Source of the DNA: Chloroflexota bacterium
Lineage (GTDB): Bacteria > Chloroflexota > UBA11872 > VXOZ01
Direction of reading: 5' to 3'
Length of the DNA: 64,000 nucleotides
NCBI GenBank assembly: GCA_965207135.1
Contig: OZ242272.1
Location: 2,750,544-2,814,543 of the forward strand
The notes under the pieces are model-generated. The model searched no databases. It saw only the letters and a program-made list of their open reading frames with translations, and had not been told where the DNA came from. This document shows positions 1 through 64,000 of this stretch, piece after piece; the stretch's first letter is position 1, and each line of letters begins with the position of its first letter. Made by a program: the position numbers and the translations under genes.

Positions 1-252
1 CGCGAGCAATCGCCCCAGGTACCTTTCCGCCGCGTGAGCAGGCACGCCGCACATGGGCATCTTCTGACTCTTGCCGAACTCTCGCGCCGTCAGCACGATC
101 TGCAGAGTTTCAGAAGCTACCTTGGCATCGTCGCCAAAAAGCTCGTAGAAGTCGCCGAGGCGAAAGAAGAGCAGCGCATCGGGGTAGTTCTGCTTAATGC
201 GATAGTACTGCTCTTGTATCGGCGTCAGACGCCGTGGGGAAGACGTAGGCAT
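1..252 (-). CDS. mutS: DNA mismatch repair protein MutS, N-terminal part (runs off the left edge)
   Basis: Manual minus-strand translation [47 protein letters not shown]...[10 protein letters not shown] contains the MutS domain I FRxGDFYE motif. Not in the ORF track. Confidence 0.95.
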
Positions 253-410
253 CGGCACAGTGCTTTCAAAGCGCGGGACAGTCGCGAAGTCCCGACCGTG
301 GGAATTGGGACGGCTTTGTCACCATTCTAGGTTGGGCGGGAGTCCCATTCAAGCGGTGCCGGCCACGGTGGCTGCCGGAGAGCGTGGTTTGCTCAGGTGT
401 CGGGAGACGC

Positions 411-1463
411 CTATTCTTCTTGAAGAATCGCCGGCCAGCGGCTGACAAACGAAAACATCAGGGTTGTAAGGTTCGTCAGCGAGTCAAGATGGACCATCTC
501 GAACCCGTGGGTATTCTCGCACGGGAAGGCGAGCGCCGCGATCCGGCCGATTGCGGCTACCTTGCGGGCTATGGATGCGTTCGTGCCGTAGGACTCCAGC
601 GCGGCGTACTGTATCTCAAGATCGAGCTCCCCGGCCAAGGCGGCAAAGCGACGGAGCATTGTCTCGTCGTAGACGTTGTAGGCGTCTTTATACACCAACA
701 CAGGCGCGCCACCGGCCACAATGCCATACTCTTTCGCGACCGGAGCAACCTCCAAGGCAATGTACGTATCTCCCGGGAGGGTGCGCGCCGCAAATGGGCC
801 GCCGCCGCCAGCGTTCTCTTCCGTGCTTGAAAACACCAGGTACACGTCCTGCGGCGGCGGGCTGCTGACGAGCAGCGCGGCCAGTGAGACCAATATCGCC
901 ACCGCGCCTTTGTCGTCCAGGGCATATGTGCCCACGTAGTCGCCAATGCGCAGAGGCTGCTTGCGTTCGCGAGCAACCACTGCCTTGGAACCGGGGTGCA
1001 CGCCCCGTGCCAGGAGTTCCTCCTTGCCAAGCTTGGCATCGAGGTAACAGTCGGACCACTTGAGCGATCGACCTCCCTCCGAGCGAATAGCGTGGATCGG
1101 ACTCTCCTCGGTGACGTGCATCGCGCCAAAGCAGAGCACCGCCGGTACGGTGCCCACGTCTGCCAGGATGTCCATGGGGCCTTCGCCATACTTCCAGGGA
1201 TACGTACCGCCCATGCTTGCAACGCGTATCTTGCCGTCGTCCTCGATGCGCTTGATGACAAGACCGAGTTCATCTTTGTGGGCGTCCAAGATCAACGGGC
1301 AATCGCTCGCCGCTCCCGCTACCTTGACGATAAGGTTGCTGGCGGAGTCCAGCCATACGTCGCACGGCAGCGGCTCAAGATGCGCGCGCAAGACCGCATC
1401 TATTTCCCGTTCATTGCCCACGGGAGAATGCGCGGTCGTGAGTTCGGCGATGAGGTCAAACAT
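411..1463 (-). CDS. M42 family metallopeptidase (M20/M25/M40/M42 clan)
   Basis: Metal-ligand motifs DAHKDE, ALDDK, STEE and THGFE. Confidence 0.85.
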   Translation of the reverse strand: MFDLIAELTTAHSPVGNEREIDAVLRAHLEPLPCDVWLDSASNLIVKVAGAASDCPLILDAHKDELGLVIKRIEDDGKIRVASMGGTYPWKYGEGPMDILADVGTVPAVLCFGAMHVTEESPIHAIRSEGGRSLKWSDCYLDAKLGKEELLARGVHPGSKAVVARERKQPLRIGDYVGTYALDDKGAVAILVSLAALLVSSPPPQDVYLVFSSTEENAGGGGPFAARTLPGDTYIALEVAPVAKEYGIVAGGAPVLVYKDAYNVYDETMLRRFAALAGELDLEIQYAALESYGTNASIARKVAAIGRIAALAFPCENTHGFEMVHLDSLTNLTTLMFSFVSRWPAILQEE

Positions 1464-1747
1464 TAGTCAAATTCGTAGTGATTGATGAATTACTGTGTAC
1501 ATTCTAGCTACCCGTTACCACCAAGGCTACCAAACTCAACAAAGTGCAGGTCTAGACCAAACCGCCCCACCGGGACAGACACGCAACCTGTTGCAAACAT
1601 GAAAGCGGTGAGAGCCATGAAGACCCGCTACAGCCACGCTAACGCAAGTTACAGCTACCACCAGAACGACCAAGTGCCAGCAAGCTTTCTGTAATCGCCG
1701 TGTGTAAGAACCGGGTAGGAAACTGCAAGCGCGTATGGGATAGACAG

Positions 1748-2371
1748 CTAGAAGAGCGGCAGCTTGACTGTGATAAAGCGGCGGTGGATACTTCCCAGCG
1801 CATGCACGGGAATGCGCTTCTCCGCTCTGCTATTCGTGAGCCTACCGGCCACTTTCAAACTTTGCAGCTTGTGCGTGAACGGGTCCACGCGCATTTCGTC
1901 CCAGTGCCCCACTTTGGCATAGACATCGCGCACGAAGGTGTTGCCGTCAAGTTCGGCGTCCGGCACAAACGTATCCGGGAGTGCGGCCGCCTCCGCATGT
2001 ACGCTGCCGTCAGCGCGGTGCTGGAGCACGAGCGGCACACCGGCAATTGCGTCTACGTCAGGAAACGCCGACAGCGCCTGGCGCAGGTCCGACGCGGCAA
2101 TTGTTAAGGCAATAGCCTGGCCGCTCACTCCGCGCACAAGCATGAGCGGCGCCTGGACGCGCACGATACCTTCCGCCGCCGTTGAGGGTGTTGTTGCCCG
2201 CCCCTCGCGGACCGCAGCTACCTCCACCGGCGCCGGGACGACAAGGGCCTGATCGAGGTGCAAGACTATGGCTTTTACGGTTCGCGACAGCGGATCGATG
2301 ATAAAGCCGCCGAGCGTGCCAAGCGCTTCCCCATCATCTGCAGTGATAGGTGCGCCAAGCGCTAGATCCAT
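1748..2371 (-). CDS. hypothetical protein with PRC-barrel-like segments
   Basis: GAPITADDGEALGTLGGFIIDP and KVGHWDEMRVDP resemble PRC barrels; GGAGG RBS precedes ATG at 2371. Confidence 0.55.
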   Translation of the reverse strand: MDLALGAPITADDGEALGTLGGFIIDPLSRTVKAIVLHLDQALVVPAPVEVAAVREGRATTPSTAAEGIVRVQAPLMLVRGVSGQAIALTIAASDLRQALSAFPDVDAIAGVPLVLQHRADGSVHAEAAALPDTFVPDAELDGNTFVRDVYAKVGHWDEMRVDPFTHKLQSLKVAGRLTNSRAEKRIPVHALGSIHRRFITVKLPLF

Positions 2372-2495
2372 CAGATACCTCCATTCAGACAGGCGCCAGA
2401 CTGAAGCCATTGTAGCGGATAGGCCGTTTGCTGGCTAGCAGCGAGAGCTAGGAACTCCGCAGGTGCTCAGCCCTGCTTTGGGCACGATTCCACTA

Positions 2496-2903
2496 TCAGC
2501 CCGGCACGGTGAGCGCCAAGCTCAGACCAAATCCTGCGAGCAGTCCCCACCAGCGCCAGTCCGGCGGCCGCCAGCGTCCTTCACTGCGCGTCTCGGTCCA
2601 AGCGAATGCGGCAAAGTGCGTGAGACCCATCACGAGCAGCGCCAGCCACGCCCACCAATGGCCGTCCCGGATGCCCCAAAAGGTCAATCCCCACCACGCC
2701 ACACCCATGATGAATACGTGCATGGCGATATGGCGCGAGAATGCGCGCAATTCTGGGGCGTCACGCGCCCCTAGCCGTGGGGCCAGACACTTTCCATAGG
2801 GACCAAAACCGGCCAGGGTGGCCACCGTGAGCGCAAAATGGATTGCCGCTCCCAAGAGAAGCAGAAGCCAAGCTGCGGTGAAGAGATAGAATTGTATTGT
2901 CAT
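2496..2903 (-). CDS. hypothetical membrane protein (about 4 TM)
   Basis: Hydrophobic, Trp-rich helices; start codon uncertain. Confidence 0.55.
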   Translation of the reverse strand: MTIQFYLFTAAWLLLLLGAAIHFALTVATLAGFGPYGKCLAPRLGARDAPELRAFSRHIAMHVFIMGVAWWGLTFWGIRDGHWWAWLALLVMGLTHFAAFAWTETRSEGRWRPPDWRWWGLLAGFGLSLALTVPG

Positions 2904-3073
2904 CTCACTTAACATTCTAGCTAAGTCCACAATTATGTTAAGAATCACAGGCCACAGTTACCATGCTTTTTCAGCATCTTACCTGAAATCGATACGATGG
3001 GATTTCCATTTACTTAACGCTCAATGGGACTAGCTCATGGCGGCGCGACAATCGTCCGTTGGTCCGAAACTAT

Positions 3074-3095
3074 CTGTCCTGAGCATGTCGAATGG
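3074..3095. repeat. REP-like repeat, CTGAGC-TGTCGAA family (degenerate copy)
   Basis: ctgtcctgagcatgtcgaatgg resembles the copies at 27149-27265 and 53140-53172. Confidence 0.45.
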
Positions 3096-3204
3096 CCAAG
3101 AGATGTCTATCCCCGCTACAGATCTCAGCATGTCGCGTGTCAGTCGCAAGTTCGAGACACGTGGACGCAAGGTAATTGTTTCCTGTGAGAGGCGTCTCTC
3201 TAAA

Positions 3205-3232
3205 TGAACAATTGCGCCCCGTTCTCCGTATA
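3205..3232 (+). promoter_or_regulatory. putative ECF-sigma (autoregulatory) promoter
   Basis: TGAACA-N16-CGTATA directly upstream of the AGGAGG RBS of the ECF sigma gene; resembles the SigW-type AAC/CGT consensus. Confidence 0.5.
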
Positions 3233-3253
3233 CATATATGAGAGGAGGTACGG

Positions 3254-3871
3254 GTGTCTGAGTGTAGTGAGCAAGGTCTTTTCTTGAAAACGCGCGCAGG
3301 CGACCGTGCTGCCTTTACGCCTTTGCAGGAATGCCTTGAGCCAGCGGTGCGTGGCTTCGTGCGGCGGCTCATCGGCCAGAGTGATGCGGAGGACGATATA
3401 GTTCAAGATGCGTTTCTGGCGCTCTATATGAATCTGAAGCGGATTGATCCGGTCGAGAATCTGCGCCCATTCCTCTTTCGCATTGTGCGCAATCTCTGCT
3501 ACGACGAATTGCGGCGCAAGGGTCGGTTTCGCGCCACGTTCGTCCCAATGGTCGCGAGAAGAGCCGAGCAGCAGCCGGCGCATCTTCGTATACAAGACCC
3601 CGGGACACCGCCGGATGAGGCAGTGCAGACGTTGCTGCTCCTTCAGGAGGTGCAACACGCCTTCGAGAAACTGCCGGAGTTGCAACGCCAGACTATGATC
3701 CTCTATGCCGAGGAAGACTTCACCTACGAACAGATTGCCGCAGCAATGAGCACAAGTGTTGGTACGGTAAAGTCGCGCCTCCACTATGCGCGGCAGAATC
3801 TGCACAGGCTCTTGCATCCAGCAGTCCTGGAGGCGCTAGGTCTAGCAAACAGGAAGAAAGGAGCGAAGTAG
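3254..3871 (+). CDS. ECF RNA polymerase sigma-70 factor
   Basis: Region 2 (DAEDDIVQDAFL, FLFRIVRNLCYD) and region 4 (YEQIAAAMSTSVGTVKSRLHYAR); AGGAGG RBS. Confidence 0.92.
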   Translation: MSECSEQGLFLKTRAGDRAAFTPLQECLEPAVRGFVRRLIGQSDAEDDIVQDAFLALYMNLKRIDPVENLRPFLFRIVRNLCYDELRRKGRFRATFVPMVARRAEQQPAHLRIQDPGTPPDEAVQTLLLLQEVQHAFEKLPELQRQTMILYAEEDFTYEQIAAAMSTSVGTVKSRLHYARQNLHRLLHPAVLEALGLANRKKGAK

Positions 3872-3982
3872 CGGACACAGCGCCGACGGGACGTCCTTCC
3901 CCACATTCAAAGCAGGAGGAAGGCAGCGCGTGACGGCGCAGGATGACTTGCAGTAGTCCCTTGCCAGCACAAGGAGAGACAG

Positions 3983-4504
3983 ATGCTTCCCACCAGCGAA
4001 GATAGCGTGCAGGAACAGACAGAGAGAGGAGCATTGCCAATGCCCGAAACTGAGAATACGCTCCGCGCATTGATCCGGCTTATTCCCCCGGCCCGTGCCC
4101 TAAAGGAAGAGCTCGAAAAGGGCCTCCACATGGAGTTGTACGAGGGCGCCGGCGAGATGGCAGTAAGGAGTTTTCAGGGTCTTCAGACTAGTGTGGCGCG
4201 TCTGACTGCTGATCCGTACGTAGAGTCCCTTTCCGCACGTGTCCATCCGGATGCCGATGACAAGCAGAAGGTCGCTGTTACGCTGCTGGCTATCGGTCAG
4301 CTCTTGGCCTATCTAGAGGGCCAGACCGGGCTGCCGGGTGTGGGAGGAGGCGACTACTACATGCAATTGGCGCCAAATATCAATGTTCTGAGCGGCAGTA
4401 TCGAGGGTGTCTCGCCTAAAGCGATCGAGAAAGCGCTGGATATCGCCAGCGCCGGAGCTACTAAAGCGGAGGAGAGTGAGAAGCAAGACGCAGGGCCGGA
4501 GTGA
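3983..4504 (+). CDS. hypothetical protein downstream of the ECF sigma factor
   Basis: 173-aa ORF with AAGGAG RBS; helical, no recognised domain; alternative start at 4040. Confidence 0.7.
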   Translation: MLPTSEDSVQEQTERGALPMPETENTLRALIRLIPPARALKEELEKGLHMELYEGAGEMAVRSFQGLQTSVARLTADPYVESLSARVHPDADDKQKVAVTLLAIGQLLAYLEGQTGLPGVGGGDYYMQLAPNINVLSGSIEGVSPKAIEKALDIASAGATKAEESEKQDAGPE

Positions 4505-4661
4505 TTGCATTTTGTTTTTTCTCTGGCACAGTAACGAGAAGTGTCGACGGAGTGGTCCGCACTGGCGATAGATTCTGTCTTGGCCGCGGGGCTAAGAGTC
4601 TGCAAGCGCACCGTGCAGCTTGCTACAAGAGATGATTAGATTCGGCTGTGTTGACCACTCT

Positions 4662-4687
4662 TGTCATGCCGAAAAGGGCAGGAATCC
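4662..4687. repeat. REP-like GTCAT...GGAATCC palindrome (degenerate)
   Basis: tgtcatgccgaaaagggcaggaatcc; same family as 58146-58172. Confidence 0.45.
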
Positions 4688-4856
4688 GTCCCGGCCTCTT
4701 GACGTTTGGCTGAAAACTCTGGATCAAAACTCCACTTAATGCGTCGGTCGAAGAACCGGATTACCCAAAGTCTTGTGAAAATGGTCTCACGTCACCATCG
4801 TCTGACCGTAGCGAGCGCACATTCCCTCTTCGCCTAAATACGCCCTTAGCAAGGAA

Positions 4857-6056
4857 TCACGATAAAGCGCGCCGTTCACGCTGATGGCGAGTTTCTGGCA
4901 CAAACCACGCGAGATTACTCGCGGCCAGTGCGCCGACACCAGCTAACACTACGGCAGCAAGTCCAAGCCCTGTAAGGTCCGCCACTGCGCCTACGACCAG
5001 CGGTCCCCCGGTATTCCCCCCGTCGCCAATTAGCCGCCACAGCCCGAGGAACTCACCCATCGCGTCCCGGGGTGCGAGATCGCTGCCGAGAGTCATCATG
5101 GTGCCGGAGCCGAGACCGTTGCCAAGACCCATGATAGCAGCCGCCGCGAGCAACGAGGCGTAGCCTACGGTCAGGGGCACCATTGCCATGCCCGTGCCAA
5201 GGATGATCATGGAAGGCACCGAAGCCCACTTGCGCCCCATGCGGTCCTGCAGCAGGCCGGCGATGCCAAAGAGCGACATGTCGATAGCGGCTGAGACTGT
5301 GAGAATGACACCCACTGCCGCCACGTCTAGCCCCAAGACCGTCGCACCGTACAACGGCACGATGAGTTCGCGTCCCGCGCGAATCATCTGTGCGAGAATC
5401 TGGGCGCTCCCGGCCGCAAACAGATCGCGACGGTACGTTCTTACAATCTGCGCCATGGTCCGCCAGTGCGGGCGGCGATGCGCAGCCTGGGCCTGCTTAC
5501 GCGACTCCGGCACGTAGATGAGGGTGATGACGAGAGCAACGCCGGCCAAGGCAGCCGCAAACAGGAAAGGCGTTTGCAACCCAAGTTTCGCACCGACGAA
5601 ACCGCCAATGGCGGGACTGGCAAACACGCCGATGCGGCTAACACCTCCGAAGGCCGATAGGGCACGTCCCCGTACGTCCAAAGGGATGACTTCTGAGATA
5701 AATGCCATGCGGGAGAGCATCCACATGGCCGTGCCCGCGCCGGAGACCAACCGCAGCAACACCAGTACGTAGTAGTTTTCAATCAGCCCCATCAGCAATA
5801 GTGAGAGGCACGCCACGCCCACGCCAAGCAGCATCACTTTGCGGCTGCCCAAGCGCTCAAGCATCACGCCGGAGGGAAGGTCCGTAACCAGAGTGCCGAT
5901 GCCTTTTGCGGCAACCGCCAGGCTCACCAAGCTGAACGAAACGCCAAATGTGGTGGCATAGAGGGGCAGCGTTGGGATCAAGAGGCCCTGCGTAAATGCC
6001 ATCAGGAAGCTAGGCAAATACACCGGTAGCAAGAGCGCAAAGACGCGACGGCTCAT
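4857..6056 (-). CDS. MFS transporter
   Basis: About 12 TM helices; motif A variants GVMLERLGSRK and GLLQDRMGRK. Confidence 0.9.
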   Translation of the reverse strand: MSRRVFALLLPVYLPSFLMAFTQGLLIPTLPLYATTFGVSFSLVSLAVAAKGIGTLVTDLPSGVMLERLGSRKVMLLGVGVACLSLLLMGLIENYYVLVLLRLVSGAGTAMWMLSRMAFISEVIPLDVRGRALSAFGGVSRIGVFASPAIGGFVGAKLGLQTPFLFAAALAGVALVITLIYVPESRKQAQAAHRRPHWRTMAQIVRTYRRDLFAAGSAQILAQMIRAGRELIVPLYGATVLGLDVAAVGVILTVSAAIDMSLFGIAGLLQDRMGRKWASVPSMIILGTGMAMVPLTVGYASLLAAAAIMGLGNGLGSGTMMTLGSDLAPRDAMGEFLGLWRLIGDGGNTGGPLVVGAVADLTGLGLAAVVLAGVGALAASNLAWFVPETRHQRERRALS

Positions 6057-6385
6057 GGGACGAATTGCATGGAAGGTGGTCCACTAAGCCATCCGCTTCC
6101 AGAGTCAACGGGAGAAGCATGGTGAACCGGCCCGGCTACGGCAGTCGTGCCGCCGGCTGCGCCCGGCGCGCGCACGTGAAATCGACAGGGAGAACTAAAC
6201 GTCGGCATCTCTAAGTAAAAGACACGTCAAGGAGGCAACAAACGGCGCTGGCGCATCTACTATAGCACATGCCGGTGGGTGGTTTGGCAGCCGGTATACG
6301 CTTGCATCTTGAGCGTCTTTCATTCAAGTCACAGCGCGTTACAAAGCCAAACTAAGGCAATCGCGCGCTGATTCATCAATGGTGC

Positions 6386-6414
6386 TTGCATCAATATGAT
6401 TGGTCTCGTATACT
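6386..6414 (+). promoter_or_regulatory. sigma70-type promoter
   Basis: TTGCAT-N17-TATACT about 145 nt upstream of the zinc-ribbon gene. Confidence 0.55.
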
Positions 6415-6558
6415 TGGCCAATCAATGCACGTCATGCGTGTGTATGCATGAATGAGCATTGTGCGAGAGTGGTGCGACGGGCGTAAAATCGTATTATTAC
6501 GCGGTTGTGATTGATGTGAGGTGCAGGCGGTGAGAACCAGCGCAAGGAGAGGCTCATA

Positions 6559-6837
6559 GTGTCAGCCGAGGATCGCTCGATAATCTGTGTGGAGTGCAAC
6601 CAGCCATTTGCTTTTACTGCCGGAGAGCAAGCGTTCTATCAAGAAAAGGGCCTCATGCATGAGCCCCGCCGCTGTCCGGAGTGTCGCACGGCACGACGGC
6701 GGGAACGCCACGGCGAGCGGCAGATGCATGAAGGGGTGTGCGCAGATTGCGGCAGCGTTGCTCGCGTACCGTTTGTACCGCGCGATGACCGGCCTATCTA
6801 CTGCAGCGACTGTTTTACAAACCGCCGCGCCGAATAG
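6559..6837 (+). CDS. zinc-ribbon / CxxC-x17-CxxC domain protein
   Basis: CVEC..FTAGEQAFYQEKG..EPRRCPEC and CADC..VPFVPRDDRPIYCSDC; AAGGAG RBS. Confidence 0.88.
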   Translation: MSAEDRSIICVECNQPFAFTAGEQAFYQEKGLMHEPRRCPECRTARRRERHGERQMHEGVCADCGSVARVPFVPRDDRPIYCSDCFTNRRAE

Positions 6838-7037
6838 CACGGGCTGACATTGGAACCAATTCGAGGCTGAGAGTCCCTCTCGAGCCCTTCCAGCCGTGGG
6901 TCTACATGGGCCAGCCCATCTACTCATATCCTTCGCATACATCGCATCGAAACGAAGGGGCGCAACGGCCTCACCGAGGCGAGCCAAGGCGCTCCGGAGA
7001 ATTCGCCAGTTAGCTGGCATTTCTCGTGAGAGAATGG

Positions 7038-7094
7038 TTGACAAGGATATTATCTTTTGGTAGCCTTGACTGTGAAGCGTGATCTCTATATAAT
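7038..7094 (+). promoter_or_regulatory. tandem sigma70 promoters of rho
   Basis: TTGACA-N17-TAGCCT (7038-7066) and TTGACT-N17-TATAAT (7066-7094). Confidence 0.7.
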
Positions 7095-7396
7095 CCTTCC
7101 ATACATCCGCACGACCTTCTCTTTAGAATAACTATAGAAGTATCTGCTTCGACACGCTGTTCTTTCCACAGGCCTACCAAGTTACCCTTCACTGCTTATC
7201 AGCGCCCAGACACTTCGAGACCGCACTGGCTCTGAATCTTCCACTATTCGATGCTCACTAGTTGGCGCAAAGCACGCATACAACTCGCGGCAGGGTAACT
7301 TACCGAAGGCGAAGGTCGTATCCAGCACAATACGCCAAGCCTACCAAGCTATACACAGCCTTGGTTCGTTGTATTGGAAATGTAAGGAGGACAAAT

Positions 7397-8779
7397 CTGT
7401 CAACAGTTATACCCTCTCGCAAACGTGGCAATCGTCGTCGCAAACGTTCTACCCGCCATTGGATGCAACGCAATGAATCGGACCATGCATCCAAGCCAAC
7501 CAAGCAAAGGAGTGATCCCGGAGTGCAATACGCAGATCTAGACGCGAAACCTCTGGCCGAGTTGCGAGAGCGCGCTAGAGAACTGGGAATCAGCGGTTAT
7601 TCAGTTCTTAAAAAGCACGAACTCGTCAATCGGCTACTGCAGGCACAATCTGAAGAACAAGGCAACCTCTATCGCACCGGGCTCCTTGAGACCATTGACG
7701 ATGGGTATGGCTTCCTACGCCTTCACCGCTATTGGAATACCGGCTGGGCCGAGGACGTCTATGTTGCACCCACGCAGATTCGCCGCTTGAGTCTGCGCAC
7801 CGGTGACATGATCGCCGGCCAAGTGCGTTCCCCTAAAGAAGGGGAAAAGTATTACGGCCTCTTGCGGGTCGAGACCGTCAACAACCTTGATCCCGAAGAA
7901 GCCAAGCGCCGCCCGCATTTCGAATCCTTCAAGGCGGTGTTCCCCAATGAACGCCTTGATCTGGAGACGCCCACCCCCAGCATTACCGGTCGCCTGGTAA
8001 ACCTCGTCTCTCCAATCGGCCGCGGCCAGCGTGGTTTGATCGTCGCGCCGCCCAAGACCGGTAAGACTATGCTCATGCAGAGCATTGCAAACTCTGTCAT
8101 GACGAATTACCCCGATGTTCACGTCATGGTGGTGCTTATCGGTGAGCGTCCTGAGGAAGTGACCGACTGGGAACGCAGCGTCGGCGCGGAGGTTGTCGCC
8201 TCTACGTTCGACGAGATGCCGGAAAACCAGACTCGCATCGCCGAACTGGCGCTGGAACGCGCCAAACGGATGGTAGAGGGCGGCCAAGACGTGATGTTGC
8301 TGCTCGATTCAATCACCCGTCTTACGCGCGCGTACAATCAAGCGATCCCACCGAGCGGACGCACCCTCTCAGGCGGCATCGACCCCGCTGCTATCTACCC
8401 GCCGAAGCGTTTCTTCGGTGCAGCACGCAACGTCGACGACGGCGGCAGCCTGACGATGCTTGCAACGTGCTTGGTCGAGACCGAAAGCCGCATGGACGAC
8501 GTCATCTACGAGGAATTCAAGGGTACCGGCAATATGGAACTGCGGCTCGACCGCAAGTTCGCCGAGCGCCGTATCTACCCCGCGATTGACGTGGAACGTT
8601 CCGGCACCAGACGCGAGGAACTCCTGCTCGAGTCGGAGATTCTGCAGAAGGTGGTTACGCTCCGCCGCATGCTCGCCGCCCTCGGCAACACCGAAGGCTT
8701 CGAAGCCATGCTCAAACGGCTGGAGCGCACGAAGTCGAATGCAGACTTCCTCTCGCGGCTGAGCCGAGACGCAGTGTAA
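7397..8779 (+). CDS. rho: transcription termination factor Rho (start uncertain: CTG 7397 or GTG 7523)
   Basis: [24 protein letters not shown] Walker A, LDSITRL and [10 protein letters not shown] motifs. Confidence 0.95.
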
Positions 8780-8820
8780 TCGGGCGATCGCGATTCGCGT
8801 TGTCCGCAATTCTGTAGCCA

Positions 8821-10026
8821 ATGAATGTCTGCGGCCGGCATAAGGCGCTTTCGGGCACTGCTGGAGTCTGCCTCGCAGGCGTTCTTTGGCTCTCCCTGTT
8901 CCTGTTAGCGTGTGCCTCGACTGATACCTCGCGTGCGCTTGTCGAACTCGACGTGCAACCGGCCACGCTGCAAGCCAACGGCGCCGGCGCGGTTTCCATC
9001 CGGTATCACCTTGCGCGCCAGTCGATCGTGTCGGTAGCATTACGCTCCACCGACGGCGAAACGTACCTCTTGCGCGACCGCGTCGCTCGCGGACCGGGGA
9101 CGTTCTCTTTCAGCTTTCGTGGAGCCATTGCCGGCCGCGTCCTGCCAAACGGCCGCTATGAAGTCGTCGCCACGGCCCAGGGCTCTGAGGCTGAAGAGGC
9201 CATTGAGCGGCGTCAACCGCTCACGATTGTAAATGCCGATACCGAGCCCCCTGTCATCGCGGACCTCCACGTCTCTCCAGCAGTGGTTTCGCCCAACCAA
9301 GACGGTGTAGACGACCGCTTGACGATTGGCTTCACTGTGGCTGAGCCTGTTTCCGTGCATGTGCGCCTCCTGGTTGGCGACGAACCCCGCTGGTTGATTG
9401 AGGACGGCGCCGCGGAACCGGGCTTGGTGCAGGTGTCCTGGCCGCCACCTCTGCGCCACGCGCCGCAACTTAATCAAGCAATAGAGAACCTACCCGCAGG
9501 ACCGGCGGAATTGGAAGTCGCGGTCACAGACCCCGCCGGCAATCGTAGTGTAGAGCGCCAAAGCATTGTGCTTGGCGAGTCCGGCATTCCCCAGGCACAG
9601 TTGTCGGATGTGGAAATTACGCCCGCGGTCGTCATGACCGGCGGCACGATATCGGTGTCTGCGACAATCACCAATACCGGCGCGGTCACGCTCCGCGCGG
9701 CGCCGCCGGGCCCAACTATCTACGCTTGGGGCGAGGATGCCCCTACTCGCGGCTACATTGCCGGCACGGGTACGGTACGTTGGGGTGTGGAGTTCTCGCT
9801 CAATCGCAGCGGCATTGCCTATCCCTTTCGCTGGGGTCTGGGACGCGATCTCGCACCCGGCGAGAGCGTTGCAATAACGGGAAAGATCCAGGTTTCTGAC
9901 GACTTCCCCCTTGAGCCGGTGCAACTCTGGGTGGGCATCATCCACGAAAACAACCGCGTCCTTGCCGACAAACGCGGCATCACGCGCTTAGAACGAAACG
10001 GCAACGCAGATGCGGATTCCCCCTAA
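8821..10026 (+). CDS. putative lipoprotein with FlgD-like/Ig-like domains
   Basis: Signal peptide with LLAC lipobox; SPNQDGVDD motif; beta-rich. Confidence 0.7.
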   Translation: MNVCGRHKALSGTAGVCLAGVLWLSLFLLACASTDTSRALVELDVQPATLQANGAGAVSIRYHLARQSIVSVALRSTDGETYLLRDRVARGPGTFSFSFRGAIAGRVLPNGRYEVVATAQGSEAEEAIERRQPLTIVNADTEPPVIADLHVSPAVVSPNQDGVDDRLTIGFTVAEPVSVHVRLLVGDEPRWLIEDGAAEPGLVQVSWPPPLRHAPQLNQAIENLPAGPAELEVAVTDPAGNRSVERQSIVLGESGIPQAQLSDVEITPAVVMTGGTISVSATITNTGAVTLRAAPPGPTIYAWGEDAPTRGYIAGTGTVRWGVEFSLNRSGIAYPFRWGLGRDLAPGESVAITGKIQVSDDFPLEPVQLWVGIIHENNRVLADKRGITRLERNGNADADSP

Positions 10027-10436
10027 TCGGGTGCAAGCTCTATCGCGAGATCCAATGGGCTGAGATTGACTCTCACAGGCGGATAGGAAGTCCATAGGGC
10101 CTCGGACGTGGCCGCTCACTTGCTCGCAGATTCTTGAACCCGTCCCCTCTCGCTCATCGGCCACAGTATAATGCTGGATCAGGCAACGGATCGCTCGCAG
10201 TAGACAGCGCATGGGCGCTCGAACTGCGGCTGTCGCCGGTGGCAAGCCGTTGAGAACTTGGGCCAAACCAATTTGGCGTCACACTTGGCCAGTTTGCAGG
10301 CTGTTTCACTAGGACTGCGGTATCCCCAAATGAATTATCCGGCTAAAGCTAGATTGACGGGGGCTGGAATTCATTCGAAGCTATGGTGTCGCGGCATCAC
10401 TGCCGGAATGGAAGTGTCCATCGGAAAAGAACTCCC

Positions 10437-11471
10437 ATGAGTGTTGACTGCTCCTACTACAAACGCCTCATCGAGACCTGCTTCCCCGATATTGAGGTCG
10501 CGGACATTCGGTTTATTGGCGGCGGTACCTGCCGCGTGTTTGCTGTTAACCATGCACTAGTCTTTCGCTTTCCTCACGGTGAAAGCGGGCCCATTGGACG
10601 CGAAGACTCAGATGAAGACGGCAATGTTGCAGAAGACAGCCCCTTTGATGGTAGCAACCCCGTTGAAGAAATCGGCGCGTTCCTTTGGCATGAAAAGCGC
10701 GTCTACGAAACCCTCGCGCCGCTGCTCCCGTTGCCGATTCCCCAATTCAGCTACTTTAGCGCAGGCTGCGCGCAGTTTCCCTATCCGATAGCGGGTTACG
10801 AAATGCTGCCCGGCCGCAGCCTGAGCGAGTGTGTCCTGAGTGAGCGAGAGGGCCACCATGCAGCCGCCCAGATTGGCGAATTCCTCTCGGCGTTGCATAC
10901 TGTGCCGCTCGCCGCACTGCCAGCGGAGCTGCGGCCCCCGCCACCTGCGCTTTCCGGGAATTCAAGCGCGCGCAAACTGTTCCGCCAGATAGAGGCCCAC
11001 GCCTTCCCATTCCTGAGCCCGGCGGAACGAGCTTGGACGAGCCGCTTGTTCCAGGAGATGAATGACGACCGGTCGCTATGGGAACTCACGCCCGTGTTTA
11101 CTCACGGTGACTTCGACGGTTCGAACATTTTGTATGACCCGGCACAAGGCGCGGTCAGCGCGATTATAGATTTCGAGGAGGCGGGGCAGAAAGGCGATCC
11201 GGCAGTTGACTTCTGCGCCCTGCTCGCGGGCTTTGGCAGGGAGTTCCTGGAGGCTGCGCTCGCGGCCTATACCCATGAGGTCTCTGAAGCTATGCGCCGC
11301 CGCATCGATCTTCTCGCCAAGCGTATCCTCTTCATCGAGTTGCTCTACGGCATTCAAGTTGACGACCGGCGTTTCATCGACAACGCGCTCCGACGCCTCC
11401 ACCGCGCGCGGCATGACATCGACCCCATCGGTGACTGGCTAGACGTCTCCACCAGCGAGACAAGACTCTAG
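10437..11471 (+). CDS. aminoglycoside phosphotransferase (APH) family kinase
   Basis: LVFRFP, Brenner motif HGDFDGSNIL, and IIDFE. Confidence 0.85.
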   Translation: MSVDCSYYKRLIETCFPDIEVADIRFIGGGTCRVFAVNHALVFRFPHGESGPIGREDSDEDGNVAEDSPFDGSNPVEEIGAFLWHEKRVYETLAPLLPLPIPQFSYFSAGCAQFPYPIAGYEMLPGRSLSECVLSEREGHHAAAQIGEFLSALHTVPLAALPAELRPPPPALSGNSSARKLFRQIEAHAFPFLSPAERAWTSRLFQEMNDDRSLWELTPVFTHGDFDGSNILYDPAQGAVSAIIDFEEAGQKGDPAVDFCALLAGFGREFLEAALAAYTHEVSEAMRRRIDLLAKRILFIELLYGIQVDDRRFIDNALRRLHRARHDIDPIGDWLDVSTSETRL

Positions 11472-11614
11472 CTGGGAATCCGCCAAGTTTGCCGACAACG
11501 TTGCTGCCGGTACACAAGACCGGCGTTTCTGGGGTAAGGTGGAATTAGGAGCACATAATCGACCGCCGCCCCGGCGGAGAAGTGAGCCACTTTAGACAGG
11601 AGCGATTGCGGAAC

Positions 11615-12694
11615 ATGACAAGAAGAAGCCTATTCGGCGTTGGCTTGGCCTGCGTCAGCGCACATTTGATTGCGGCGTGCGGCGGGGAATCCGAAACACT
11701 CATAGAAGCGGATCCCGGCACCCCTCCGCCGTCGCCGCCAGCCGCGGCAACCCCGTTGCCAACGACGGAACCGCTGCAAGTGCCTGCGGCGGAAGACGTG
11801 ACGCTGCAGGAGTTCTCGGTCCCCAACGGCGCGCATCCTCATGACGTCGCGCCCGCGGCAGAGGCCGACGGCATTGTCTGGTATACCGCGCAGCACCAAG
11901 AAGCACTGGGAATACTGGACCCAACGACAGGTCAGACCCGCCACATTCACCTCGGCAGCGGTGCGCGTCCTCACGGCGTGATCGTGGGGCCGGACAACGC
12001 GCCTTGGATCACCGACGGGGGCCTGAATGCCATCGTGCACGTCGATCCGTCTACAGAAGTCGTTTCGCTATTCCCGCTGCCGGAGGACACCGGCTATGCC
12101 AACCTCAATACGGCCGCATTCGACCTCCAAGGCATCTGCTGGTTCACCGGCCAAAGCGGTATCTATGGACGGGTCGACCCGCAGAGCGGAGAGGTGACCG
12201 TATATAACGCGCCACGGGGACGCGGCCCCTACGGCATCTGCACCACGCCCGACGGCAACGTGTACTACGCCTCGCTGGCGGGGAGCTACGTCGGCCATAT
12301 CGACACAGCAACCGGTACGGTTACGGAACTCAATCCGCCCACAGCCCGCCAGGGCGCGCGGCGCGTCTGGTCGGACTCACAGAGCCGCATCTGGGTCGCG
12401 GAGTGGAACTCCGGGCAGGTGAGTCTCTACGATCCCGCGAGTCAGAGCTGGCGGGAGTGGCAACTCCCCGGCACGGCCCGCACGTACGCCGTCTATGTGG
12501 ACGAACACGATCTGGTCTGGCTCACGGACTTTGGCGCGAATGCGTTGGTCCGTTTTGACCCAACTTCAGAGTCATTCACCGCCTATCCCTGGCCCAGTCC
12601 CGGTGCGGCCGTGCGCCAACTCCTGGGTAGGCCCGGCGAAGTCTGGGGCGCAGAATCCGGCGTCGATGCCCTGGTCGTCGCCCGCACCGGCTAG
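11615..12694 (+). CDS. Vgb (virginiamycin B lyase)-like beta-propeller, Tat lipoprotein
   Basis: TRRSLF twin-arginine motif plus IAAC lipobox; repeated PHGVIVGPDNAPWIT / PYGICTTPDGNVYY blades. Confidence 0.8.
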   Translation: MTRRSLFGVGLACVSAHLIAACGGESETLIEADPGTPPPSPPAAATPLPTTEPLQVPAAEDVTLQEFSVPNGAHPHDVAPAAEADGIVWYTAQHQEALGILDPTTGQTRHIHLGSGARPHGVIVGPDNAPWITDGGLNAIVHVDPSTEVVSLFPLPEDTGYANLNTAAFDLQGICWFTGQSGIYGRVDPQSGEVTVYNAPRGRGPYGICTTPDGNVYYASLAGSYVGHIDTATGTVTELNPPTARQGARRVWSDSQSRIWVAEWNSGQVSLYDPASQSWREWQLPGTARTYAVYVDEHDLVWLTDFGANALVRFDPTSESFTAYPWPSPGAAVRQLLGRPGEVWGAESGVDALVVARTG

Positions 12695-12740
12695 CCATCT
12701 ACGCAGTAACCCAGACGATTTCGCCGTTCTTGAATATTGA

Positions 12741-13955
12741 ATGAAAGAGGAGACCGCGACAATTAACACAGCGCCGCGCCGGTCAGCTCCCGCCGAGTCC
12801 ACTGTCCTTATCATCGGCGGCGGAATCGGCGGACTGGCGTCAGCCATCGCCTTGCAGCAGGTTGGTATACCCGCTGTAGTCTTTGAACGCGCCCCCGTCC
12901 TGCAAGAGGTTGGGGCCGGCATTGGCCTCGGCGCAAACGGCATGTATGCGCTGGCCAAGCTCGGCATCGCTGATGCGGTTCAGGCGGTAGGGTCGAGCGT
13001 TGAGCGCATAGAGCTTCGTGGGCAAGCCGGTGACGTACTGAGCGTGTTGTCGACCGGGCCGTTGGAGCGAGAACTTGGCGTGGCAACCACGCTGGTGCAC
13101 CGCGCCGACCTGCACGCAGCGCTAGCCAAGAGAGTGGACGCAGACACAATCCGGCTGAACGGCGAGTGCATCGGGTTTGATCAAGACGAAACCGGCGTTA
13201 CGGTCCGGCTCGGAACCGGCAAAGAAATGCGCGGAGCGCTCCTAATCGGCACTGACGGCATGTCTAGTGCCGTGCGCAGACAGTTGTGGGGCGACCAACC
13301 GCCGCGCTACGCAGGCTACACGTCTTGCCGGGGAATCTTAGAATCCGATTTGGTGTCTCTTCTAGAAGACACGGGGTTCGAAGCCTGGGGCAGCGGCCGG
13401 CGGTTCGGCCTCTTTCATATCAATAGCGATCAAGCCTACTGGTACGCCACCTGGAATGCGCCCGCAGGCGGCGCCGAATCCGGCGAGCCGCTCAAGCAAC
13501 GGCTACAAAGCCTCTTTCAAGGTTGGGCCTCACCGGTTCCCCAAGCGCTCGCCAATACTCCTGCGGAAACACTCATTCTCACCGACATTTGCGATCGTCC
13601 GCCACTGCCCCAATGGGGCCGCGGCCGGGTGACGCTGGTCGGCGACGCGGCACATCCCACGACGCCAAACCTTGGTCAAGGCGTGTGCATGGCAATTGAA
13701 GACGCCGTCGTTCTCGCCCGATGTCTTGGCGGCTGGAGCGACCGCATGACGCCGTTACGCGCCTACGAGGACCGCCGCCGCAGACGCACGGCCGGCACCG
13801 TGAGCGCATCCAGGCGCATGGGTTGGATCGGACAGTGGGAAAACCCCTTCGCCTGTATCCTGCGCAATACTGCCCTCAAACTCACTCCTCAGCGTCTAGC
13901 GCGCAGGCGCAACGATGCGCTGTTGCGGGAGGCCGTAGCGCAATTGGACGGGTAA
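12741..13955 (+). CDS. FAD-dependent monooxygenase (salicylate hydroxylase-like)
   Basis: GGGIGG, DG and GDAAHPTTPNLGQG motifs. Confidence 0.9.
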   Translation: MKEETATINTAPRRSAPAESTVLIIGGGIGGLASAIALQQVGIPAVVFERAPVLQEVGAGIGLGANGMYALAKLGIADAVQAVGSSVERIELRGQAGDVLSVLSTGPLERELGVATTLVHRADLHAALAKRVDADTIRLNGECIGFDQDETGVTVRLGTGKEMRGALLIGTDGMSSAVRRQLWGDQPPRYAGYTSCRGILESDLVSLLEDTGFEAWGSGRRFGLFHINSDQAYWYATWNAPAGGAESGEPLKQRLQSLFQGWASPVPQALANTPAETLILTDICDRPPLPQWGRGRVTLVGDAAHPTTPNLGQGVCMAIEDAVVLARCLGGWSDRMTPLRAYEDRRRRRTAGTVSASRRMGWIGQWENPFACILRNTALKLTPQRLARRRNDALLREAVAQLDG

Positions 13956-14069
13956 AGTCTGCTTCAGCATTGCTGCGAGCGCTCGCAATGTCCACCAATC
14001 CAATTTGCGCGCGTTTGCAGACTAATTCGCAGCCACGGTCGGTGGCATGACGCCGACACGGAGCTTCGC

Positions 14070-14555
14070 CTACCTGGCTTTCGTTGCGGCAGACTTCTCA
14101 TACTCTTCGTCTACCCGCAAGTCACTGCCCCGGGCCGCCGTGTTTGCTAGCGCATCGCAGCGTTCGTTCTCCGGTATGCCGCTGTGGGCCCGCACCCACT
14201 TGAACGAAACACTGTGCCTACAGGATAGGTCGAGCAGCCGCTCCCAAAGGTCGGGGTTCAGGGCCTTGCCGCGTTTCCCGCGCTGCCACCCCTGCGCTTG
14301 CCACGCTTTCGCCCAGCCCTTCGTCATCGCGTCCACGAGGTACTTCGAGTCGCTATGCAAGATTACCTCGCACGTTTCGGTGAGCTCTTCCAGCGCTTTA
14401 ATGGCTGCCTTGAGTTCCATTCGATTGTTCGTTGTCGCGCGGTATCCGCCGGCAATCTCTTTGCGAATCTGTTTGAAGAAAATTACGGCGCCGTAGCCGC
14501 CGGGACCCGGGTTTCCGATGCAGGCGCCGTCCGTGTAGATCGTGACACGCTTCAT
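14070..14555 (-). CDS. rnhA: ribonuclease HI
   Basis: IYTDGACIGNPGPGG, TTNNRMEL, DSKY and WVRAHSGIPENERCD. Confidence 0.97.
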   Translation of the reverse strand: MKRVTIYTDGACIGNPGPGGYGAVIFFKQIRKEIAGGYRATTNNRMELKAAIKALEELTETCEVILHSDSKYLVDAMTKGWAKAWQAQGWQRGKRGKALNPDLWERLLDLSCRHSVSFKWVRAHSGIPENERCDALANTAARGSDLRVDEEYEKSAATKAR

Positions 14556-14668
14556 ATTCAATTCCCGTAGATGGGCATGCAACCGGAGTAACTCAACCCG
14601 GCACTCTCAGAGCTCGCGCCCAGACTATTGGGCGCGTGAAACTTCGCCCGGCAGAGCGGACCCAATTG

Positions 14669-14823
14669 CCCCCTCTCCCGCATCGGAGACCTCTGCGAAT
14701 CCCTTGCCGAGGCGAGAAAGTCCCCTCTCCCGGCGGGAGAGGGTTAGGGTGAGGGGGTCTTTTCACCACACGGCCCAAGTTGTGCAAGGGTCTCCGTATC
14801 GGGAGAGGGCCGGGGTAAGGGTG
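14669..14823. repeat. cluster of CCCTCTCCC...GGGAGAGGG palindromic repeats
   Basis: cccctctcccggcgggagagggttagggtgagggg (14722-14757) with degenerate copies at about 14669 and 14791-14823; reverse copy at 57615-57635. Confidence 0.7.
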
Positions 14824-15111
14824 AACCGCTCTGCATACTGCAAACTCACTCCCCGTGTACACGTGCAAATTCCGCCCTGCAGGGATCGGATAGACGAGAT
14901 CAGGCACACAAGCTCGTCATACCCGCAGGAGTGTCCTCAGCGGTTGCATCTTTCGTGCGGGCAACCCAAACCGGCGCGAGCACCTACTACACTATCAAGA
15001 GTCATTCGAGAAGCGAATCAAAAGGAGCGCTCTGCTTCCCTGTATCGTCGGGAAGAGCAGAATGCCCCTCTTTTTCCGTCGTTCACCTTGATGAAAGCCG
15101 ACACGGGCTTT

Positions 15112-15423
15112 CTATTCGCCGCCGCCTCAGCCAGCGGTATCTACACCGCTTATCATAAACCCGCGCCGCGCGCCTTCGTTCACATATTCAACCGAAGCGC
15201 CGTCCAACGCTGCAAACGCTTGCTGGTCCATCACTACACCAACGCCGGCGGTATCCACCACCTGATCGTTGTCTTCCACTTCCTGGTCGAAGCCCATGCC
15301 GAAATTCACCTTGCCGCAGCCGCACTCGCTTTGCACGAAGATGCGCAGCTTGGCATCCGCCAAGTCATTATCCGTCATGAGCCGCTGCAACTCTGCCGCC
15401 GCCGTATCCGTAACCGTAATCAC
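15112..15423 (-). CDS. IscA/HesB-family Fe-S assembly accessory protein, probable C-terminal selenocysteine (UGA at 15127-15129)
   Basis: MITVTDTAAAEL..LRIFVQSECGCG..LDGASVEY..GFMI; continues AG-UGA-GGGE-UAG, followed by a hairpin. Confidence 0.75.
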
Positions 15424-15671
15424 GTTATCGCTCTCTTTCTTCCAGCCAGCCGCGAAAGGTCCTCACATTAGCTCTTCGCAACGGCATTATAGCATAGATG
15501 CCTGCGACCATAGTCTGACACTGCCTCGTGCCGCACCACGAGCGGTGGCTTCACCAGGCGCGCAAATTCCCACGCCCCCAACAGGGTCAAGCTGGCGCCA
15601 ATTGGCCTTGGCATCCCGAGGGGAAGTGTCTCGCGCAAGGTGATTCCGCCCCGCCTTACACGACGTCGTCC

Positions 15672-16045
15672 TGGTGGAGATGGGGGAGGGTCGAACTCCC
15701 CGTCCAAAGCTGTTCTTCCGGCAACCTCTACGAGCGTAGTCAGCTTTTGTGTGTCATTCCCAGAGCACGAGCGGACGAAAACCTCTGAGAACTAGCCTCC
15801 GTTTGTCTTTCGCAGTCCCCGAAGGCGGCGGATGCTATCCGCATGGACTGCGGCACTCCGGCTGGTAGGTCGCCCAAGCTGCGCTCACCGGAGGAAGAGC
15901 AGGTGGACGTCACAGCTTTAGTTAAGCTGCGAGAGCAAAATCGTGCTTGTTGGCACTTAAAAAAGTTGCTACCTGTTTAACGAGGGTGATAGCACCTCGG
16001 CTCGCAGTTACGGGCCTCCCAACCCTGTCGAATCCACTCATCCCC
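15672..16045 (-). ncRNA. ssrA: tmRNA
   Basis: 5' GGGGATGAGTGGATTCGACAGG; 3' GGACGGGGAGTTCGACCCTCCCCCATCTCCACCA; tag ORF ANKHDFALAA* at 15922-15954. Confidence 0.97.
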
Positions 16046-16246
16046 ATGTACATTTCCAGTATATCACGCTTTGGGCTCGTTTCTTCCACTGGACTCCGAA
16101 AAACTCTTGGCGGTCTTCGAAGTCCAACGGCACGTCCGACAAGGCTAGCGCGCTGCCCCAATATGCAACAAAAGTAAGCGGGTAAGGTGGACTGCCCAAA
16201 AAGGCCATGCAACCGAAAGCTATCGGGAGACCGTAGCTGCGGCTGC

Positions 16247-17509
16247 TTAGGCGCTCTGGGGTTGGTGGAGCAGCCCGTCGTCGACCAGATTGCCTCTGGG
16301 GTCAAAGTCCCAGGCGTAAGGCACGTCAAGGATTTCCAAGGCCGGATTTTCTCTTGCCGCTGGAATAAGCGCTTCGGAGAAGAGAAGATACTCCAGGTGG
16401 AGCGTGCTGTAGATGCGCACTACCCTTGGCTCTGCCACACCAGTGCAGGCAGACTTGAAGGCGGTGTCGATAGCGGCTTTGTCGGATTCCAGTGTGATGG
16501 GAATCTTGGCAACGGCCGGATTGTTGGCCGTAAGGGCGTTCATGTAGAGGTCGTAGTAGTTGATCTTGTCGGCCAGGCGTTTCGTCACAAAGTCGGCGTG
16601 GCCGATGCCCACCGCGTTGCCGTGTGATTCCGCTGTCAAATCGCGCACCAGCACGCGCTTATAGTTGGGGTGCCGGTCCATGGTCATGCCACGGTTGAGC
16701 CCAATGATGTTCGGGTCCATGCCGGCGCCGGAGATGTTCTTGCCCATCACGTCTACAATCAGCAAGTCTAGTTCATCAAACGGCACGCGCGGCAACAAGG
16801 ACTTCGAGAGCGTCTGCAGTTCCCGATCGGTTTCGTAGATATCTCCCGCCAAGGCAGCTTTAATGGTGTGGGGCTGGTCGTAGCCGTTTTCAACAACGCC
16901 AAGTCCCAGCACGGTGTTCGAATTCTCGATTGCATGGGCGGCGGCCTGGGGAATTGTCTCCGCGAGGCCGTGGGCGTGCATCTGCTCCGCGCCCTTCTGT
17001 TTGCCGAGACCCACAGTAATCATCTTGCAGAGGCCGCTCTCCACCGGGCCGCGGAAGCTGGTGTGGGGTTTTACACGGGCCACCACAATAACCGCATCGG
17101 CATTGTAGGCGTTCTGATCGAAGTAGACCGTCGCCCCATTGTCCGTAGTGCCTAGGTTGACCACGTCCATCGTGGCTCGGACTGACGCGCCCGTGGACTC
17201 CTCGGTAATGCCGTAGTCGCGCAGCACTGAGGCCTGGCCCTCAGCAATGGCGCCCCCGTGACTGCCCATTGCGGGCACAATGAAGGGAGTGGCTCCCGCC
17301 GCATTCACGGCGTCGGCTACTGTTCGGATTATCTCCGGAATACGGGTGATACCGCGGCTACCGGCCGTTATTGCGACCTCCATGCCGGGTCGAACGACCT
17401 TTTCAAGTCCCGCACGCGAGAGTTCGGAGTGGATAGCGCCCGGCAGGTCTTCAATCTGGTCCGTAGAGAAGCGTTGACGCACGTGCACCATTCGGGGAAG
17501 CGCTGCCAT
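16247..17509 (-). CDS. LarA-like N-terminal domain (DUF2088/DUF362-type) protein
   Basis: ITAGSRGI, PAMGSHGG, RVKPHTSF and GKNISGAGMDPN motifs. Confidence 0.75.
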   Translation of the reverse strand: MAALPRMVHVRQRFSTDQIEDLPGAIHSELSRAGLEKVVRPGMEVAITAGSRGITRIPEIIRTVADAVNAAGATPFIVPAMGSHGGAIAEGQASVLRDYGITEESTGASVRATMDVVNLGTTDNGATVYFDQNAYNADAVIVVARVKPHTSFRGPVESGLCKMITVGLGKQKGAEQMHAHGLAETIPQAAAHAIENSNTVLGLGVVENGYDQPHTIKAALAGDIYETDRELQTLSKSLLPRVPFDELDLLIVDVMGKNISGAGMDPNIIGLNRGMTMDRHPNYKRVLVRDLTAESHGNAVGIGHADFVTKRLADKINYYDLYMNALTANNPAVAKIPITLESDKAAIDTAFKSACTGVAEPRVVRIYSTLHLEYLLFSEALIPAARENPALEILDVPYAWDFDPRGNLVDDGLLHQPQSA

Positions 17510-17674
17510 ATGCTCTCCTCAATGCGCCTGTGTGTTCATTCCGTATACGTCGACACAGCCCAACCGATAAATGTAGGTGATCCCTATTGCTAGCGGTTGC
17601 AGGAGCCCAGACCACGTAACCGTGCGACGGGCCTCCGCAGTCGCCTGTGTGGCGCACCGCACTCGTTCGCGAGC

Positions 17675-18604
17675 CTAAATGGTCTCCCAGAACGGTGTGT
17701 CGCCGCTATCCAACGTAAAGATGACCAACTGATCGTTGGGAGCCCTCACGTCCGTAAGGTTTTCTGCCGTAATCAGCACCCGATTGTACTGCCGCATACC
17801 CTTAGTCTCGGGCGGCTGCGTCATTACTATTTGGGAATCTCCATTGGGTGTAACCGTGAGCCAAGAGCCGTTATAGGTAATCGGTTCTTGGCTGAGCGTA
17901 TCCAAAACCCACAATAGCAGGAACTTATCGCCGTATTCCTTGGGCTGCTTGAGGCCGGCAAACGTGATGGATAGTCCGCCATTGATGCCTAAACGCACGA
18001 CAGTTTCAACGTCGCCGCCAAGTTCAGTTGGTTGCAGCTCAAACTTCCTGCCCGGCCGCATGATCATCGATCGGGACAAGATGATATGAAACGGCGCATC
18101 TTCAAGGGCGATGGACGGCTGCTCTACCAAAGCGTGATCTTCGGCAGTCACGTAAATCGTCTTTACCGCGTCAAACGTCGTATACGTCCACAGGGTGGCA
18201 ACACGTGAAACGTCGGAGATGAGTGCCCCACCATTCTCGTACTCAATCGTGCCGTTACGCTCGCTGCCAAGCCAGACCACGAAAATATTGCCGCCTAACG
18301 TGGCAGGTTCGGGCATCCGGCGTCCGTTTACGAATACGGAGCCCTTGTAGGAATTTAGTGCCACACCAACCTCGGCGTTGCCGGCTGATTCAGCAACTTC
18401 CATACGCAGCGGCAGGTCGCGCCGGCTCTCTTCCGCCTCAGCAATTGCCCGGGCTTGCGCCGTTGCCACAAGGCTTGGGTTAGCGCTAATCGGCGTCTCT
18501 TCTACCCCAACGTCCTCGTCAATGCCGCAAGCTGCCGCCGTAATGAGCAATACAAAACTGAGAATAGCAACTCGGTAAATGAATGGCACCTTCAGCCGTC
18601 TCAT
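17675..18604 (-). CDS. hypothetical lipoprotein with two RskA-C-like repeats
   Basis: AAAC lipobox; duplicated pattern IFVVWL..IYVTAED and FLLLWV..VLITAEN. Confidence 0.65.
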   Translation of the reverse strand: MRRLKVPFIYRVAILSFVLLITAAACGIDEDVGVEETPISANPSLVATAQARAIAEAEESRRDLPLRMEVAESAGNAEVGVALNSYKGSVFVNGRRMPEPATLGGNIFVVWLGSERNGTIEYENGGALISDVSRVATLWTYTTFDAVKTIYVTAEDHALVEQPSIALEDAPFHIILSRSMIMRPGRKFELQPTELGGDVETVVRLGINGGLSITFAGLKQPKEYGDKFLLLWVLDTLSQEPITYNGSWLTVTPNGDSQIVMTQPPETKGMRQYNRVLITAENLTDVRAPNDQLVIFTLDSGDTPFWETI

Positions 18605-19041
18605 GGTTCCTCCTGTAATATCGGGTGCAGCGTTGCCGGCACGGCACGCTCAATCGGGCGCGTATGATTTCGTTTCCATCGAACAGTGTATACCAATGGT
18701 ATGCCAACAATTTGATTACTACAAGTTGAGGGCCGACTTGAAATGTCGGAGGCTGACTTGTGGAAAACTCGTTTGGTAGCAATCTCGCATCTCAGAGGAA
18801 ACGCCGTTCGTGCCCTTTACCCCTTTAATTGCTCATCGTCAGTCCGTATACCGGTCACCCAATCAGCCCGTTTCTACGTCCCTTAATAGACCACGCGTTG
18901 GTCAGTAAGACTGCCATGATCCCTTGAAATTAAAGAAACTGTGGCCGGTCCGCACCTACTGCAAGAGAGCATAGCATACTCCACGTGGGATGAGAATTGT
19001 ATAATGGCATGAAAGACGATTTTTCGCCTAGGACTGACGCA

Positions 19042-19752
19042 ATGCCTCCCATTGATTTTGCGCGCTTACAGGATCTGCAGGAGATCGACCTTTTGCTGGA
19101 CGCGCTCCGATCCGAGGTTGCAGACATAGAGTCTGCGCTCGCAGATCATGCGGAAATCGAGACGGCGCGGCGAAACTTGGCCGCTCTCACAAAGACCCAG
19201 GTCCAGGCGAACGCTGCTCTGAAAGACGCCGAGCTCAATCTGGCATCCCTGACCGCTGAAGTCGAGAGGAAATCGAAGCGTCTTTATAGCGGCACCGTGG
19301 TGAGTTCCCGAGAGCTGGAGGCGTTGCAGGCAGACATCGCGCAACTCATGCAACAGCGCTCCGTACGGGAAGAGAGTGCCCTCCAAGCCATGGTTGCCTC
19401 AGAAGAAGCTGAGACTGCACGAGACTTGCACCAACAAGATCTCGATGCTCTCGAAGCGACGTTTGCCACACGAGAGAAAGAGTTCGGCGTGCGGCTCAAG
19501 GAACTTGAGAGGGATATTCCAAAACGGGAAGCAGAACGCCAGGCGCTTCTGGAACAGAACGATCGCACGCTGGTTGTGACTTACGATTCTATGCGCGAGC
19601 GCTTGGGCGGCCGCGTACTCGTCGTCGTTGCGCAAGGGCGCTGTACGTACTGCAACATCTCCCTCCCCGACACGCAGTTGCGCCGCACCCAGCACAACCA
19701 GCGGATAGTCTTCTGCGACAGTTGCGGCCGCCTGCTGTACTCAGCTTCGTAG
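19042..19752 (+). CDS. coiled-coil protein with C-terminal C4 zinc ribbon (DUF164-type)
   Basis: LQDLQEIDL, long coiled coil, CTYC...CDSCGRLLY; start may be at 19009. Confidence 0.88.
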   Translation: MPPIDFARLQDLQEIDLLLDALRSEVADIESALADHAEIETARRNLAALTKTQVQANAALKDAELNLASLTAEVERKSKRLYSGTVVSSRELEALQADIAQLMQQRSVREESALQAMVASEEAETARDLHQQDLDALEATFATREKEFGVRLKELERDIPKREAERQALLEQNDRTLVVTYDSMRERLGGRVLVVVAQGRCTYCNISLPDTQLRRTQHNQRIVFCDSCGRLLYSAS

Positions 19753-20036
19753 ATCGGTGCGCGCGAGTTTCGCTAGAGTACGCGCATTGGAAGAATCGCC
19801 TGCATTGCATCTGCAATTCTCTCGCATGTTGCTCCTGCAGACCTGTGGTGACAGACTGACCAAGACTGGCTGCTCTTGCGCGCGATACTCGCTCTCCATC
19901 CGCACCAAGCAACTGTGCACCTTCCCCGGACTTGTGCTTGAACAGGTCGCTGGGAAGCACGCCAAAGGGAGCTCAGGCCGGGCAGAGCGCAGGCTGGAAT
20001 TGAGCACACCACTTGGGCGAAAAGGCACAGAAAAAA

Positions 20037-20060
20037 TAGAAGCCACCTAGGTGGCTTCTA
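20037..20060. terminator. hairpin terminator downstream of tRNA-Leu
   Basis: Perfect palindrome tagaagccacctaggtggcttcta followed by a T-run on the minus strand. Confidence 0.75.
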
Positions 20061-20073
20061 TCAAAATGACACG

Positions 20074-20161
20074 TGGTGCCGAAGAAGGGACTCGAACCCT
20101 TACGAGCGTAATGCCCACTAGCCCCTCAAGCTAGCGCGTCTTCCAATTCCGCCACTTCGGC
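20074..20161 (-). tRNA. tRNA-Leu (GAG)
   Basis: GCCGAAGTGGCGGAATTGGAAGACGCGCTAGCTTGAGGGGCTAG...GGGTTCGAGTCCCTTCTTCGGCACCA; long variable arm, encoded CCA. Confidence 0.97.
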
Positions 20162-20356
20162 GTGGGTGCTGCCTGACTCTGATTATAGGCAAGCGAGAAA
20201 TATGCCGTCAACGCACGCTACCGTTCCGGCGGCTGTCTCGCTGCCTGCTCGCCTCCACACACCGCGGCTAGTTTCAGACCAATCTCACGCAATTAGTAAG
20301 GTCAGCACGCATCTGCTGCTGACAAACACTGCACGAACGAACGGCGGTGCAGCGAT

Positions 20357-21202
20357 CTAGATAGACTGCACGGAGAAGCCGCCGTCAATCACGAAGGCAA
20401 GTCCGGTGGTGAAGGCACTTGCACTGGAGGCGAGGTAAACGGCCGCGCCGCCAACTTCGGTTGGATCTCCGAAGCGGCCCATGGGCGTGTGTGCAACGAT
20501 CTGTTCGCCCCTCTCGCTCAACGTACCGTCCGGATTGCGGAGCAGCGAGCGATTCTGGGTTGTCTCGAAGAATCCGGGCACGATCATGTTGACGCGCACA
20601 CTGCCCTGCCACTCCCGCGCCAAGAAGCAGGTGAGGGTCGCCACGCCGGACTTGGCGATGGCATACACCGGTACGCGAGAAAGGGGTCGCTCACCGCCCG
20701 CCATCGAACCGATGTTGATCACGCTCCCGCGCCCGTTTGCCAACATTGCCGGCCCAAATTCCTGGCAGGCGATCCACGCCGACGTAAGATTAAGGTCGAG
20801 ATTGTCGCGCACTGCGTCCAAACCAATCTCCTCAAAGGCTTGATCCGCGCTGACAACGGCCGTCGGATGGTTACCGCCCACCGCATTTACCGCCACTGTC
20901 ACTGCACCGAACGCATCCCGCACACGCGTATGCGCTGCTTTAACGGAACTTGCATCCGTCGCCACATACGATACGAAGATTGCTTCGCCGCCGGCGTCGA
21001 CAATAGTCTCAACCCGGCGTTGGCCTTGTTCCTGGTTGCGCCCGAGCACTGCGACCTTGGCTCCGGCTGCGCCAAGATATTCTGCTATCAAGCCGCCCAG
21101 TATGCCTGTGCCGCCGCCAACAACCGCGACTTCGCCGGTCAGGCCGAAGAGCTCGTCGAGAAACTCGCTGCGCCGTCCGTCCCCTGTGCTATCTGCCGCC
21201 AT
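20357..21202 (-). CDS. SDR oxidoreductase (mannonate/gluconate dehydrogenase-like)
   Basis: GGTGILG and YAIAK catalytic motifs; PGFF..QNR. Confidence 0.88.
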   Translation of the reverse strand: MAADSTGDGRRSEFLDELFGLTGEVAVVGGGTGILGGLIAEYLGAAGAKVAVLGRNQEQGQRRVETIVDAGGEAIFVSYVATDASSVKAAHTRVRDAFGAVTVAVNAVGGNHPTAVVSADQAFEEIGLDAVRDNLDLNLTSAWIACQEFGPAMLANGRGSVINIGSMAGGERPLSRVPVYAIAKSGVATLTCFLAREWQGSVRVNMIVPGFFETTQNRSLLRNPDGTLSERGEQIVAHTPMGRFGDPTEVGGAAVYLASSASAFTTGLAFVIDGGFSVQSI

Positions 21203-21268
21203 CGGATGCGTCTCCTAGAAAGATTCGTGAGGTCGACTGCATTGCTTCATGCAGGCGGATAAAGATTC

Positions 21269-21595
21269 TTAGCCCGATGCCGCCCTTTCAATAATCTCGG
21301 CCAGCCAAGCATTAAGACTTTTGCCTTCTGCCCGCGCTGCGGTCGTAGCTGCACGATGGATCTCTGGCGCTAAACGCAGCGGAATCCGCCCTGAGAACGG
21401 TCGATCCGGCGTCCGGCCTCGCTCAGCACATGCAGCCAAGTAGTCATCTATGGAGAACTGGAACTCTCTCTCAAGTTGCGCCACGGAGTCGCCTTCAAAA
21501 ACGATCACGTCACGCGTGTCCACCACCTCACCTTGAAAGACCCCCGCCTCGTAATCGAAGCTAACTGCCGCGCTATAGCCTTTGTACTTCATCAT
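21269..21595 (-). CDS. hicB: HicB family antitoxin
   Basis: MKYKGY..GEV..RDVIVFEG..DDYL..FSGRIPLRL..HR..SLNAW. Confidence 0.92.
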   Translation of the reverse strand: MMKYKGYSAAVSFDYEAGVFQGEVVDTRDVIVFEGDSVAQLEREFQFSIDDYLAACAERGRTPDRPFSGRIPLRLAPEIHRAATTAARAEGKSLNAWLAEIIERAASG

Positions 21596-21846
21596 GGCTC
21601 GATCCCAGCCTCTCTCAAGAATCTCCTCATTGAGTTCACCGCGCCCTTTCTGACCTCTTTTTTAGGAAGTGGCCGGTGAAAAAGTGCGACAACGTTATTC
21701 AACTCAATATAGACTCTTGATCCCTCTCGTTCCTGGATGTATGCCCCACAGGCCAGAAGCAGCGACACAATGTCGTCCCATCGGATGCCTGACTGAGTCG
21801 GCCGGCGGAATAACGCCACCAAGGTCCTGCGATGCTTCCTTCTCAT
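21592..21846 (-). CDS. hicA: HicA family toxin
   Basis: IRWDDIVSLL..EREGSRV..FHRPLP; ATGA overlap with hicB. Confidence 0.9.
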   Translation of the reverse strand: MRRKHRRTLVALFRRPTQSGIRWDDIVSLLLACGAYIQEREGSRVYIELNNVVALFHRPLPKKEVRKGAVNSMRRFLREAGIEP

Positions 21847-22058
21847 CCACAAATGATATCACAATATGATGTGCTTTGTTAGTATGCGAGGCACTTTCTG
21901 CCAACTCTGGCAAGAATATTAGCGCTCATCTGAAGGTGATCTTATTGGATGCCCGCGCCCAAGTGAAAGACATTTGGAAACAGCCCGACTCAGTCGCACC
22001 TCAAAGCCAAATTACACTGGTGAATCGGCCCAGTCACGGCTTCGCTGCTTAGATCTGG

Positions 22059-23381
22059 CTAATCCGAACGGGTGCTTACGCTCAAGTCCGCCACTAGAAT
22101 CGGCGGCGCGGAGAAGCCGCCGCCCACCCACTCCGGCTCGCTCCCAATTGCAGCAATGTCCTTGAGCGCCTCATAGACATTCCCTGCCACCATCGTATCC
22201 TTCACACGGCCGGCAAGCTTACCGTTTTCGATCTTGTAGCCCAAGTGCACGTTGCCGGAAAAGTCACCGGCAAAGAGGTTGCCCATCCCCGCGCCCATCG
22301 TGAATTCAACCAGGATTCCCTCAGCCACGCTACCGATAAGGTCTTGGAGACTTCCGCCGCTGCCAGGCGCGACAACCACATTGTGATAACCGGGCGCCGG
22401 CAGAGAACTCGGCGAGCGTTCGCCGTTGCCGGTCGGCTCGGCCCCGGCAAGACCCGCAGTCTGCAGATCGTAAATGAAGGTACGCACGCAGCCGTCTTCA
22501 ACCAGCGGCGTGCGCCGCAACGGCATCCCTTCGTCGTCGGTAGGCGAGGAGCCAACGGCAAAGTCTATCGTGCCGTCGTCGTAGATGCTCAACTTCTCGT
22601 CAAACACCTGCTCTCCCAGCTTGTCGCTCAATGGCGACGCGCCCTGCAACACGGTCTTGCCGCTGAATGCCTGCCTGAGCGGTTGCATGAGCGTATTGCC
22701 GAGTCCCTGTGGCGTGAAGAGGACCGGCATGTGCTTGGTGGATACGTCCGCATTGTGGCGCGCATCCTCGACTCGCTGAATGACTCGCTGCGCTACCGTG
22801 CGCGGGTCAATGTCCGCCCGGCAAGAAACCGCATAGTGCCAAACGTCCAAGAGGTCTTCCCCTCGCGTCAGGTTAACACTGCCGCCCAAGGACACCACAG
22901 ACTTAACGTAGTCGGTGCCGCCGCCCAGCGAATTGAGCAGCCGCACGCGTGTGACCCGTTTTGAAGTCTCTACGTCGCACAAGAACTGATCGTCGTGATT
23001 GCGCAGCAGATCGAGAGCTTCCGTGCCGAGCGACACAAGGTTGTCCAGGGAAAGCGCCTCAACCGCCGGATCAAACGTCGCGACACCATTGGTCGTATAA
23101 GCGCCGGGGAGGGAAAACTGTGCTTGGGCGCCGAACTGCGCAGATTCAACCGCGCTTGCAACGAGTGCGTCCAGATCGCCCGGATTACCAAGCTTGGACG
23201 AATAGCCCAGACCGATGCGGCCATCCTTGATGATGCGCAACGCCATGCCGCTCGACTCGCGGGCGTTGATAGACTTCATCCGGTTGGCTTCAAAGGAGAT
23301 TGGGAGCTCCGTTGACTCATAGAAGAAGGCTTCGGCCACCTCCGCCTCTTTCTTGGCTTTTTCCAGCAGTGCATCGAGCAT
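22059..23381 (-). CDS. TldE/PmbA family protein
   Basis: DDEG, GDFS and IENGKL..VKDTMVAGN motifs; lacks HExxH; follows tldD. Confidence 0.88.
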   Translation of the reverse strand: MLDALLEKAKKEAEVAEAFFYESTELPISFEANRMKSINARESSGMALRIIKDGRIGLGYSSKLGNPGDLDALVASAVESAQFGAQAQFSLPGAYTTNGVATFDPAVEALSLDNLVSLGTEALDLLRNHDDQFLCDVETSKRVTRVRLLNSLGGGTDYVKSVVSLGGSVNLTRGEDLLDVWHYAVSCRADIDPRTVAQRVIQRVEDARHNADVSTKHMPVLFTPQGLGNTLMQPLRQAFSGKTVLQGASPLSDKLGEQVFDEKLSIYDDGTIDFAVGSSPTDDEGMPLRRTPLVEDGCVRTFIYDLQTAGLAGAEPTGNGERSPSSLPAPGYHNVVVAPGSGGSLQDLIGSVAEGILVEFTMGAGMGNLFAGDFSGNVHLGYKIENGKLAGRVKDTMVAGNVYEALKDIAAIGSEPEWVGGGFSAPPILVADLSVSTRSD

Positions 23382-23385
23382 GTGA

Positions 23386-24744
23386 CTACTGACCTCCCAC
23401 CAAGCACTTGCTGATGAGTACGTGGGGGCTGCCGTCGCCAACCGGCGCCGACTGGCCATTCTTGCCGCACGTGCCACCCGCCGGGTCCCAGGCAAAGTCG
23501 TTGCCGACGGCGATGATATTTTCCAGGGTGGTAAAGACGTTTCCGGAGAGATTCACTCCCCGCAGCGGCTCGGCCAGCTTGCCGTCGCGAATGGCATAGG
23601 CTTCCATGCAGGAAAACGTGAACATTTCCATGCTCGTCTGACCGCCGTACCAATTCTTGCAGTACACGCCGTCCTTGACCTCCGCCAACATTTGGTCAAA
23701 GGGCGTATCCCCCGGCTCGATGGCCGTATTGCGCATGCGCACCAAAGGCGGCACGCGATAGCTCTCAGCGCGCGCATTGCCCGTGGGCGCTTCGTTCATC
23801 TTGCCTGCCGTTTCCCGTGAGTGCAGCCGTCCCACCAGTTCACCCTCGCGAATTAGATACTGCTTACCGGTGGGCACGCCCTCATCGTCATACGAAAAGG
23901 AACCGGTAAGACCGCGCACTTGTCCGCTGTCTGCGATGTTGATCTGCTTACTGCCGAAAGTACGACCCAAGACCATGATCTCTTTCAGTTTCTCATTCTC
24001 GTAGACGTGGTCGGCTTCCGAGAGATGCCCGAATGCCTCATGGGCAAAGACTCCCGCCAACGTAGAGTCGAGAATCACCATGAATTCGCCGCCTTTGGGC
24101 GGTGTCGCGTCCAGCATGCCTACCGCTTTCGCGGCGGCCTCGCGCACCTCCGCATGGCGATTCTCCACCACGCTGTAGTCGTCGCTGCTGGCAAAGCCCG
24201 TCCGCGCCTGTTGCACATTGCCGTTGTCGCGCGCCACAACGCCAAAGTGAGCGGTTAGCCTGCCGCGCTCTTGCTCGATAAATGTACCCGTCGAGTTGCC
24301 GTAGTACTGCTTGCGGTAGCCGTCACCGTAGCGCACCGTGGAGGTCTGAATCTTTGGTGTCCGCCAAATTTCCTCCACATAGGAATCCATGAGGTGCTTC
24401 TTGTCCGCCAGCGCAATCTCTCGAGGGTCACGCACCATCGAGACGCGCACGACGTCATCAACCGGCGGCACGTCCACCAACTCAGTCTTTTCATTGCCAA
24501 CCAAGCGTGCCTGGCTAACCGCCTGATTTACTTTCTCATTTAAGTCGGACAATTGATTGAAGGAGACGAATCCCCAGCCACCGTTTACGACCGCACGCAC
24601 GCAACCGCCAAGCTGTGTGGTTGTGCCCACCTCCTCCAAGTCCTGGCCGCGGTAGGTAATACTAGTAGACTTCGTCTCCTCGATGCGAATTTCTACGTAA
24701 TCTGCCGTGTGGTGCTTGAGCGCGTCTTCGATGCGTTCGCGCAT
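23386..24744 (-). CDS. tldD: TldD metalloprotease
   Basis: HEAFGHLSEAD, YDDEG, RMRNT and CGKNGQ. Confidence 0.92.
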   Translation of the reverse strand: MRERIEDALKHHTADYVEIRIEETKSTSITYRGQDLEEVGTTTQLGGCVRAVVNGGWGFVSFNQLSDLNEKVNQAVSQARLVGNEKTELVDVPPVDDVVRVSMVRDPREIALADKKHLMDSYVEEIWRTPKIQTSTVRYGDGYRKQYYGNSTGTFIEQERGRLTAHFGVVARDNGNVQQARTGFASSDDYSVVENRHAEVREAAAKAVGMLDATPPKGGEFMVILDSTLAGVFAHEAFGHLSEADHVYENEKLKEIMVLGRTFGSKQINIADSGQVRGLTGSFSYDDEGVPTGKQYLIREGELVGRLHSRETAGKMNEAPTGNARAESYRVPPLVRMRNTAIEPGDTPFDQMLAEVKDGVYCKNWYGGQTSMEMFTFSCMEAYAIRDGKLAEPLRGVNLSGNVFTTLENIIAVGNDFAWDPAGGTCGKNGQSAPVGDGSPHVLISKCLVGGQ

Positions 24745-24753
24745 GGATGCGAC

Positions 24754-25611
24754 TCACTCCTTGTGAAAAGTAATGCCCACGGCGCCCGGCCCCGCATGGG
24801 TGCCGATTGCCGGTCCAATTGTGCCCTTGATAACGACCTTTGCTGACACGCGGCTCAGAATTGCTTCCTGCAATTCAGCCGCAAATTCCGGTGAATTCGC
24901 ATGCATAACGCCAAAGTGCGTGAGCTCGCCCTCAGCGCCGGCCACACTCTCGACATACAGCGCCATCCGTTCGATAACGCGCGACCGGGTGCGCACCTTA
25001 TCCAGGACATCGATTGCGCCATCTTTGAGGGTAAGCACCGGCTTAATCCTAAGTAGAGAGCCAAGCAGGTGCGACGCAGCCCCGAGCCGGCCGCCGCGGC
25101 GCAAGTATTCCAGGGTTTCGGGTGTGAAAGCGACGTGCATAAGGTCGGCAACATATTTGATGTGGTTTACGATGCGATCAGCTTCCATATCCTCAGCAGC
25201 CAGCCGCGCGGCTTCTCGCGCCATGTAGGCCACCCCCAATGAAGCCGATTGCGTATCAATCACGTGAATCTTGCAGGACGACTCTTCCTGCATCTGTTGG
25301 GTAGCCGTCAGTGCCGACTGCACCGTGCCGCTCAGCTTGCCGGAAACGTGCAGAGAGACGATGTGTTCATGATCCTGCGCCAAACGCTGATAGACCTCCA
25401 CAAACTCCCCTGCCGAGGGCTGAGAGGTCTGCGGCAACTCCTTGGCCTCCGTGAGCATGGAGTAAAACTGCTCACCCTTGATGTCCACGCCATCCTTGTA
25501 ATCGATATCGCCAAAACGAACGTGAGCCGGCACGATTGTGACGCGCTGCTCAGCGGCTACGGTGGGATCGAGGTCGCTCGTGCTATCAGTAACGATGGCA
25601 ATCGTACTCAT
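24754..25611 (-). CDS. DegV family fatty-acid-binding protein
   Basis: IVTDSTSD, TSQPS, SGKLSGT, GGRL and HAGPG. Confidence 0.92.
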   Translation of the reverse strand: MSTIAIVTDSTSDLDPTVAAEQRVTIVPAHVRFGDIDYKDGVDIKGEQFYSMLTEAKELPQTSQPSAGEFVEVYQRLAQDHEHIVSLHVSGKLSGTVQSALTATQQMQEESSCKIHVIDTQSASLGVAYMAREAARLAAEDMEADRIVNHIKYVADLMHVAFTPETLEYLRRGGRLGAASHLLGSLLRIKPVLTLKDGAIDVLDKVRTRSRVIERMALYVESVAGAEGELTHFGVMHANSPEFAAELQEAILSRVSAKVVIKGTIGPAIGTHAGPGAVGITFHKE

Positions 25612-26096
25612 GCCGTATCCTCTCTCTGCTCTTCCTTCAGCAATTCGTCTCGGTTGCGCCTTCAACGAATTCTTGCATGCCTGCGCAAACGGTAACAATC
25701 CACGTACCTTCGCGCCAATTCCTCCAGAATTCGTCTTCCACGCTATACTAACGCGCACGTGGCAGTCAACCGCTTATTTTGGGCAGGAAGTGGGCGCCGG
25801 TAGCTGGAGATAGCGTAACACGATTCTTGCCGAATTTCTTGAAGTAGACTTGAAGGGCTGAAGGCAATACCATGCCAAAGTACGTGGAGCGTGCGCGAGG
25901 CCTGCCTCGCACACGCTTGCTATGCCCTGCGCAACCAAGTGCTGGGAGCAGCCACTACCATAGGCTACACACCGGCATGCCGTTAGAACGCTTAGAATAG
26001 TGCACAAGGACTGGGAGAAAGCGGTCGCGTGCCCGTGGAATGTCCCGGACGCAGAGCTATTGAGGCATCATCCATACGCTTTAGGAGAAGGTTGGC

Positions 26097-26945
26097 ATGA
26101 AAGTGGTTGTGACGGGTGGCAGCGGCAACATCGGGCAGTACGTAGTGAGAGAACTCTTGCGCGCCGGGCACGAGATCGTCTCCTTTGACCGGGTGGCGCC
26201 GCGGGAGCCGGAACCGGGCGTGCACTATCGCGTCGGCGATCATGAGGACGAGGGCACGATTTTCGAACTGCTCGCCCCTGCCGAGGCCGTGGTGCACCTC
26301 TCTGCCATCCCCTCGCCGGGTACCCACGCCAACGCGTTTGTCTTCCGCACCAACGTGATGGGGACGTATAACGTGTGCGAGGCCGCCGCCACCTTAGGAC
26401 TAAAGAAAATCGTGGCTACGAGCAGCATCAATGTACTCGGCATGAGCTTCCGCTACCGGGACTTTGCTCCAAGTTACCTACCGGTGGACGAAAACCACCC
26501 CGATCTGCCGCAAGACCCGTACGGTCTTTCCAAAGTCGTGGGAGAAGACATCGTGGACATGGCCCATCGGCGGACCGGCATACCCGCGGTGTCCATCCGC
26601 CCATCGCATGTGGTCATGCCGGAGACGTGGCCGGTTCGCCTGGCAGCAATGGATGCCGACTTCAATGTCTTCTATAGCGGCATCTGGGGGTATGCGGACG
26701 TGCGCGACTTGGCGGTAGGCTTCCGATTGGCTCTTGAAACAGAATCCGCCGTGCAGGGCGCATACTATATCGTCGCCGACGACGCCTTTTGCCCCATGCC
26801 CCTTGCCGAAGCCGCGCCGCTGGCCTTTCCCGGCATTGGGGACATAGCAGCCCATCTTACCGGCACGGAATCGGGTATCACCAATGCCAAGGCAAAACGC
26901 GACCTCGGCTTTCAGGCGCAGTACTCCTGGCGGGACTTTGCGTAG
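26097..26945 (+). CDS. NAD-dependent epimerase/dehydratase
   Basis: GGSGNIG and YGLSK; AGGAG RBS. Confidence 0.88.
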   Translation: MKVVVTGGSGNIGQYVVRELLRAGHEIVSFDRVAPREPEPGVHYRVGDHEDEGTIFELLAPAEAVVHLSAIPSPGTHANAFVFRTNVMGTYNVCEAAATLGLKKIVATSSINVLGMSFRYRDFAPSYLPVDENHPDLPQDPYGLSKVVGEDIVDMAHRRTGIPAVSIRPSHVVMPETWPVRLAAMDADFNVFYSGIWGYADVRDLAVGFRLALETESAVQGAYYIVADDAFCPMPLAEAAPLAFPGIGDIAAHLTGTESGITNAKAKRDLGFQAQYSWRDFA

Positions 26946-27148
26946 AGCATTAATGTGCTACCGAATTGGCAACGCTCTCTATGGACCAAATGCGCCGGCC
27001 GAATGCCCCACAAACTGCTTGGTGACTTGCTAGCGCAAGACTGTGACTGCGCCGTCTTCTCCTATCTGGGCTTTGGTTCCCCGCGGAGTTGCTATACTGA
27101 GGGTGAGTTTGAAGCGCCAGCGGAAAGTTTCCGTGCTGAGCCCGCCAG

Positions 27149-27265
27149 CCGTTCGTGCTGAGGGCTGCGCGAAGCCCCTGCCGAAGTATGGACGGTGGAG
27201 CGCGCGCAGCTATTTTGACTATCCAGCTCTCAGTGCCGGCCTTCGACACGCTCAGGCCGAACAGG
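27149..27265. repeat. pair of REP-like repeats, CTGAGC-TGTCGAA family, in inverted orientation
   Basis: ccgttcgtgctgag...ccgaagtatggacgg (27149-27195) and ccttcgacacgctcaggccgaacagg (27240-27265). Confidence 0.6.
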
Positions 27266-27358
27266 GACAGAGCTCCGTGCGAGGTGAAGGCTGCGCACGT
27301 TATCATTTGTTCAGACGATCACAAGCGGTTGTCAGATTTAGTCATGAGGGCCAATGTA

Positions 27359-28408
27359 GTGTCATCAGCAGTTAAGTTGACCAGCCTCGCCGCTTGCGCA
27401 GGCTGAGCGGGAAAACTCGGCCCCGCCGAGCTCGCGCAGGTACTGCGCGCCTTCCCTTCACAAGCGAATAGCAATCTACTGGTGGGCTTAACCGCGCCGG
27501 ATGACGCCGCCGTCTACCGCATGAGCGACGAGCAGGCCATCATCAGTACGGCGGACTTTTTTCCTCCCGTAGTCGACGATCCGTATGCCTACGGGCAGAT
27601 TGCCGCCGCCAACGCGTTGAGCGACGTCTACGCCATGGGGGGCGAGCCGCTCTTTGCCCTGAATCTCGCGGGCTTTCCCGATGACCTCGACCTGGACATC
27701 CTCAGCCGCATTTTTCAGGGCGGCGCCGAAAAGGTGATCGAAGCGGGCGCCGTCATTGCCGGCGGACATACGGTGACTGATGAGGAGCCAAAATACGGCT
27801 TAGCCGTAACCGGCCAGGTGCATCCCGATCGCATCTTTACCAAGGCCGGTGCGCAACCGCGCGACCTGCTGGTGCTCACGAAACCCATCGGCACGGGCGT
27901 CATTACCACGGCCCACAAACGCGATTGCGTCGAACCCGCGCATCTCGATGAGGCCGTTGCCAGCATGTGCCGTCTCAATGGCTCTGCCGCACGGCTATTC
28001 CAACAGTGGACCATCCATGCCTGCACCGACGTGACCGGCTACGGCTTGCTCGGCCACGCGATGGAGATGGCGCGCCACGGCAACGTGCGCTTTGAAATCG
28101 CCGCCGCTGCTGTTCCGCTGCTGAGCGGCGCGCTGGGATACTCCCAGGATGACGTGGTGCCCGGCGGTCTCGACCGCAACCGCGCGCATCTGCTGGACGA
28201 GGGGTTGCTTACGCTCGACCAGAACATTCCTCCTGCCCTCGCCGCACTCCTCTTCGACCCCCAAACCAGCGGCGGCCTACTCGCAGCCGTGCCTCCTCGG
28301 GAACTAGCCCAGCTTGAAGAAGCCTTCCGTACCGCCAACGAGCCCTATTGGATCCTCGGCTCGGTGAGCGAGGGGGTCGGAATTACGGTGACATCCAAGC
28401 GAAGCTAG
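27359..28408 (+). CDS. selD: selenide, water dikinase SelD (selenoprotein; UGA-Sec at 27404-27406)
   Basis: KLTSLAACAG-U-AGKLGPAEL is in frame with DDAAVY, ADFFPPVVDDP, NALSDVYAMGG, TDVTGYGLLGH and DPQTSGGLL. The ORF track splits it at the UGA. Confidence 0.93.
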
Positions 28409-28443
28409 TTCTCGCCAACCCATTCTACTTAGACATCGAGTGG

Positions 28444-29096
28444 CTATTGTATTGGTTCAATTAACACTTGAGACTTGACATAGTCAACTTCACTTTGGTG
28501 GCATTGCTTGTATTTCTTGCCACTTCCACAAGGGCAAGGATCATTTCTCCTTGGATTCGTCATTGCAATTCGAAATATTTCATCCGTATGTTCTCTCAAA
28601 CCCTCGTCTCCGTGAGTGTACTCGCCCCAAAGGTCTTTTTTGCAGCCTCAATGCCGTATGCATCTGTAAAGGACAATCTGTAGAGAAACGGAATTAGCAG
28701 GTCTTGTAACAATTGCTCAATTGTCAGGTTAGGCTCAGTACCAAAGTTTATCCCCATGCAACACTGACCATCAGAGTAAAAGTGTAGGTCGATGGGTTTC
28801 ACTCTCTCCTTTTTCGCAACCTTTAGGAATCGACCGCCGGTCTCACGTACCTTGGGCCATCCGTTGGCATCAATCGAATCTAGCTCAACTTGTATCGAGT
28901 AGGTGTCGCAAAGAAAGTGGGGGCGGCCCCTGTTCAAGGTATCATCACCCATCCAAACTTTCCCTGAGCAACTTTCGTAGGCAGCGTGAAATGTGAGTTC
29001 GCCTTCAATCTTGTCGCTAGAGGGATTTAAGCGCAGGCCAGGATATTCTCGTGCGAGCCAATCAGTGTCGGAGCCGGAAAGCCTCATACGCCTCAA
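28444..29096 (-). CDS. CBASS-associated E2-like protein with C-terminal SEC-C motif, split by a -1 frameshift at A_AAA_AAG (28635-28641)
   Basis: Frame 0: [32 protein letters not shown], ending at 28596. The -1 frame reads [30 protein letters not shown] to TAG at 28444. Confidence 0.75.
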
Positions 29097-29118
29097 GTGC
29101 TTCCTTGTCTAACCAGTC

Positions 29119-30090
29119 TTAGAGGGACCAGCCGTGTCTACCGTATGGCCTTCTTGGTGTAACTGCTACGGACGATGCAGCAGTTCTCACGGTCGTTCTG
29201 ACTTTACTACCCACGCCAAAACTCTCACCGAACAACTGGCGCCACAGCTTTAGGCTCTCTTGCGGATCTTCCTCCTCGTAGGCTTGGCAGATCAATTCAG
29301 TGTAGCGATTGAACTTATCTCTAAAGTTAAGGTACTTGGTCTCATCCCAGTGACGAGTAAAGTTTTCTTGCGGCAAAACTGGATTCGAAATCGTAGGTAT
29401 CGTAGGCCACGATTGCAGAAAGCCGTTGATGCGCCTGCTTACAGTCATCAAGGTGTCTGGAACCGTCTTAAAGTTTGAATCGTCATCCGAATCATAGATT
29501 GCGTTCCCAATCAACGTCGTCAACAGGATTGAAGGCGCGGTAAATGTTTGCTTGTAGTCCCTGAGGTACTTCATGAGCCTAGTCACGCGCTTGAGGTTTC
29601 CGTTCGTGACCCGATTTTTTTCATTGAACCAGTCTCGGAAGCCGGTCCCGTCGGTGATTTCGAACTCATCCGTTAGTCTGTTGCAGATGTATTGGTTGGT
29701 TCCATAGGCTACACTCGGGACAATATCCAGATGAAACTCGCCTGCGTAGTCGACTACGACACACCTCGTCTTTCTTCGAATCTTGTCGGCATATACACTA
29801 CTATTCTTCAGGCATTGGTATACCGCATCGACATAGTCCCGGGGCGATTTGGAACCATCAAACTTCATGAATAACAGCAGATCAGCGTCGTATTCGTGAC
29901 CATTGACCGGCCTAATAATGGTACGAAGGGCGTAGGATCCCTGACGTTCAACTTTCACGTACCTATCTAGATTTTGGCTGAGAAATTCAGATACTGCTGC
30001 AACGCTCGTGTTCAGTCGGTCAAGCCGCGTCTGATTGATATTTACATGATCAGCGATGAATCTGTTGAAATCCTCGGTTCTCTTTGCCAT
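29119..30090 (-). CDS. cGAS/DncV-like nucleotidyltransferase (CD-NTase, SMODS domain)
   Basis: QGSYALRTII..EYDADL..FHLDIVP catalytic motifs; VTRLMKYLRD; TAATG overlap with the upstream patatin gene. Confidence 0.9.
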   Translation of the reverse strand: MAKRTEDFNRFIADHVNINQTRLDRLNTSVAAVSEFLSQNLDRYVKVERQGSYALRTIIRPVNGHEYDADLLLFMKFDGSKSPRDYVDAVYQCLKNSSVYADKIRRKTRCVVVDYAGEFHLDIVPSVAYGTNQYICNRLTDEFEITDGTGFRDWFNEKNRVTNGNLKRVTRLMKYLRDYKQTFTAPSILLTTLIGNAIYDSDDDSNFKTVPDTLMTVSRRINGFLQSWPTIPTISNPVLPQENFTRHWDETKYLNFRDKFNRYTELICQAYEEEDPQESLKLWRQLFGESFGVGSKVRTTVRTAASSVAVTPRRPYGRHGWSL

Positions 30091-31001
30091 TACTTTCTCC
30101 TTATGCATTCCCTTAATTGCCTACTATTGTATGTAAAGTCCTTCGAAGCCAAGGACTTCAAGGTGTCCAAGTGGTCAACATCGTCTAGGCCCCACGCCTC
30201 AATATCGGGATTCAGCCGAATGTACCTTTCCCCAAGTAGCAATTTGGATATGTTCGTCGAGGCCTGAGATTGTAAACCAAAAACATACGAGACTAGCTTC
30301 AGATGGCCCCATCCTGTCAGAAAGCCCCAGTTCTTGCTACGACCAAAGAAGCTAGTGGATTGGCCTGTACCGATGGACAAGATGCATACTTGATCAATCG
30401 ACCGCCCAAACTTAGATACTGCTTCTACTAGGGCGACTATTGACGGGTTATTGGCCCACAAACCACCGTCTACAAGGAGATAGTTTTCAACGATCATAGG
30501 ATCGAAGAACAAAGGAGCGGCGCAGGACGCCAAGATGGCATCGCTCAATTGGACATCTCCATCTCGGTCGTACGGCTCTCCCAGTTCGTCCACGTACCGG
30601 GACTTGAAAACGTGGACGCCGCCTGTTGAAACATCGGAACTTGGTATCAAGAGAGGCGTTGATATTTCTCTGAGGCTTACGTCTGGTACAGCGCTTCGCA
30701 CTAGCCGAACGAGCGGTTCGCCTCCATACTTGCTTCTAATGAGAGGCCAGCGGAATGGTCTTCGCTGAAATACTTGAGCTGACTTCCGCTCGAAGAGCCT
30801 TACGATCTTCTCCATTTCGATGCCCACTGCAGCCGCGCCCGCTATGATCGCGCCCGTGCTTGTTCCAGAAATGAGATTGAAGCACTCCCGAACTTGAACT
30901 CCAAGAGTTTCTTCCATCTCGGCGAGAACTTGGGCAGCATAGATTCCCCTGCTACCACCACCGTCCAATGCCAGAATATAAAATAAGTTGTCGCTATCCA
31001 T
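30090..31001 (-). CDS. capV: patatin-like phospholipase, CBASS effector (CapV-like)
   Basis: LDGGGSRG, GTSTG nucleophile, ASCAAP, DGGLWANNP and SIGTG; adjacent to the CD-NTase. Confidence 0.88.
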   Translation of the reverse strand: MDSDNLFYILALDGGGSRGIYAAQVLAEMEETLGVQVRECFNLISGTSTGAIIAGAAAVGIEMEKIVRLFERKSAQVFQRRPFRWPLIRSKYGGEPLVRLVRSAVPDVSLREISTPLLIPSSDVSTGGVHVFKSRYVDELGEPYDRDGDVQLSDAILASCAAPLFFDPMIVENYLLVDGGLWANNPSIVALVEAVSKFGRSIDQVCILSIGTGQSTSFFGRSKNWGFLTGWGHLKLVSYVFGLQSQASTNISKLLLGERYIRLNPDIEAWGLDDVDHLDTLKSLASKDFTYNSRQLRECIRRK

Positions 31002-31160
31002 TCTCATTCCAGTCTGATCTGCTCCAATTTAGCTCATTTCTTGGCCTGCCCAGTACCCCTTTGGGAACATTGCTAAAACCTTGCGGAGTGGAATGTCAAC
31101 AGTTTGATGCACGGAGAATTCGGCCCTGTCAACCAAGTACTTGCCTCACTTCTATGCGGT

Positions 31161-31211
31161 TTGACGCCTTGCGCCATTTCCACTAGCATCACTAGTGAGA
31201 AAACGTTTCAC
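31161..31211 (+). promoter_or_regulatory. sigma70 promoter and operator-like inverted repeat in the CBASS/capH divergent region
   Basis: TTGACG-N17-TAGCAT (31161-31189), then imperfect palindrome GTGAGAAAACGTTTCAC (31195-31211). Confidence 0.55.
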
Positions 31212-31290
31212 ATTCGATGCAATTAGGGTAACACATCGGGTGTTTCTAGTGCAAGACTTTTTTGCACCTTTCTTACGGGGGAAAGGCACA

Positions 31291-31635
31291 ATGGCTAACG
31301 TCAGTCTAAAGAACCTCGGTACAGCCGTCCGTGAGAAGAGAGGGGGTTACGGCCTCCGAGAAACTGCTGCCAAGATTGGCATTAGTGCACCAACACTATC
31401 TAGGATTGAGTCTGGAAAAATGCCCGATCTCCACACCTTTGGCAAACTATGTCGCTGGCTTGAAATCAATCCAGCGTCAGTGCTAGAGGTCCCACCACAA
31501 CCACCAAGTGCAATGCAATTGAACTCAGCCGCTGCTCATCTCAAGGCAAATCGTGAAATAGATCCAGATACTGCAAAGGCGTTAGCCAAGGCGATTGTTC
31601 GAGCACAGCAGTTTCTTGGCGAAGTGTCAGGGTGA
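31291..31635 (+). CDS. capH: XRE-family HTH transcriptional regulator (CapH-like)
   Basis: GLRETAAKIGISAPTLSRIESGKMPD..KLCRWL; C-terminal AHLKA..ALAKAI; divergent from CBASS. Confidence 0.82.
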   Translation: MANVSLKNLGTAVREKRGGYGLRETAAKIGISAPTLSRIESGKMPDLHTFGKLCRWLEINPASVLEVPPQPPSAMQLNSAAAHLKANREIDPDTAKALAKAIVRAQQFLGEVSG

Positions 31636-31639
31636 CACG

Positions 31640-32200
31640 ATGGAAAGGGGATTCAAATCTCGATGCGAAGAAATATCCCGCTCTTTGCGAGTTGAATTTG
31701 GGCTGAGGTCAGTTGATCCACTCTCCGCTGAGAAACTCGCAAATCATCTTGGCGTGCTGGTTTTGTCACTGTCTGATTTAGATCTCCCGCACGAAGATTA
31801 CCGCCAACTGACCATAATTGATGCAGGCTCATGGTCTGCCATCACCGTGTCTGCGTTTGGGCGGGATGCGATCATTGTCAACCCTAGCCATCGTGGAGGA
31901 CGCTACTCAAGTGACCTGATGCACGAACTCGCCCATCTCATTCTTGGTCACACGCCGAACACAGTGTTCTTCGTAGGTGACGGAGAACTTGCACTTAGGG
32001 GATACAGTCCCACAGCGGAAGAAGAAGCCAATTGGCTTTCGGCCACTCTGCTACTTCCCAGGGATGCACTTGAACACATAAAGCGTTGCCGGACATCAAG
32101 TCAGGTAGCTTGCGAAGAATACGGCGTAAGCCAACAAATGCTGAAGTTTCGATCTGACGTAACTGGCGTGACACGCCAATTCAACCGTAGAAATGCTTGA
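31640..32200 (+). CDS. capP: ImmA/IrrE-family metallopeptidase (CapP-like)
   Basis: HELAH zinc motif and EEEANWLSATLLLP; follows the HTH gene. Confidence 0.85.
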   Translation: MERGFKSRCEEISRSLRVEFGLRSVDPLSAEKLANHLGVLVLSLSDLDLPHEDYRQLTIIDAGSWSAITVSAFGRDAIIVNPSHRGGRYSSDLMHELAHLILGHTPNTVFFVGDGELALRGYSPTAEEEANWLSATLLLPRDALEHIKRCRTSSQVACEEYGVSQQMLKFRSDVTGVTRQFNRRNA

Positions 32201-32227
32201 CTTAATTGTCGCCCATCAGAGTAAAGT

Positions 32228-32836
32228 CTAGCTCCGAAGCAGTTTCCACTCGTTCCGCCATACGACCAGATCGGTGTTGATCCTACCGTCCGGCTCCTGG
32301 GTGCGGGCGTGGCAGGTGAAGCCGTTCTTTTGAAAGGCGCGCTGGCTGCGGTGGTTATCCGCCATGACGGGAGCGAAGATGGCGTCAGCCTTCGCCACGT
32401 TGAAACCAAATGCGACGAGCAACCCAATCGCCTCGGTGCCGTAGCCGCGGCCCCACAGTTCTCTCTCGCCGATCATCAGATCAATGCGGCGCAGGTCTAG
32501 ATCGGGATACTGCGCGACGATCCGCTGCAGATTCATGCGCTGCAGCCAGCACTCGCCGATGGGACTTTCCTCTACCTCCATGATGAAACAGTAGGCATGC
32601 GTTGAAATCCAGCGGTAGATGAGTTGCAGTTCCTCCAGCGTGCTCTCTGTGAATTCGTTGTGGTCGGCCATTTCCATGACGTCAGGGTCGTTATTCCACT
32701 TGAGGAGCACGTCCCAATCATCTTCATTCATTGAACGCAAAGTGACCATAGCGCCACGCAGCGTGACGTCATGGCTCAGGAGGGCCGTGGTACGGCGTTC
32801 AGGGGTGGGCTGAAGTTCCGGGACGACAGTATTCAT
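32228..32836 (-). CDS. GNAT (RimJ/RimL-like) N-acetyltransferase
   Basis: IGERELWGRGYGTEA and NHRSQRAFQKNGF. Confidence 0.88.
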   Translation of the reverse strand: MNTVVPELQPTPERRTTALLSHDVTLRGAMVTLRSMNEDDWDVLLKWNNDPDVMEMADHNEFTESTLEELQLIYRWISTHAYCFIMEVEESPIGECWLQRMNLQRIVAQYPDLDLRRIDLMIGERELWGRGYGTEAIGLLVAFGFNVAKADAIFAPVMADNHRSQRAFQKNGFTCHARTQEPDGRINTDLVVWRNEWKLLRS

Positions 32837-32943
32837 AGGAGTAGTATACTAGCAGAAGAAGCAAGAGAGACGCGGCAGCGCGCGACTAGTCAATTGAAAA
32901 GTGCGCCCCACGTGCCGCCTTCTAACCATAGGGAGCATTGAGA

Positions 32944-33645
32944 ATGAGCCAGGTGCAAGACATAGTTGCCGGTGCAGAGATCGATGAACGTTGGCTGCCG
33001 CCCTCGCCGCATCGCGAGAAGCTGCTAGAAAAGATCGCGCTGGGCCGCGCCCACATCGAGGAGGCCGGCCACAACCAACCGCCGCTCGTCTACTTCGAGG
33101 ATGGCGGCATGATGGAGTTGCCGCGCGTGCGCTGGGCCGGCGCCAACCAGTTCGTGCCCGATATGTCGGCAGAAGGAGCCGCGCGCCAGACCCACTACAC
33201 CGACGTGTGCGGCAGCATTGACGAACTCAAGCGCATTGAAGAGGAAGAACCCGCACGGGTGCAGAGCGACTTCGCGCACATCACCGAATTACTCGACGAC
33301 ATTCAGCACATGATGGAGCGGATGCACCGCCGTTGGGACGTGTACAAAGAAGCTGCGGACGCGCTCATGGCCGTGGCGCAGCAGATGCAGGAGATCACCG
33401 GGCCGGACGTGCCCGGCGGCCTGGCTAAGCTGGCGGAAATGCGCCAATTCTTGTTGGAGCGCCCGGAAGAAGTCGCCGACAATGTGCCCTGGTTGCATGA
33501 GAACGCAGAAAAGGTGCGAACGGTTGCCGGCCGCAACGAGCAAACGCTCTATGCCTACCGCGAAGCCTGGATCGAGGCGGGCGCGAGCTATCTGCACGTT
33601 AAAGGCAGCCGCGCCTGGAACTCCGACAATGGTCAATCTTCCTGA
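32944..33645 (+). CDS. hypothetical protein
   Basis: Long ORF with typical GC-rich codon usage and GGGAG RBS; helical. Confidence 0.75.
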   Translation: MSQVQDIVAGAEIDERWLPPSPHREKLLEKIALGRAHIEEAGHNQPPLVYFEDGGMMELPRVRWAGANQFVPDMSAEGAARQTHYTDVCGSIDELKRIEEEEPARVQSDFAHITELLDDIQHMMERMHRRWDVYKEAADALMAVAQQMQEITGPDVPGGLAKLAEMRQFLLERPEEVADNVPWLHENAEKVRTVAGRNEQTLYAYREAWIEAGASYLHVKGSRAWNSDNGQSS

Positions 33646-33847
33646 ACACTCCTAACTGGGTTGCCGCACAGGTATACAGGTTGCCGGTGTGGGGTAAGTT
33701 TGAGGAGGTATTTGGGTAGAGACCCAGTACCGATCACAGCAAGTTACGCTTTCATCTTGATTGCCCGGGAAGTCACGCCTGCAATAACGATTTGACTACG
33801 TTAGTGCTGAAGAGCAGTAGTCAGAGAAACCCCAATCGGACCAATTG

Positions 33848-34296
33848 ATGGCGAACGTCAACCTTACGCAAGCTGAAGCCGAGGAACTAATCGCTCTCGA
33901 GAAGTACAGGGTCGACCGCAGGAGTGGCTCTATCCACACATGGGTGGGAAGGTCATCATCCCGCTAGTTTCGCAGGATGGTCGTGAGCAGTTCCGGTTGG
34001 ATCTATATCGGAGCAAGATCGCCCTCTCCCGCAGAACCTATCAGAATCGCGCCCGGGGCGTCGTGGTTTTGGTCAGACTGGATGCAAGCGGCCCGCCACA
34101 CCGTAACCCTGATGATGAAGAAGTGCCCGCACCACACCTACACATTTACCGGGAAGGCTATGGCGATAGATGGGCAATCCCGGTGCCGTCAGTGCGCTTC
34201 TCAAACTGAATCGACACTTGGCAAACGCTTCAGGATTTCATGAAGTACTGCAGTATAACGGAGCCACCCAATATCAGAAAAGAGTTGTTTCCATGA
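33848..34296 (+). pseudogene. DUF6978-like gene with a frameshift (about 33917) and an in-frame TGA (34207-34209)
   Basis: [23 protein letters not shown] / [74 protein letters not shown]; ATGA overlap with the next gene. Confidence 0.7.
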
Positions 34297-35063
34297 CTAG
34301 CGAAGTGCAGGCACTCTTAGACCAATACTGGGAGTGGCTGAAGGAAAAGACGACATTGCGCCAAATCAATGAGTGGGTCGAGATAACAACGCCGCACTTG
34401 GACCGTCATAATGACTATCTCCAGATATTTGCCATGAAAGACAACAGCGGATTCATCCTAAGCGATGACGGGTACGTATTGGATGACCTGGAGATGTCTG
34501 GCTGCGGTGTCGACACTTCCAGGCCGTCCAAGCGACGCGCGTTGCTCGACATGACTCTTAACGGGTTCGGCGTAAAACGAAACGGCAATAGACTAGAGGT
34601 CAACACGTCTCCGGAAAACTTCCCAATTCGCAAGCACAACCTCGTGCAGGCAATGCTTGCTGTTAACGATCTGTTTTACTTAGCGAGTCCTGTGCCACGA
34701 CTATTCCGTGAAGAGGTCGTAACTTGGCTTGATCATGCCGACGTTAGATACACGCCTACCGTTAAGTTTTCGGGGAGAAGCGGCTATGATCACGTGTTTG
34801 ACTTTGTGATTCCCAAGTCCAGATCGCAGCCGGAACGAGTTGTAAAGGCAATCAATCAGCCGAACCGGCAGACTGTTCAGTCACTGGTGTTCGCTTGGGG
34901 CGACACCAAAGAGAATCGCACACCCGACTCACGCGCTTACGCGCTACTGAACGATGCGGAACGGCAGGTAGCGGAAAACGCGATGGCGGCCTTGCGGGAG
35001 TACAACGTGCACGGAATCTCATGGTCCAATCGTGAACTCGCGCTTCCTGAACTTGCAGCCTGA
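34293..35063 (+). CDS. DUF1828/DUF1829 domain protein
   Basis: EITTPHLDRHNDYLQIF, LSDDGY and GRSGYDHVFDFVIP motifs. Confidence 0.8.
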   Translation: MTSEVQALLDQYWEWLKEKTTLRQINEWVEITTPHLDRHNDYLQIFAMKDNSGFILSDDGYVLDDLEMSGCGVDTSRPSKRRALLDMTLNGFGVKRNGNRLEVNTSPENFPIRKHNLVQAMLAVNDLFYLASPVPRLFREEVVTWLDHADVRYTPTVKFSGRSGYDHVFDFVIPKSRSQPERVVKAINQPNRQTVQSLVFAWGDTKENRTPDSRAYALLNDAERQVAENAMAALREYNVHGISWSNRELALPELAA

Positions 35064-35070
35064 GGCGGTA

Positions 35071-35313
35071 TTGTTCAAAGAACGTGAGCAAATCGTACTC
35101 ACTGCCAGAGTCTGCGGCGATGAAGGGGAGGAATTGCACCCAGGGGACATCGGCACAATCATACATGTCTATGCCGAAGAAGAAGCCTTTGTGGTCGAAT
35201 CCATGGCCGTCGGGGGCGAAACCGTAGCCATTGCTACGGTATTACCGTCGCAGGCGCGTCCGGTGACCAGCGCGGACCCTATGCATGCTCGCATCCTGAA
35301 TACTGCCGTGTGA
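35071..35313 (+). CDS. DUF4926 domain protein
   Basis: FKEREQIVLT..LHPGDIGTIIHVY..AFVVE..GETVAIAT; TTG start after GAGG. Confidence 0.7.
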   Translation: MFKEREQIVLTARVCGDEGEELHPGDIGTIIHVYAEEEAFVVESMAVGGETVAIATVLPSQARPVTSADPMHARILNTAV

Positions 35314-35387
35314 AACGGTAGGCAAGCTCGCCCTGTGGGCCTCAACCGAACGATGGTTCCTTCTGGTTCCCGGCGATGGACGACCGC

Positions 35388-36065
35388 CTATCCTGAGTTT
35401 GTCTTGGGCAGGTGCGGAATCAGCCAGGCGAGGAAGGCGTCGGTGCTGCGCGACTGGACAGTCACCTTGCCGGGGCCGGTCAACTCCACCACCAGGCCCT
35501 CGCCACTAAAGAGCGTGGACTTCATGCCGCCGACGCGCCGCACGTTGTAGCCGACGCCTTCAGCGAACGAGACCATGTGACCCGTGTCCACGGTGTACGA
35601 CTGTCCTGCCCCCAGCATAACTTCCTGGATTGCACCGTAGCTGGAGAGGAATACCGTGCCGCTGCCGCTAATCTTGAGGAGGAAAAGACCCTCGCCGGAG
35701 AAAAACGTCTTTGCGCCGCCCCACGACGTATCCACGTCGATACCCGCGGTCGAGGAAAGGAAAGAGCCCGATTGGGCATACATTACCTCATTGTTGAGCT
35801 CCACCGCGTAAATGTCGCCGGGGAGACTGGGAGCAAAGTTTACTTCTCCGGCCTGCGAGGCGTTGAATGTGTTGATGAAGAACGACTCGCCGCCCAGGAC
35901 CTTGCGCCGCAACCCACCCAACAGGCCGCCGCGCATGCTGGTCTCAATTTCGATACCGCTGGACATGCTGACCATAGCCCCGGCTTCGGCGCTCACGCTC
36001 TCACCGGCAGCTAATTCCATCCTGAGCAACGCATACGACGGACGATGCAGAATTTCGTACTCCAT
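35388..36065 (-). CDS. TIGR00266 / AIM24 family protein
   Basis: AEAGAMVSM, GGESFF, SGEGLF, VDTGHMV and GPGKVTVQSR. Confidence 0.9.
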   Translation of the reverse strand: MEYEILHRPSYALLRMELAAGESVSAEAGAMVSMSSGIEIETSMRGGLLGGLRRKVLGGESFFINTFNASQAGEVNFAPSLPGDIYAVELNNEVMYAQSGSFLSSTAGIDVDTSWGGAKTFFSGEGLFLLKISGSGTVFLSSYGAIQEVMLGAGQSYTVDTGHMVSFAEGVGYNVRRVGGMKSTLFSGEGLVVELTGPGKVTVQSRSTDAFLAWLIPHLPKTNSG

Positions 36066-36397
36066 CAAAACCCCCTGTTGTGATTAGCAGCTACTGCACA
36101 CTGGTTTTAGCCTACCCTATTTGCGCGCGTACGACGCATCCGAAGCCACACGCGCACTCGCTCAGTCCGCAAGCGGTGCCCCTCCGGCTGCGGAAAACTG
36201 CTCTAAGTGAACACTAGCGGCGCCAAAGCGCGGCCAACCAGAGCGTTTATATGGAACATGCCGATGAATTCCAGCCGTAGGTTGGCAATGGCCGGAAACA
36301 CTTCACGGGTACCACTCGCCAAGTCTGCTCGCAGCGCGCGGAAGCGTACAACCAGACCTGGGCGGCATTGCGAGATTCGCACCGCAATCTTTAGGAA

Positions 36398-37246
36398 CTA
36401 CCTGATGTTCTCCGCCAGCGCCTTCAGATCGAGATCAGGCACGTTGGTGCCCAGCACGTATATACGGCCCTCGGACACCCAGACGAGCATGCGATTGCCG
36501 GCTTCCTCACCAAAGAATCGCACGGCGGTCGCCGTACCAATGTCCACTTCCTCGGACATGCCTTCCACCAGCGGTAGCAGGAGTGTCTGTTCCCAATCAT
36601 CTATCGCCCGCAGTTGCTCCGCCAATTCGGGAGGCAGAATTGGCAAGGCGAGCATTTCTTCCCGAATCGCATCCATATCTATTTCTTCAGGTGCAGACAG
36701 CGTGGGACTGGTGGTTTGAATGAAGACCAATTCTTCCTCGTCTTCGCCCGTGCCGCTGTACACCACCATCCCCATCTGCGGCATTGACACCCGGAACACC
36801 GCGCCCTCTAGCGTATCGGGCAGAATAGCGCCTTCACCGCCCAGAGCCCAGATGTAGTTGCGCGCCGCAGGCAGGTTTACCGTAAACGTCGCTTCTTCCG
36901 CCTCCGTAATCATGACCTTGGGGTCTGACTGGAAAACCTCCGGCACTGAAGTAAGCTGCGCCAAACGGAAGCCCAACGCTTCCTCAGCCTCGGCTAGCGT
37001 GACCTCGCGCGGCTCTTCATCTAACGAGGGTTCTTCTACCCACTCAATCAAGCCGGCGTCCGGCTCCGGCAGCGAATCTAGAAACTCCTGCGTGATCTGC
37101 ACAGTCTGCGCTTCTTGGACACGGAAGAGGTTGAGGATTTGCTGACCCGCGTCTCGGACTGAGGAGAAGATGACAAGGAGCAGAACAAGCACTCCTACCG
37201 CCAACGCGGATAAACCAACCCATGCGCGTCTATCAAGTGCTCCCAT
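36398..37246 (-). CDS. membrane-anchored hypothetical protein (DUF4367-like C-terminus)
   Basis: Single N-terminal TM; TLAEAEEALGF; MLVWVSEGRIYVL..LKALAENIR. Confidence 0.65.
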   Translation of the reverse strand: MGALDRRAWVGLSALAVGVLVLLLVIFSSVRDAGQQILNLFRVQEAQTVQITQEFLDSLPEPDAGLIEWVEEPSLDEEPREVTLAEAEEALGFRLAQLTSVPEVFQSDPKVMITEAEEATFTVNLPAARNYIWALGGEGAILPDTLEGAVFRVSMPQMGMVVYSGTGEDEEELVFIQTTSPTLSAPEEIDMDAIREEMLALPILPPELAEQLRAIDDWEQTLLLPLVEGMSEEVDIGTATAVRFFGEEAGNRMLVWVSEGRIYVLGTNVPDLDLKALAENIR

Positions 37247-37839
37247 TGCGTAGTCCTCCGTTGCAGTGGTTTGCTTTGAGCCAGCGAAAGTGGGCGCAGC
37301 CCGCCCGCTCCCGGTCCAATTTCCGGCCTAGCCGCACCCCATTGTACCCGGCATGCCTGAGAAGCACCTAAGAAACTGGACCGACCGGACAGAATCACTT
37401 GCTCCTGTACGTCGTGTTTGGACGTCCGATTGAAATGGAATACAGGTGGAACGACCTGCCAAGGGTTGGTCGCGAATCGGGTCTGAGAGCGCGCCGTTCA
37501 GGCGGCTCTTCCCCTAGTGTGGAGTTCCTTTTCCAGGTAACGCAGATGTGCTACGTTGAATGCAGGAGGAAAGGGAACAAATCTCGGTTGGCGGCCTGCA
37601 CTAGCGCGCAACTATCATCATATGATTTCATACGCATATGGCGAGACCCAATGATCTCGCTGACTGCAAGACCGTAGAGGGCCGGCCGGGGCGAAACGGG
37701 GCACGAGACCATGCCGCCTGGAGTATACGACAGCATTAGTCACAGTTCGGCCGATGAATAGCGCGCGGCCAACAGATCACGCAGTTTGCGCTCGCTCCCA
37801 ACTTCTACAGCAAGGGGCCAAGCAGAGAGGATAGCAACT

Positions 37840-38763
37840 TTGGAGCCAGAACTGGCAATTGAAACGCACCAGCTTACGAAGTTCTACGGCAAGAGTCGCG
37901 GCGTCGAAGACCTCGATCTCGACGTGCGCCGGGGAGAAATCTACGGCTTTGTGGGTCCCAACGGGGCGGGGAAGTCCACAACGGTCCGCCTGCTTCTCAA
38001 CCTCATCCGTCCCACGCGCGGCTCCGCGACCATACTCGGCATGGATTCCCAACGCAACTCGAAGGACGTCCGTGCCCGTCTCGGTTACCTGCCTGGAGAG
38101 TTGCGGATGTACGAGAACCTCACCGGGCAGCAACTGCTGCGCTTCTTCGGCAACGTGCGCGGTGTGACCGACACCACCTACATGTATGAAATAGCGGAAC
38201 GCCTCAGTGCGGAACTCGGTCGACGCATCGGCACGCTATCGCGGGGCAATAAACAGAAACTCGGTGTCGTCCAGGCACTCATGCACCGCCCCGATCTCAT
38301 CCTCTTCGATGAGGCAACGAGCGGACTTGACCCACTAATGCAACAGGAACTCTACGCAATCTTGGATGAATACCGCGGACAAGGCGGCACGGTCTTCTTC
38401 TCCAGCCACTATCTGGACGAGGTGGAACGAATCTGCGACCGCGTGGGGGTCATTCGTGACGGCACGCTCATACTAAGCGACACCTTGGCAGCGATCCAGG
38501 AAAAGCAGGTGCGCCGGTTGCGCCTGGAGTTTGCCGAACCGCCGCCAGCGGACATCCTTGCCGGTCTGCCCGGAGTGCAAAAGGAATCCCAAGACGGAAC
38601 AACCGTGCTGGCGCTCGTGCAGGATAATCTCGCCGGCGCGCTCAAGGAAGCGGCCCGCTTCACCGTCGTGGACATCGAGTATGAGGAACGACGCCTCGAA
38701 GACATCTTTCTCCAGTACTATGACACCCGTGAGGAAACCCATGCTGCGGAATCTTCTACTTAA
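37840..38763 (+). CDS. ABC transporter ATP-binding protein
   Basis: GPNGAGKST, LSRGNKQK, DEATSGLD and SSH. Confidence 0.93.
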   Translation: MEPELAIETHQLTKFYGKSRGVEDLDLDVRRGEIYGFVGPNGAGKSTTVRLLLNLIRPTRGSATILGMDSQRNSKDVRARLGYLPGELRMYENLTGQQLLRFFGNVRGVTDTTYMYEIAERLSAELGRRIGTLSRGNKQKLGVVQALMHRPDLILFDEATSGLDPLMQQELYAILDEYRGQGGTVFFSSHYLDEVERICDRVGVIRDGTLILSDTLAAIQEKQVRRLRLEFAEPPPADILAGLPGVQKESQDGTTVLALVQDNLAGALKEAARFTVVDIEYEERRLEDIFLQYYDTREETHAAESST

Positions 38764-39544
38764 GACACTGCGCGACCAGCGCATTCCCGTTCTTGCCTAT
38801 GGCCTCGGCCTCGGCGCGCTTGCGTTGCTCATCATTGCAATTTACCCCAGTTTCGCGGAGAGCGGCGCCGAGCTTGAGGAAGCTATGAAGAATTTGCCGG
38901 ATGCCTATAAGGCGTTTACCGGCGGGGTGCTTTCGCTTACTGAATTTGACGGCTACCTGGTGTCACAGTACTTGATCATCCTGCCGCTAATTCTGGCTAT
39001 TTTCGCGATCATCGAGGGCACTGGGGCGCTGCGTGGCGAAGAGGAACGCGGCACGATGGATACGCTCCTTTCCTTGCCGATTGCGCGCGGCCAAGTGGTC
39101 CTGCAAAAGGCGGTTGCCACGCTGCTGAGCCTCATCTTCGTTGTGATCATCATAGGCTTGGTGCTCTTGGTGAGCACGAGCTTTGTAGACGAAGCCACGC
39201 TGGCGGTCGATCGGCTGTCGGCAGTTATGCTCAACACCTTTGCCATGGGCGCGCTCTTCTATTGTTTCTCGCTCTTTCTGTCTGCCTTGCTGCCGTCACG
39301 CCGCCTGGCGGGAGTGATCGGGGCCGTTTTCACCGTGGGCGCATACTTCTTCGACGCAATGACCGACATCGTAGACGGGCTCTACGACTACCGTGTCCTC
39401 GGACCGTTCAACTACTTTGAACCATTGACCATCTTGCGCGAGGATCTCTCATTCCAGGACTCCGGTTTGCTCCTGCTTGCCAGTCTCGTCTTCCTTATTG
39501 CAGGGACAGCAATCTTTCAACGGCGGGACGTCGCCGGCATCTAG
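38741..39544 (+). CDS. ABC-2 type exporter permease
   Basis: About 6 TM helices; GEEERGTMDTLLSLPIAR; FQRRDV C-terminus. Confidence 0.9.
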   Translation: MLRNLLLKTLRDQRIPVLAYGLGLGALALLIIAIYPSFAESGAELEEAMKNLPDAYKAFTGGVLSLTEFDGYLVSQYLIILPLILAIFAIIEGTGALRGEEERGTMDTLLSLPIARGQVVLQKAVATLLSLIFVVIIIGLVLLVSTSFVDEATLAVDRLSAVMLNTFAMGALFYCFSLFLSALLPSRRLAGVIGAVFTVGAYFFDAMTDIVDGLYDYRVLGPFNYFEPLTILREDLSFQDSGLLLLASLVFLIAGTAIFQRRDVAGI

Positions 39545-39580
39545 GGTTTGGCGCCACGCCAGCCCCTGCAGCAAGTAGCC

Positions 39581-39601
39581 GCAGAGTAGAGTGGACTCAG
39601 T
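39581..39601. promoter_or_regulatory. HAIR-like (HspR) operator upstream of grpE
   Basis: gcaGAGT-N7-ACTCAgt compared with the HAIR consensus CTTGAGT-N7-ACTCAAG; a second TTGAGT half-site at about 39620. Confidence 0.4.
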
Positions 39602-39696
39602 TATCCCCCGCAGGGGTTATTGAGTATACTAGAGGGTAGGCAATTCACATCCCACCTACATACACCGCAGTTTTCACGCTGGGCAGGGCGAGATAA

Positions 39697-40410
39697 ATGG
39701 CAAGCAAGAAGGCGAAGAAAGACAAGGCAACGACAACGGAAGCGGAACCCAAGAGCGAGGCAGCAGCCGCTGACGCGAGCGACGGCGCTTCCGATTCTGC
39801 GGACTCTGCAGCGCAAGACGCAACGGAGCTCACCGCCGATTTGGCTGCGGCCCAGGAAGCGCTTGCGGCGAAGGATGAAGAGCTCCAGCAAGTTCGTGAA
39901 GCGCTTGCCCGCGCGCGGGCAGACTTCTCAAACTACCGGCGGCGCACCCAGCAGGAGCAAGAAGAGCAGGGGAAGTTTGCCACCGCGCTCCTCGTGGCGG
40001 AATTTCTCCCCATCCTCGACAACTTCGAACGGGCGTTGGATACTATTCCCCGCGAACTCCGTTTCTTTTCCTGGCTGCAGGGCATTGATCTGGTCCACCA
40101 AATGGCGCGCAACACGCTGGAGAAACGTGGGCTTGAACCGATCGACACCCATGAAAAGCCGTTCGATCCCAATTACCACGAAGTCGTAATGCGCGAGGGC
40201 GAGGACGACGGCAGCGACGTGGTGGTGCTCGAAGAACTGCAAAAGGGCTACGTAATGCACAGCCGCGTGCTGCGCCCCAGCCTCGTCAAAGTGGGGCCGC
40301 CCCCGGCTGAAGAGGAAGACTCCGCGGCACAAGACGAAGTAACCACTATCGATGCAGAGACTGCCTCAGAATCTGAGGCTCACGCCGAATCCGCATCCGA
40401 GCAATCCTAG
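39697..40410 (+). CDS. grpE: nucleotide exchange factor GrpE
   Basis: ADFSNYRRR, LPILDNFERAL, FDPNYHE and KGY..RVLRPSLVKV. Confidence 0.96.
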   Translation: MASKKAKKDKATTTEAEPKSEAAAADASDGASDSADSAAQDATELTADLAAAQEALAAKDEELQQVREALARARADFSNYRRRTQQEQEEQGKFATALLVAEFLPILDNFERALDTIPRELRFFSWLQGIDLVHQMARNTLEKRGLEPIDTHEKPFDPNYHEVVMREGEDDGSDVVVLEELQKGYVMHSRVLRPSLVKVGPPPAEEEDSAAQDEVTTIDAETASESEAHAESASEQS

Positions 40411-40434
40411 GTCAAGCCGGTGAACTGAGAATAG

Positions 40435-41556
40435 ATGAGCACAAAAGCCGATTACTACGAGACCCTCGGCGTCAGCCGTGACGCATCTGAAGCAGAGATC
40501 AAGCAGGCCTTTCGCGCGTTGGCCCGGCAGTATCATCCTGACGTGAACAAGTCACCGGATGCCGAGGGCCGTTTCAAGGAGATCAACGAGGCCTACGAGA
40601 CCCTGCGCGATCCGCAAAAGCGGCGCGCCTACGACCTCTTCGGCCATAGCAACGGGCGCGCCGGCGGCATACCTCGCGGCGTTGACCCCGCGGACATGGG
40701 CGGTATCGGCGATATCTTCGAAGCCTTCTTCGGCGCGGGTGCACGTCCTTCAGCCCGTTCCGGCCCGGAGACCGGCGCCGACTTGCGCATGGACCTGACA
40801 CTCGACTTTGCGGAAGCGGTTTTTGGCGCGGAAAAGGATATCGAAGTCGCTCGGCTCGAGTCATGCGGGGGCTGCTCCGGCAGCGGCGCGGAGCCGGGCA
40901 GCAAGATCAGCACCTGCCCCTCCTGCAAAGGGCAGGGCCAAGTGCGGCGCATGCAATCGAACTTCTTCGGCCAATTCACTACCGTTGCCACGTGCTCCCG
41001 CTGCGACGGCCGAGGCAAGGTGCCCACCGTACGCTGCGGCACCTGCAACGGCAGCGGCCGCACCAAGCAAAACCGCACCATATCCGTCAAGATTCCGGCC
41101 GGCGTCGATACGGGGCTGCGCATCCGCCTGGGCGGACAGGGCGAAGCCGGCCCGAGAAACGGGCCGCGCGGCGACCTCTACGTTTTCGTAACGGTGCGCC
41201 CTGATGAACGCTTCCAGCGTGAAGACGACGACATTCACCTGGACTACGGCATCAATTTTGCGCAGGCAGCGATGGGCGATACGGTTGCGGTACCGACGCT
41301 GGAAGGCGACGAGAGCATGGATATTCCGCCCGGCACGCAGTCCGGGTCGGTGTTTACGCTGCGCCGGCGCGGTGTGCCGCACTTGAACGGCGGCGGCCGC
41401 GGGGATCAGCACGTTCACGTGCACGTGGAGGTGCCGAAACGCCTCTCAGCGCAGCAAAAGGAATTGCTTGAAGCGCTGTCCAAGACCTTTGGCCGCACAG
41501 CAGGCACGCCGGGCGACAAAGGGTTCTTCGACAAGATGAAGGATGCGCTGGGGTGA
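40435..41556 (+). CDS. dnaJ: molecular chaperone DnaJ
   Basis: J domain with HPD, four CxxCxGxG repeats and C-terminal domain. Confidence 0.97.
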   Translation: MSTKADYYETLGVSRDASEAEIKQAFRALARQYHPDVNKSPDAEGRFKEINEAYETLRDPQKRRAYDLFGHSNGRAGGIPRGVDPADMGGIGDIFEAFFGAGARPSARSGPETGADLRMDLTLDFAEAVFGAEKDIEVARLESCGGCSGSGAEPGSKISTCPSCKGQGQVRRMQSNFFGQFTTVATCSRCDGRGKVPTVRCGTCNGSGRTKQNRTISVKIPAGVDTGLRIRLGGQGEAGPRNGPRGDLYVFVTVRPDERFQREDDDIHLDYGINFAQAAMGDTVAVPTLEGDESMDIPPGTQSGSVFTLRRRGVPHLNGGGRGDQHVHVHVEVPKRLSAQQKELLEALSKTFGRTAGTPGDKGFFDKMKDALG

Positions 41557-42422
41557 ACCAGGTCTGGTTCGGCGATAACCTGCCCATCCTCGAACATTTC
41601 CCCGACGAATCATTCCCGCTCATCTACATTGATCCTCCCTTCAACACCGGCAAGGCCCGCAATTATACCCGCCTGCGTACGGTCGCTGCCGCAAATGGCG
41701 ACCGCACGGGGTTTCAGGGCAAGCGGTACCAGACAACACCCGCCGGCAGTCACACGTATGCCGACGAGTTCGACGACTTTCTTACATTCTTGGAACCGCG
41801 CCTGCAAGCAGCCTATCGCGTGCTGGCCCCACACGGCACGCTGTATTTCCACATCGATTACCGGGAAGTTCATTACTGCAAGGTGCTGCTTGACCGGGTT
41901 TTCGGCCGCGACTGCTTCCTGAACGAGATCATCTGGGCCTATGACTACGGCGGTCGCACTAAACGGAAGTGGCCCCCAAAACACGACAATATCCTTGTTT
42001 ATGTAAAGGATCCCGTCAACTATGTCTTCAACGCGGATGCTGTCGACCGCATTCCGTACATGGCTCCCGGCCTCGTGGGACCGGACAAAGCAGCGCGTGG
42101 CAAGCTCCCTACCGATGTTTGGTGGCATACCATCGTGCCGACTAATGGCAGCGAGCGCACGGGTTATCCCACACAGAAGCCGCTAGGCATCCTGCGGCGC
42201 ATCATCAAGGCCTCGTCGCAGCCGGGCGATACCGTGCTCGACTTCTTTGCGGGCAGCGGCACCACCGGCATGGCGGCCCACGAATGCGGCCGCTCCTTTG
42301 CGCTCATTGACGACAACCCGCAAGCCATCGCGATTATGCGGCAGCGCTTTCGTGTCATCCCGAACACTTGCTTTCTTGACCTCGCAAAGTCCCCAACGGC
42401 CGCGGGCCCAGAAAGCGGTTAA
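41553..42422 (+). CDS. orphan N6A/N4C DNA methyltransferase (beta class)
   Basis: IYIDPPF (motif IV), YPTQKP and DFFAGSGT (motif I); GTGA overlap with dnaJ. Confidence 0.9.
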   Translation: MNQVWFGDNLPILEHFPDESFPLIYIDPPFNTGKARNYTRLRTVAAANGDRTGFQGKRYQTTPAGSHTYADEFDDFLTFLEPRLQAAYRVLAPHGTLYFHIDYREVHYCKVLLDRVFGRDCFLNEIIWAYDYGGRTKRKWPPKHDNILVYVKDPVNYVFNADAVDRIPYMAPGLVGPDKAARGKLPTDVWWHTIVPTNGSERTGYPTQKPLGILRRIIKASSQPGDTVLDFFAGSGTTGMAAHECGRSFALIDDNPQAIAIMRQRFRVIPNTCFLDLAKSPTAAGPESG

Positions 42423-42427
42423 GGCAC

Positions 42428-43345
42428 ATGAGCGCACCCAAGCGCTGGTTGGAACTTTCCGTGCGGGCGCATCAGGAAGCGGCGGAAACGGTGGCGGCGC
42501 TCCTCCACAAGTGGGGCGACGGCGGGGTCGCGATCTTCCAAGAGCACGCGCAAGAATCACTCGACCACGCGCCGCAGCCGGTAGGCTCAAGGCTTACGCT
42601 CACCACATATCTTCCCGATACTGCCGCACTGGCTGCACGGCGCGACGGCCTGGAGAAGGACCTCTGGCACCTGCACGCCTTTCACGGCGACTTGGTAGGC
42701 GACCTCGCCACCCAATGGGTTGCGGAAGAGGACTGGGCCAATGCGTGGAAGCAATTTTATACCGTGCTGCACGTCGGTAAGCGCCTGGTCGTCAAACCGC
42801 GCTGGCAAGAATATGAGCCCAAGCCGGATGAAGTCGTCATCGCGCTCGACCCGGGCATGGCCTTTGGCACCGGCACCCACCCGACTACTCAGCTCTGCCT
42901 GGAAGCCCTCGAAAGACTGCGGGTAGCCGGCACGCAAGTGCTGGACGTGGGCACGGGTTCGGCCATCTTGGCCATCGCCGCCGCCAAGCTCGGCGCGGCC
43001 CACGTTAACGCGCTGGATACGGATCCCGTCGCCGTGGCCGCTGCCCGCGACAACGTGGCGCAAGCAGGGCTCAACGACACCATTACTGTACGTGAGGGTT
43101 CGCTCTCGTTGCCCGATTCCCCATCCACCTATGACATCGTGCTTGCTAATATCACGGCTTGGACTCTCTGCACGTTGGCGGCAGAACTGCGGGCGGCGCT
43201 TGCGCCGCGCAGTCGCCTGCTCGCCTGTGGCATCATTGATCAGAAGGCGGATGAAGTTGTCGCAGCCTTCGCTGCGGTGGGGCTTGATGTCTTGGGCCGC
43301 CAAGAGGCGAGCGATTGGGTGCTCTTGGAAGTAGGCGTGCGTTAG
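42428..43345 (+). CDS. prmA: ribosomal protein L11 methyltransferase
   Basis: EEDWANAWK, DPGMAFGTGTHPTT, LDVGTGS and ANI. Confidence 0.95.
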   Translation: MSAPKRWLELSVRAHQEAAETVAALLHKWGDGGVAIFQEHAQESLDHAPQPVGSRLTLTTYLPDTAALAARRDGLEKDLWHLHAFHGDLVGDLATQWVAEEDWANAWKQFYTVLHVGKRLVVKPRWQEYEPKPDEVVIALDPGMAFGTGTHPTTQLCLEALERLRVAGTQVLDVGTGSAILAIAAAKLGAAHVNALDTDPVAVAAARDNVAQAGLNDTITVREGSLSLPDSPSTYDIVLANITAWTLCTLAAELRAALAPRSRLLACGIIDQKADEVVAAFAAVGLDVLGRQEASDWVLLEVGVR

Positions 43346-43472
43346 CGGGGTTCGGGGTTGTCGCGGCGTGCCGCTGCCAGCCTGCAATCGAGCAAGCTCC
43401 GCAAGGATCTTCCAGTTTTAGCACTGAAGCCTTGCTGCGTTATGCATAGACCGATATGCTTCGCCCTAATCC

Positions 43473-43497
43473 GGTAGCGCAGGTTTGAAACCTGCGC
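43473..43497. repeat. GTAG-type REP palindrome
   Basis: ggtagcgcaggtttgaaacctgcgc; near-identical copy at 50159-50182. Confidence 0.7.
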
Positions 43498-43658
43498 ACA
43501 ACTGGTATGGGAACCTGCCCCAGAGTCCGCCACGAGCTAACTGTGACAATGTCAGTTGCCGATCTTTCGCGACGCACTCCGCGCTTGTGCAGAGCATGCG
43601 AGGAGAACCAAGAATACGCGTCTACATCACTATTCCCTGGTAGAAAGGATCACGCACT

Positions 43659-45770
43659 ATGTCAGGACAGGCGCAGCGAGTGTACGTCATTGGCCTCGAC
43701 GGCATGATGTTTCCCATGTACGAACGATTTGCGAACGAGGGATTGCTGCCAAACCTCAAGAAGCTGGCGGACGCCGGTATAGTCGGTGAAGCGTATCCTT
43801 CAATGCCGGTGTGGACGCCCACCAACTGGACCACCCTGGCTACGGGCGCGCACACCGGCACCCACAGCGTTTCGCGTTGGTTTCTCAACTTGCCGAATCC
43901 CCGAGATGAGGAGCAGACCCTTTCCGCGTTCATACGCCCCGCGGCGGCGGCGGAAAACGTCTTTGAGGCAGCCGCGAAAGCGGGGCGCAAGAGCGTTGCT
44001 ATTCACTACCCGGCGGCGTCTCCCAGCCAATCACCGCTTGCCCACGTCATCGACGGCTTCGGCCATCCCAGCTATGGCACCACACCGTTCGAGGTCACGC
44101 CCGCATGGGGCTACACTAATATTGAAGATGTCACCAACAGCACGCGCATTGCCCTGCAGCCTGCCCAGACATCGTCAGAGCCGCAAGCCAGCGTGCAAGG
44201 CGCCCTCTTGGCAACCGCCAGCCAGCCGCCCCTTTCGCAAGAAACGTGGCAGCACCTGCCGGAGCGCGCCGCGGATGGAAATCCGCCGCTGGAGTTTCCC
44301 ATCGAAATCATCACGAAGCGCGCTGGAGAGAATCAGACCCTCTGGGGTCTGGTGCTGGACACGCAAGGCGCCGGCTACGACACGATCGCCATTTGCGCTG
44401 AGCGTGACGGACAATCGGAGCTTGGGCGCACGCGCGTTGGCGGCTGGAGCTCGTGGATCTACCGCTCATTCACGGTCGAGGGCAAAGAACAAAAAGCTGC
44501 CTTTCGCTGCAAGGCCATCGAGCTGACCCCCGATGCCAGCCGTCTCCTCCTCTATCGCTCTCAAGTCATGCACACTAATGATTTCTGCGAACCGCCGGAA
44601 TTGAGTCAAAGCCTGGTCGAACGCTTTGGGCCGTATCTCGAACATGCGTCGGTTTTCCCATACGTATGGGGAATTGCCGATCTGGACACCTGCCTTGAGG
44701 AGATTGAGTACCAATGCCAATGGATCGCTCGTGTCGGGAAATATCTCCTCGAGGAGCAAGACTACGCGTTGCTCTATACGCACATCCACATATTCGACTA
44801 CATTAACCATCACTTCCTGCCGCTCGTTGATCCGGAGTGTCCCGGGTATCGTGAAGAAGACGCCGCGGAAGGTTGGCGCGCGTATCGCGAGTCATACAGA
44901 GTTGCCGACCGTCTCTTCGGCAAACTGCTGGAGGACTCGCCGGAAGACACGGCGGTCATTGTCGTCTCAGACCACGCCGCCATTCCCCAGTTCCGTGCCA
45001 CCGACATACCGCGCTTGCTCCACGACAACGGCTACTTGGCTTACACGGAGCCGGTGGCCCACTTTGACCCCAACGAAGACTTCACCAAGATAGATATGGA
45101 ACGCACCCAGGTCTTCATCACGCCTGTGCGCAACTACGAACTCTTCATCAATGCGCCGGAAGGGTCTGCTGAATACGTGCGCATACAGCGCGAGGTAATT
45201 ACGCTGCTGCGCTCGTGGGTGGATCAAGAGACCGGACAGTGTCCCGTGGCCGTTGCGCTGCCCAAGTACCACGCTGCCCTCTTTGGCAGTTGGGGCGATC
45301 AGTGCGGTGACATTGTGTACGCCATGGAAGACGGCTTTGTGAGCGGCTATCCCGGCGGCGACGCTGCCGGGCAAGACCCATACGTCTTCAAGCCGTCTGA
45401 GTACGGCGCGCATCACGGACCGTATCTGCCGACCGCGCGTACTGCTCAATCCTCCAACATGGCATTCCTCTTGTCGCATGGTCCCGGCTTGAAAGAAGGC
45501 TATCGGCGTCCGGTGGATAGGTTGGGCTACGTGCACCTTACGAGCGTGGTGCCGGTTGTCTGTCACCTGCTCGGCATCGAACCGCCCGCGCAGTGCCAGG
45601 GCGCGCTGCCGCGTGACTATCTGGAAGGCATTGCGCCCACCGCCGATCGCGCCTCACATCTGCCAACCTGGGAATGGGGCACGGGGGTGGACGGCTGGGG
45701 CGACCGCGTATGGACCCAAAAGCGCGACATGTTCGAAGGATTCATGCCGGGCTATGAACGCAAGGACTAA
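43659..45770 (+). CDS. alkaline phosphatase superfamily (nucleotide pyrophosphatase/phosphodiesterase-like) protein
   Basis: IGLDG, WTPTNWTTLATG, DYINH, VSDH and AHH motifs. Confidence 0.85.
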   Translation: MSGQAQRVYVIGLDGMMFPMYERFANEGLLPNLKKLADAGIVGEAYPSMPVWTPTNWTTLATGAHTGTHSVSRWFLNLPNPRDEEQTLSAFIRPAAAAENVFEAAAKAGRKSVAIHYPAASPSQSPLAHVIDGFGHPSYGTTPFEVTPAWGYTNIEDVTNSTRIALQPAQTSSEPQASVQGALLATASQPPLSQETWQHLPERAADGNPPLEFPIEIITKRAGENQTLWGLVLDTQGAGYDTIAICAERDGQSELGRTRVGGWSSWIYRSFTVEGKEQKAAFRCKAIELTPDASRLLLYRSQVMHTNDFCEPPELSQSLVERFGPYLEHASVFPYVWGIADLDTCLEEIEYQCQWIARVGKYLLEEQDYALLYTHIHIFDYINHHFLPLVDPECPGYREEDAAEGWRAYRESYRVADRLFGKLLEDSPEDTAVIVVSDHAAIPQFRATDIPRLLHDNGYLAYTEPVAHFDPNEDFTKIDMERTQVFITPVRNYELFINAPEGSAEYVRIQREVITLLRSWVDQETGQCPVAVALPKYHAALFGSWGDQCGDIVYAMEDGFVSGYPGGDAAGQDPYVFKPSEYGAHHGPYLPTARTAQSSNMAFLLSHGPGLKEGYRRPVDRLGYVHLTSVVPVVCHLLGIEPPAQCQGALPRDYLEGIAPTADRASHLPTWEWGTGVDGWGDRVWTQKRDMFEGFMPGYERKD

Positions 45771-45786
45771 AGTAAGCGTGAATCAT

Positions 45787-45818
45787 AAGAGCCGTGCAGG
45801 TCCTGCACGGCTCTTTTT
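45787..45818 (+). terminator. intrinsic terminator
   Basis: aagagccgtgcagg-t-cctgcacggctctt followed by T-run. Confidence 0.85.
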
Positions 45819-45889
45819 GATGTTCCAGCTTTGTTGCCGCTTGCCTGCGCTCTCATGGAGGCGCGGCAGGGCTCCGACCGGGGGACAGT

Positions 45890-46306
45890 CTAAATTGAGT
45901 TGGGAATGTTCGCCGTAATGACGCCCCGTAATTCATCGCCGCCGCCGGTTATCATGAATTCATAGATCCCCGGTACAAGGACGAGCTCAATAGTGTAGCT
46001 CTGTCCGGCAGAGACCGACACGGTCTGTTCATCAAGAGTTTCGCCGGAAATCGTGAACATCCGTGACTGCTGGGCCTTGTTTTCAATAACCAGGTGCACC
46101 GGTCCCCGCGGCACGGCAATGGCGGTCGGCGACGCGCCCTCGCTGCTGATGGTCACAACAACATTTGCCGGTTCCTGCTCCGACACTTCTAGTTCACCAA
46201 GAACCAACGCCTCATCCAGTGGTCTATCTGATGCCGTAGGACCAATACGGCATCCGCCAAAACCAATGACCATCAGCACAAGCAGTATGCTTGTCGCTCT
46301 TCTCAT
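45890..46306 (-). CDS. cupredoxin-fold lipoprotein lacking the copper ligands
   Basis: FGGC lipobox; PTAIAVPRGPVHLVIEN..PGIYEF with no Cys/His at the ligand positions. Confidence 0.6.
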   Translation of the reverse strand: MRRATSILLVLMVIGFGGCRIGPTASDRPLDEALVLGELEVSEQEPANVVVTISSEGASPTAIAVPRGPVHLVIENKAQQSRMFTISGETLDEQTVSVSAGQSYTIELVLVPGIYEFMITGGGDELRGVITANIPNSI

Positions 46307-46448
46307 GAAACCCTCCACGTCTCGTAATTGTCAGCCGCGACCGCCCACACGCCATTCCACCCACATGCGCGGGCACATTCTCGTACATCTATTGCACCAT
46401 AGAGTATCACTTTGCGTGAGATTCTGCATCCCCCTCTCTCCGCAATTG

Positions 46449-47303
46449 TCAGGGGCTCGTATTCGAAGCAGGTGGCAATGCCGCGTCAGCCACGGCCTGC
46501 AGCGAACGCGGCAACTCCCGCAGTGCCGAATGATTGCCTTTGCCGTGACGCTTCACACTTATGATTTCCGCCATAACGGCCACAGCGATTTCTTGTGGCG
46601 TCTGCGCATTAATGGCCAGCCCAACCGGCGCGTAGACGCGCCTAAGCTGCTCCTGTGTCACCCCTTCTTCCAAGAGTCTTCGGTAAACGGTGAGGACCCG
46701 CCGCTTGCTTCCAATCATACCAATGTACGGCGCCGGCGAATCCGCGACTTGCTTGAGCACCTCTTCATCATGCTCATGCGCTCGCGTCACCAACACCAAG
46801 TAGGTGGTGCGGTCAATTGCCACCTGCGCGGGCACTGCCCCAAACGGGATACAACTCACTTCATCAGCCTGAGGAAACCGCTCGCGCGTGGCGAAGTCCG
46901 TCCGGTCGTCCACCACGATAACCTCGAATCCCAGCAATTTGCCGATTTCATGCAGAGGAACGGCAATGTGCCCGGCCCCGATTACTAGCAACCTGTCAGG
47001 CGGCAACAGCGGCTCGAAGAGCAGTTCGACATACGCGCGGCTGCGCCGCGGCGCCGGCGTACCATCCGGCAAGTACCGCTCAAGGTGAGGCTCACCCCGG
47101 TCGATCACTCTGTCCGCCAGAGCGCTTGCGATGCGGTCCAGCACTTCATAGCCCAACGAGCCCTGGCAAGTGCCACCGGTGACGAGCAGTTTAGACCCCA
47201 GCGTTGCCGCCTCGTCCCAGCCTCGGGCACGCACCACGGTAACCATCACTGCCGATTCACGCCGCCGCAGCGTCTCAGTCGCCTGTCGAGCCAAGTCTAG
47301 CAC
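46449..47303 (-). CDS. XdhC family molybdenum-hydroxylase accessory protein (with Rossmann domain)
   Basis: GAGHIA, VDDR, VTRAHEHD, YIGMIGS and APVGLAI..TPQEIAVA. Confidence 0.9.
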   Translation of the reverse strand: MLDLARQATETLRRRESAVMVTVVRARGWDEAATLGSKLLVTGGTCQGSLGYEVLDRIASALADRVIDRGEPHLERYLPDGTPAPRRSRAYVELLFEPLLPPDRLLVIGAGHIAVPLHEIGKLLGFEVIVVDDRTDFATRERFPQADEVSCIPFGAVPAQVAIDRTTYLVLVTRAHEHDEEVLKQVADSPAPYIGMIGSKRRVLTVYRRLLEEGVTQEQLRRVYAPVGLAINAQTPQEIAVAVMAEIISVKRHGKGNHSALRELPRSLQAVADAALPPASNTSP

Positions 47304-47504
47304 TGGCGACCACCATTGAAATCCATACGGTTACTCACGTTCATAGTCAACTGTAGAACCGTCCTTGCATCGAACTCGTGTGTTCGCGAGAGAGGAGCTT
47401 CCTGGCACTGCGGTCTTGCACCGGCCCTGGATTGCGAGGTGAAACGGACCTGGGAGTTCGCGCACACTACAAGGCTATGGCACGTCGCGTGAAAGCAAGA
47501 CCAC

Positions 47505-47849
47505 CTATGCGCCGGCCGCGCTCGCGCCGTTCTCTCGCGCGCTTTCCGGTTGCCAAACGTCAACAAAGACGGTGAGGGTACCACCGCAAACGTCGCCCAT
47601 CACGTCATCATTCAGGTCCACCTCGACGATGCGGGAAGCGCGCTGGCGCAGTGCGGCAATTGCTTCCTTCCACACCTCAGCCTCGACGCATCCACCGCCA
47701 ATAGTGCCCTGGGTCCGCCCGTCCTCATGCACCAAGAGCTTCGCGCCCACCTTCTGCGGCGTGGAACCGCGTGTTTGTATGACGGTGGCTACCGCCAGGC
47801 ACTCCGCTCGTTCCAAACGTATGACGACGTCGTCATATACTGTGCGCAT
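47505..47849 (-). CDS. stand-alone XdhC/CoxI N-terminal domain protein
   Basis: ATVIQTRGSTP..GAKL..GTIGGGCVE..CGG. Confidence 0.85.
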   Translation of the reverse strand: MRTVYDDVVIRLERAECLAVATVIQTRGSTPQKVGAKLLVHEDGRTQGTIGGGCVEAEVWKEAIAALRQRASRIVEVDLNDDVMGDVCGGTLTVFVDVWQPESARENGASAAGA

Positions 47850-47992
47850 GCGCCGCAATCCTCCCGTCTGCACAAACCATCTTCATGATAGAGAAGCACC
47901 TGGTGGCGGTCAAAGCAACAAAACGCCGCCTATGCGTAGCTATGTAGAATAATCGCAGCGCATTTGGCGAACTTCACGGAATCCTGGCCAAC

Positions 47993-48334
47993 TTAACCTG
48001 GGGGCCAGCCCAATTTTCGTCCGCCGAGGAGATGGAGGTGGAGGTGGTCTACGGACTGTCCTGCCGCGCGGCCGCAGTTGAAAACAAGCCGGTAACCGGA
48101 ACTCCCAATGCCTTCCTGCTCTGCGATCGCATTTGCAGCGAGGAACATCTCGCCCAACAGCGGCGTGTGTTCCTCATTGAGTGTGGCGACCGATTCAATG
48201 TGCTCGCGCGGGACGATGAGGACATGCGTCGGCGCCTGTGGCGTAATGTCGCGAAATGCCACTATCTGGTCGCTCTCGTAGACCAATTCTGTAGGCAGGC
48301 TACGGTCGACAATTCCGCAAAAGATGCAGTCCAT
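47993..48334 (-). CDS. hinT: histidine triad (HIT) nucleotide-binding protein
   Basis: DCIFCGI, FRDITPQAPTH and HLHLHLLGGR..WPPG. Confidence 0.95.
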   Translation of the reverse strand: MDCIFCGIVDRSLPTELVYESDQIVAFRDITPQAPTHVLIVPREHIESVATLNEEHTPLLGEMFLAANAIAEQEGIGSSGYRLVFNCGRAAGQSVDHLHLHLLGGRKLGWPPG

Positions 48335-48445
48335 CGCGTCACCTCACTTCCCTGCTATGGCTACTCTGCTGCGCCGGCTACCCCCAATTGACTGAAATTG
48401 GTGTGCAAAGTGGGCCAACTCACCTATAGCCGCAACGCTTTCGCG

Positions 48446-49867
48446 TTACACATCGCCTTCCGGTGGGCTTGGAACAGTCGTCTGGGTATTGCAAGCGAGC
48501 GCACGTCCCGGCACATCTTCAAGTATTTCCCCCAGAGAGCCGTCCTTGTACAATCCCACAATCCGCATGCTCTGTATGATGCCCGTAGTAATCGTATCAC
48601 TCTTGACGTACACGCGCAGGTAGTTATCGGTGCAACCCCGCCAGTATCCTTCTGACTTTCCCTCCCACACCACGTCCAGTGCCGCGCCAAGAAACCTCTG
48701 AGTGTAAGCCCGGCGGAGCCCCGGCACCTTGGCAATGAGACTCTGCACCCGCTGCTTGCGCACGCCAAACGGCACCTGAGCATCGAAGTGCGCAGCGCTC
48801 GTCCGCGGGCGAATTGAATAAGGAAAGACGTGGAGATCGGCGAATCCAATCTCATCAATGAAGGCGGCAGTCTCGTCAAAGTGCTCCGCAGTCTCGCCAG
48901 GAAAACCAACGAGCACGTCAGTCGTAAGCGCGATGTCCGGACACACTTCGCGCGCCCGCTGCACGATTCTACGGTATTCAGCAAGGGTGTGGCGCCGATT
49001 CATGCGCTGCAAGATGTGCGGACTGCCGCTCTGTAACGGCAGGTGCAGGTGCCGGCAAATGCGCGGCAGTGCAAACAACTCCAGGAAAGTATAGTCGAAG
49101 TGCATCGGGTTGATGGAACTAATGCGTATCCGGGGGATATCGGTCTCCGCAAGAAGCCTCCGGATGAGCGCCGTCAACGCGCTACCTGTAGCCGGGTCTT
49201 CATAGTCGCCAATGCAGACACCAGTGAGCACCACCTCCGCCACATCTTGGGCGTGGAGGTCCCGCACACGCTGCACGACCTCGGTCGCAGGCAGCGATAC
49301 CGAACGGCCCCGCGCGCGGGGCACGATGCAGTACGCGCACGCATGCCAGCAGCCATCCTGGACTTTCACAAAAACCCGGCTGCGCGAGCGCTTAGCCGCG
49401 GGTTGCACCAGCGCCGCATATGCCAGTTCCTCCGGTGAGAGCGGCTCGGGAATGGACACACCGCGCTCGCGCAGCGCCCCGGAGACGATGTCCACCAACT
49501 CTCTATGCCGGTCTCGCTGGACCACGAGGGCGCCGGGCACCACTGCCTCCGCTTCCGCGGGGGACACCGCAGCATAGCATCCGGTGACCACCACGATGCC
49601 AGCGGGAACTGCAGCCTGAGCGCGGCGGATCATCTGGCGGGACTTGCGGTCGGCCACGTGCGTCACCGTGCAGGTGTTCACGACGCTCACTTCCGCCGCT
49701 TCGCCAAACGGCACCGTCGTGAAGCCCGCCTGCGCAAAGCGCTCGCGTATCTCTTCAGATTCGGCCTGGTTGACCTTGCAGCCCAACGTCAGCACCGCGC
49801 AGCGGGGGGCGCTCGCAAGGCCCAGCGCGGGTTCAGTTTGCTCATGTTCTACGAAAGTGACTGACAT
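48446..49867 (-). CDS. mtaB: tRNA t6A methylthiotransferase MtaB (radical SAM)
   Basis: TLGCKVNQAES, NTCTVT..DRKSRQ, KVQDGCWHACAYC, HVFPYS and TDNY. Confidence 0.9.
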   Translation of the reverse strand: MSVTFVEHEQTEPALGLASAPRCAVLTLGCKVNQAESEEIRERFAQAGFTTVPFGEAAEVSVVNTCTVTHVADRKSRQMIRRAQAAVPAGIVVVTGCYAAVSPAEAEAVVPGALVVQRDRHRELVDIVSGALRERGVSIPEPLSPEELAYAALVQPAAKRSRSRVFVKVQDGCWHACAYCIVPRARGRSVSLPATEVVQRVRDLHAQDVAEVVLTGVCIGDYEDPATGSALTALIRRLLAETDIPRIRISSINPMHFDYTFLELFALPRICRHLHLPLQSGSPHILQRMNRRHTLAEYRRIVQRAREVCPDIALTTDVLVGFPGETAEHFDETAAFIDEIGFADLHVFPYSIRPRTSAAHFDAQVPFGVRKQRVQSLIAKVPGLRRAYTQRFLGAALDVVWEGKSEGYWRGCTDNYLRVYVKSDTITTGIIQSMRIVGLYKDGSLGEILEDVPGRALACNTQTTVPSPPEGDV

Positions 49868-50113
49868 GCTACGGCCTGTGCAAATTGTTGCTACGCCACC
49901 AAGGCGCTAAGCAGAAATCAAAGACGACTCGCTATTCGCCGTTCCTACTACTAATACTACACCGCTCTGCCGCGATGGGTTCCAGCGGAACGCCAGCGGA
50001 ATTTGAAGCGCCTTGTCCGGGTAGGCGTTCACTGCGGAAGCCAGGAATTGAGGAAAGACCCCAATTCTCTCGCATTCAAGGAGAACTTGAGGATCTCGGG
50101 ATGTAGTCAGAGT

Positions 50114-50183
50114 CCGCATCCCTGGTAGCGCAGCCTCGCAACCTGCGCCCGCATCCCCGGTAGCGCAGGTTTGTAACCTGCGT
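50114..50183. repeat. tandem pair of 35-bp units, each carrying a GTAG-type REP palindrome
   Basis: ccgcatccctggtagcgcagcctcgcaacctgcgc and ccgcatccccggtagcgcaggtttgtaacctgcgt; another palindrome gcgggggacaagcccccgc at about 50249-50267. Confidence 0.75.
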
Positions 50184-50480
50184 CCGCTGCCGTGTGCCCT
50201 ACGCACAATCCAAACCGTATCGCTTACCTGACGGGAGTCCGACGACGAGCGGGGGACAAGCCCCCGCGCTGCGGTGTGCAGAAGGCGCGCACATTGATAA
50301 AGCCATGCTATCCGACCCAAGTGCTTATTGATCGTTTCATCAAGGACTTACACACTCACACGGACGGTAGGCGAGCGACCTCTGAGCAATCCCTTCTGCA
50401 CTGGTTTGGGAACCGCAGCGCGTAATTCTTAAGTCGCCGTCACACGTGTGACCTTTTGCTAGTCCCCAGTCGAGCGTCTT

Positions 50481-51254
50481 TCACGCCATGAGCGAGCCGC
50501 CATTGACGTCTAGACAAGCGCCGGTAACGTAGCTGGATTCGTCGCTCACGAGAAAGACCACCACACTCGCCAACTCTTCAGGATCCGGCAGACGGCGCAA
50601 CGGCGTGGCCTCAATCATGGTGGTGCGCTCCTCGTCGGTCATTTTTTCCCACGCAGCTTGCAGTGCCGGTCCGCTGACTGTGAAGCTGGGCACGAGACAG
50701 TTGACGTTGATGCCGTCGGGGCCAAGTTCCTTGGCGAGTTGGCGCGTCAGGCCGATAACGCCAATCTTGGCGCAGATATACTCCGGCGTGACCTGCCCGA
50801 ACCATGCTGTGCCGCGCGCGGCGCGCGAAGAGACATTCACGATCTTGCCGCTCTTTTGTTGCTTCATGTGTGGCACAGCGTACTTGATGCTGAGCATAGT
50901 GGACGTGAGGTTGATTGCAATGATCTCGTCCCAGTGCTCCCGATCGATCTTCTCAATTTCAGACTCCGCAGGCCGCTGACCCGCACCACCCGCATTATTG
51001 ACGAGAATATCAATCCGGCCGTATTCGGCCATCACAGCTTCCATCATGCGTTTCACTTCGTCCTCGTCTGTCAGGTCTGCCTGCAGCGCCAACGCCCGGT
51101 GGCCCTGCGCCCGGATCGCGGCCTCCGTCCCCTCGCCCTTCGCCACATCGACCACAACCACGTGACCGCCCTCCCGGGCGATAGCGTGGGCATACGTCGC
51201 TCCCAGACCGCCCGCGGCGCCAGTGACAATGGCAACTTTGTCTTGTAAGCGCAT
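50481..51254 (-). CDS. SDR oxidoreductase (FabG-like)
   Basis: TGAAGGLG, NNAG and YICAK. Confidence 0.9.
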   Translation of the reverse strand: MRLQDKVAIVTGAAGGLGATYAHAIAREGGHVVVVDVAKGEGTEAAIRAQGHRALALQADLTDEDEVKRMMEAVMAEYGRIDILVNNAGGAGQRPAESEIEKIDREHWDEIIAINLTSTMLSIKYAVPHMKQQKSGKIVNVSSRAARGTAWFGQVTPEYICAKIGVIGLTRQLAKELGPDGINVNCLVPSFTVSGPALQAAWEKMTDEERTTMIEATPLRRLPDPEELASVVVFLVSDESSYVTGACLDVNGGSLMA

Positions 51255-51287
51255 CCTTGTTCCCTCTCCGGTTGGACGCTCAGACCA

Positions 51288-52994
51288 TTATTCGGATTTC
51301 AATGCTGCCAACCGTTTGCGCAGATCAAGCTCCGGCGTCTGCCAAGGATCGACCTGCACGTCGAGCAGCACCGGGCCCTTGGCGGCAAACGCCGTTTCCA
51401 GCGCAGGCGCAAGCTCGCTAGGCTCCTTCACGGCTAAGCCCTCGCACCCAAAGCCACGGGCAATAAGCGCAAAGTCGGTAGCCGGGAAATCCACTTCTTC
51501 ATAGTCGCCGCTGTAATTCAGCATCTCCGATATTTTGCTGTAGCCGAGGCAGCTATTGTTCAAGACCACCACGATTATGTCTAGGCCATACTTGGCGAGC
51601 GCGGCCAGTTCGCCAATGGCGTACGTCACGCTGCCGTCGCCAACGACGACAACCACTTTGCCTTCCGGCTGGGCAAACCGGGCGCCAATCGCCGCCGGTA
51701 TGCCGAATCCCATGGTCGCCAGCCCGCGCGGGAACAGGAATCGCTGTCCGCCCCGCAAAACTCGTAAGTAGGAACCCACCCAACCTACGGAAAAACTGGC
51801 GTCGGAGACCACAATGTCCTCACGGCTGAGCCGCGCCTGGATCTGCGCCATGAGGTGCTGGGGACGAATCGGCGTGCCGGTATCGTTCAACTCCGCACCG
51901 ATCACCCTGTGCCACTGCGCCTTGTACGCGGCCACCTGGCTGAGCCAGGCGCTCCGCTCCGTGCCGAGGTCCGCGCATGCTTCTTTCAGCGCTTCCAGGC
52001 CGGCCCGCGCATCGGCCACCATTCCTGCTTCAACCTGAAAGACTTTGCCGACCTCAGCCGGATCAACGTCCAAGTGGACTATCCTTTGTGTTCGCGACGG
52101 CTGCGTCCACGCCGACGTCACCTGCTGCGACGACTTCATGCCGACCAAGAAGACCACGTCGGCGGCCGCGACCACCTGGTTTGCCGCCTCCGAGCCGTAT
52201 TGACCGCCCATCACCCCAATGGCGAGGGGATGATCATCGGGAAAGACGCCCTTGCCGGAAATAGTGGTCGCAACAGGCACTTGCAGCCTCTCAACGAAAG
52301 CGCGAAGAGCATCCCAGGCTTGGGCAATCGCCACACCGCCGCCTGCCACGACGACCGGTCGTTCGGCACTGCCGAGCACGCGCGCCACAGACGCCACGTC
52401 TGCCGGTTCCGGGTGCGCCCGCCAGGCGGGAAAGCGGCCGGCGCGCGGATGGCCCGCGATGTCTGCCGCGTTTGCGTCCCAGTCCTCCTTGAAGACATCT
52501 GCCGGAATGTCGAACACCACCGGCCCCGGTCGGCCCGCCGACGCAAGATTGAAACTATACCGCACCGTATCGGACAACGTCGCCTGGCCGGTAACTCGAA
52601 ACGTTCCTTTCGTAATGGGCGTAAAGGGCGAGACCTGCTCCACGCCCTGCGCCGTGCTGCCGCGCTCACTCCACACCATCCAGTCGCGCGGGGCATTGCT
52701 GAGGATTCCCAACACGGGAATGGAGGAGTTATACGCTTCAGCCAAGCCGGAAGGGAGCTTGAGCACGCCCACGCCAAAGGCGGCGTCGCACACGCCCACT
52801 TTGCCGCTCACCCGCGCGTAGCCGTCGGCCGCATACGCGCTGGAACGCTCGTCGCGCACGGCGATATGGCGCGCAACGCTGCGCCGGCGGTGCAACGCGT
52901 CATTAAGGGGATAGCCCTGACCGCCAATCGCCCCAAAGACGTACTCCACGCCATGAGCAATGAGGAGTTCCGCAAGCAGGTCACCGGTATTCAT
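51288..52994 (-). CDS. thiamine-diphosphate-binding protein (acetolactate synthase-like)
   Basis: RDERSSAYAADGYAR, GRPGPV and GDG..NN ThDP motif. Confidence 0.9.
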   Translation of the reverse strand: MNTGDLLAELLIAHGVEYVFGAIGGQGYPLNDALHRRRSVARHIAVRDERSSAYAADGYARVSGKVGVCDAAFGVGVLKLPSGLAEAYNSSIPVLGILSNAPRDWMVWSERGSTAQGVEQVSPFTPITKGTFRVTGQATLSDTVRYSFNLASAGRPGPVVFDIPADVFKEDWDANAADIAGHPRAGRFPAWRAHPEPADVASVARVLGSAERPVVVAGGGVAIAQAWDALRAFVERLQVPVATTISGKGVFPDDHPLAIGVMGGQYGSEAANQVVAAADVVFLVGMKSSQQVTSAWTQPSRTQRIVHLDVDPAEVGKVFQVEAGMVADARAGLEALKEACADLGTERSAWLSQVAAYKAQWHRVIGAELNDTGTPIRPQHLMAQIQARLSREDIVVSDASFSVGWVGSYLRVLRGGQRFLFPRGLATMGFGIPAAIGARFAQPEGKVVVVVGDGSVTYAIGELAALAKYGLDIIVVVLNNSCLGYSKISEMLNYSGDYEEVDFPATDFALIARGFGCEGLAVKEPSELAPALETAFAAKGPVLLDVQVDPWQTPELDLRKRLAALKSE

Positions 52995-53092
52995 TCGTGC
53001 AATCCTGTTCGCTTGAAAGTCGCATCCAGGCTACCTGACACGCGTTGCCCCGTAAGGTGCACACTTCCGTGCGATCCACATTCTCGTGGAGA

Positions 53093-53130
53093 GTCCACTT
53101 TAGTGGACAGTACACTCTCGTACAGTGTAC
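53093..53130. promoter_or_regulatory. operator-like inverted repeats in the divergent promoter region
   Basis: GTCCACT-TT-AGTGGAC (53093-53108) and GTACACT-N7-AGTGTAC (53110-53130). Confidence 0.5.
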
Positions 53131-53139
53131 ATTGCCAAT

Positions 53140-53172
53140 CCGTTCGTGCTGAGCCTGTCGAAGCATGAATGG
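53140..53172. repeat. REP-like repeat, CTGAGC-TGTCGAA family
   Basis: ccgttcgtgctgagcctgtcgaagcatgaatgg; shares its 5' end with 27149. Confidence 0.65.
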
Positions 53173-53545
53173 ACTGGCACGGAATCTGGGGAACCTGCAA
53201 GGGCCATACACAAGCATTCACTGCTTTGCCTTGCAATTTCCAAACTCAACCACCTAGTGAGAAGATACCGCATTTGCTCAGGCACCTGCGACCTGCGCTA
53301 CGCCGACATCAATCGCGACCTCCCATCCGGTGGCGAAACCCAAGACCCGGCTGAATTCTCCGCTGGTTAGTCTAGCGCAAAGGCGATACTATACGGTCTG
53401 GAGAGCAGACATCCGCACAAATTTCGATCCCTCAGCAAGCTCAGGTGAGGCAAGCTCAGTGTGAAAGAGAGCTGTGCGCCACGACCCTTGGATATTACCT
53501 GCAGGCCTTCCTCATACCCATGACATAATTAGGAGCACTGCCACC

Positions 53546-54685
53546 ATGAAGATCACTGCCGTAAACGCGTTACCCATTGACCGCTACCTCTTTGTGCAGA
53601 TTGAGACCGACGCGGGCATTATCGGCCTGGGAGAATCCGGCACGTGGGGACACCTGGAAGCATCGCAAGCGGCATTGGAGAAGTTCGCCGCCTACCTGGT
53701 CGGTGAGAACCCCGGCCGGATCGAGCATCACTGGAACGTTATGTACCGCACCGCTCACTTCCGAGGTTCCGCCATCATGGGCGCGCTCTCCGCCATCGAC
53801 ATTGCCCTCTGGGACATCAAGGGTAAGCAGCATGGCGTGCCGGTCTACGATCTGCTGGGAGGCAAGTGCCGTGACAAGGCCAGGGTCTACTATCACGTGT
53901 ACGGCCGCACCATCGCCGAGCAAGTGCGCGGCTGCGTGGAGGCGCGTGACCTGGGCTTTACGGCCGTTGGGCATCTGAATCCCTTGCTCGACGAGGGTCG
54001 CGACGTGCCATTCTTCAAGACCCACGCCGCCAGGATCGGTGAAGCCGCCGACCACGTGCGCCAATACCGTGAGGCCATCGGCACCGACGTTGACCTCTGC
54101 ATCGAGATACACCGGCAGTTAACGCCCGCTGAAGCGGTGGTGCTTGCCCGCAGCATCGAACCCTACCACCCGTACTTCTACGAAGACCCCACGCTGCCCG
54201 ATAGCTTTGACGCTATGGCGCAGATTGCGGATAAGATCGGCATCCCGATTGCCACCGGCGAGCGGCTGCACACGCTGCATGAGTTTCAGATGCTGCTCAC
54301 GCGTGGAGCCGTGCAGTACGTGCGCCCTGACGTGTGTCTGGTCGGAGGCATCTCGGGCACCAAGAAGATTGCGGCGCTGGCTGAGGCGCACTACGTGGGC
54401 GTGGTGCCGCACAATCCGCTATCGCCGGTCAGCACCGCCGCCTGCCTGCAGATCGCCGCCTGCATTCCCAATTTCGCAATTCAGGAGTACCCCATTGGGG
54501 AGGACCGCCCGCCAAAGAGCGAAATCGTGCAGACCGCTGCGCAGTGCGAACAGGGCTTCCTCGTAATCCCGGATGCCCCCGGCATCGGCATTGAATTGAT
54601 GCCCAACGCCGCCGAGCGCTATCCGCCTGTGCCCCGCCCAACAGGCGCCCGGCTGCACGTCGATGGCAGCGTGGTGGACCAGTAG
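53546..54685 (+). CDS. mandelate racemase/enolase-superfamily dehydratase (galactonate dehydratase-like)
   Basis: GLGES, SAIDIALWDIKGK, IEIH, YEDP, ATGER, RPD and PHNP; AGGAG RBS. Confidence 0.88.
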   Translation: MKITAVNALPIDRYLFVQIETDAGIIGLGESGTWGHLEASQAALEKFAAYLVGENPGRIEHHWNVMYRTAHFRGSAIMGALSAIDIALWDIKGKQHGVPVYDLLGGKCRDKARVYYHVYGRTIAEQVRGCVEARDLGFTAVGHLNPLLDEGRDVPFFKTHAARIGEAADHVRQYREAIGTDVDLCIEIHRQLTPAEAVVLARSIEPYHPYFYEDPTLPDSFDAMAQIADKIGIPIATGERLHTLHEFQMLLTRGAVQYVRPDVCLVGGISGTKKIAALAEAHYVGVVPHNPLSPVSTAACLQIAACIPNFAIQEYPIGEDRPPKSEIVQTAAQCEQGFLVIPDAPGIGIELMPNAAERYPPVPRPTGARLHVDGSVVDQ

Positions 54686-54731
54686 TCCCGCGCAAGTTCC
54701 GCACCTGCGCAGCGTTCTAGGAATCGCGAGC

Positions 54732-55127
54732 ATGAAACCCAGACTTGGCAACAGCGCGGTAAGACATGTGGTTGGCGTTGCCTGTCTCGTCGCTCTCGTG
54801 TTCTTGAATTTGAGCACACTATCTGCCTGCGGGCCAGGGAGTTCAGCCGAGATCGAAATCCGCATCAACAACATTTCTCAATTCGACTTCACCGAGGTCA
54901 GCGTGGCCGATCAGCCCTTTGACGACCTCGCCGCCGGCACGCGCAGCGACTATGTGAAAGTCAGAACCCGCCTGGGCTACGCGGTCGTCAAACTGACGGC
55001 AGACGGCCGCAAAGTGACCGGACAGACCCTAAATTATGGGGCAAAACGCTTCACCTACGAAATAGACGTCGTAGATCTCCTGGCAGGCCAGTTGGCCGTC
55101 AACGTGATTCCGGAAGAAGATCCTTAG
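54732..55127 (+). CDS. hypothetical lipoprotein
   Basis: Signal peptide with LSAC lipobox; beta-rich. Confidence 0.65.
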   Translation: MKPRLGNSAVRHVVGVACLVALVFLNLSTLSACGPGSSAEIEIRINNISQFDFTEVSVADQPFDDLAAGTRSDYVKVRTRLGYAVVKLTADGRKVTGQTLNYGAKRFTYEIDVVDLLAGQLAVNVIPEEDP

Positions 55128-55204
55128 GTAGGGTAAAGCTCTCCTAAGTGTTTGCCGCAATTCAGTCTCTACTGTAGTCTAAATCCAGGAGACAAGAACT
55201 ATCA

Positions 55205-56083
55205 ATGGACTACTTAGATACCATACTTCACGGAGATTGTCAGGAGGTCCTAAGTTACTTACCTGATGATTCCATTGACCTGATCTTTACCTCTCCACCC
55301 TATGCCGATCAAAGGCAGAGCACGTATGGAGGCATAAAACCTGACAAGTACGTGGACTGGTTTATGCCAAAAGCAACCGAATTCTTTCGAGTCTTGAAAC
55401 CTACTGGAACGTTCGTTCTGAACATCAAAGAACGAGCGGTGAATGGCGAGCGACATCCTTATGTGATTGAACTCATACTCGAAATGCGGAGAACCGGCTG
55501 GCTATGGACTGAGGAGTTCATTTGGCACAAGAAGAACTCATACCCCGGAAAGTGGCCAAACCGATTCCGTGACAATTGGGAGCGACTGATTCAATTCAAC
55601 AAGCAGCGCAAATTCCACATGTACCAAGACTCTGTAATGATTCCTGTAGGTGAGTGGGCCAAAGATCGGCTTGCAAAACTGAGTGACACTGACCGAACCC
55701 GGGATGAATCGCGTGTTGGAAGCGGTTTCGGGAAGAACGTATCCAATTGGATCGGCCGAAACATGGTATACCCCAACAATGTAATCCACTTAGCCACCGA
55801 ATCCTCTAACAAGAGCCATAGTGCTGTGTTTCCTACGGAATTGCCCTCTTGGTTTATCAAGCTGTTTACCGAGACAGGCGACACAGTGTTGGACCCATTC
55901 ATTGGATCCGGTACCACGGCAGTTGCCGCCTTGACACTTGGAAGACACTACGTTGGTATCGATATAAACGACGACTTTGTCAGGCTGTCGGAGGAGCGGT
56001 TGCACAACACGCAAACTCGATTGCTTGAAACCAAAGCTGACTACAGTCTTGATGTCGCGCCAACTGATCGGAGAGGCACCTAA
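55205..56083 (+). CDS. type II R-M DNA methyltransferase (SPPY, probable N4-cytosine, beta class)
   Basis: FTSPPY, HSAVFP and LDPFIGSGTT. Confidence 0.9.
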   Translation: MDYLDTILHGDCQEVLSYLPDDSIDLIFTSPPYADQRQSTYGGIKPDKYVDWFMPKATEFFRVLKPTGTFVLNIKERAVNGERHPYVIELILEMRRTGWLWTEEFIWHKKNSYPGKWPNRFRDNWERLIQFNKQRKFHMYQDSVMIPVGEWAKDRLAKLSDTDRTRDESRVGSGFGKNVSNWIGRNMVYPNNVIHLATESSNKSHSAVFPTELPSWFIKLFTETGDTVLDPFIGSGTTAVAALTLGRHYVGIDINDDFVRLSEERLHNTQTRLLETKADYSLDVAPTDRRGT

Positions 56084-56866
56084 GTGGAAAGACTAGATAT
56101 GGACAAAGTGCGCGAATATGTGAATGAGAACATCAGCATTTTCCATCAGAGACGCGCGCACTCCATTGAGCAACTCAAACTCAAACGACTCTTGAGCAAG
56201 AACCCCTATTTGTTCAGGGCAAAGAATGTTCTCACAGCCTCTGAGATGATTGATGGCTTGTTGGCGGCATTTCTATCCTCATCGGAGGAACAGCTCTTTG
56301 GCGGATTCCTAGAGGGTCTGGCAGTTTTTGTCGCCCAATGCACTTCTGGCGGCCACAAGTCTGCTGCAGAAGGTATAGATCTAGAGTTCGTAAATAAGGG
56401 GATTCATTATGTGATATCAATCAAGTCTGGACCAAACTGGGGCAACAGCTCACAGCAGAACCAACTACAAACCAACCTTCAGCAAGCAGAAACAAGATTG
56501 AAGCAATTGCAAGCGGGAGTGAATGTCCAACCGGTACTTGGAATCTGCTATGGCAAAACAAAGACTTCCTATCTGCGGGGTTACCTTAAAGTTGTGGGTC
56601 AGAATTTTTGGTATCTGATTAGCGAAAACAGGGAACTGTACACCGAGATAGTAGAGCCAATTGGCTATCGTGCAAAGGAGTACAACGACAAATTCTCGCA
56701 AGAGAAGCCTCAGCTTGTAAACCGACTAAACAAAGAATTCCTTGCCGAATTCTGCGAGACATCGGGGGCGATTGATTGGCCTAGGCTTGTGAGATATTCC
56801 AGTGGTAACTATGATCTCGATGAGTTCATGGCTGACCAAGTCCAAGAAGACGCACCGCAGAGATGA
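56084..56866 (+). CDS. type II restriction endonuclease (PmeII/EcoO109I-like family)
   Basis: KNPYLF, SSEEQLFGGFLE, GIDLEF..ISIKSGPNWGNS and GQNFWYLIS; abuts the MTase. Confidence 0.8.
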   Translation: MERLDMDKVREYVNENISIFHQRRAHSIEQLKLKRLLSKNPYLFRAKNVLTASEMIDGLLAAFLSSSEEQLFGGFLEGLAVFVAQCTSGGHKSAAEGIDLEFVNKGIHYVISIKSGPNWGNSSQQNQLQTNLQQAETRLKQLQAGVNVQPVLGICYGKTKTSYLRGYLKVVGQNFWYLISENRELYTEIVEPIGYRAKEYNDKFSQEKPQLVNRLNKEFLAEFCETSGAIDWPRLVRYSSGNYDLDEFMADQVQEDAPQR

Positions 56867-56874
56867 GGCTCACC

Positions 56875-57519
56875 TTACCGCAACCGCCCGCGCAGTTTCG
56901 TTAGGCGGGTGGAGGCGTGGACGAGCCAGGAACTGCGCCGCTTGACTAGATGGCCTTCCCGCAGTGACTCCAGGAAAGTCTGGGGTGAATCGAAGTCCGC
57001 CATCTCGACGTACGCGCGGCCCAGTTCGTGCGCCGTGTGGGAGTCGCTGCCCGCCACCGGTATCAGGCCTTGCTCGGCGGCCAGCAACTCGGCGCGCCGG
57101 TTGTCACGGGCAAAGGCCGTGCGCGCATTGAATACTTCCATTATGTCCACTTGCGGCAAGACTCGCGTTAGTGCATCTTCCGAGAGGCGCGAGCGGCGGA
57201 AGCGATCGAACGGGTGGGGGATCATCACCAGCCCTTCTTGGTCGCGGATGTGCCGGATGGTCTCCTCCGGCGTGAGGCCGCGCGCGATCTCATCCTGCAG
57301 AAAGAGACCGATGATCTCGCCTTCGCAGGTCCTCACCTCGTTCCCCACAATCACCCGCAACGGCGCCCATTCTCGCAGCGCCAGCGCCCCGGCGCTGGTG
57401 TTGTGATCGGTAACTGCCACGCAGTCAATGCCCGCGCGCTGCCAGCCCGCGACGGCATCTGTCAACGCGAGTTCAGAGTCCGATGAGTAGACCGTATGTG
57501 TATGTAGATCGACGCGCAC
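56875..57519 (-). CDS. PHP domain protein
   Basis: DLHTHT..SD, AVTDHN, PHPF and GSDSH. Confidence 0.9.
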   Translation of the reverse strand: MRVDLHTHTVYSSDSELALTDAVAGWQRAGIDCVAVTDHNTSAGALALREWAPLRVIVGNEVRTCEGEIIGLFLQDEIARGLTPEETIRHIRDQEGLVMIPHPFDRFRRSRLSEDALTRVLPQVDIMEVFNARTAFARDNRRAELLAAEQGLIPVAGSDSHTAHELGRAYVEMADFDSPQTFLESLREGHLVKRRSSWLVHASTRLTKLRGRLR

Positions 57520-57543
57520 CAAGTATTTCTTCCTGATCCATCC

Positions 57544-57706
57544 CGTCACTGCCGCGCAAGCGGGAATTCATCATCTTTGTTGAGCCTCAGACTCATTGCC
57601 GCGGGGAAACCAGACCCTCACCCTAACCCTCTCCCAGCGGTGACCTGTGCAAAGCTCCGTCATTCGCGAAAAGCCTGCCCCGTACTCGATACGGGGCCGT
57701 AATCCA
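57544..57706. repeat. mosaic cluster of REP-like palindromes from two families
   Basis: cgtcactgccgcgcaagcgggaattca (57544-57570), ccctcaccctaaccctctccc (57615-57635), cgtcattcgcg..ccccgtactcgatacgggg..aatcca (57658-57706). Confidence 0.7.
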
Positions 57707-57747
57707 GAGGGGGTGTGGGTGATTTGAAATTACCTGCCGTGAGGCCG

Positions 57748-58884
57748 CTATTCACCCCTATCCCGACCTTCCCCCATCAAGGTGGTAGGGGTTTCGCAAA
57801 GGTCTCCAGCAGGAGAGGCGACTGATCCGTAGCCCTGCGGATGCCGCTGCAGCCAGTCCCACGCGCTGCTGATGATCGTCTCTAGGTCCGATGCTGCAGG
57901 TTCCCAGCCCAACTCGCGGCGAATTTTGCCCGCGCTCGCCAGCGACGCCGGCGCATCGCCGGGGCGCCGGGGACACTCCCGCACGGGGATTGGATGGCCG
58001 GTCACCCGGCGGGCCGTCTCGACAACTTCCAAATTGGTCACGCCGTGCTCGCTGCCGATGTTGTAGACAGTCACGCCACCGCCGCCTTCATACTCTTTGG
58101 CCCCATTGCTGTCCTTGTCCTTCCTGCCGGCCCTTTGATCGCCCCCGTCATTCCCGCGAAAGCGGGAATCCATCCCCTCTATCGCCAGCAAATGCGCCTG
58201 AGCCAGATCGCTTACGTGAATGTAGTCCCGACTCGCGGTGCCGTCGTGGGTCGCGTAGTCTGTGCCGTAAAGGTCCAGATGAGAGCGCCTGCCCTGCGCG
58301 ACCTGGAGCACGATGGGGATGAGATGACTCTCCGGCCGGTGGTCTTCACCATAGTTAAGCGTAGCGCCCGCGGCGTTGAAGAAGCGAAAGATCGTCGCTG
58401 TCATTCCGTGCGCCTGGGCGTACCACTGGAGTACGCTCTCCACCTGGCGCTTGCTCTCACTGTAGGGATTTAGCGGGTCTAGGGGGCAATCTTCCTCGAT
58501 GGGCAGCATGTCCGGCGTGCCATAAACCCCGGCCGTGGATGAAAACACGATGTGCGCAACCTTGGCTGCCACCATGGCATCGAGGACGTTCAGGGTGTTG
58601 GCGACATTGTTGCGGAAGTACTTGCCGGGATCGGTCATCGATTCGCCCATTTGAATATAGGCCGCCATGTGCACAACCACGTCGGGCGCGGCAGCTACCA
58701 CTGCCTCACACACACCGGCAGCATCGTTCGTATCGCCTTCCATGAGCGAGGTGCGCGGATCCACCGCCGACCGATATCCCGTCTCGAAGTTATCGAACAC
58801 ATGAACAGCATGCCCGCTATTCAACAGCAGTTCAGTCACAACGCTGCCGATGTAACCGGCGCCGCCGGTAACGAAGACTTTCAA
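57748..58884 (-). CDS. galE: UDP-glucose 4-epimerase with a repeat-derived insertion and tail
   Basis: GGAGYIGS, FSSTAGVYG, YSESK, RFFNAAGA, RDYIHVSDLA and RRPGD. Confidence 0.92.
   Translation of the reverse strand: MKVFVTGGAGYIGSVVTELLLNSGHAVHVFDNFETGYRSAVDPRTSLMEGDTNDAAGVCEAVVAAAPDVVVHMAAYIQMGESMTDPGKYFRNNVANTLNVLDAMVAAKVAHIVFSSTAGVYGTPDMLPIEEDCPLDPLNPYSESKRQVESVLQWYAQAHGMTATIFRFFNAAGATLNYGEDHRPESHLIPIVLQVAQGRRSHLDLYGTDYATHDGTASRDYIHVSDLAQAHLLAIEGMDSRFRGNDGGDQRAGRKDKDSNGAKEYEGGGGVTVYNIGSEHGVTNLEVVETARRVTGHPIPVRECPRRPGDAPASLASAGKIRRELGWEPAASDLETIISSAWDWLQRHPQGYGSVASPAGDLCETPTTLMGEGRDRGE
58146..58172. repeat. CGTC-type REP palindrome inside galE
   Basis: cgtcattcccgcgaaagcgggaatcca, read in galE as MDSRFRGND. 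Confidence 0.8.
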
Positions 58885-59108
58885 CTGACTACTTCCTAGC
58901 CGCAACTCTACTTACTTCTGTTGGACTGCACGGACAAGAGCCAAATCAAAAACTATTCTGACGTGATGCGCCAATCGGCAAACCGCCGAATTGCCATACC
59001 TTCAGATACCGCAATTTGCACACATCCTGGGTTCCGGCTTGCGCCGTAATGGTTACAAGCCCAATCAGCATCTCTCAATTCAATGCTAGCGTGATTTGCA
59101 CTTATTCT

Positions 59109-60347
59109 TCAAACCGGCGCAGACTTCACGCGCTGTTCTTCGTCCGCCTGCGGATACGGGAAGCGGCGGCGCAGTGCCGAATAGAGACCAAACCCACCCA
59201 GGAGAAGCATGCCATCCACAACGAAGACTCCGGAGAGGGAGAGCGAGGCAAACATGCCGCTGGCGACGCGTCCGACGGCCGTGCCGCCCAAGCCCACGCT
59301 CGTCAGAAGTCCAAACCCTGCACCGCGCCGTTCCAGCGGCACGAAAGGCTCCGCCGCCGTATAGACTAGCGCCGGTATCGTACCCGTGAACAGCGACAGC
59401 AGCGGGCGAAAGACGAGCAGGTGCCAAAGCTGGCTCGCAAAGAAGAGCGGCACGCACACGATGGCGGCGCCGATGAGACCCGGCAGCACGGCAAGGTGCG
59501 CCAGACGGGTCGGGACAAAACGACCGACAAACCAGTTCGCCGCGACGTAGCTCGCCGCGCTGAGCGCGGTGACCAGTCCAACGGTAGCCGCGACCTGGTC
59601 CGCCGCGACGCCCAGCACCCGCAGGTAGAGCGGGATAATCGGCAGCGTGCTGCCCTCGGCATAGAACGAGACCAGCAGCACGATGGAGAGCATGCCCATT
59701 TGCGGCTGCGCGATGATCATCTGCCAGGGCGAGCCGGTTCCGGCTCCGGAGCGCTGCGGCTTCAGTCCTTCCCCGCCGGAATACATGAGCGCAACGATCC
59801 CGGTGGCAATCCAGAACATTATTCCACCCAGCACAAAGGCCGCTTTCAAGCCCCACACTAACGCGACAGCGCCCCCCATGGCCGGCGCAATAATGGGCGC
59901 GCCAAAGTTCACCATCTGCAGCCAGCCAAATGCCCGCACCATGTCATCGCGCGGCGCGTGCTCGGCAATGGCGGCGGCGAAAAACGTCCAGTAGACTCCG
60001 CAAATGCCAAAGAGCATGCGACCGATCAGGAGGTGCCACGGGCTCGTCGCCAATGCCAGAAGCGAAATGGTAATCCCGCCGACTCCAAGCCCGATCAGGG
60101 CCAAGGGCTTCAGCCCGATGCGATCGCCGACCAAGCCGAGGTAGGGCACCGATAGGGTTGAGGTGAGCGGCGTGATCGCCACCAGTACGCCGCTCCAGCG
60201 GGCGGCCTCGCCAATGTCGTCAATGCCCAACTCTTCCATATAGAGCGGTATGAACGGCAGGAATGCCGGTACGCCGAGTTGGGCGGTGAATGCCGCGAGG
60301 AGGACGGGAAAGAGACGCCGCTGCCAGGGTGTCACTAGCGGGGGCAT
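59109..60347 (-). CDS. MFS transporter (MdtG-like)
   Basis: PFIPLYMEELG..WSG, GLVGDRIGLK; about 12 TM helices. Confidence 0.85.
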   Translation of the reverse strand: MPPLVTPWQRRLFPVLLAAFTAQLGVPAFLPFIPLYMEELGIDDIGEAARWSGVLVAITPLTSTLSVPYLGLVGDRIGLKPLALIGLGVGGITISLLALATSPWHLLIGRMLFGICGVYWTFFAAAIAEHAPRDDMVRAFGWLQMVNFGAPIIAPAMGGAVALVWGLKAAFVLGGIMFWIATGIVALMYSGGEGLKPQRSGAGTGSPWQMIIAQPQMGMLSIVLLVSFYAEGSTLPIIPLYLRVLGVAADQVAATVGLVTALSAASYVAANWFVGRFVPTRLAHLAVLPGLIGAAIVCVPLFFASQLWHLLVFRPLLSLFTGTIPALVYTAAEPFVPLERRGAGFGLLTSVGLGGTAVGRVASGMFASLSLSGVFVVDGMLLLGGFGLYSALRRRFPYPQADEEQRVKSAPV

Positions 60348-61729
60348 CCCCAGGGATTGCTCGTGGCAAGCTTGGCCTCTTCCCAAAGGGAGTCAAGCTT
60401 CTCAATCGAATAGTCGCTCAAGTCGCGGCCTGCATGCCGGGCGACTTCTTCCATATAGGCGAAACGGCGGCGGAACTTGGCATTGGAGGCCCGCAAGGCC
60501 TCTTCCGCATCCACCTGCATCCATTTGGCGACTTGCGCTAAGACAAAGAGCACGTCGCCGAATTCTTCGAAGCGCTCGTCTGCGGATTCGGCGGCCACCA
60601 ATTCATCTATCTCTTCCCGCAGTTTTACTACGACGCCCTGGACGTCCGGCCAATCAAACCCCACCTTGACCACGGTGTTGCCAATTGCCTGCGCCGTTGC
60701 GAGACCGGAAAGAGACTGGGGAACCCGGTCCAAGAGCGAGTGCCGCTCTTTGCCCTGCGCCACGTGCTCTTCTTTCTTGATTTGTTCCCAGTTGGCCAGC
60801 GCCTGCGCGGCGCTGCCCACAGGACGGTCGCCAAAGACGTGGGGGTGCCGCCGCACAAGCTTCTCGCCGATACCGCGCACCACGTCGTCAAACGAGAAGT
60901 CCCCCTGCTCTTCCGCAACTTGCGCTTGAAAGTACACCTGCAGCAGCAAGTCGCCAAGCTCTTCGCGCAGGGCGGTCATGTCCTCTTCATCGAGTGCATC
61001 GATGACCTCGGCGGTCTCCTCGAGCAGATGCCGCTTCAGCGTCTGATGGGTCTGTTCCTGGTCCCAAGGGCAACCGTCGGGAGCGCGCAAGCGCGCCATG
61101 ATCCAACGGAGGGTCTCAGGCTCCTGCAGCCGCTCCAGGGGAGCGAGCGGCGGGAAATAGAGCACGTCGGCCTGTTGTGCCATCGCCTCGCTCAGCGGCA
61201 ATGATTGCGCCACAGGCGCAGAACTCCCACGAAGCGAGAGCACGTCAACGCGATGCGCCCTCGGATACTGCCGGACCAGCTTTTGTAGCTCGCGATTGGG
61301 GGTATTTGCCGCAACAACCACCAGAGCCACAGTCGGAGCGATACTCGGCTGCGCAGTACCGCTTACCACCGTGTGCACGGCGCTGCCAAGTGAAAGAGTT
61401 GCATACGCCCGCTCCAAGAGACTGGGCGCACCCACTATGTGTACTTTCCACGCCGCTTCGGTGGCCTTCCGCTGCAATTCGCGCGCCAACCCGTCATCCA
61501 GGAGTGGATTTCCCACGCTGACATAAGCAACGTCGTCCTCACTCATGAGCGCCGCACGAATTCTGTCCGCGCTCGCTTCCAAGACGCGCCCAGCAAAGTG
61601 CTGCTCCAGCAGAGGATTGCCAGGATTGCCGGCAAGAACCAACGTGGAATCCGCCAGGAATAGAGCCGCTTCATCGGGAAAACCGGAAGCGCCGCTCGGG
61701 TCTAGACCGAGGAGAAGCAACTTGGGCAT
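60335..61729 (-). CDS. mazG: MazG nucleoside triphosphate pyrophosphohydrolase with N-terminal tetrapyrrole-methylase-like domain (YabN-like)
   Basis: LRAPDGCPWDQEQTH, EELGDLLLQ, RRHPHVF, VGFDW and EEFGDVLF. Confidence 0.92.
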   Translation of the reverse strand: MPKLLLLGLDPSGASGFPDEAALFLADSTLVLAGNPGNPLLEQHFAGRVLEASADRIRAALMSEDDVAYVSVGNPLLDDGLARELQRKATEAAWKVHIVGAPSLLERAYATLSLGSAVHTVVSGTAQPSIAPTVALVVVAANTPNRELQKLVRQYPRAHRVDVLSLRGSSAPVAQSLPLSEAMAQQADVLYFPPLAPLERLQEPETLRWIMARLRAPDGCPWDQEQTHQTLKRHLLEETAEVIDALDEEDMTALREELGDLLLQVYFQAQVAEEQGDFSFDDVVRGIGEKLVRRHPHVFGDRPVGSAAQALANWEQIKKEEHVAQGKERHSLLDRVPQSLSGLATAQAIGNTVVKVGFDWPDVQGVVVKLREEIDELVAAESADERFEEFGDVLFVLAQVAKWMQVDAEEALRASNAKFRRRFAYMEEVARHAGRDLSDYSIEKLDSLWEEAKLATSNPWGCPR

Positions 61730-61957
61730 GGGAGGTTCCTTTCCTATCTGCGCCATTGTAACACGCCAAACTTCGCTGCCCCCGACTGGCTGGGACCGCC
61801 GTAGACTTCAACGGTCAAGCATAGATTTGCAGGGCAGGCACATGCCCATGTAGCCACGAACCACGCGTTGAAGTCGCTCCTGGGAGCGGGTAGAATGAGC
61901 ACAGTGGTCGCGTGTCTGATTCTTGTGAATCGCTCTGACTTACAACCACGAAAAACG

Positions 61958-63061
61958 ATGCAACTCAAGCGAACTTCTCTCTTTGAGTCCCATGTCGCAG
62001 CAGGCGCCAGAATAGTGCCTTTTGCGGGTTGGGAGATGCCCGTACAATATGAAGGCGTGATTGCGGAACACATGGCTGTGCGCAGTGCAATCGGCCTCTT
62101 CGACATCAGCCACATGGGCATCCTCGATTTTGCCGGTGACGGCGTCCGCGAATTCTTAGACGGCATCTTGACGAACAAAGTGTCCGACCTCGCCGAGAAC
62201 CAGATTCGCTATAGCCTGATATGCCGACCGGACGGCGGCATCCTGGACGACGTGCTTATCTACCGGTTGCCAACGCACTACCGGCTGGTGGTGAATGCCT
62301 CCAACACCGATAAGATCGTCGACTGGCTGGAACATCAAAACACGAGCCAGCATTGGTCCATTGACATCAGCGTGCAAAACAGTGCGCTTGCGCTCCTGGC
62401 CGTGCAAGGCCCAGGGGCCACCGCGCTCCTGCAGAACATGGTAGGAACCGCGGCCGATCTTGCCGCAGTGCGCTATTACCGCGGCACGCAGGCGCCGTTT
62501 CTCGGCAATACTATTACGATCACTCGCACCGGCTATACCGGTGAGGACGGTTTCGAACTCTTCGTCCCTGCCGCCGACGCAGGGGAGGCTTGGGCGACAA
62601 TACTCGAACAGGGAGCCCCGCACGGCATAGCGCCGGTCGGCCTCGGCGCCCGCGATACTCTGCGCTTGGAAGCCGGGTTGCCGCTGTACGGGCACGAGTT
62701 GGATGACGCGACGTCTCCCTTTGACGCGGGATTGCAGAAGTTCGTTCGTTTCAAGAATCGTCAATTCATTGGCAAAGAGGCTCTCTTGGAGGAGCGGCAA
62801 TTGGGCCCTGACCGGGAGTTGATCGGCCTGGAACTCATAGATCGCGGCATCGCGCGAGACGGCTGTCTCATCGTCGTGGCTGGCGAGGATGTCGGCGTCG
62901 TTACCAGCGGCACCTTCAGCCCAACGCTACAGAAGGCGATTGCGATAGCGAACGTAGAGACCGGGACTGCATTGGCGGGCACGACGGTCCACGTGCGCAT
63001 CCGCGCGGACCTGCGCGCAGCCAGAGTGGTCGCGCTTCCGTTCTATCAACGTCCGCGCTAA
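61958..63061 (+). CDS. gcvT: glycine cleavage system aminomethyltransferase T
   Basis: FAGWEMPVQY, FDISHMG, RTGYTGEDGFE and GARDTLRLEAG. Confidence 0.96.
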   Translation: MQLKRTSLFESHVAAGARIVPFAGWEMPVQYEGVIAEHMAVRSAIGLFDISHMGILDFAGDGVREFLDGILTNKVSDLAENQIRYSLICRPDGGILDDVLIYRLPTHYRLVVNASNTDKIVDWLEHQNTSQHWSIDISVQNSALALLAVQGPGATALLQNMVGTAADLAAVRYYRGTQAPFLGNTITITRTGYTGEDGFELFVPAADAGEAWATILEQGAPHGIAPVGLGARDTLRLEAGLPLYGHELDDATSPFDAGLQKFVRFKNRQFIGKEALLEERQLGPDRELIGLELIDRGIARDGCLIVVAGEDVGVVTSGTFSPTLQKAIAIANVETGTALAGTTVHVRIRADLRAARVVALPFYQRPR

Positions 63062-63274
63062 ACGGCTCCTTGCCCAAGAGTTCGTACCTGATGCTATCGG
63101 TCTCGCGTGCAATTCATGCGAAGAACTACAGTTGACATCTGCATTGAATGAGAACAGTTGCAAATCTTGGAAACTGTGAGAATCCATTAGAGGAAATGCG
63201 GTACCATTTGGCGGTACACAGGGAATTCTCTCGTACTGCAGCGCCGCGAGGAATGCACTTCAACGGAGAAGGAT

Positions 63275-63670
63275 ATGAACATACCGGATGAGTTGTGTTA
63301 TACCAAGGAACACGAGTGGGCCCGCATGGAGGACGACCTCTGCGTGATTGGCATTACCGATTTCGCACAAGGCGAACTCGGCGACATAGTCTATGTTGAG
63401 TTGCCGCAGCCGGGCACTCACGTGGATATGATGGGGGAGTTTGGGGTAGTGGAATCGGTGAAGACCGCTTCCGACCTTTTCTCGCCGCTTGCCGGTGAAA
63501 TCGTAGAGGTCAACGACGAGCTCACCGATAATCCGGAACTCGTCAATGACTCTCCCTACGAGGAAGGGTGGATGATCAAGCTCCGGCCCACAAACCTCGA
63601 TGAGGATTGGCCAACGCTCTTCGACGCCGCCGGCTATAAGTCGGTGCTCGCAGAATCCGGCGCGCATTAG
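63275..63670 (+). CDS. gcvH: glycine cleavage system H protein
   Basis: HEW, GITDFAQGELGDIVYVELP and lipoyl motif ESVK. Confidence 0.97.
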   Translation: MNIPDELCYTKEHEWARMEDDLCVIGITDFAQGELGDIVYVELPQPGTHVDMMGEFGVVESVKTASDLFSPLAGEIVEVNDELTDNPELVNDSPYEEGWMIKLRPTNLDEDWPTLFDAAGYKSVLAESGAH

Positions 63671-63839
63671 AGTGCTTGCTACTAGCGCTAACGGGCGGCA
63701 TCTTGGCTACAGAGAGAGTATTTGTCAATCTAGTATGATTAGCTGTGCTCCTCAGATCGAAGAATTGCTAGCTTCCTCGCTGCCTTTGGGACAATACGGG
63801 TTGGCTTGAGTAGTTGCACTAGACGTACCCCTCTCTAAA

Positions 63840-63876
63840 TGTCATTCCGAACGCAGCGCAGCGAAGTGAGGAATCT
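63840..63876. repeat. GTCATTC...GAATCT REP-like palindrome
   Basis: tgtcattccgaacgcagcgcagcgaagtgaggaatct, 13 bp upstream of the GIY-YIG gene. Confidence 0.65.
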
Positions 63877-63889
63877 AAAAAATCTGCCT

Positions 63890-64000
63890 GTGATTCAAAA
63901 CAGACACTACTACGTATATATTTTGACTAATAGAGTCAGGACGCTCTATGTTGGCGTTACTAACGACTTGGAGCGGCGTATCCACGAGCATAAGCAAAAA
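63890..64000 (+). CDS. GIY-YIG nuclease family protein (partial, runs off the right edge)
   Basis: Manual translation MIQNRHYYVYILTNRVRTLYVGVTNDLERRIHEHKQK carries the YVY..LYVG..RR..EH motif. Confidence 0.88.
   Translation, partial: MIQNRHYYVYILTNRVRTLYVGVTNDLERRIHEHKQK

Follow-up and report, generated by a model that had tools for sequence, protein, structure and literature searches.

Does the A_AAA_AAG heptamer at which the E2-like gene of a Chloroflexota CBASS operon changes its reading frame mark a programmed −1 frameshift, a base missed by the assembly or a base lost by the gene itself? The operon lies in the 64,000-nucleotide stretch of contig OZ242272.1 analyzed here (hereafter the window), and its components and divergent neighbors are the following:

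30090–31007, minus strand: patatin-like phospholipase, the CBASS effector, 305 aa, intact ORF (Pfam Patatin, E 2.1e-34; PADLOC 'Effector, Phospholipase' PDLC00758, E 9.2e-79, residues 7–301 on profile positions 4–318 of 331)
29119–30108, minus strand: CD-NTase (cGAS/DncV-like cyclase), 329 aa, with the C-terminus ...PRRPYGRHGWSL directly before the stop (Pfam SMODS, E 5.5e-30; PADLOC Cyclase PDLC00793, E 8.8e-116)
28596–29096, minus strand: E2-like gene, frame-0 part, with the E2 core and its DLH and CC-x-G motifs (PADLOC E2); 166 codons from TTG at 29096, or 163 from ATG at 29087
28635–28641, minus strand: A_AAA_AAG heptamer at the frame break, the site with one base missing relative to the homologs
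28444–28635, minus strand: −1-frame continuation of the E2, with DLWGEY-T-HG, a helix and SEC-C; 63 codons and TAG (Pfam/PADLOC)
31195–31635, plus strand: HTH (XRE-type) regulator, CapH-like (Pfam HTH_3, E 2.4e-09)
31595–32200, plus strand: IrrE/ImmA-type metallopeptidase, CapP-like, with HELAHLILGH (Pfam Peptidase_M78, E 1.9e-11)
32228–32836, minus strand: GNAT acetyltransferase, after the CapH/CapP-like pair

By its domain content, the locus is an E2-type (type II-short) CBASS system, comprising a patatin effector, a CD-NTase, an E2 and CapH/CapP-like regulators. At the sequence level, it has the cyclase, the effector gene and the lone E2-like protein with a conserved His and catalytic Cys that define the class, and none of the five neighboring ORFs scanned, the neighbors being the HTH, M78, GNAT and SelD genes, gave a match to ThiF or JAB, as might betray E1 or JAB partners. 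Where it departs from the class is the E2 frame, which is not intact up to the C-terminal His loop: the invariant His of that loop sits in the −1 frame. We place the operon among the E2-CBASS systems on these predicted features, with its E2 gene interrupted as recorded. The HTH and M78 genes overlap each other and are both divergent from the CBASS genes, as they are in the CapH/CapP-regulated CBASS systems presented in the accessible part of 10.1101/2022.04.27.489752; the likeness is one of domain content and position.

The Serratia marcescens E2-CBASS (SmCdnG and SmE2; PDB 8HSB), as described in the accessible text of 10.1101/2022.05.25.493364 and PMC12948482, likewise pairs a CD-NTase gene with a solitary E2-like gene downstream and lacks E1 and JAB, and SmE2 has in common with the window's family the His...Cys core and an additional conserved His some 50 residues beyond the Cys. 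The two systems differ in their effectors, a patatin phospholipase in the window versus a 2TM-SAVED protein in Serratia, and in the cyclase tail, which is PY[A/G] in the window's family versus the terminal Gly described for SmCdnG. They differ also in the E2 itself: in the window's family the His loop is followed by another helix and a SEC-C motif, whereas the 18-kDa SmE2 ends at the loop, and the gene is broken in the window only.

The selD gene (selenide, water dikinase, with AIRS and AIRS_C domains) occupies 27305–28408 on the plus strand. Its ORF is listed only from 27482, and the frame extends upstream through a TGA at 27404–27406. Read as Sec, this codon falls in ...LAACAGUAGKLGPAEL..., the usual SelD active-site context, and the genome carries a tRNA-SeC(tca); SelD is here probably a selenoprotein.

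At the E2 break, the minus strand reads GAG GCT GCA AAA AAG ACC TTT GGG. The A6 run occupies 28641–28636, and the heptamer that it begins (28641–28635) stands in the slippery phase relative to frame 0. Past the heptamer, frame 0 continues for 12 out-of-frame residues to a TGA at 28598–28596, the 13th codon, and the −1 frame is open from the GAC at 28635–28633 for 63 codons up to the TAG at 28446–28444. On the upstream side, a TGA at 28650–28648 shuts the −1 frame, so that a compensating shift is possible only within 28647–28599. An earlier, sequence-only reading of this DNA had reported the heptamer, its phase, the stop 13 codons on and the terminal TAG at 28444, and rereading the sequence bore out every one of these coordinates.

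The heptamer by itself is no more than chance would supply. Genome-wide, AAAAAAG occurs 37 times in stop-to-stop ORFs of at least 200 codons, distributed 15/10/12 over the three phases with 12 in the slippery phase, and in E. coli A_AAA_AAG is present in 68 genes according to the accessible text of PMC9307594—a commonness that counts against taking its occurrence here as a mark of programmed frameshifting. The non-random part is that the two frames are the halves of one conserved protein. Both pieces match the same PADLOC E2 profiles and do so collinearly, so the two frames are halves of a single E2 protein. On PDLC00872, frame-0 residues 14–147 fall on profile positions 11–123 (E 4.2e-12) and −1 residues 28–54 on positions 168–194 of 216; on PDLC00865, the frame-0 piece covers 46–128 and −1 residues 7–56 cover 136–198 of 219; and on PDLC00871, the frame-0 piece at 48–129 is followed by the −1 piece at 133–195 of 241. 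These matches of both pieces uphold the earlier identification of the gene as a CBASS E2.

The call of a SEC-C motif in the −1 frame was likewise correct: Pfam SEC-C (PF02810) matches this piece with an E of 8.4e-12 (45.2 bits versus a cut-off of 20.4), its Cys/Cys/Cys/His ligands are intact, and the SEC-C of a homolog can be aligned to C-terminal peptides of SecA from the PDB. This tail, a predicted zinc motif, belongs to the normal protein in this E2 family. H105 and C113 of the E2 core are invariant in our alignment A2, and the invariant columns of a 30-sequence alignment comprise the His of DLH, the second Cys of CC-x-G, the His of LWGEY-x-HG and two of the SEC-C cysteines. Papers whose full text mentions both SEC-C and CBASS appear to deal with lactococcal systems or anti-CRISPR and not with this E2, and in none of the main texts covered did we find a discussion of the SEC-C tail or the C-terminal part of this large E2 sub-family.

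How the family is built elsewhere bears directly on the nature of the break. A word-index protein search recovered two proteins only, the window's own and P0006 (213 aa, 46% identical), which contains ...YGVDAARNDLWGEYSHGDEG...CPCGSGRKYKRCH in a single chain. Relative to P0006, a −1 shift in the window yields a gap-free join to the family's normal C-terminus. An exhaustive search of representatives returned 234 relatives at E 0.001 or better; none exceeds 48% identity, and a near-identical strain with an in-frame allele was not found among them. Scans of genomes and metagenomes furnished 27 related loci, which the removal of six exact duplicates reduced to 21 distinct ones. The E2 core, the LWxEY-type motif and SEC-C share one stop-to-stop frame in 20 of these 21, and A_AAA_AAG is in phase at the site in none of them. 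Continuous homologs with no conserved slippery site are what the sequence-only reading had itself associated with an error or a recent inactivating mutation rather than with recoding.

The position of the missing base emerges from the comparison with individual loci. G001, a genome of the same genus, encodes at the same site adjoining selD a 557-aa fused protein that we used as a tblastn query. Its match to the window is spread over three frames (residues 1–323, 319–485 and 483–540), with identities of 74% in the cyclase, 60% in the E2 core and 62% in the tail. In all the other loci save one, L035, the E2 part is a single HSP. The DNA alignment of the window with G001 has just one 1-nt gap, which falls right on the A-run (alignment column 668). 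In the loci L021 and L022, the corresponding sequence is GCT GCC AAA AAA GAC CTT TGG GGC GAG TAC in one frame, against which the window aligns as GCT GC- AAA AAA GAC CTT TGG GGC GAG TAC. Together, these alignments indicate that the window is without one base, in or beside the Lys-Lys A-run.

Other members of the family are disrupted too, at other places. L035 (2495–3040, plus strand), from another Dehalococcoidia MAG, has its E2 copy in three frames and a SEC-C without the last ligands (CPCDGGRMYKRWP). It is broken at two places other than the window's site and is thus a true pseudogene, a case of natural erosion of the E2 gene. P0014 (205 aa, near the G032 clade) is, by eye, out of frame after ...HGLAAAR, about 2 codons from the window's break, and its SEC-C region is read through in the wrong frame. 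Out-of-frame tails at differing positions were seen by eye in at least five of the 27 homologs fetched (P0014, P0023, P0039, P0047 and P0070), a pattern more in keeping with errors or decay at scattered points than with a single conserved site.

The explanation that we favor, and regard as likely, is a real and recent 1-nt deletion in the E2 gene. An ancestral GCN AAA AAA GAC (A-K-K-D) would have lost one base inside or next to its two lysine codons. The loss would have split a continuous protein of ~215–230 aa, with the E2 core, the LWGEY-x-HG loop and SEC-C, leaving the frame-0 ORF of 166 codons and, in the −1 frame, a tail cut off from it. The loss of 1 nt at a Lys-Lys A-run automatically creates both an in-phase A_AAA_AAG and a restoring −1 frame; hence, the heptamer has no independent weight. 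The deletion would be recent, since no stop interrupts the orphaned tail and its conservation matches that of the core (62% versus 60% identity to G001). Two observations pull the other way. The open and conserved 63-codon tail after the heptamer also fits a recoding site or a miscalled base, and P0014, from a different clade, loses its frame (by eye) no more than about two codons from the same position.

The main product of a gene so deleted would be a truncated E2 that retains the catalytic His/Cys core and has lost both the invariant His loop and the zinc motif. The sequence-only reading had spoken of isoforms with and without the zinc motif. The loss of SEC-C stands, yet it understates the change, as the break also removes the nearly invariant LWGEY-x-HG segment, whose invariant His falls after it in the window. 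What this segment might do is suggested by SmE2. According to the accessible text of 10.1101/2022.05.25.493364, C101 and H87 of SmE2 are catalytic and the active site lies under a C-terminal loop of residues 150–160; phage defence is lost in the H152A and delta-K151-R162 mutants, and deletion of the loop raises poly-cGASylation in vitro.

The link of the window's family to SmE2 is structural. An AlphaFold model of the E2 part of G001 (pLDDT 89.8), compared with the PDB by VIA-align wide, has SmE2 as its best match (8hsb_B), with a middling Z of 7.4 and an rmsd of 5.5 over 136 residues, model 1..177 lying on chain 6..160. With Foldseek, the same model met nothing in the PDB beyond weak UFC1/UBC matches, of which the best had an E of 7.5e-3. 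At the sequence level, neither phmmer with the G001 E2 part nor the A2 profile connected the family to SmE2, and only SecA/YchJ SEC-C peptides were matched. The Cys-to-His spacing is 49 residues in the G001 homolog (C119 to H168) versus 51 in SmE2 (C101 to H152). Going by this spacing and the aligned ranges, the LWGEY-x-HG segment is probably the counterpart of the SmE2 active-site loop with H152. The frame-0 product would accordingly be akin to an E2 with its loop deleted, which goes beyond the mere loss of a zinc motif, and by analogy with SmE2 delta-K151-R162 and H152A, this CBASS system probably works poorly or not at all. Spontaneous slippage could still yield some full-length E2.

Among the alternatives to a real deletion, the one that fares best is an assembly or base-calling error, in which the DNA would have one more base (A7, or GCN followed by A6) and an intact E2-SEC-C gene; we consider it unlikely. 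The break does lie inside a homopolymer, the commonest place for indel errors, and the 2-contig, 3.56-Mb assembly suggests long reads. The tail is fully open and conserved, and the restoration of one base yields exactly the peptide of L021 and L022. Set against this, a run of 6–7 A is short for a consensus error, and the A6 site is covered in the Logan contigs of three runs (two samples of one study) with no differences and no gaps. These data are contigs of unrecorded library type, and contigs drop minority variants. Runs X1 and X2, moreover, are from the same sample, yield contigs of equal length and may be the assembly's own source, so no more than two independent read sets, both of the same study, agree on A6; a systematic miscall of the homopolymer would recur in all three runs.

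The rest of the genome also speaks against an error. In the syntenic comparison with G001, which spans 28.8 kb of the window, the CBASS ORF is the only one of the 86 G001 ORFs matching the window that is split between frames. We further looked genome-wide for a frame-switch signature, defined as a long ORF that ends just past a homopolymer where another frame opens. It is seen at 65 of 1448 runs of six or more (4.5%) versus 3.3% of control positions. At A/T runs of at least six, it occurs at 19 of 608, no excess over the 3.3% of the controls. The excess sits in sense-strand G6 (31/373 versus 11/373 for C6), and on account of this strand asymmetry we attribute it to sequence resembling ribosome-binding sites, probably G-rich spacers at gene junctions, rather than to errors.

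Of the 18 other A/T sites with the signature, 13 were checked against Pfam, the remainder being sites where both ORFs are short (C1:618274, 957050, 983560, 3188178 and 2766507). None of the 13 is a split family, and one, L049, is ambiguous. This locus (G000:C1:62089–63091, minus strand) matches a DNA methylase (N6_N4_Mtase) over profile positions 1–109 of 221 and ends past an A6 at C1:62375; the +1-frame ORF that follows is without a Pfam match. It may be a second gene interrupted at an A-run. Overall, A/T runs do not seem to be a weak point of this assembly, which favors a real deletion. The sequence-only reading had itself listed a plain deletion or a homopolymer error as no less possible than its preferred frameshift, and of these the deletion is the reading favored here.

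A real indel could also be tolerated or even useful, with leaky compensation through ribosomal or transcriptional slippage, an A6/A7 switch or reversion in a sub-population supplying a little full-length E2 and so lowering or gating the activity of a costly abortive-infection system. We judge this improbable. Defence genes are common targets of on-off variation, the effector, cyclase and regulators of the operon are intact, and the tail is undecayed, all of which would suit such a scheme. A 'savior' indel with low-level compensatory frameshifting is moreover established for other genes (accessible text of PMC5009743). The tract, on the other side, is only A6 and is of a single length in the contigs of the three runs, in which minority lengths would be hidden. 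A run of 6–7 A is short for efficient phase variation or for slippage by RNA polymerase, a tRNA-Lys(CUU) should lower ribosomal slippage, and nothing sets such compensation apart from a simple recent null mutation. If anything less probable is the specific version in which the deletion is tolerated because the A_AAA_AAG that it created slips, and a mixture of mostly loop-less E2 with a trickle of the full-length protein resets the firing threshold of the system.

Programmed −1 frameshifting as in dnaX and IS3, kept by selection so that short E2 and long E2-SEC-C are produced at a fixed ratio, is highly improbable and fails every test bar the heptamer itself. The likeness to dnaX and IS3 consists in the same heptamer in the same phase, with a frame-0 stop 13 codons on and a −1 shift that would give a longer, meaningful product with the family's C-terminus. 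The shifted product is the shorter one in dnaX, in contrast to the full-length one here. There is no downstream stem-loop: the 90 nt 3' of the heptamer fold at −14.8 kcal/mol (z = −0.01), as well as which 87 of 200 shuffles fold, and no hairpin or pseudoknot signal is apparent. No inverted repeats occur in 28540–28700, and an Rfam scan of 28300–29300 gave no frameshift element, its sole row being a sub-threshold snoRNA (E 0.33). That no strong 3' stimulatory hairpin is visible had already been remarked from the sequence, and the fold z-score, the repeat search and Rfam now agree on it.

On the upstream side, the spacing between the SD-like element and the heptamer is ~10 nt in dnaX; the sole SD-like element here, a GAGG, ends 4 nt ahead of the heptamer, nearer than suits such a role. 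A_AAA_AAG is, in the accessible text of PMC5009743, the most shift-prone heptamer tested in E. coli, and its shiftiness there is ascribed to a sole tRNA-Lys that pairs weakly with AAG; Thermus, by contrast, has two Lys tRNAs. By ARAGORN, the window's genome encodes both tRNA-Lys(UUU) and tRNA-Lys(CUU), so that this host, unlike the dnaX/IS3 cases, has a dedicated reader of AAG. The site differs from those cases also in being unconserved among the homologs. The short product, being without the invariant His loop, is an implausible second isoform. The proposal that a programmed shift yields two E2 isoforms is thus left unsupported by site conservation, by any 3' stimulator or by the tRNA complement.

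Returning to the deleted gene and its relatives, the E2 of this family occurs in two layouts. In 7 distinct loci, including G001 and G032, the cyclase, E2 and SEC-C are joined in one ORF of 546–603 codons, and 13 distinct loci have two genes, as does the window. Fused ORFs are seen in L004 (1465–3138, minus strand) and L005 (1456–3120, minus strand), and also in L011, L018, L028, L029 and L031; a P-[RS]-[KR]-P-Y-A motif is conserved at their junction. The homologs keep P-R-[KR]-P-Y-[AG] as a cyclase tail motif, and in the nine two-gene relatives matched by a search with it, the cyclase stops right after the motif (PRKPYAR and then the stop). The PYA junction motif looks like a processing or conjugation site, with Ala in place of the Gly of the Serratia cyclase. 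CD-NTase-E2 fusions are already noted in the literature (accessible text of PMC12948482, citing its reference 9). G001 and six further loci are fused in the same manner, and the window has two genes instead. Its cyclase-E2 linker has a 2-nt gap relative to G001, which may be an old natural fission or a second lesion.

At present, the finding is mainly a matter of annotation: the two ORFs at 28444–29096 make up a single E2 gene, interrupted, in a CBASS class that is already catalogued. It also carries a caution, in that a deletion in a Lys-Lys A-run always mimics the classic dnaX signal. If the break is real and partly compensated, the gene would be a natural hypomorph affecting the C-terminal loop and SEC-C tail of the E2, and if the slippage of the created heptamer did prove to be what makes the deletion tolerable, a bacterial immune gene would provide a case of a 'savior indel with compensatory frameshifting'. 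In the wider family, the CD-NTase-E2-SEC-C fusions of the relatives offer natural test cases for self-processing by the E2 at the PYA site.
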